NCBI RefSeq assembly: GCF_004010195.1
Contig: NC_057719.1
Coordinates: 49,553,578-49,573,577, forward strand
Reading direction: 5' to 3'
Source: Chiloscyllium plagiosum
Taxonomy: Eukaryota
Length of the DNA stretch: 20,000 nt
Part shown: positions 1 to 20,000 of the stretch, one piece after another
How positions within the stretch are numbered: position 1 is the stretch's first letter
Layout of the letters: every line of letters starts with the position of its first letter
Position numbers and translations under genes: made by a program
Notes under the pieces: generated by a model
The model's input: only the letters and a program-made list of their open reading frames with translations
Database searches by the model: none
Told to the model about the DNA's origin: nothing

Positions 1-682
1 TCGCTCCTCTACAGATCCCTGTGATGACTGTTCCAGTTCATCAGTGGGCACATTGGGATCACTGCTGGCACCTTGAAAGAATTTCCGGAGTCTCATTCGT
101 CTGACGAACTCCTCCGTGTCTGCTGCCAGAACCAACGGGTCCATTTTGGTGGTGGGGCAGAAGTTGAGACCCCTGTTCAGGACTTCAATCTCTTCCGGTC
201 GAAGGGTGTGGTCCAATAAGTTGATAATAGACTTTCCCACAGTGATGTTATCCACTGTGGTGCCAGGGTGGGCTTTGCTATTACTGGTGAGAATGCCAGG
301 TTTCTCCAGCTTTTTGTTCTTTGTTTGTATGTACGTGGTGTAGTTTTGTCGCCTTGTCTGTTTGGCAATGTCGTGTAATTGTACTGATGTATCCTGAGTG
401 TGGACTGAGAGTGTGGACTCCATCTGAATTTCAAGGTTGTGGCGCCTGCTGTAGAGTTGGTGCATGAGATGATTGAGGAGTTTACGAGAAGTGCGATGGC
501 AAAGTCTCTGCATAATCTGTGTTGTAGGTCGACTTGAGTGGGTTCGTGATCTGTCATCCTTTTGGGATCTTTCCTGCTTGCCTGCATTCCTGTAGAAACT
601 TGATGTCTGTGTCGATATGTGCGATCTTCTTGGAGATCCTCTCCACTTTAAGCCGGCAATTAGTGGTGTCGATAGTAGTCAT
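1..682 (-). pseudogene. Disrupted N-terminal region of a PLE RT/GIY-YIG polyprotein
   Basis: In-frame TGA after IPKG, plus at least one frameshift between the two recognisable motif blocks. Confidence 0.75.
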
Positions 683-805
683 GGTATTCGTACAGATGAA
701 AGACTCAACAGACAATCAAGGTATTTTTCAATGTATAATTTCAGTTACATCGCACTGTAAATTTTTGCTGTAAATTCGGTGTCTTAGGATTGAGTCCTCC
801 ACTAT

Positions 806-840
806 CACCTGATGAAGGAGCGATGCTCTGAAAGCTAGTG
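806..840 (+). ncRNA. Minimal type-I hammerhead ribozyme motif (PLE pLTR), core intact
   Basis: cac-CTGATGA-a-GGAGC-gat-GCTCT-GAAA-GC-TA-gtg. Stem I is cac/gtg, stem II is 5 bp, stem III is reduced to the palindrome AGCT, and the cleavage triplet is CUA. Confidence 0.8.
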
Positions 841-1254
841 TGCTTCCAATTAAACCTGTTGGACAATAACCTGGTGTTGTGATTTTTAACTTTGTACATC
901 CCAGTCCAACACCGGCATCTCCAAATCATCCCTGAACAGGTTGATTAGAAAAATAGTGTAAATACTTGACAGGTCTGGCAATATCTGACCTTTCACCAGA
1001 GCAGAGATTTTCTGTTTGTAGATTTGAAAATGATTGTAACAAGTTGATGCCAGTGTTCTCTTCAAGGGAAAAGAAATGTTTCATCATGTAATGTCCATCA
1101 ACCTTCGCTTCCCATTGGAGCTCTGTATTTAAAATTATACGGACCAAACAGGATTTAGAGCAGCAGGATCAGCTTTAAATCATGCTGCCCTCAGAAGCCT
1201 GCCGTTTTGCTGCTGGTGTTCTGTGCATGTTCAAAGCTTAGATTTGTGGTCTAA

Positions 1255-1335
1255 AACAAAATGGAGATGAGGTTGGCAATCAGTCACAGCCTTATCGTGT
1301 AGCATGTTCAATGAGCTGAATGACTTATTCCTTTT
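1255..1335 (+). mobile_element. Degenerate CR1-like LINE 3' tail
   Basis: atggagatgagg..aatcagtcacagccttatc..agcatgttcaatgagctgaatgacttattcct resembles the tail also seen at ~17815-17885. Confidence 0.35.
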
Positions 1336-1599
1336 TTAGTAGCTATTGAGACAGACACATTCACACATACCTAGATTGCACTGGTTTCAGTTTCACATCT
1401 TATAATTTCTGCAGAACAAATGCCTTTTCTTGGGCTCAGAGCAGTGAATGTTCCATTTTATTTGTGTAGTTTTTTTTGTGGTGGCTGCAAGATCTGGATA
1501 GTAAGAGTACAGCCTGTTCTTGTTTGTCAAAGAAAGGCTTCTTCTATCAAATTACCCATTAGTCATTTGGACAGCTGGATTGCAAAGCAGAATGACCCC

Positions 1600-1745
1600 A
1601 ACAATGTGGGCTGAGGTCACCATGAAGGACACTCCTTCTCAACCTCTACCCTCACCTAAGGTGTGGTGACCCTCACGTTAAACCGCCATCAGTCATCTCT
1701 CAAAGAAGAGCAAGCCTATGATCTGATAAGACAATGGCATCTTTT
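1600..1745 (+). repeat. Interspersed repeat fragment (probable SINE 3' part), family not assigned
   Basis: ctgaggtcaccatgaaggac..cttctcaacctc..gtggtgaccctcacgttaaacc..cagcctatg-like string recalled as a common shark repeat. Not verifiable within the window. Confidence 0.35.
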
Positions 1746-1750
1746 AGACC

Positions 1751-1950
1751 TGAGTAATGCTGAAAAATGACACATTTTGCCAAAGCATTTTGTCTTGTAC
1801 TCATCAGAACAATTTGTAGGAATACTAACTCAAGGAAACAAACAACATTTATGCTGCATTAAAGGAAAGCCTGATTGGTAAAGGTGAAATCTATTGATAA
1901 TGATTACTCAAGTTATTGTCCTGGGAAATGAACTAGCAAATGTCTGTTAT
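1751..1950. mobile_element. Left-arm fragment of the hammerhead-bearing inverted-repeat family also at 15909-16335
   Basis: tgagtaatgctgaaaaatgacacattttgccaaagcattttgtcttgtactcatcag matches 15910-15965 directly and 16281-16334 in reverse complement. Decayed minus-strand hammerhead CTGATGA-gtacaagac-AAAA-tgctt at ~1781-1807. Confidence 0.65.
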
Positions 1951-2730
1951 CTTTTAGTTGATTTGTTGCACTGATTTAGTAGCAGGGTTCCACAGCTTAA
2001 ATTAAGCAGAATGCGCCAACAGCAGCAGACAGTTTATTTTTTGAAATGAAAACACATGTAGTTTGATAGGTCATTGCTAATTACTCTCACTCATCATATT
2101 GGTTCTTGCTTTGTAGTTGCACACTAATGTAACAATTTCTGTACGATAAGACAAAGAAATGTAGACCTATCATTTTACATGGAATAGTGATTCAAATAGA
2201 TGAATCTACAGAATACAGTTCGCTCCTAATTTAAGTTTGATTTTACCAGCAAAGATTTTAATTATTGAGTTATTTGAATTTAGCAATGTGAATAATTCGA
2301 TACCTCCAGCTATGAGAATACCATCAGTTGAATTGGGCATCAGTAATATATAGTTGTAGTCATTATCCTTCCGAAAGCAGTGTTTGAAATTCTCCAAAAT
2401 ATTCTATACTATTATGGGCTCTCTACTGTGGTCATGGCTATACTTTTATGCAACATGTCCACTTATCAATACAGTTGCTTTTGGATTATAAGGGAATAAT
2501 CATTGTTTCTTTTGATTTGTTCACAGGATGTGGTTATCGCTGTCTAGGCCAGCCTTTATTGCCTATCTCAAATTGTTAAAAATTGGCCACATTCTAGGTC
2601 TGGAGACACATATAGGCCAAATCAAGCAAAAATGGCTGATTTCCTTCCCTAAAGGGCATTTGTGAACAAATGGGTTTTTATGACCAGATTAGAGTGGTGC
2701 TGGAAAAAGGCAGCATCCACGGAGCAGTAA

Positions 2731-2764
2731 AATCGACGTTTTGGGCCAAAACCCTTCATCAGGA
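2731..2764 (-). ncRNA. Hammerhead motif, decayed (GAAA>AAAA)
   Basis: Reverse complement reads CTGATGA-a-GGGT-tttg-GCCC-AAAA-CG-TC-gatt. Confidence 0.6.
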
Positions 2765-2788
2765 AGGGCTGCAGTGATGAAGAGCTGA

Positions 2789-2823
2789 TTGCTGATGAAG
2801 GGTTTTTGCCTGAAACATCAATT
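2789..2823 (+). ncRNA. Hammerhead motif, core intact, stem III palindrome mutated
   Basis: ttg-CTGATGA-a-GGGT-tttt-GCCT-GAAA-CA-TC-aat. Confidence 0.65.
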
Positions 2824-3227
2824 TTCCTGGTCCTCTGATGCTCCTGACCTACTGTGCTTTTCCAGCACCACTCTAAACTTAACTCTAATCTCCAGTGTCT
2901 GCAGTGCCACAATTGACTGTGATTGCATGCTCATTAGATCAGCTCTTTATTCCAGATTTTTGCTGAAATCAAACTTCATTCTCTTTTCTGATGTGATTCA
3001 AACTCATGTTCCCAATAGCATTGGCTCTGCATTGCCACCCAACTGCTTCCCATTCCCTATCATCTCCAACTCTTTCACAGTCCTCTGTTTAGAGTTTGAG
3101 AGTATAATTTGGCAGTTGGTTTATGTAGTTTAAATGAAATGGAGAAATTCTTTGCACATACACATTTTCTTTTGCAATTTTCACCCTGCCTAACCGCACA
3201 GTTTGGTTTCTTTTTGGTTGAACATTT

Positions 3228-3553
3228 GGTGGCACAGTGGCTCAGTGGTTAGCATGGCTGCCTCACAGCGCCAGGGACCTAGGTTCGATTCCAGCCTCAG
3301 GTGACTGTCTGTGTGGAGTTTGCACATTCTCCCCGCGTCTGCGTGGGTTTCCTCCAGGTGCTCTGGTTTCCTCTCACCATCCAAAGATGTGCAGGTCCCG
3401 TGAATTGACCATACTAAATTGCCGGTAGTGTTACGTGCATTAGTCAGGGGTAAATATAGCGGAATGGGTCTGGGTGGGTTACTCTTCGGAGGGTCGGTGT
3501 GGACTTGTTGGGCCAAAGGGCCTGTTTTTGTACTGTAGGGAATCTAATCTAAT
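3228..3553 (+). mobile_element. HE1-type V-SINE (tRNA-derived), full length
   Basis: A-box region gtggctcagtggttagc, B-box ggttcgattcc, V-domain tgtgtggagtttgcacattctccccgcgtctgcgtgggtttcctcc, CR1-like tail ending in (aatct)n. Two more copies occur in the window. Confidence 0.92.
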
Positions 3554-3597
3554 TTTCCCTTCAGTTTTGTGGTACTGAGGCAAAAAAGGGGGTGGGG

Positions 3598-4380
3598 ACA
3601 AAACGCTAAACCAAAGTGGATATGAAGAGGAGTGATCAAAAAGTTGATCAGTGGTGGGTTTTATGAAGTGTTTGTGGGACATGATTGTCCAGTGGTTATT
3701 ATCACTAAACTATTAATCCTGAGTCCCAGGTAATATTCTGGGTACCCAGGTTTGAATTACATCATGGCAGATAGTGAAATTTCAGTTCAATAGAACACTG
3801 GAATTAGAAGTCTAATAATGCCCACGAATCCATTGTCAATTTGTCAGGAAAAACCTATCTGGTTCAATAATGTCCTTTTAGGAAAAGAAACTGACACTTT
3901 ACCTGGTAGCACATGTGACTCCAGAACCATAACAATGTGATTGACTCTGACTCTAAGCTACCCTCTGGGCAATGAATGCTGGCCTCGCCAGTGAGGCACA
4001 CATCCCATGAATGATTTTTTTTAAAGGAGTAAAAGCATGACTTTGAGGAATAAATTCCAATGTGAGTGTTCTGAGCAACTGAAAGAATAGCCACAGATGA
4101 TAGGTTGTATGAAGTTATTTTCAATGTTGGCAGCTAGTATATAAAGATTTGGCATTGGTTGGCAAAGGATACAGATGTGAGGAGTGGTATGCCTATAAAG
4201 GCATTTAAATGCAAAATAAGAATTTTTAACCTGGAACTGGGAACAAATGTCAGCAAGAACGGATGAGAAATGCACAGCAGTGTTTTGGATAGGCTGGAGT
4301 TTAAAAGATGAAAGGCTACCCATGAATACAAAAGAATAGTGGAGTTTGGAGTTGATCAGAGCATGAATGATGAGCTATAT
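3598..4380 (-). mobile_element. L2-clade LINE 3' fragment, highly decayed, interrupted by the SINE at 3688-4015
   Basis: Minus-strand frames give IHALINSKLHYS..KLQPIQNTAVH..SVLADI..RLKILIL, compared with the L2 ORF2 C-terminal pattern IHAFVTSRLDY..KLQLIQNSAAR..PVLADLHW..FKIL. A 3' end remnant lies at ~3598-3680. Confidence 0.65.
3688..4015 (+). mobile_element. tRNA-derived SINE (non-HE1 family), near full length
   Basis: Head cagtggttattatcactaaacta, B-box-like ggtttgaatt, tail gctggcctcgccagtgaggcacacatcccatgaatga. Related copies at 2519-3035 (minus) and 17120-17275. Confidence 0.75.
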
Positions 4381-6890
4381 TATGGCAGTGGAAGTAGTTT
4401 TTATGATAGAGTTCACTGAATAATGAGAATTATTTTCCACTCCCAAATTATAACCACAATCTCCAATTCAATGGCTATCTTGAGCATCACTCTGGAGATC
4501 AAATTCTTAATTAATGTGCCTCAGGATTGAATTCTGACCATTTTAGTGATTGCCACCTTACTGCCATATTAGCAAGAAATAGCAATGGTGAGTGAGAAGC
4601 AACCTTTTGCCTTCTTGCTCTCAGCATATCTGGAACAATGCTTTGTAACCAAGCTTCAGGGGAATATTAGCATAAGTTACAGGCACCTTGGAGGTGTTGG
4701 GGGTCTCAAGATTTTATTTAGTAATGAGGTTCAGACCGCTGAAAACAGATTGTAAACGTTTTCATATCTGTGACAAATAGTCTGTTGTTTGGAGGGTACT
4801 ATATTAAATTCTTTATTACAGCTAAGGATGAGTACTTCTATCTGATACATTGGAAGTTGCTGTTTCAAGCCAACCTGAGTTGCGGAAAAAAATAATAGGC
4901 TATTTTTGTACCAGCCTTTAAAGATAAACTTTATACATTCTACAGAAGCATATATGTGAGTCCATGCATAACAAATAGATGAAGCTTTATATGGTTTCCT
5001 ACTTTTATGTAAAATTCATCACTGTTTTATTGCACTGGCTTTTCTATATCTAAAGTGTATTAATACCAGTTATGCTGATAAAGCCCTCAGCCTCTATGGT
5101 CCTAAATATTCTATATATCCTACATAAAAGTTTGAATTTTTAAGCGTTTCCCAGTAGATTAGGATGACAATACTGCACAAAAATGTTGCTGATAACAAAA
5201 TCCACAAATGAAGCAAGAATATTCACTGCTGACATTGAAGAATGCTCTTGTGATATGATCTATTAGTCCCAGGATTGAAGACAATCTGAAGCAGCAGTAA
5301 TAGAAATAAGATGTGTTATCTTTGGCTCATGTACAATTCAGTGAACATTATCTGTATTAGTCTTACCTTTAAAATAAAAAAACTTGCATTATTGTGTCAT
5401 CCAACTTTGTGTAATTGGTATATTTACACCTAAGAAATGAGTGTAACATCATTGCAGCTTGTGATTTCTGAACATTTTTGATATTTAAGTACACAACCTA
5501 GCATTCTGGGAGTATGTTATTGAAGATTTGTCTGCAGAATGTACAAGTCTCGATCCTTCCACATATAGATGAAAAGAACTAAACATTTTCTGGGGGAATC
5601 GCACCTTGCTCCAGTCAGCAAGCATAATTGCTAGTAAAACTGTTCAAATTTGGGAGAATTTGTTAATAAAAAGTCTTAATGACATCAACGACAAAGATTA
5701 AGCATTCCAGTCTCAGTCATTAGACTGACAACAAAATCTATTCCTTTTGGGAGATCAGGAAAATTAGAATACTGCAGTCTGACTGATGAAGAAGAATTTA
5801 TGAAGTAACAGCCAGAAAAAGTCTGTAAAAAGTTAACACTCACTATTTGCTTAACTTTGGCAATTCTTAATTATTTTTTCTACTGTTGAGATACTTACAT
5901 TGTGGACAGAATTTACAATTAAATCAAGAAAGAGCACAACTACTCTACCGGTACAGTCACCCAGTAACCAACATCAACTAAGGCAGGTCTTGCAACTCAG
6001 CTAATTTAATCCTAAAAAAGAGCTGGAAGAAACTTGTCTATGTCAAAAGCTCCAGATGAAATTAAAAAGCTGCAAAATGACCATAAAATGCCCACCCATC
6101 GGCTTTACTTTATTTTAACATCACACTGCACAGTTTTCTAATATTGTATACTTGCAACTAGATAAAGAAGCTATTAATATTACTAGAGGTAATGAGACCT
6201 CCCAAACTGAATGCATCAAGTCATCTTAAAAAGCCAGATGAAATATAGTCAACACTCATTGAGCTTCACTCATAATTGATCATGTTCAGAATTCATGTAT
6301 TTAAGAAAAGCAATCATTGCTCAATCCATTACTAGTTGGAGAGACAAGATATGTGATTGCAGTTTCATGGTGGCAGAGCTGGCAGTCAGAACAACTGGGC
6401 TTGTGATTGAATCCAATGGAAGACTTGCATCAAGATACCTTGGACCAGTCCAAAAGGTAGCATCATGGGGGAGTACTCTTACAAAGCAAATGCATGTAAA
6501 CAGTAATGCTAAGCCCTTGGAATTTGTCTACCTCTATCTGTAATTTCGCCACCATTGTTACAATGGAAAAAGGAGACAAATCTCGAAAGCATATAAACTT
6601 TTAATGTTATATGCAAGACTTGTGATGCCAGAAAATGTTAGAAGCACCTATAAAGAATGTAAAGACCAGAATGAAGGGTCAGACAGTACAAACAGCCACT
6701 TTCAAAAGCCAAATGGATACAGTGATCTAACCTGCCATAAGTGTACAAAACACAGTCACGATAACCCCTAAAAATTATTTAGGCAAGCGGTATAATCGTG
6801 ATGAGAATGGTCAGGCCATTGACACAAAAAGTGAACCAACATTCAGTGCAGTAAGCATCAAAGTATGGTACTAATAAAAGTGTTTACACT

Positions 6891-8125
6891 TGTTATGATC
6901 AGTCCCTGGGCAAAGTTATTATGGTTCCAGATGGGATACCTAAAATTATCAAGCTTTTTTTCCTTTCTTTTTCTTTCACCTCACTCTCTTTAATAGCTGC
7001 TCAGCCCCCTTGGTTGGTTACGAAAAGGTTAATGGAAAAGAATAACCATCCCCCCACACACCGCCACCATCAATGCTACCCATGCGCATGCGCACACACA
7101 CCATGGGAGCTTCCTCCCTGACAAAAATTAATTCATGTTTTAAAAGGGAGCCAATTCAACCAGACATTCTTGAGATAACAAAACAGTGAGTTTATTAATT
7201 ACAAAACGCATACATACAAATTAAAAATAAGAATTCGGTCAAAAAAAGTTAAAAGATACACAGGTCAGTCTCTGGGTCGTTTGAAGAAGCTTGGATAGTT
7301 GAGCAGTCAATTTGAGATTCTTGGCTTTGAATTAACTTTCAGGGTTGCTGACCTTCTTCTGTTTTCTTTTAAACAGTGAGACAATGCTTTACTTACAATG
7401 CAGGGTGACAGAATCTACTGGATGGTTCTTTGACTGTGATTGTCACAGCACACTAGGTCAATCATAGGTTATTACATGAGACTGTTACCACATACGACCA
7501 GCATTGAAACTCATTTTTAACCATGGTCCCTGTCTATTCTTGAAAAGGGAAAAATAAGCAAGTTGTTCACCTAGTCTATTAGATTCCCTACAGTATAGAA
7601 ACAGGCCCTTCAGCCCAACCAGTCCACACTGACTCTCCAAAGAGTAACCCACTTCCCTCTGACTAATGCACCTAACACTATGGGTAATTTAGCATAGCCA
7701 ATTCACCTGGCCTGCACATCTTTGGACTGTGGGAGGAAACCAACGCAGACACAGGCAGAATATGCAAACTGCACACAGACAGTTGCCCGAAGCTGGAATC
7801 GAACCTGGGTCCGTGGTGCTGTGAGGCTGCAGTGCTAACTGCTGAGCCATCATGCCACCCCACAGTGTTTTGTCCTATCATATGCACAGCTTAAGATTCT
7901 CACAGTGGTTTGCAGTTCGGTTTTTTTAAAAATTAGATTTATCCTTTGGAATTTTCCTTAATACCTTCAGCTGTGACATTCCAGAGTTCTTCCTCAGACA
8001 GCCACTGAGCTTAACGCCCATAGTCACCTTTTGGCTGTATCTCCACTTGTACATAAAAAACAAAGTTGGAATGAAAACGTAGATATGTCTGAGCTGATCT
8101 GGATTTATGATCCATGATCATGACA
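6891..8125. mobile_element. Solo LTR (~950 bp net of the inserted SINE) with 4-bp target-site duplication CACT
   Basis: Starts TGTTATGATC and ends GATCATGACA (9/10 inverted match, TG...CA). Flanked by CACT at 6887-6890 and 8126-8129. Removing it rejoins the Gypsy-like sequence. Confidence 0.8.
7579..7860 (-). mobile_element. HE1-type V-SINE inserted in the solo LTR
   Basis: Reverse complement of the 3228-3553 element with small internal deletions. B-box ggttcgattcc retained. Confidence 0.9.
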
Positions 8126-9124
8126 CACTGCTCAGATTCTATGCCAACAGATAGAGGGACAGCACAATTTGTATGAACAAAAAACAAAGGTTCTTCTACT
8201 TTGCATACTGAAATATACGTACCATAGAATTACCAATGATAATTTGACCAGCCAGTACTTAACTCTCCTACAGTGGATCTGAGATTCCACATCTGGGATT
8301 CATTACACTCAAGGTCAGCACAAAAATGTATCCTAGTTACCCTGAATAGTTGCATTCTGGATACCAGAAGTCCAGCGTCTGACATTCTACTGACATGCAA
8401 GGATCTGTCTTTGGTCGGAATCCATGGTATTGTCAAGACCATGATGAGCACCAGAGTCCAGAAGGCCCACAATTGGAGAACCTATGCTTACAATGGAAAA
8501 GACCCACTGATGCTGCAAAGCAGATCAACAGCCAACAGGTGACACAATACTGTTCAAACTAAAAAATGTATATCAATTCTGGACTTTAAGTTTTATTGCA
8601 AGCAACACATAATTGCTATTTGGCAGATAAGTGCAGACGAATTATAACTTACTGATACTGTTATGGGTATGTCACTGCTTGATCAAAAAAAGGGAAAGGT
8701 GAATGATGCCCATGGCCGGCACACAGATTGCAAATTAGCCAAGCTGAAAATTGGACAGAAAGTTGAGTATAATATCAAAATGTCAACACCTTGAACCCAG
8801 CAGAAATTGTCAGCATATGTTCAGAACCAAGACCATATCAGGTATGAACACAAAAATGACATAACAATGCAGAAACTCAGATACTAAATAACAGTACTGC
8901 CACAACGAGAAACACTGACCCATCCTCTTATGTATCCCTATTCATCAGTCTTCAGACATGCAGCAGTCTTCAGCAAAAATTACCAGAAGTAAGGTTGTAC
9001 AAAAAAAACAAACCATGATACATTTCGGAAACATATAAATTTATTGCTCTAATTATTTTATTTTATTGTCATGTAAATAGTTTGAATTTGTACTGGTAAA
9101 CATTTGTTTTGGGAAGAAAATGGA

Positions 9125-9400
9125 TGTTGTGTTAGGCCATGCAGGTAGCTTGAGGGATTGCCATTATCGTTATAAAATGTAGAACTATCAATTTTTTACG
9201 TCCTGATTTTAATACCCGGGACTTTTACCAACTGAAATAGCTTCAGAAAGAATAAAGCACTTACTTAACAATAGCTGCAGTGCTCACCTGGCAACAGATT
9301 AGGCAGAAGTCCCATATCCTTCCAAAAGTAAAGCTATCTAAAATCAAAACCTGATTTCTCACAATTGCAGCAAATCACTTCTATACCACTTTTGACAACA
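9125..9400 (+). repeat. Possible 3' LTR remnant of the Gypsy element
   Basis: TGTTGT directly follows the purine tract, AATAAA at 9251, and a possible end at tgacaaca (~9399). No matching 5' LTR found. Confidence 0.3.
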
Positions 9401-9497
9401 GTAATTTGTCTATGTTAGATAATAATGCTGCCGCTATGATAGTTGAGAGTGTGGTGCTGGGAAAGCACAGCAGGTCAGGCAGCAACCGAGGAGCAGG

Positions 9498-9535
9498 GAA
9501 TCGACGTTTCCGGCATAAGCCCTTCATCAGGAATG
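9498..9535 (-). ncRNA. Hammerhead motif in the left pLTR
   Basis: Reverse complement reads attc-CTGATGA-a-GGGC-ttat-GCCG-GAAA-CG-TC-gatt. GUC triplet, ACGT palindrome, and a G.G mismatch at the base of stem II. Confidence 0.75.
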
Positions 9536-11241
9536 AGGCTTGTGGGCTGGGCGGTGGGGAGAGAACTGAGAGATAAATGGGAGGTGTGGTGTGTTTGGGG
9601 GAAAGGTAGCTGAGAATTCGATAGGGAGAAGGTGATGGGTTGGAGAGGAGGGTGGAGTGGATAGATGGGAAGGTGATGGACAGGTCAGGAGAGTGGTGCC
9701 GAGTTGGAGGTTTGATATTGGGATAATGTGGAGGGAGGGGAACTGAGGAAACTGGTGAAATCCACATTGATCCTGTGTGGTTGCAGGGTCCCAAGGTGGA
9801 AGATGAGGCGTTCTTCCTCCAGGCGTCGGGTGGTAAGGGTTTGGCGGTGGAGGAGGCCCAGGACCTGCATGTCCTTGGCAGAGTGGGAGAGGGAGTTGAA
9901 ATGTTCAGCCATGTGGAGATGGGGTTGGTTGGTGCTGGTGTCTCAGAGATGTTTTCTGAAACGATCTGCAAGTAGGCATCCTGTCTCCCCAATTTAGAGG
10001 AGACCACATCAGGTTTTACGGATACAGTTAGGTGACATTGGTAGAGGGCGCAGGTTTTGCACTTGCACCTGATTTTTCCCTCCCTCCCCTTCCTGGACCT
10101 CTCCATCTCCATCTCCGTCGACCGACTAACCACGGACATCTACTACAAGCCCATCGACTCTCACAGCTACCTAGACTACACCTCCTCCCACCCTACCTCC
10201 TGTAAAAACACCATCCCTTATTTCCAATTCCTCTGCCTCCACCTCATCTGTTCCCAGATTGACCAATTCCACCTTAGAAAATCCCAGATGGCCTCCTTCT
10301 TCCAAAATCGCAATTTCCCTTCCCACATGGTTGACAATGCCTTCTAACACATCTCTTCCATTTCCCGCACCACTGCCCTTGAGCTCCATCCCTCCCAATG
10401 CAACAAGGACAGAACCCCCTTCCACCCCACCAACTTCTGCATATATCGCATCATCCTCTGTCACTTCCGCCACCTACAAACAGACCCCACCACCAGATAT
10501 ATTTTTTGCTCCCCACCTCTATCAGCGTTCCAGAGAGACCATTCCCTCCTCAACTCCCTTGTCAGATCCAGGCTTCCCCACAACTAGCGCCCCCCAACCA
10601 CCCCACCAGCTCACACCCCACTCCCGGCATCTTTCCCCGCCACTGCAGGATGTGCAAAACCTGCGCCCACACCATCCAAGGTGCCAAAGGATCCTCCCAC
10701 ATCTGACAGAAATTTACCGGTACCTCTACCAATGTCATCTCTGTATCCATTGCACCTGATGTGATCTCCTCTACTTCAGGGAAACAGAATGCCTTCTTGC
10801 AAATCATTTCAGCGAACATCTCTGAGACACCTGCACGAACTAACCCCACCGCCCCGTGGCTGAACACTTCAACTCCCCCGTCCCACTCCGCCAAGGACAT
10901 GCAGGTCTTGGGCCTCCTCCATCGCCAAACCATTACCACCCGATGCCTGGAGGAAGAACGCCTCATCTTCCAACTTGGGACCCTGCAACCAAGCGGGATC
11001 AATGTGGATTTCAACAGTTTCCTCATTTCCCTTCCCCCAAAATTATATCAGTCCCAAACCTCCAACCTGGTACCGCCCTCCTGACCTGTCCATCACCTTT
11101 CCCATCTATCTGCTCCACCCTCCTCTCCAACCTATCACCTTCTCCCTCACCTTCAACTATCTATTGCATCCTCAGCTATCTTCCTCACAATACCTACACC
11201 CTCCCCCACCCCCACCCAACTTATCTCTCAGACCCCCACAC

Positions 11242-11278
11242 ATTCCTGATGCAGGGCTTATGCCCGAAATATCGATTC
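11242..11278 (+). ncRNA. Hammerhead motif in the right pLTR, mutated core
   Basis: attc-CTGATGC-a-GGGC-ttat-GCCC-GAAA-TA-TC-gatt (A9>C, CG>TA). Confidence 0.6.
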
Positions 11279-11449
11279 TCCTGCTCCTCGGATGCTGCCT
11301 GACCTGCTGTGCTTTTTCAGTTCCACACTCTCGACTCTGATCTCCAGCATCTGCAGTCCTCACGTCCTCCTCTGCCTCTATGATAGGATCACTTAGGTAG
11401 TTATTTATACCTTTCAGAGTAGAGCCCTTTGCTGGCTTACAAAACATTA

Positions 11450-11553
11450 ACAGGGAAAATGCAGGAGATTGACAATAGTGTAAGTCAAAGTGCTAGAACC
11501 GGTGCAGATACAATGAGTTGCAAATCCTCATTCTGTGTAAAAATGATTCTATG
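11450..11553 (+). mobile_element. Degenerate CR1-like 3' tail
   Basis: gggaaaatgcaggaga..agaaccggtgcagatacaatgagttgcaaatcctcattctgtg..gattctatg resembles CR1 3' UTR ends. Confidence 0.35.
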
Positions 11554-12439
11554 TGTGGAAAACTAATGAGCCAGTGATTGGTACCTAAGACAAGTTGAAT
11601 TTTCAAATGGGTCTCTAGTGAGAGAGATTGGGCTTGAATTTTAAAAATTGAGAAGCTCCATGAAATGACAACTTTGAAAAGTGTCATGAAAGGACAGTAA
11701 CTCAGATGGGCTTTCAAGAGCAAGCAACACTTAAAAAGGCGTCTGCTTTTCATACAGTTCTTCATTTACAATAAACTTGTAGTTTCAAAGAGAGCAGCCA
11801 TAAATGCAAGTTACTTGTTTGCACTGTAGTACATCTAATGCAGATATACAGCCTGATTCCTGATGCTGTGCAGGAACCAATATCTGGTCCTAAACCAGGG
11901 ACAGCATCCAACATTCAAAAATGCCGAGTAATCGTCTGGAATTCTTTGGTGAGCCCCCTTGTGGTAATTTAACATGACCAATTTTAGGATCATATAACCT
12001 GGATTTTGATAGCAGCAATGATGGCAAAAACTGTTAGCTTTCACTTGTTGTTACCCCATTGAAACTGACAGCAACTTCTGTTGTCCGCACATGCTGTTGG
12101 TGAGTTAATACCTGCCCAGTGAAAGTGGTGAAGCAAGTGGACAATACTTGAGCCGATCTGCCACATCAGTAGATGACTTAGAAGCAATAACACTACCAGT
12201 CCACAAAACAGGGACAGCTATATGAATTATTTCCTCCCCATTCATCCTCTCTTTTTGGCAGATACGATCCTACTACAGCCGAACCTCGATTATCCGAACG
12301 TGATGGGCGGGCACTATTTTGTTCGGATAATCGATTATTCGGTTAATTGATTAAATGCCTTTTCTCTGGGGCTTGGAGTTTTCTATTAAGTCTGTTCCCT
12401 GTTCAGATCAGGCAGCAGCAACTGCGCGTGAGTCTCCCC

Positions 12440-12570
12440 GTGCCCCCCAACCCCATCCAACACTGCTCCCTGCCCGACCATCAACTCCATCCATTACCAC
12501 CCCCGCCTGCCCCCAACCACATCCAATACTGCACCCGCCTGCCCCCAACCCCATCCAACACCGTCCCCTG
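12440..12570 (+). repeat. C-rich tandem repeat, ~30-bp unit (gcccccaaccccatccaacactgc..cc.gcc), about 4 copies
   Basis: ccccaaccccatccaacac, ccccaaccacatccaatac and ccccaaccccatccaacac recur. Confidence 0.7.
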
Positions 12571-13049
12571 ACCCCCTCACACTAACACAGTCACAGTCTC
12601 TATGACGCCCTCATACTCACCCCATCACTGTCACCCTGTCCCACTCACACTCACTCCATCATCCTTAGCCTGACGCCCCTCACACTCACTCCATCATCCT
12701 CAGCCTGTCACACTCACACTCGCTCCATCACCGTCACCGTGAACCCCTCACACACACTCCATCATCGTCTCCCTGACCCCCTTACAGTCAATCCATTATC
12801 GTCACACTTATCCCCTCACGCTCACATCATCACGGTCACCCTGACCCTCTCACATGCACTCTATCTCAATCTCACTGAACCCCTCACACTCATTACAACA
12901 CCATCAGCCTGACCCCCTCGCATTCACTCCATCACCATCACCTGGACCCCATCACACTCAATCCGCCACCATCACCCTGACTCCCACACATTCACTCCGT
13001 CACAGTGACACTGACCTCCACACACACTCACTCCATCATCCTCACCCTG
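12570..13049 (+). repeat. Degenerate minisatellite, ~30-33-bp unit (tgacccctcacactcactccatcatcctcaccc), about 15 copies, running into the gap
   Basis: cactcactccatca.c.tcaccctgac recurs throughout. Confidence 0.85.
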
Positions 13050-13359
13050 NNNNNNNNNNNNNNNNNNNNNNNNNNNNNNNNNNNNNNNNNNNNNNNNNNN
13101 NNNNNNNNNNNNNNNNNNNNNNNNNNNNNNNNNNNNNNNNNNNNNNNNNNNNNNNNNNNNNNNNNNNNNNNNNNNNNNNNNNNNNNNNNNNNNNNNNNNN
13201 NNNNNNNNNNNNNNNNNNNNNNNNNNNNNNNNNNNNNNNNNNNNNNNNNNNNNNNNNNNNNNNNNNNNNNNNNNNNNNNNNNNNNNNNNNNNNNNNNNNN
13301 NNNNNNNNNNNNNNNNNNNNNNNNNNNNNNNNNNNNNNNNNNNNNNNNNNNNNNNNNNN
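13050..13359. other. Assembly gap (310 N)
   Basis: Run of N. Confidence 1.
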
Positions 13360-14044
13360 AACACCGTCCCCCCGCCCACACTCCCTAGCCTAGCCCCGCC
13401 CACTCCCATCCCCCCATCCATCCCCACCTCCACCCCAGCACGCCCCCACCCTCTCTTCGGGGCAGCCGGACTGGACAACGACAACAAGCCTGCTGCTGTT
13501 GCTACTGCCTTTTGGGGGGTGAGTCTCCAAATAGTGTGCGTGCACGGGCACACACACTTTTTATTGCAACTTTTTGACAGGTTCCACCTTTGCCCTGTAT
13601 AGGACAATGTTGGAAAGATTATCTGGGGAAGGAGGGTTTAGGGTGTCGAACGCTTATGTGGAACTCCAGGGAAAGTGTGGGGAGGGGGAGAGAAGGGTGG
13701 GAGGTGAGTCTTTTAGAGACGATGCCAGGACTTCTCAGCAGCACTTTTATCTCTGTAAACAAAAGACACGATCAGTGTTGGACACACGTCTTTGATGTAA
13801 TGTTTCTATAGGGACCTCGAGATCTCTTCAGATAATCTGATTTTTGGATAATTGGTATTCGAATAATCGAGGTTCCTCTGTAATATGCCATCTTTGACGA
13901 AGTGTTTCCTTTAGTTCTATTAGTATGGTATGTAATGCAATGTAAAATGTTTTATTGCAGCGTCCTATTACATTAGCATTAGTTTGAAGCTCACCACTCC
14001 TGGAGCTTTTTAGTAGCTGCAAAATCAGCAGTAGCTGACCAATT

Positions 14045-14712
14045 AGAACAAAGAATAAAGAATAATACAGCATAGGATCAGGCCCATCAGCCCTCCAAGC
14101 CTGCATCAATATATTCTGCCCTTCCAGACTAAAACTATCTTTACTCACAGGATCTGTATCCTTCCATTCCCTTCCTATTCATATAATCGTCCAGGTGTTT
14201 CTTGAATGCTGCAGTTGTGTCTGCTTCCATCACCTCCACTGGCAACACATTCCAGACACTCATCACCCTTTATGTGGAAAATCCTGCCTCACACATCTCT
14301 TTTAAACTTCCCCCCTCACACCTTGAACCTGCTCCCCCCTGTAATTGATCTCTCCACATTGGGAAAAATCCTCATACTTTCCATTCTATCCATGCCATTC
14401 ACAATCTTCTTAACTCCTATTCTTAACTCCCTTCAACCTCCTGCGTTCCAGTGAAAACAAACCCAGTCCATCCAAGCTTCCTTCAGAGTTACAATCCCCC
14501 ATACCAGGCAACATCCTGGTAAACTTTTCTGTACCCTTTCCAAAGCATCCACATCCTTCTCTTAGTGTGTTGACTAGAATTGTACATAATATTCCAACTG
14601 TGGCCTAATTTAAGTTCTATAAAACTGCAGCATAACCTGTTTATCGTTCTATTCAATGCCCCTTCCAATGAAGGCAAGCATGCCACAAGCCCTTTTTAAT
14701 ACCTTGTCTACT
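14045..14712 (-). mobile_element. CR1 LINE 3' fragment (RT C-terminus plus 3' UTR), decayed
   Basis: Minus frame GMLAFIGRGIE*NDKQVMLQFYRT*IRPQLEYYVQF*STH*EKDVDALERVQK matches the CR1 pattern RPxLEY..QFWSP...KD..ALERVQ. Tail ends in ttcttt/gttct repeats at ~14045-14062. Confidence 0.88.
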
Positions 14713-15217
14713 ATTGGCATATATAATGGCACTGTACTGCTGTTTCAATGTTCAAGTGCAAATTCAGAACTGAGAGCTGACTGTTTTGAAGCTGTTCTTG
14801 ATGATAAAGTAAGGACAAATTGACTATATTAAAAAGAAATTATATTTGTGCAATGTACAGTGGACTGAGATACAAGCATCAGGGTGGTAATGCTCACAGT
14901 GTTACTGTGATTAAGGCAAAAAATTCTAGAAGTACTCACCAGATTGGGCAACATCTGTGGAGAGAGAAACAGTGAACAGCTTGCATTGCACTGGCCAACT
15001 GCCCTGAGAATCTAGCTACCTTAACAGCATGGATTTCCCCTTTCCTGACAACAGCTATTACCAGATCAGGGGTCCTCTTAATGTCCAACAAAGTACTTCC
15101 AAAATTATGGCATACACATGGCATTAATATCAAATCTGGAATTTATGAATTTAAAAATACATCCAGTATTTTAAAAAAGTTATAATAGTTGTTTGAGAAA
15201 GACAACGGAACGAGGAC

Positions 15218-15793
15218 ATGCCACAACCCAAAGGACTAGCCACACTACCATACATCAGGAGCATTTCAGAACTGACAGCCAGATTACTGCAACCACTAGG
15301 ACTTATAACAGCACACAAACCAACAGCCATCCTCAGACAACAACTCACCAGAACGAAGGACCCGATACCCAGCATGAGCAAAACTAATGTAGTGTACAAA
15401 ATCCCATGCAAGGACTGCACAAAACACTATATAGGACAAACAGGAAGACAGCTAACGATCCACATCCATGAACATCAACTAGCCACGAAACGCCACGACC
15501 AGCTATCCTTAGTAGCCACACATGCAGATGACAAGCAACATGAATTCGACTGGGACAACACTACCATTATAGGACAAGCCAAACAAAGAACAGCCAGGGA
15601 ATTCCTAGAAGCATGGCACTCATCCACAAACTCCATCAACAAACACATCGACCTGGACCCAATATACCGGCCACTACAGCGGACAGCTGAAACTGACAAT
15701 CGGAAGCGGCAGGGACAGGCCACTATAAATGCCGGAGGAAACACCACAGAAGCGCTTCACAGGAGGCTCCCAAGCACTGAGGATGTCACCTAG
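15218..15793 (+). CDS. Uninterrupted 191-aa C-terminal fragment of a PLE polyprotein (GIY-YIG endonuclease); probably not expressed
   Basis: ORF track. VVY...YIG, conserved His, Glu (REFLE) and Asn (SIN). The RT part is missing, with an in-frame TGA at 15194 in the flank. Confidence 0.75.
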   Translation: MPQPKGLATLPYIRSISELTARLLQPLGLITAHKPTAILRQQLTRTKDPIPSMSKTNVVYKIPCKDCTKHYIGQTGRQLTIHIHEHQLATKRHDQLSLVATHADDKQHEFDWDNTTIIGQAKQRTAREFLEAWHSSTNSINKHIDLDPIYRPLQRTAETDNRKRQGQATINAGGNTTEALHRRLPSTEDVT

Positions 15794-15813
15794 ACAGGGG
15801 ACGAAACGTTTGC
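15774..15813 (+). ncRNA. Minimal hammerhead ribozyme motif, core intact
   Basis: gca-CTGAGGA-t-GTCACCT-agac-AGGGGAC-GAAA-CG-TT-tgc. Stem I is gca/tgc, stem II pairs 6/7 bp, palindrome AACGTT, triplet GUU. Confidence 0.85.
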
Positions 15814-15908
15814 AACAAAAATTCCCAGCTCGGCGAACAGAACCACAACAACGAGCACCCGAGCTACAAATCTTCTCACAGACTTTGAGTTGTTTGACAA
15901 CACAGAAG

Positions 15909-16335
15909 TTGAATATTATTGAAAAAGACACATTTTGATTCAGTTTTTTTGTTTTGTACTCATCATGGCATTTAACAACATTTAATACTACTTGAGTGTT
16001 GCCATGGACAATGCATCAGTTAACATGATGACTGATAGTTAACTGCCAAACTTTAAAGTTAGACCATTTCTGATTTTCCAAGGCATTGCCCTGAGGAATG
16101 AGCCACGGAATACCTGTTGCCGATTTTGTTAAGTTGAAATGGAGCAATGTGTGTTCATGTTCTTTCTGTCTGTAAAGAACAGGGCCTTGTATGTTAATAT
16201 ATGTAGTTTCCAGTGCACAGTGTGCCAAACTGCAGGACCGACTGCCAATCTTAAATTGGTTGTCAGCCTAATTCAGTGTTCTGATGAATGTCAGATGAAA
16301 AGCTTCAACAAAATGTGGCTTCTAGCAATACTCAA
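15909..16335. mobile_element. Non-coding ~430-bp inverted-repeat element with a hammerhead motif in each arm
   Basis: Left ttgaatattattgaaaaagacacattttg..gtactcatca versus the reverse complement of the right arm ttgagtattgctagaagccacattttgttgaagcttttcatctgacattcatcag. A second partial copy lies at 1751-1950. Confidence 0.7.
16277..16310 (+). ncRNA. Minimal hammerhead motif with AAGCTT stem III
   Basis: tgtt-CTGATGA-AT-gtcag-AT-GAAA-AGCT-TC-aaca. Stem I tgtt/aaca is a perfect 4 bp, stem II is only 2 bp, triplet UUC. Confidence 0.6.
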
Positions 16336-16634
16336 AACTCACAATGAGGAATTTGATTTTTTTAGGATTAGTGACACTATTTACCAGTAATTATGAACTT
16401 AGCATGCTATTAAAAATCCAATTATACCTCATTCAACTTTTCTAGGGGCTTTTACAGCATAACTAGTTGTATAAAATGACATGATTTCGACTTGCTTACA
16501 GCTTGAGGGTCATCAGGGTGTCTCATGATGAAATGTGTTACTAAGTTATGGCAAATGCTTACAATTCCACCATCATTTCTCCCTGAGCTACTGTTTCAAG
16601 TTAATGATTATCAAAACTACAAAACTTTGGGCGT

Positions 16635-16970
16635 ATGACAGATTTTAAGTAATTACAGAGGCAGAAGGGAAAAGAGAGGAAAGAACAAAAGGGAAAAGAA
16701 TAGAGCAGTCAGAGTGGGAACTTAAATGACATGCTCACGATTACAGACTGAACAGAAGTGCTGTGCTGTGCTGTGCAGCCATGTAATTTGCATTTTGTCT
16801 CCCCAAATTAGAAGAAAATGAATCCGGGAGCAGAGATTGATATACTCAATTGAAATGTATTTGTAAATTTTACCTAAAAGGTACCTTTTACCTAAAAGGG
16901 ATGTTTAGACCTGAACAGTCAGGATAAGGAGGTAAAGGGGTAGCTTGTATGTGAAGATGCTGTGGTAAAG
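16635..16970 (-). mobile_element. Possible very old PLE 3' remnant
   Basis: Purine-rich tract resembling in composition the PLE 3' region at 9545-9700, plus weak recalled similarity. No translatable motif. Confidence 0.25.
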
Positions 16971-17119
16971 AGTGTGACTGTTAAGGAAGATTGAGTAGAT
17001 CAGTGCTTTTGTACATCATTCCATTTGGCTTAAAACAGAAATCGTAAAAGATCAGCTGAAGTGTACATGTTAAGGTGTAATTAAAATTGTGATGAATTAA
17101 CAGATGACTATCTATTGGA

Positions 17120-17275
17120 AGAACAGTGATAACGTTGCTGGACTGGAAATCCAGAACTCTGGACGAATGCTCTGAAGACATGAGTTCACATGTCAACATG
17201 TCAGCTGGGGAAATGTAAATGCAATAAATTTGGAATAAGTAATTAATCTCATTAATGATGATCATGCAAGAACTA
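17120..17275 (+). mobile_element. 5' fragment of the 3688-4015 SINE family, decayed
   Basis: ctggactggaaatccagaactctggacgaatgctctgaagacatgagttcaca..catgtcagctggggaaat..tggaataag aligns loosely with 3705-3820. Confidence 0.5.
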
Positions 17276-17494
17276 AACAGTTCCAAAAACTAAACGAATA
17301 GCACATTAGTTGAAACTCTAGGGCTTTCAATAAAAGTGAATCAATACCATATCAGATTTTAAATTAGCTCAGGTCTGGAGGTTCATTAGAGATTCCATGA
17401 TACTATATATAGAAAAGTGGAAAATTCACCCAGTGCCTTGGTCAGCAGTCCTCCCTCAGCCAGAAGTATTTTGAGTTGTCACTGAAGGGAGATG

Positions 17495-17990
17495 ATGTAT
17501 CACTCTCATTTCTCAAGTAGACAGTGGCGAATCCGGTTCCACTCCAGAGGCTTGAGCCTACAATTCTAAGCTGACGCTACAGCACAACATTAAAGGAGTA
17601 CTGAACAGTCAATGTTACAATCATTTGAATGGGGTGTTAAACCAATATCCTGTATGTGCTGTCAGATGAATGTAAAAATTCCTAGATGGCAATATTTTGA
17701 AGAAGAAAGGTAAATTGTCTCTGCCATCTTCACTAATATATGACTTTTGTTCAGTTTTGGGCACTGGGAATAACAGAATCTGGAGACAATGATGGGAAAA
17801 TAAAGATTTTGTAGGAGAGCAGGCATGATCTTATTAAGTGCTGGAAGAGGCTGAATGGATCACTTGGTCTATTCCTGCTTCATTTATTTATAATCTTAAC
17901 CAATATCACTGCAATAGATTATCTGGTCATTCTGAGATGTTTTTAGGAGCCTGCTGTACACAAAAAGAGTGCCATATTTCATACATTATG
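17495..17990 (+). mobile_element. Ancient DeuSINE (SacSINE1/AmnSINE1-like Deu domain), split by a CR1-tail insertion at ~17743-17893
   Basis: Contains ccactccagaggcttgagcc..ctaagctgac, gttaaacc..gtcagatgaatgtaaaaattcc..atggcaatattttgaagaaga, and after the insert aaccaatatcact..agattatctggtcatt..ggagcctgctgtacacaaa. These match recalled Deu-domain blocks. Confidence 0.65.
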
Positions 17991-18063
17991 TTGCAGGAAT
18001 TTCCAGGTATGTCGCCAGTCAACTATCCTCTGGCCCTAATCCACAGAGAGTAACCAAATGGAA

Positions 18064-18358
18064 ATTAGATTAGATTACATTACAGTGTGGAAACAGGCCC
18101 TTCGGCCCAACAAGTCCACACCGCCCCGCCAAAGCGCAACCCACCCATACCCCTACATTAACCGCTTACCTAACACTACAGGCAATTTAGCATGGCCAAT
18201 TCACCTGACCTGCACATCTTTGGACTGTGGGAGGAAACCGGAGCACCCGGAGGAAACCCACGCAGACACAGGGAGAACATGCAAACTCCACACAGTCAGT
18301 TGTGGAGTCTCTGGCGCTGTGAGGCAGCAGTGCTAACCACTGTGCCACCGTGCCGCCC
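18064..18358 (-). mobile_element. HE1-type V-SINE lacking its B-box
   Basis: Reverse complement of 3228-3553 with (aatct)n tail at 18064-18077. The B-box segment is replaced at ~18300-18308. Confidence 0.92.
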
Positions 18359-18934
18359 ACAAATCTTTAGAGTATTTGAACTGGCCTTTATTGCGTGCTA
18401 CAGCAAGAGTCCCTGAATGTCAGACCGTGACATGCTGGAGACCTCAAGCAAAGGATTAGAGTCTGTTATACTCTCAGGTTCACTTACAAGAAATTAGCAT
18501 ATCCCAATTAAAAGGCATAAAACTATCTGAATGCAACTAATACTATCAATTAGGGTTACATTGTGTATACAACTAATCCATCACAACATGGGTATACCTA
18601 TTTAGTTGTAATATAAGACTGGTGTGAAGGCACATACATACTATCAAATCTAATCTTACTACTAGTTACAAGTTGTTCTTCATGTGACGATTTATGTCTA
18701 GCTTGTGTATATCATTTATCTTGTCCTGTATGATGTCCCTGGTGTTTTAATGACCTCTTTCAAGGTTATCACTTCTTTCCTATCTCTTAGGCAACTTGAC
18801 ATCAGAGTTAATAGTAGGATACAATCAATCCCTTATTATTTCAATTGGCAACTTGTAGTTTTGTGTCCTTGTGTGTTTATTCACAGCTAGCAACTCGCAG
18901 CTCGCTACTGTGTGCCCTTTACTATAACACTGCA

Positions 18935-20000
18935 AGATTTTTTTATTATTTTACAACAAATACAAAACAATGCAATTCAAAACAGTACAAAAATAGTACA
19001 AAACTAAACCCAAATAATAAAAAAAATCCCCAAATCACCCTCCTATACGAATGTATAAACATATATAGGGAAGTATAAAATTAAAATAAAAACCTAAACT
19101 TGCTATTTAACTAACTAAATAAATACCTAACAACAAACAAATAAATAGAAATAACTCAGCCCAGCCAAACAAAACACTCATACATTCACAGTTCCTCCTC
19201 CCTGGATATTGGACTCATGAAACACAATTGTTGCGGCTTTTTAAAAGCCCTTGTTAGTGTGGCAGATAAATCTGTGTCCAGGTATTTCAAAAAGGGTTGC
19301 CATGTCTTGTAAAAATTCTCAGTTTTGTGGTGTACCATATTTGTGAGAAAATCCAGGGGAATATGCTCCATAACAATCTTCCGCCAACCCGACAGGCCTG
19401 GGGGGTTTTCTGATATTCAACCTAACAAGATATTCTTCCTTGCACAGAATGTAAGAATATTGAAAAGTTTTTCCTTATGCGAGTCTGCAGGAAATGCAAT
19501 GGGTCGGCCCAAAAGGAGCTAATAGGGTCCTTCTCCACCCCTACACCTAAAGTCCTCTCCATTGCACCCACCACAGCGCTCCAATATGTTTGAAGCCTGT
19601 CACAAGACCAAAGACAATGGGTAAGAGTACCCGGACAGACCTTGCACTTGGAACATGCTGAAGATACCCCTGGTTTAAATTTTGACAAACGGTCTGGGGC
19701 TAAGTGGACCCTGTGGAGAATCTTCAACTGTAAAGCATGGGTCCTATTGCAAATTGATATCTTCCTTGCATTCTCCCAAATATCCACAATGCCTCTGAAG
19801 AAACTTGAATACCCAGCTCTCTTTCCCACATCTTGCAGAGTCGATCAGATTCATCTGAGGTGGCACCCCCCAATTAGTGATATAGAGTACTGACAGAGAG
19901 TGTAGTCTTAGCCCTTAGTACCCCTCTTTCTATGTCAGATTTGTAGGGATCAGTCAAAAGTGTGGTCTTTTTTTGAATAAAATCCCTAACTTGAAAAAAA
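18935..20000 (-). mobile_element. L1-clade LINE 3' portion (ORF2 C-terminal zinc finger plus T-rich 3' UTR), runs off the window end
   Basis: IWENARKISICNRTHALQLKILHRVHLAPDRLSKFKPGVSSACSKCKVCPGTLTHCLWSCDRLQTYW matches the L1 pattern C-x2-C..HxxWxC. Also MEHIPLDFLT..FYKTWQPFLKYL. Frameshifted, with an A-rich end at ~18937-18952. Confidence 0.88.

Follow-up and report, generated by a model that had tools for sequence, protein, structure and literature searches.

The window, the 20,000-nucleotide stretch of Chiloscyllium plagiosum contig NC_057719.1 analyzed here, contains nine hammerhead ribozyme motifs that are real and occur above chance expectation. In the reading that we favor, to which we assign a probability of about 0.88, they are minimal type-I hammerheads (min-HHRs) situated in the ends of six truncated retroelement insertions, with families A, B, and C matched to Penelope-like elements (PLEs) and family D a likely PLE, and they are probably inert remnants whose cleavage of RNA would require a same-family partner or the protein of the element. 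The original prediction of minimal type-I hammerheads of PLE pLTRs with a palindromic stem III is borne out, in that PLE protein remnants lie next to A, B, and C and D has a corresponding layout.

Occurrence of hammerhead motifs in the window

Copies are named here for the window position of C3, with that of H17 given second. Motif scanning places the family A copies at 2762/2735 (-), 2792/2819 (+), 9530/9503 (-), and 11246/11273 (+), that of family B at 15777/15810 (+), that of family C at 809/837 (+), and those of family D at 1807/1782 (-), 15966/15941 (-), and 16281/16306 (+). Sequence check and scan located all nine motifs at the positions originally claimed for them, and the four stem designs distinguished at that time correspond to these four families. 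When a perfect core, a palindrome, a stem I of at least 3/4, and a stem II of at least 2 pairs were required, the scan returned 3 matches, compared to a mean of 0.017 (maximum 1) in 60 dinucleotide shuffles of the window, which served as the chance baseline. Permitting one core mismatch gave 4 matches (shuffle mean 0.083, maximum 1; 60 shuffles) and dropping the palindrome rule gave 6 (shuffle mean 0.85, maximum 3; 60 shuffles), one of which, 7997(-), lies outside the nine motifs. This candidate and two others from the relaxed scan, 7361(-) and 13831(-), the latter without a stem II, were dismissed as chance; none of the three has the palindrome or family homology. Flanking homology unites the four A copies and likewise the three D copies, and three of the six insertions hold two motifs each as inverted arms; the nine motifs represent six insertions and hence are not nine independent events.

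It could be argued that a short descriptor has simply been matched by chance, given that an Rfam search of the window (E <= 10) returned 7 weak matches and no hammerhead family, and that in monomer folding none of the copies surpasses its shuffles (z from -1.26 to 1.37). However, monomer folding is not to be expected of a min-HHR, and the excess of strict matches over shuffles, together with family homology and PLE context, refutes this explanation, which retains next to no probability.

Element families carrying the motifs

Pfam searches with 10 window fragments left the PLE pieces unmatched, the sole match being a weak zf-RVT at 19425-19844; the assignments below draw on protein matches and layout. 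Family A is represented by two insertions. The first is short (2686..2905, both strands; inverted repeats I12 and I16) and consists of two inverted pLTR ends, one with a min-HHR in which G12 is changed to A (2731..2765, -; motif scan and stem analysis) and one with a min-HHR in which the palindrome is broken (ACAT), the closing pair is G·U, and the proximal pair of stem I is lost (2789..2823, +). The second (9436..11357, both strands; inverted repeats I1, I3, I8, I10, and I13) is a 5'-truncated, putatively Neptune-type PLE with an inverted 3' copy (10026-9436, -). Its coding remnant (10081-11062, +; tblastn) covers the reverse transcriptase (RT) thumb, the CxxC linker, and GIY-YIG, and is 72-77% identical to three Chiloscyllium punctatum proteins with PF26215, one of which also has PF00078; a homolog search with 10847-11044 found none among 3 candidates. 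Of its two min-HHRs, that at 9499..9533 (-) has intact core boxes and ACGT with a G·G pair closing stem II, and that at 11243..11277 (+) has A9 changed to C and the palindrome ATAT. Helix I of family A is weak (2 pairs, a mismatch, and 1 pair), and the shared sequence extends at least 53-86 nt beyond H17.

The single family C insertion includes an N-terminal piece of a putatively Neptune-type PLE ORF (1..682, -), which is frameshifted, has its ATG at 682, and exits the left edge of the window. It is matched by phmmer (E 4.5e-31) to P0030, a protein of 881 aa with RT, the CxxC linker, and a GIY-YIG-type motif, residues 10-201 of which map by tblastn to 655-76 in two frames. Adjoining the ORF start is an inverted pLTR piece (683..930, +; right boundary approximate, single copy), and the hammerhead lies on the strand opposite to that of the ORF. 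This min-HHR (806..840, +) is near-intact, with a 3-bp stem I, a full core, a 5-bp stem II closed by G·U, an extra A after A9, the palindrome AGCT, and the cleavage triplet UA. Relatives of A (P0024 and P0025) carry a CX2-5CxxC linker between RT and GIY-YIG, as does P0030, and Neptune-clade PLEs share this linker as well as 5' truncation, an inverted 5' copy, and a tail (PMC8557442); families A and C would thus be Neptune-type by a linker that is also found in Nematis.

Family B comprises the C-terminal 198 codons of a PLE ORF with GIY-YIG (15197..15793, +; ORF list and protein match), which is 93% identical to P0001 of C. punctatum (PF00078 and PF26215). Its close relatives P0001, P0006, and P0017 carry motifs of both RT and GIY-YIG and lack a CX2-5CxxC linker, and since the linker is missing in these relatives (the window holds the 3' part only), the family is considered Poseidon-type. 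The reading frame enters the hammerhead and stops in the stem II loop. This min-HHR (15774..15813, +) has a canonical core, an extra nucleotide, a G10.1-C11.1 pair, the palindrome ACGT, a 3-bp stem I, and the triplet UU.

Family D has a different design: stem II is 2 bp long, the extra nucleotide is lacking, and the palindrome has 6 nt. Its copies share sequence for 28-32 nt beyond H17. One copy (1751..1811, -) comprises a min-HHR with G12 changed to A and a palindrome of 4/6, along with a shared tail of about 30 nt. The other two are the inverted ends of one insertion (15910..16337, both strands): a badly decayed min-HHR (15937..15969, -) with C3 and G12 changed, a palindrome of 2/6, and the triplet UG, and a min-HHR (16277..16310, +) with core boxes, AAGCTT, and a 4-bp stem I intact and an A-U pair closing stem II. 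The predicted fold of this last copy buries the CUGAUGA box, such that misfolding is predicted. A short open frame lies upstream of the minus-strand hammerhead (16100-16267, -). A 57-residue protein fragment of this family may resemble the C-terminus of a PLE endonuclease; searches with it returned no significant match (best E 0.63 among 175 proteins; no usable Atlas match). Because the fragment is unmatched, the PLE origin of D, which we consider likely, rests on layout and motif. The three D copies resemble the small-helix-III variants described in PMC4209133.

Integrity of the motifs

The core (CUGANGA, GAAA, and UH in type-I order) is perfect in five of the nine copies (809, 2792, 9530, 15777, and 16281), carries a single change in three (1807, 2762, and 11246), and carries several in 15966. 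Positions 15.2-16.2 are perfectly palindromic in six copies (AGCT, ACGT three times, ATAT, and AAGCTT) and broken in 1807, 2792, and 15966. An extra nucleotide between 9 and 10.1 is present in the six copies of families A, B, and C and missing in the three D copies. The pair at G10.1-C11.1 that closes stem II is G-C in five copies, G·U in two, G·G in one, and A-U in one. Hence, of the copies originally listed as having intact cores (806, 15774, 16277, and possibly 9498), only that at 15774 (C3 at 15777) proved fully canonical, whereas 809 has G10.1·U11.1, 16281 has A10.1-U11.1, and 9530 has G10.1·G11.1. Eight of the nine copies are damaged at key positions. Stems I, II, and III vary in sequence from one family to another yet keep pairing; within families, each with only one to four decayed copies, differences mostly break pairs. 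A metagenome pattern scan for relatives of family A, covering 120 of an estimated 160 or so loci, found plausible stems in 4 loci and blastn similarity to the four pLTRs of the window in none, so no covariation set was obtained.

The C11.1-G12 dinucleotide is altered in seven of the nine copies. Changes affect 7 of 18 C11.1/G12 positions versus 2 of the remaining 90 core positions (Fisher p 3e-5), a statistic that is biased by the recognition of motifs through their core boxes and for which the ancestral states of C and D were inferred from one and three copies, respectively; six of the seven C11.1/G12 changes are CpG-type transitions. A G10.1-C11.1 pair followed by the catalytic G12 would create a CpG in DNA, and methylation-driven decay of this CpG may disable most copies. 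A literature search for hammerhead CpG deamination in Penelope elements found no paper.

Potential for RNA cleavage

Published work on PLEs suggests that two hammerheads of one family, when present in an active tandem element, would pair via the palindrome and stem I, and that the resulting double hammerhead would cut slowly. Reverse transcription may begin slightly downstream of the hammerhead on uncut RNA and usually end early, so that most insertions would retain the pLTR end alone, often twice via 5' inversion; inverted 5' copies have been described for PLEs (PMC8557442). In every copy here, the DNA continues across the scissile bond, and the family-shared sequence past H17 fits an uncleaved template with a 3' tail (PMC11167929).

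The suggestion that intact copies could cleave any read-through transcript is not supported. No strand of the window carries two intact copies of one family, each near-intact copy being alone of its family on its strand; a single min-HHR assayed in published work did not cleave (PMC4209133), and the hammerhead of the Poseidon element PAc of Anolis carolinensis cleaves only with its protein present (PMC11167929). The hammerhead motifs of the window likely do not cut host RNA, as judged from sequence. Homodimer energy gaps calculated from nearest-neighbor energies are 4.2 kcal/mol for 15777, 6.0 kcal/mol for 809, and 9.9-27.2 kcal/mol for the other seven, and because theirs are the least unfavorable, 15777 and 809 may retain the ability to cut when paired with a copy at a different locus. 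A stronger version, in which these two copies cut read-through or intronic host RNA in vivo, either by pairing in trans with same-family copies of other transcripts or through assistance from PLE protein, with a real effect on the transcriptome, could draw on the fully canonical core and smallest homodimer gap of 15777, the young appearance of family B given its protein identity to its relative, and the aid that PLE protein gives to cleavage in vitro (PMC11167929). It is nevertheless quite improbable: published min-HHR activity is low even for dimers and absent for monomers (PMC4209133), Anolis RNA-seq has no reads starting or ending at the site (PMC11167929), only one of nine Xenopus dimer retrozymes cleaved (bioRxiv 10.64898/2026.07.22.740005), and no host gene was identified within the window. 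A sequencing-run search for positions 1-9600 listed no RNA run.

The suggestion that families sharing a palindrome might cross-dimerize fared no better. A and B are the only families that share ACGT, and stem III does pair 4/4 between 15777 and either 2762 or 9530. In a double hammerhead, however, stem I is likewise intermolecular, and a common palindrome is therefore insufficient: an A core with a B strand makes 1/4 stem I pairs and a B core with an A strand 2/4, the junction-proximal pair being broken in both directions, and the 2.1-1.1 pair is missing from the A/B structures that were built. Moreover, the A copies with ACGT and the B copy are on opposite strands, the AGCT of C pairs just 2/4 with ACGT, and the 6-nt palindrome of D is out of register with the 4-nt palindromes, which makes active cross-family dimers very improbable. 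No paper on palindromic Penelope hammerhead heterodimers was found in a literature search.

Relation to known elements and implications

The shark families are additions to a class of ribozyme motifs described in 2014. As in the min-HHRs of PMC4209133, the motifs have the type-I order, core boxes, an unpaired nucleotide between 9 and 10.1, G10.1-C11.1, palindromic 15.2-16.2, and a short helix I, and they are mostly single dispersed motifs of truncated PLEs with close opposite-strand pairs and several families per genome. The weak helix I of family A differs from that description, which is not known to name a cartilaginous fish in its main text; a literature search for shark PLE hammerheads found nothing in main texts beyond a 2026 preprint, among 40 of 1,489 papers on cartilaginous fish none mentions hammerhead ribozymes, and the supplements of both sources may list shark motifs. 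Like family B, PAc (PMC11167929) is Poseidon-type, has a pLTR hammerhead, and has an insertion that reaches past the cleavage site, but its hammerhead overlaps the start of its ORF, whereas the frame of family B ends inside the hammerhead, and it has been studied biochemically, whereas the shark elements are described here from sequence.

The preprint (bioRxiv 10.64898/2026.07.22.740005) describes tandem animal non-LTR retrozymes with type-I hammerheads of PLE origin, which are present in the sole chondrichthyan sampled, and some copies in the window, those of D above all, might be non-autonomous retrozyme monomers instead of truncated PLE ends. The stem II, palindrome, and missing extra nucleotide of D would suit this view, as would its unmatched flanking frame. 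It is nonetheless decidedly unlikely. The window has no tandem hammerhead units, none being found when the 20 largest of its 51 direct-repeat families were inspected; same-family neighbors less than 2 kb apart are all inverted; the D copies have no more than about 30 nt in common past H17 and are placed as inverted arms, which is the PLE pattern; and retrozymes are traced back to PLE pLTRs in the preprint itself.

Reported min-HHR counts are about 4,000 in coelacanth and 9,000 in Xenopus tropicalis (PMC4209133), and the density of nine motifs per 19,690 called bases, if typical, would lie above both. A far-reaching extension, namely that hammerhead motifs number on the order of 10^5 in bamboo sharks, far in excess of published vertebrate counts, that intact copies of young families cleave host pre-mRNA either in trans or aided by PLE protein, and that the unavoidable C11.1-G12 CpG is a built-in timer that disarms copies after insertion, is a speculation to which we give little credence. 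As it stands, the finding is of small weight, adding more families to a known class. For those who count such motifs, it implies that a shared palindrome does not permit cross-family dimers and that raw counts overstate the active load, since the closing pair and the general base share the CpG, which is altered in most copies here. Should the motifs prove to cut, with RNA ends at these sites in shark RNA, they would provide in vivo evidence on the role of PLE hammerheads.

Detection of the hammerhead motifs

A descriptor scan combining the core boxes, a 2- or 4-nt stem III insert, UH and stems I and II recovered three strict matches, 809+, 15777+ and 16281+ (motifs are named by the position of C3 and the strand), whereas 60 dinucleotide shuffles averaged 0.017. 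Permitting a single core mismatch raised this to four matches, the shuffles then averaging 0.083. Flanking homology groups four copies as family A (2762-, 2792+, 9530- and 11246+) and three as family D (1807-, 15966- and 16281+), and this homology ties the remaining motifs to the scan matches; 15777 and 809 are the single copies of families B and C. All nine hammerheads of the original prediction were recovered at their proposed positions, with the strict scan far above its shuffles. No matching Rfam hammerhead model was found in the whole window at E ≤ 10, and none of the nine motifs folded as a monomer better than shuffles; such poor monomer folds are expected since the motifs lack helix III.

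The window is rich in repeats (19,690 called bases) and no host gene was identified within it. An element at 12271-13885, presumably a non-autonomous DNA transposon of Tc1/mariner type, has 28-nt terminal inverted repeats around a 34-nt imperfect tandem array and an assembly gap. A repeat of ~300 nt, which we take to be a likely shark HE1-type SINE, has copies at 7578-7860 and 18081-18358 and a third, inverted copy upstream, and the 3' part of a LINE-like element lies at 19186-20000 (-), with a weak zf-RVT match (E 0.007).

Insertions matched to, or likely from, Penelope-like elements

Six insertions account for all nine motifs. Family B comprises a 198-codon open frame with the 15777 hammerhead at its end, 93% identical to a Chiloscyllium punctatum protein carrying RT and PF26215 domains; the CX2-5CxxC linker is absent from its protein relatives, which points to an element of Penelope/Poseidon type. 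The frame crosses stem I and the CUGAGGA box (15774-15793, +) and stops within the stem II loop, and two relatives (P0001 and P0003) terminate at the same place. The hammerhead of the Anolis element overlaps the ORF start, whereas that of family B lies at the end of the frame.

Family A is represented at 9436-11357 by a 5'-truncated element whose 3' end is repeated as an inverted copy on its left. This remnant aligns to proteins with the RT thumb, linker and GIY-YIG motif, the best matches being from the bamboo shark C. punctatum (72-77% identity). Together with the family B match, this makes a bamboo shark or a near relative the likely source of the DNA. A second insertion (2686-2905) consists of two family A pseudo-LTR (pLTR) ends, mutually inverted. 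The family C hammerhead (809+) lies within a piece inverted relative to the start of an ORF. This ORF has its ATG at 682- and aligns with the N-terminal part of P0030, a protein of 881 aa with RT, linker and GIY-YIG motif. In this copy (682-930) the inversion junction is only a few bases from the ATG, and the ORF start is present with no direct upstream pLTR visible. Family D occurs as an inverted pair (~15910-16337) and a single end (~1751-1811); its 57-residue frame had no protein match in the searches made, and its layout suggests a Penelope-like element (PLE) origin. At 15890-15910 the family B insertion ends alongside family D's left arm, which may reflect one PLE having inserted next to another. 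Truncation, inverted 5' copies and tails belong to the PLE pattern described in PMC8557442.

Decay of individual copies

Only 15777 is canonical throughout. Stem II is closed by G·U in 809 and by A-U in 16281, where its pairing probability is 0.0 and a predicted hairpin buries CUGAUGA; 9530 has G·G at this closing position. G12, to which PMC6155905 assigns the role of general base, is lost from 2762, 1807 and 15966; A9 is lost from 11246, and both palindrome and stem I are broken in 2792.

The C11.1-G12 dinucleotide is CpG in the two copies that keep it intact and changed in the other seven, six of these by C>T or G>A. Changes affect 7/18 C11.1/G12 positions versus 2/90 at other core positions (p 3e-5), a statistic inflated by the way the motifs were recognised and dependent on ancestral states reconstructed from few copies. 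Methylated CpG decays in vertebrate genomes, and we infer that this caused the changes. In 11246-11277 (+) both bases of the central CpG have also decayed, taking the family A ACGT to ATAT, still a perfect palindrome.

Dimer formation and genomic load

In a double hammerhead (the dimer model is that of PMC4209133) the palindromes pair antiparallel, so that, reasoning from the type-I order, each core would take its partner's U16.1-H17 strand (H17 is the nucleotide 5' of the scissile bond), and stem I is thus also intermolecular. This counts against the proposal that families with a common palindrome might cross-dimerise: A and B have ACGT in common and pair at 4/4 stem III positions, but stem I pairs at only 1/4 and 2/4, with the core-adjacent pair broken in both directions. 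AGCT and ACGT pair at 2/4 positions. The original interpretation is supported in part, for its PLE context and not for cross-family dimers. By rough nearest-neighbour energies, which leave core tertiary contacts out of account, the homodimers nearest their monomer ensembles are 15777 (gap 4.2 kcal/mol) and 809 (6.0 kcal/mol); gaps are 9.9-27.2 kcal/mol for the remaining seven and 10.5-25.6 kcal/mol for all 18 hetero-pairs of equal length. One pair only, 9530 and 2762, shares strand and family and has matching palindromes; 6.8 kb separates the two, and each is damaged. A point against the passenger reading set out below is that 15777 and 809 may be competent when a different locus supplies the partner.

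The density of the nine motifs over 19.7 kb is 0.46 per kb, or 0.15 per kb by the strict test. Were this single window, picked for its density, typical, extrapolation would give strict motifs at ~1.5 x 10^5 per Gb, far more than the ~4,000 hammerheads of coelacanth and ~9,000 of Xenopus tropicalis reported in PMC4209133. The PLE minimal hammerhead class has been in the literature since 2014, as has the occurrence of several families in one genome and of closely spaced pairs on opposite strands. No account of these shark families, of cross-family hammerhead dimers or of CpG decay of the core was found in a search of the main text of open-access papers. In a metagenome pattern scan for family A, none of the 120 listed loci was related to the window's families; two, L002 (104-146, +) and L022, carry unrelated, well-formed minimal hammerheads with a 5-bp stem II, an extra A and ACGT.

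Activity and retention of the hammerheads

DNA is present on both sides of the scissile bond in every motif, and family-shared sequence extends beyond H17 for 53-86 nt or more in A and ~30 nt in D, the two multi-copy families on which these extents rest (B and C are single copies). The templates of the cDNAs were therefore likely RNAs that had not been cut at the hammerhead concerned. This reading fits the Anolis Poseidon study (PMC11167929), which describes an internal reverse-transcription start downstream of the hammerhead, unprocessed RNA as the main substrate, cleavage only with the element's protein present, and zero RNA-seq reads starting or ending at the hammerhead site. A Schistosoma minimal hammerhead did not cleave when single, and dimers had only low activity (PMC4209133); cleavage was seen for one of nine dimer retrozymes from Xenopus (bioRxiv 2026.07.22.740005). 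Judged from sequence, the motifs are most likely passengers: their position a short way in from the end at which copying begins would see them carried along, and after insertion they would degenerate.

What the first reader, a model, noticed from the sequence alone, without database searches (positions are those of the whole stretch)
2685..2910. 225-bp non-coding palindrome with a hammerhead on each strand, inserted as a unit into a SINE
Seen: two outward-pointing pLTR ends of the 9443-11362 PLE family joined by a ~28-bp spacer, with no coding sequence. The flanking SINE is contiguous across it (..tttatgac|aattgac..), so it arrived as one insertion. The right arm extends ~30 bp further (ctccag..tctgcagt), the same asymmetry as in the large PLE. 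Inference: either an extreme 5'-truncated inverted PLE insertion, or a self-propagating retrozyme/MITE-like family whose RNA in either polarity folds to a rod carrying one ribozyme and its antisense, reminiscent of ambisense viroid-like RNAs.
Basis: partly seen in the sequence, partly recalled or inferred. Interest (0 to 1): 0.7.

Follow-up and report, generated by a model that had tools for sequence, protein, structure and literature searches.

The report
Fold-back stub of a Penelope retroelement
This 226-base hairpin-shaped insert in a shark-like genome is real, but it is most likely the dead end-piece left by one landing of an abundant Penelope-like jumping gene, and both of its hammerhead ribozyme motifs carry changes predicted to cripple them, so it is ordinary rather than a self-copying RNA.

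Summary
The palindrome is real (2685-2910; fold z about -8). It splits a SINE-like repeat cleanly and has no target-site duplication beyond 2-3 bp. Both arms are 3' ends of a Penelope-like element (PLE), about 80% identical to the big element at 9443-11371; one arm has a 31-nt tail. Both hammerheads are decayed: the minus-strand one has A at the general base G12, the plus-strand one lost its dimer palindrome and most of stem I, and the rod hides stem II.

The exact junction sits on a contig of single-copy depth, arm depth is thousands of times centre depth, and other fold-back junctions differ. In metagenome contigs, 17 unrelated loci share the layout with 17 different centres; one pair is near-identical, which counts against my reading. 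The insertion is also present in two related species.

Best reading: a one-off, extremely 5'-truncated head-to-head PLE insertion, a layout already in print (Arkhipova 2013, Cervera 2014, Craig 2021). This scan has noted like stubs on other pieces of the same genome. Retrozyme or viroid-like readings fail their defining tests.

The parts
2520..2684 (-). 3' part of the host SINE-like repeat (left flank of the insert)
   Evidence: Aligns to second copy 3843-4011, score 113.5 vs best of 300 shuffles 71.5; family label recalled, not tested
2686..2765 (-). Short inverted PLE end (pLTR head) without tail, with a 12-nt internal deletion
   Evidence: 81% to big element arm over 58 nt
2731..2765 (-). 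Decayed minimal type I hammerhead: C3 at 2762, G12 replaced by A at 2742 (CpG-type change), palindromic 15.1-16.1 4-mer kept, only 2 stem I pairs
   Evidence: most family RNA reads carry the G12 base (147 of 208 and 69 of 102)
2766..2788 (.). Locus-specific centre; 17 of 23 nt covered by exact 8-mers of the element's own ends, or in part decayed inward continuation of both arms
   Evidence: 85 of 20000 shuffles at k=8; 796 at k=7; no cover at k=9; single-copy contig 2728-2819 with 0 differences
2787..2824 (+). Decayed minimal type I hammerhead: C3 at 2792, G12-A14 kept, predicted cut after 2819; changes at 2791, 2811, 2817, 2820 break the 1.1-2.1 pair, the dimer palindrome and turn 10.1-11.1 into a wobble
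   Evidence: 2820 is G in most family depth
2789..2879 (+). Long PLE end (sense arm), part mirrored by the short arm
2880..2910 (+). 31-nt PLE 'tail', present on this arm only
   Evidence: matches 11330-11357 of the big element
2911..3070 (-). 5' part of the host SINE-like repeat (right flank)
   Evidence: Aligns to second copy 3674-3842, score 89.5 vs best of 300 shuffles 53
9443..11371 (+). Longer 5'-truncated, inverted PLE insertion of a sister subfamily: broken RT-thumb and GIY-YIG region at 10081-11062, inverted partial copy at about 9443-10027, 15-bp TSD (9428-9442 / 11372-11386)
3674..4011 (+). Second, uninterrupted copy of the host repeat, used as empty-site reference

Best explanation
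The insert is two head-to-head copies of the 3' end of a Penelope-like retroelement, most likely left by a single insertion event and now predicted to be inert. SHOWN: arm identity to a PLE that encodes RT and GIY-YIG remains, a one-sided 31-nt tail, a clean split of the host repeat, a single-copy junction, decayed hammerhead cores and presence in three species. INFERRED: the PLE protein cut both strands of the target and primed reverse transcription from both DNA ends, once at the outer start site (arm with tail) and once at the inner site 31 nt further in (arm without tail). Both cDNAs stopped just past the hammerhead core, so the template was uncut RNA. Their ends were then joined head to head through short microhomologies, leaving a locus-specific centre. 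I put this two-end priming at about 60:40 over fold-back of one cDNA. The hammerheads are passengers of the pLTR.
For: 1. Geometry matches published PLE insertion units: inverted 5'-truncated copy, 30-40 bp tail on one end, TSD variable or absent (PMC8557442; PMC3846280, which names a 31-bp tail). Dual minimal hammerheads on opposite strands were noted in PMC4209133. The Anolis PLE protein nicks and extends both strands, starts at two sites that bound the tail, and uses uncut RNA (PMC11167929).
2. Relatives of the big element's protein carry RVT_1 (2 of 4 proteins above cut-off) and GIY-YIG (2 of 4, just below cut-off) and align back to 10081-11062.
3. In run X3 a 92-nt contig spans 2728-2819 with 0 differences at depth 18.4, against flank 17.5-17.8. 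Summed depth is 72.8 at 2780 against 4.4e5 and 1.2e6 in the adjoining arm bins, a 6,000- to 16,000-fold gap. Contigs leaving the arms at 2765 (416) and 2788 (146) agree only 0.34 and 0.36. Run X16 shows other fold-back joints (2704 to 2788; 2708 to 2793) near single-copy depth.
4. 21 of 31 scanned loci have the same layout with an intact core; they collapse to 17 loci with 17 different centres. 10 of 13 loci in the three multi-member arm families have one long and one short arm.
5. Both arms share one non-majority base (2751/2803), which fits one template.
6. G12A slows hammerheads more than 500-fold (minimal) to about a million-fold (full-length) (PMC2553840).
Against: No genome-wide count in the host was possible. 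Summed contig depth is not copy number, and depth at 2780 is 4 times the flank, not 1. 100 joints and 76 junction rows were not shown. Two metagenome loci with different flanks (L011, L018) share a near-identical centre and arm variants (4 mismatches and 2 gaps in 144 columns), so whole stubs may sometimes be copied. L019/L027 and L023 differ by one centre base. The metagenome loci are other families (no blastn hit to the window palindrome at E<=1e-3), so they are analogues only. The shared base 2751/2803 fits fold-back copying or gene conversion equally well. The two-end joining step has not been shown in any paper I read.
Confidence: 0.8

Rival explanations
1. Same kind of one-off PLE stub, but the inverted arm is made by fold-back or self-priming: one cDNA (or an antisense template) snaps back near the hammerhead head and is copied, then the hairpin is resolved into the target.
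For: Arkhipova 2013 reads palindromes at inverted junctions as self-priming. Both arms share the non-majority base 2751/2803. The inner centre pairs weakly in the predicted fold. Several metagenome centres are themselves small hairpins.
Against: It does not by itself explain why the short arm stops at a recurrent point one tail-length inside the long arm (10 of 13 loci; 31 nt here), which the two mapped start sites do.
Confidence: 0.3
2. A non-autonomous palindromic PLE derivative with a fixed centre that is copied as a unit (MITE-like; Chompy-like, name recalled).
For: L011 and L018 share centre and arm variants with different flanks. Depth at 2780 is about 4 times the flank and one X3 contig aligns across the centre with gaps (table 4). 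Putatively non-autonomous PLEs exist (PMC8557442).
Against: The exact junction contig has single-copy depth; contigs leaving the arms are heterogeneous; other joints differ. 17 distinct loci give 17 centres.
Confidence: 0.1
3. A longer inverted PLE like the one at 9443-11371 inserted first, and its middle was later deleted, leaving only the two ends.
For: A long inverted copy of a sister subfamily lies in the same window. Long palindromes are deletion-prone (general knowledge). The left arm already has a 12-nt deletion.
Against: Both arms end within about 3-12 nt of the core, symmetrically. The centre holds pieces of the element's ends, not of its body. No longer allele was seen, but the centre was listed only for run X3.
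Confidence: 0.08
4. A retrozyme or ambisense viroid-like unit whose RNA self-cleaves in both polarities and replicates or circularises.
For: One hammerhead-like motif per strand and a very stable rod. Family RNA reads lie on both strands.
Against: No tandem unit and one core per strand, so no monomer can be cut out. The rod comes from perfect self-complement and removes stem II (0.94-0.98 alone, 0.000 in the whole). Both cores are damaged. 0 of 808 RNA reads are 99% or more identical to the locus, no start or end pile-ups are listed, and A>G places (29) are like those in DNA runs (24-28).
Confidence: 0.02

Closest known systems
Insertion unit of endonuclease-positive Penelope-like elements with inverted pLTR and tail (Arkhipova et al. 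2013 PMC3846280; Craig et al. 2021 PMC8557442; passages seen)
   Same: Head-to-head inverted 5'-truncated copy, one-sided tail of about 31 nt, TSD optional, microhomology junctions.
   Different: Truncation is extreme: both arms stop at the hammerhead head and no coding sequence is left.
Minimal hammerheads (min-HHR) of metazoan PLEs (Cervera and De la Pena 2014, PMC4209133; results and discussion read)
   Same: Type I core, extra base between 9 and 10.1, G10.1-C11.1, palindromic 15/16 positions, short stem I; dual motifs on opposite strands already reported at about 100-700 bp.
   Different: Cores only 29 nt apart; both copies here are decayed.
Poseidon PLE of Anolis in vitro (Frangieh et al. 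2024, PMC11167929; main text read)
   Same: Two RT start sites that bound the tail, extension of both strands, uncut RNA as template, ATT preference (ATT lies at 2912-2914, a 3-mer of no statistical weight).
   Different: That work did not show inverted joining; clade of the shark element was not placed on a tree here.
Non-LTR retrozymes (Cervera and De la Pena 2020, PMC7229834, passages; Li et al. 2026 bioRxiv 10.64898/2026.07.22.740005, part 1 of 5 and passages)
   Same: Non-coding, type I hammerhead, PLE-related.
   Different: Retrozymes are head-to-tail tandem repeats with intact ribozymes that give circular RNA; this is a single head-to-head unit.
Viroid-like RNAs with ribozymes in both polarities (e.g. 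PMC10162972, PMC7461866; search listing only)
   Same: One hammerhead motif per polarity, rod-like fold.
   Different: Genomic, linear, fixed in three species; rod arises from an inverted duplication; no circular form shown.
Chompy palindromic elements of crocodilians (recalled; PLE link recalled)
   Same: Short palindromic non-coding repeat, if my recall is right.
   Different: Not testable: the library gave only a table row with the name and no description.

Membership tests
Endonuclease-positive PLE insertion product | Arms homologous to the pLTR of an element encoding RT plus GIY-YIG | tested here: met
   About 80% identity to ends of 9443-11371; its protein relatives carry RVT_1 and GIY-YIG, the latter below Pfam cut-off. 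The window's own broken pieces gave 0 Pfam hits.
Endonuclease-positive PLE insertion product | Inverted 5'-truncated copy joined head to head | tested here: met
Endonuclease-positive PLE insertion product | 30-40 bp tail on one end only | tested here: met
   31 nt, 2880-2910
Endonuclease-positive PLE insertion product | Short target-site duplication (optional in the literature) | tested here: inconclusive
   None over 2-3 bp here; the 4-nt match belongs to the host repeat; 15 bp on the big element
Endonuclease-positive PLE insertion product | RT groups with PLE clades on a tree | not tested
   No tree built; only the thumb and endonuclease region remain in the window
PLE minimal hammerhead | Core, extra base at 9/10.1 and helix II layout | tested here: met
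   for four sites; stem I partner pairing in metagenome arms 21 of 29 vs shuffled mean 11.4, 0 of 5000 (arms not independent)
Active hammerhead at this locus | All catalytic bases plus helices I and III formable | tested here: not met
   G12 to A on minus strand; broken 15.2-16.2 and 1.1-2.1 on plus strand; stem II probability 0.000 in the rod
Active hammerhead at this locus | Self-cleavage in vitro | not testable with these tools
   needs bench assay
Non-LTR retrozyme | Two or more tandem units with same-strand intact hammerheads | tested here: not met
   One core per strand; no tandem array here among 3 found in the window
Non-LTR retrozyme / viroid-like RNA | Circular RNA and cut-site ends | tested here: inconclusive
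   No pile-ups and 0 of 808 reads at 99% or more, but only 2% of one polyA single-cell run was read
Fixed-centre non-autonomous palindromic family (MITE/Chompy-like) | Many copies with the same centre and length | tested here: not met
   Junction contig at single-copy depth; other joints differ. Test is by contigs of runs, not an assembly.

The most novel reading that the evidence does not exclude
The centre records how the telomerase-related PLE enzyme behaves at the end of its template: the 5' edge of hammerhead stem I is a programmed stop or the true RNA 5' end, the enzyme re-primes there and re-copies the last 8-12 bases (two partial repeats of the core plus a piece of the tail, joined by 2-nt overlaps), and the resulting mini-palindromes, found in sharks and unrelated animals alike, are at times re-mobilised whole as a budding non-autonomous class.
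Probability: 0.15. Interest if true: 0.5.

Novelty: new member of a known kind. Interest (0 to 1): 0.15.

Why it matters
As a single locus it matters little: it is a decayed copy of a known insertion layout. It is a caution for ribozyme and viroid-like screens, because PLE stubs give a hammerhead on each strand inside a perfect rod without being replicating RNAs. As a population these stubs are useful: their 5' ends, centres and arm-shared variants could decide between two-end priming and fold-back, an open step of PLE transposition.

Tried and rejected

Rfam found no hammerhead family; uninformative for minimal motifs. Pfam gave 0 hits on 8 open frames of the big element and 0 on the 46-aa endonuclease piece read with X at stops. 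The two viral-contig hits lack the hammerhead core. Ten of 31 loci were dropped for lacking an intact core by my pattern (L001, L002, L007, L008, L017, L022, L024, L026, L028, L030); L008, L022 and L028 look like decayed members.

A hotspot of centre lengths at 5-11 nt (8 of 17) did not survive correction (p 0.26), and the pattern only admits centres up to 30 nt. The tiling test of the centre depends on k (significant at 8, weak at 7, none at 9), and an alternative parse as decayed arm continuation fits. No RNA holder was listed by the run search. A-to-I excess was not seen, but those reads come from other copies. An assembly artefact is unlikely given the exact contig in run X3, although that run may share a study with the assembly.

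Paper searches for a described shark palindromic PLE family found none; supplements of PMC4209133 were not opened and may show such pairs. Earlier-finding look-ups by sequence and by near place returned nothing.

Full report
Observation. The palindrome is there. Arms 2712-2765 and 2789-2842 are 80% complementary over 54 nt with 23 nt between them, and a second segment extends them to 2686 and 2879. The left arm has a 12-nt deletion relative to the big element. Both strands fold to a rod of about -102 to -104 kcal/mol, z about -8, with 0 of 200 shuffles as stable. The right arm runs 31 nt beyond the mirror point, 2880-2910, and this stretch matches the end of the big element.

Insertion into the host repeat. 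A second copy of the flanking repeat lies at 3674-4011. The left flank and right flank each align to it far above 300 shuffles (113.5 vs best 71.5; 89.5 vs best 53) and meet at adjoining positions, while the insert does not align. Paralogous copies in three DNA runs skip from the left flank to the right flank. No target-site duplication longer than 2-3 bp was found; the big element has one of 15 bp with 1 mismatch and so ends at about 11371. I call the host a SINE from recall of its layout; no library test was possible.

What the arms are. They match the two ends of the big element at about 80%. The big element holds a broken protein region whose closest relatives are shark and ray proteins, best hit from Chiloscyllium punctatum at 76% identity, 28 hits among 50 candidates. 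Of 4 relatives scanned, 2 carry RVT_1 above cut-off and 2 carry GIY-YIG just below it, and they align back to 10081-11062 and, inverted, to 9646-10026. The Atlas put the piece with PF26215 clusters at 0.97, with a recognition value just under its own bar. This is the RT-thumb plus endonuclease end of a Penelope-like element. The window's own fragments gave no Pfam hit and no tree was built.

The hammerheads. All four end sites have the minimal type I layout described for PLEs (PMC4209133, parts 1-2 of 4 read). Both in the palindrome are damaged. The minus-strand site has A at G12 (2742), where most family RNA reads keep G (147 of 208 and 69 of 102); this change slows hammerheads more than 500-fold to about a million-fold (PMC2553840, passages). 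The plus-strand site keeps the core but has lost the palindromic 4-mer needed for the dimer and the first pair of stem I. Its stem II forms with probability 0.94-0.98 in the isolated arm and 0.000 in the whole insert; the minus-strand stem II is at 0.001 even alone. There is one core per strand, so no unit can be cut out at two sites.

Family or one-off. No assembly is held, so I laid 4 of 24 listed runs on 2441-3190 at 80% likeness. In run X3 a 92-nt contig covers 2728-2819 with no difference at depth 18.4, equal to the unique flanks (17.5-17.8). Summed depth at 2780 is 72.8 against 4.4e5 and 1.2e6 in the adjoining arm bins (6,000- and 16,000-fold). Contigs that leave the arms at 2765 (416) and 2788 (146) agree poorly with each other (0.34, 0.36), and their majority letters follow the PLE body. 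Run X16 shows two other fold-back joints, 2704 to 2788 and 2708 to 2793, near single-copy depth. Limits: summed depth is not copy number, 72.8 is four times the flank, and 100 joints were not shown. The insertion is old: a contig of organism B bridges the left junction (2565-2727) and one of organism C the right (2878-3190), with flanks about 3% diverged.

Analogues elsewhere. A pattern for two back-to-back cores up to 30 nt apart gave 29 metagenome and 2 viral loci. 21 of 31 have an intact core on at least one arm. Collapsing records with shared far flanks leaves 17 loci with 17 different centres of 5-29 nt. In the three multi-member arm families, 10 of 13 loci have one long and one short arm, and stem I pairs in 21 of 29 arms against 11.4 when partners are shuffled (arms are related, so this overstates significance). 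These are other families in unidentified hosts, so they show the layout is general, not what the shark family does. Against my reading, L011 and L018 have different flanks but a near-identical centre and shared arm variants, so a whole stub was probably duplicated at least once, or misassembled. A length hotspot was not shown (corrected p 0.26).

The centre. 17 of its 23 bases are covered by exact 8-mers from the element's own ends: two partial repeats of the core and a piece of the tail, overlapping by 2 nt. 85 of 20000 shuffles and 14 of 2529 window 23-mers reach this at k=8; the signal is weak at k=7 (796 of 20000) and absent at k=9. It can also be parsed as decayed inward continuation of both arms around a 9-nt loop. 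One metagenome locus, L013, has tandem restarts of the same core at its junction. This is suggestive of templated filler, no more.

RNA. Of 12,955,460 records read from one polyA single-cell run (about 2% of it), 808 lay on the stretch, all only partly, none at 99% or more, none on the unique flanks, with no start or end pile-ups. They come from other family copies on both strands. This library is a poor test for small or circular RNA.

Mechanism. Published PLE insertions often carry an inverted 5'-truncated copy and a 30-40 bp tail on one end (PMC8557442, passages; PMC3846280, passages). The purified Anolis PLE protein cuts and extends both strands, starts at two sites that bound the tail and uses uncut RNA (PMC11167929, parts 1-2 of 4). 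The insert has the orientation expected if each target end primed one cDNA, one from each start site, and the two were joined at their far ends. That joining is my inference. Fold-back self-priming, proposed in PMC3846280, gives the same orientation and explains the shared base at 2751/2803 equally well; I rank it second.

Comparison and verdict. It works like, and passes the tested features of, a PLE inverted insertion unit. It fails the tandem test for retrozymes (PMC7229834, passages; bioRxiv 10.64898/2026.07.22.740005, part 1 of 5 and passages) and the fixed-centre test for a MITE-like family. Viroid-like RNAs were seen only as a search listing. Six searches found no paper on a shark palindromic PLE family, but dual opposite-strand motifs are already in print. 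Earlier notes of this scan describe like stubs on other pieces of the same genome; they are unchecked leads, and one gave me PMC3846280. Verdict: new member of a known kind, interest 0.15.

Noticed in passing
window 1750-1811 (minus) and 16277-16334 (plus): Two solo copies of a second hammerhead-like PLE end family; their alignment starts 4 nt upstream of the core in both, echoing the truncation point of the palindrome.
   Followed up: partly
window 809-833 and 16485-16516: Further hammerhead-core pattern matches, likely ends of other PLE families; the window has 6 matches against 0.66 expected.
   Followed up: no
window 9443-11371: All four hammerhead sites of this family in the window carry at least one core or closing-pair change; the big element has a 15-bp TSD.
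   Followed up: yes
window 12271-12298 and 13858-13885: 28-nt inverted repeats 1559 nt apart enclosing 32- and 34-bp tandem arrays at 12434-13049; resembles a non-autonomous DNA transposon with an internal minisatellite (family resemblance recalled).
   Followed up: no
window 55-213 (minus) and 15371-15544 (plus): Weak tblastn matches to PLE-type proteins, probably more decayed fragments.
   Followed up: no
window 3228-3548, 7578-7860, 18081-18358: Three copies of another, younger SINE-like repeat, 82-93% alike.
   Followed up: no
L013 around 401-470: Three tandem restarts of the hammerhead core plus stem II start at the fold-back junction.
   Followed up: partly
L011 and L018: Near-identical palindrome centres with different flanks; L011 lacks a tail and sits between about 30-nt direct repeats.
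   Followed up: partly
window 4376-4452: A+T-rich 77-nt hairpin with a sub-threshold miRNA-family match.
   Followed up: no

Follow-up and report, generated by a model that had tools for sequence, protein, structure and literature searches.

The interval 15909-16335 of the window analysed here (the whole stretch of DNA, 20,000 nt in length) contains an old, non-coding element, the two ends of which are inverted copies of one hammerhead-bearing, PLE-type end and the interior of which recurs in many copies in three related organisms. The reading that we favour, at slightly better than even probability, is that it is an ancient, inactive member of a non-autonomous family with its origin in an EN+ PLE, in which a fold-back arrangement became frozen in a master copy and was then amplified whole in trans. 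The initial annotation had likewise proposed an old non-autonomous element mobilised by a PLE; age, multiple copies, lack of coding capacity, derivation from a PLE and a defined interior all find support, whereas amplification as a fixed unit in trans is a step that we infer. The features on which the argument draws are collected in Table 1.

Table 1. Positions of the element, its parts, its partial copy and the neighbouring PLE pieces in the window.
Feature	Position	Strand	Remarks
Partial second copy	1751-1965	+	left arm 1751-1811 (core on - strand, 1801-1807; G12 and C17 lost) and left half of interior
PLE insertion of another family (in-window control)	9436-11341	.	outward-facing hammerhead-type arms, inverted ORF pieces
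3' fragment of a PLE of a different family	15197-15889	+	end of GIY-YIG-type ORF, own hammerhead at 15777; end point set by eye
Spacer between neighbouring PLE and left arm	15890-15908	.	no match to right flank (131 of 1000 shuffles); depth bin coarse
Left inverted arm	15909-15970	-	decayed PLE end of the hammerhead type; changes at C3 and G12, disrupted helix III; reads outward; fails descriptor
Non-coding family interior	15971-16276	.	homology to 1812-1965; colinear paralogous pieces over 16079-16274; loose ends at 16274, 16277 and 16281
Right inverted arm	16277-16335	+	hammerhead motif, then about 25 nt to element end; reads outward
Minimal type I hammerhead motif	16277-16310	+	descriptor match; no strict-form match in 200 shuffled windows

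The arms are about 60 bp each and form an inverted pair, with 40 identical columns of 62 when the left arm is aligned with the reverse complement of the right, so that the imperfect terminal inverted repeats of about 55 bp described in the initial annotation are borne out. Compared directly, the two arms match only modestly (the local score was reached by 27 of 1000 dinucleotide shuffles), and the pair is not among the 25 longest repeats in the repeat listing of the window. Their homology is settled by the partial second copy, because 1751-1811 matches the left arm in 46 of 62 columns and the right arm in 44 of 61, with scores that none of 1000 shuffles reached in either case. Between the arms lie 306 bp with stops in all six translation frames and no tblastn match from five ORF pieces of the window, in agreement with the non-coding core of about 315 bp claimed earlier; by six-frame translation and tblastn the interior holds no RT/GIY-YIG ORF of the kind that an autonomous PLE carries. 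Word counts in the interior give one CCAAT, one ATTGG and one TATAT, and a bacterial promoter scan, which has no relevance to the element, stayed at chance level. No clear one-sided tail is present at this copy; the spacer on the left, which is without match to the right flank, could be either flank or such a PLE tail.

The right arm carries a complete minimal motif. Helix I is formed by TGTT (16277-16280) paired with AACA (16307-16310); the core CTGATGA (16281-16287) is followed by a helix II of 2 bp with a 5-nt loop (AT-GTCAG-AT, 16288-16296), by GAA (16297-16299) and by the palindromic helix III AAGCTT (16300-16305), and the predicted cut site lies after C16306. The descriptor finds three sites in the window (at 809, 15777 and 16281), against an average of 0.045 in shuffled windows, and among the three arms of the family seen here it accepts the right arm alone. 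In the left arm, A replaces both C3 and G12 and helix III is disrupted. The copy at 1751 keeps CTGATGA in its arm, with G12 and C17 lost and one change in helix III. The string CTGATGA..GAAAAGCTTC that the initial annotation had read in each arm is therefore found in the right arm but not in the left, where the changes at C3, G12 and helix III have destroyed it, and its phrase ‘capped by two hammerheads’ suits the inferred ancestor but not the present copy, in which just one motif is complete. Across the three arm sequences, the 10.1-11.1 pair is A-U in the right arm and G-C in both the left arm and the copy at 1751.

A search of Rfam at E values up to 1 returned four weak, unrelated matches and no hammerhead family anywhere in the window, a blank that says little because the other PLE motifs of the window are unmatched as well. 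The right-arm motif is not the minimum-energy fold of the monomer (z +0.23), as expected of a dimer-type motif. With its 2-bp helix II and no match in Rfam, it is unlike the canonical type I hammerhead, in which helix II is full and loop-loop contacts are made; in the published Schistosoma hammerhead families, helix II has 7-8 bp. Self-cleavage even of the ancestral motif is doubtful on this comparison, because its helix II would be so much shorter than theirs.

The second copy was recovered by nhmmer, which aligns the element to 1750-1972 (E 7e-7). In a free local comparison of the interior with 1812-1965, the score was reached by 35 of 1000 shuffles, and in a global comparison with end points taken from the earlier alignment by none of 2000. 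The independent partial copy previously placed at 1751-1950 is thus genuine: it shares the left arm and the interior, and it extends to 1965. A right arm is not detectable for it (390 and 499 of 1000 shuffles reach the score), and a candidate near 2080-2230 was rejected by shuffling. A possible third copy near 18490-18530, the best match in the window to a motif derived from loose contig ends (see below), was also rejected, its scores being reached by 245, 558, 962 and 985 of 1000 shuffles with no match in nhmmer.

Other members of the family were sought among contigs of three related organisms, here A, B and C, compared with 15880-16480 at a likeness of at least 80% (4 of 24 listed runs). Matching contigs numbered 695 of 21.2 million in A, which may be the source sample itself (486 of them under 90% alike), 694 of 25.2 million in B (500 under 90%; about 85% of the set read) and 567 of 38.5 million in C (418 under 90%; about 85% of the set read), counts that take in any piece of 15880-16480, including a separate repeat at 16384-16446. 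Depth is not copy number, so that ‘hundreds of contigs’ is the usable statement, and at that level the multi-copy family with a defined interior that had been claimed is confirmed in A, B and C; the contigs had been chosen by their similarity to this copy. Depth peaks at 16153-16194 and 16279-16320 and is back to flank level at 16342-16362, and loose ends lose their consensus beyond it. The separate segment at 16384-16446, to the right of the element, is itself multi-copy, with a depth about 10 times that of the flank in A, B and C.

The order of the parts is also shared. Paralogous interior pieces are colinear over 16079-16274 among the pieces listed. Single contigs among those listed follow the same order, joining the left arm to the interior over 15937-16146, 15937-16160 and 15948-16025, and the interior to the right arm over 16099-16293; the latter linkage comes from a single contig in each of two organisms, together with one joint on the opposite strand. 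None of the pieces listed is a full-length paralog from end to end. Among the ends listed, the inner-side loose ends at 16277 agree on a single consensus (91 contigs in A, 78 in B and 73 in C); since the table of loose ends is without orientation, a sister subfamily may have contributed some of them. Agreement is 0.54-0.58 for the inner-side ends at 16277, compared with 0.47-0.65 for true continuations of the interior and 0.45-0.52 for outer ends. This consensus is matched at the inner margin of the left arm in the 1751 copy (37 of 5000 shuffles), whereas the corresponding margin of the present copy, where a deletion seems to have occurred, does not match it (808 of 5000). In 31 contigs of B and 21 of C, among the ends listed, the interior goes on past 16274 with another consensus, and because of this continuation about 30 nt can be taken as missing before the right arm; relative to other copies, this copy seems to be without about 30 nt just inside each arm. 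Beyond these organisms, the interior motif had no matches in metagenome and viral contigs and the arm motif none in metagenome contigs. Twenty-two viral loci with a looser form of the core pattern were set aside as chance (best E 0.032 beyond the pattern, both stems minimally paired in 1 of the 22).

The insertion is present at the same locus in three organisms. In B, a single contig spans 15888-16480 with 12 differences, and in C the right part of the locus (16293-16480) is found with 5 differences; the insertion is therefore older than the split of B and C. Alignment of the B contig starts no earlier than 15888, with another 252 bases of the contig beyond it; with 8 bases tested, this hints only weakly that the PLE to the left of the element is absent in B.

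That neighbour and the other PLE pieces of the window were recognised by Atlas features and a GIY-YIG-type motif seen by eye; Pfam assigned no family to five of the six ORF pieces, and PDB returned only synthetic repeat proteins. The fragment at 15197-15889 scores 0.96 in Atlas to clusters with GIY-YIG in 15-20% of members, the clusters being of GIY-YIG and HTH_animal type, and has an uninterrupted GIY-YIG-type frame of 198 codons; it ends about 20 bases from the left arm, shares no DNA similarity with the arms of the element and is not the partner family. The insertion at 9436-11341, the ORF pieces of which reach an Atlas score of 0.92 to a GIY-YIG cluster at rank 9, has the same outward-facing arm geometry as the element. 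A small relative of it at 2686-2879 has 23 bases between its inner arms, compared with about 1.9 kb, and both insertions extend on the right side only (to 11375 and 2905, respectively). DNA comparison and nhmmer found no partner PLE with the arm of the element in the window, none of the other PLE pieces there having this arm, and the earlier remark that no partner is in view was correct. Two further features lie near these pieces. At 1-930 there is another PLE-like piece, with the descriptor-positive hammerhead at 809 and an ORF piece without classification, which is read as a PLE. At 16470-16535, the minus strand has CTGATGA (16510-16516) with GAAA 21 bases on; the descriptor does not accept it, and it may be what is left of a stub from some other family, its link to the present family being unsupported (748 and 98 of 1000 shuffles).

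Much of this architecture has published counterparts. In PLE insertions, a 5'-truncated copy in inverted orientation is often found next to the 5' end, which places inverted repeats around the unit, and a tail of 30-40 bp marks one end (Craig et al., 2021; PMC8557442); inverted pLTRs occur with and without target duplication, with palindromes at the inverted junction, and in Adineta vaga unrelated or non-coding DNA lying between solo pLTRs has been moved in trans (Arkhipova et al., 2013; PMC3846280). The element resembles these EN+ PLE insertions in its head-to-head, outward-facing ends, in the hammerhead within the end and in that target duplication is optional, and it shows what is expected of a derivative of them, a minimal type I hammerhead near the end of the terminal repeat and an inverted, outward-facing copy of that end. 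It differs in having no ORF, in arms of only about 60 bp and in inner flanks of the arms that are unlike each other yet seemingly fixed across copies. Dual minimal hammerheads on opposite strands, 100-700 bp apart, have been described in metazoan PLEs, with a further opposite-strand case in the supplement (Cervera and De la Pena, 2014; PMC4209133), and the motifs of the element agree with them in the core, the 4-bp helix I, the palindromic helix III that needs a dimer, and opposite-strand placement about 315 bp apart. The intact arm departs from those motifs in lacking an extra base between 9 and 10.1 and in having A-U instead of G-C at 10.1-11.1. The sections of that article to hand and its supplement file 2 contain no shark entry. 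The initial annotation had called the element the best candidate for an undescribed system, which the same papers do not bear out: opposite-strand pairs were published in 2014 (PMC4209133), and an inverted truncated copy is standard PLE structure (PMC8557442; PMC3846280). With the layout already known, the comparison suggests that any novelty would lie in the unit having been copied as a single fixed whole. In the literature covered, which lay mostly outside subscription papers, Repbase and Dfam, neither this family nor a shark PLE that is inverted, non-autonomous and of fixed length is described; the family may already be catalogued in Repbase or Dfam.

Under the favoured reading, a PLE insertion would have left its pLTR, which ends in the minimal hammerhead followed by a short terminal stretch, joined head to head to a brief inverted repeat of that end, as is usual in PLE fold-backs. 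A unit of this kind, without an ORF and some 430-490 bp long, would have become a master copy and been transcribed, and its RNA would have been reinserted many times by the RT and GIY-YIG endonuclease of a related autonomous PLE. A precedent for the reaction is the Poseidon protein PAc of the anole Anolis carolinensis, which nicks and extends both strands and primes inside the RNA downstream of the hammerhead, cleavage not being needed for insertion (Frangieh et al., 2024; PMC11167929); this element is autonomous and active, and it is likened to the present one by mechanism alone and not by sequence. By analogy with its behaviour in vitro, the protein of the putative partner PLE would nick both DNA strands, and cDNA would be primed from a site downstream of the hammerhead. 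A full-length first cDNA would end in arm sequence and could pair with the arm that starts the second cDNA, so that the inverted ends would reproduce themselves. The hammerhead would then serve as a family badge of the PLE end rather than as an engine of circle formation, because any transcript contains just one motif in sense orientation, the other arm can pair with it, helix II has 2 bp and helix III needs a dimer. The only other descriptor sites in the window (809 and 15777) end ORF-bearing pieces read as PLEs.

A competing explanation, to which we assign a substantial though clearly less than even chance, is that the structure is a by-product of a longer autonomous PLE, either a 5'-truncated pLTR with an inverted stub made anew at each insertion or the end module of some longer element; the junction would look fixed as both cDNAs tend to stop at preferred sites, such as the RNA end or a self-priming palindrome. 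Inverted truncated copies and palindromic junctions are standard in the passages of the PLE literature drawn on here (PMC3846280; PMC8557442), and the family of 9436-11341 and 2686-2879 varies greatly in the length of both arms and interior. The ATG directly after the right-arm core, which opens 19 codons, stands at the position where the anole Poseidon ORF starts (PMC11167929), but the left arm and the copy at 1751 have G, not A, there, and the interior is without coding trace. A freshly made stub, moreover, would be expected to mirror the opposite end as far as the junction, whereas the inner flanks of the two arms follow different consensuses in tens of contigs each. Flanks that are distinct and yet shared thus speak more for a fold-back that became frozen in a master copy than for stubs made afresh with every insertion. 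The left and right arms do have 10 bases in common in their inner flanks (45 of 5000 shuffles, uncorrected), which would fit a once longer inverted repeat that diverged in the master copy; this is a lead only, because the two inner loose-end motifs show no significant match to each other (2205 of 5000 shuffles).

MITEs of DNA transposons are short and non-coding, with terminal inverted repeats and many copies, and the element is likewise short, non-coding, inverted at its ends and present in many copies. A DNA-transposon MITE, moved by a transposase and having terminal inverted repeats that contain or have captured a hammerhead-like string, would account for the inverted repeats of about 60 bp, the non-coding interior of MITE size and the high copy number, and a fixed unit is how MITEs look; we nevertheless consider this origin improbable. 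The ends of the element differ from those of MITEs in being PLE-type hammerhead modules, with a complete motif (helix I, helix II and palindromic helix III) that arose in none of 200 shuffled windows and that has the position and orientation seen in PLEs of the same window. No target duplication of at least 5 bp was found at 30 × 20 (600) trial boundary pairs, where three 4-mers were the only agreement, and neither TA at the arm ends nor a transposase-type terminus was found, one old locus being a weak test of target duplication. The initial annotation had named DNA-transposon hallmarks, including target duplication, as evidence that would count against a PLE origin, and the check at this one old locus disclosed none.

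The retrozyme-like character that had been claimed for the element did not survive comparison with the retrozymes themselves. Animal non-LTR retrozymes are built of tandem direct repeats, and their ribozymes cut out and circularise the monomer (PMC7229834; bioRxiv 10.64898/2026.07.22.740005). The element is like them in being non-coding, a few hundred bases long, furnished with a type I hammerhead and derived from a PLE end, and PLEs are thought to mobilise retrozymes too (Cervera and de la Pena, 2020, PMC7229834; Li et al., 2026, 10.64898/2026.07.22.740005). However, retrozymes are tandem, with canonical ribozymes and circular RNA, and need at least two direct tandem hammerheads, whereas the element is a dispersed single unit with inverted and mostly broken minimal motifs that face outward on opposite strands, one in sense orientation per transcript. 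An RNA system in which both strands were transcribed and each was cut by its own hammerhead, with the RNAs replicating or circularising, is accordingly the least probable of the explanations weighed, and a very unlikely one. It draws on the intact core of the right arm, with no common change at 16281-16287 among the rows listed (the contigs having been chosen for likeness to this copy), and on a predicted fold of the whole element that none of 100 shuffles equalled (z -3.9). Yet in that predicted fold the arms pair with one another and the motif is buried, a monomer cannot be excised with a single sense motif on each strand, helix II has 2 bp without a G10.1-C11.1 pair in the right arm, and single minimal hammerheads did not cleave in vitro (PMC4209133). 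Folding of the interior is not conserved either (z -2.9 on the plus strand, -0.1 on the minus strand and +1.9 in the copy at 1751); with 3 of 32 background tiles reaching z -2.45 or lower, a conserved interior RNA structure was discarded.

RNA reads lend such a system no support either, within about 2% of one poly(A) single-cell run (X21; 13.0 million reads), a type of library unsuited to circles. Eleven reads matched, none of them at least 95% alike to the locus, so that no transcript of this locus was found in that portion of the run; the reads neither show nor exclude its transcription. Eight fall on the arm (16277-16314) and come from another copy, with G12 changed in six of the eight. They run through the predicted cut site (7 or 8 of 8) and then end in an A-run, which may be true poly(A) or internal priming, and no pile-up of ends is listed.

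As matters stand, the element adds a further old PLE-derived family to a genome rich in PLEs; its use lies mainly in annotation, where it would be mislabelled as a MITE, and it offers no evidence for a new ribozyme system. If the unit was indeed copied whole, two 60-bp ends and a promoter-like interior would be the minimal cis signals for PLE mobilisation in trans, and the family would provide a natural test of how the inverted ends of PLEs arise, which the literature calls undefined. A further proposal, which we put forward tentatively and regard as rather unlikely, is a ‘retro-MITE’, a fixed-length, ORF-less element whose inverted hammerhead ends would be a heritable part of the RNA template, regenerated by dual-strand priming of the PLE and annealing of the arms. 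Were this true, a class I element would have spread while looking like a DNA-transposon MITE, a second kind of non-autonomous PLE passenger would stand beside the tandem retrozymes, and some ‘MITE’ repeats in cartilaginous fishes and other PLE-rich genomes would be retroelements.

The window is rich in repeats and holds others of further classes. At 12271-13885, inverted repeats of 28 bp, each with TA on its outer side, enclose a 34-bp minisatellite (12566-13049) and an assembly gap (13050-13359), an arrangement like that of a pogo/Tigger-type DNA transposon. A LINE 3' fragment lies on the minus strand at 19030-20000, with a weak zf-RVT match (E 0.0072) below the cut-off. A tRNA-like SINE, similar to the shark HE1/SacSINE1 type, is present in three copies (3228-3548, 7578-7860 and 18075-18358).
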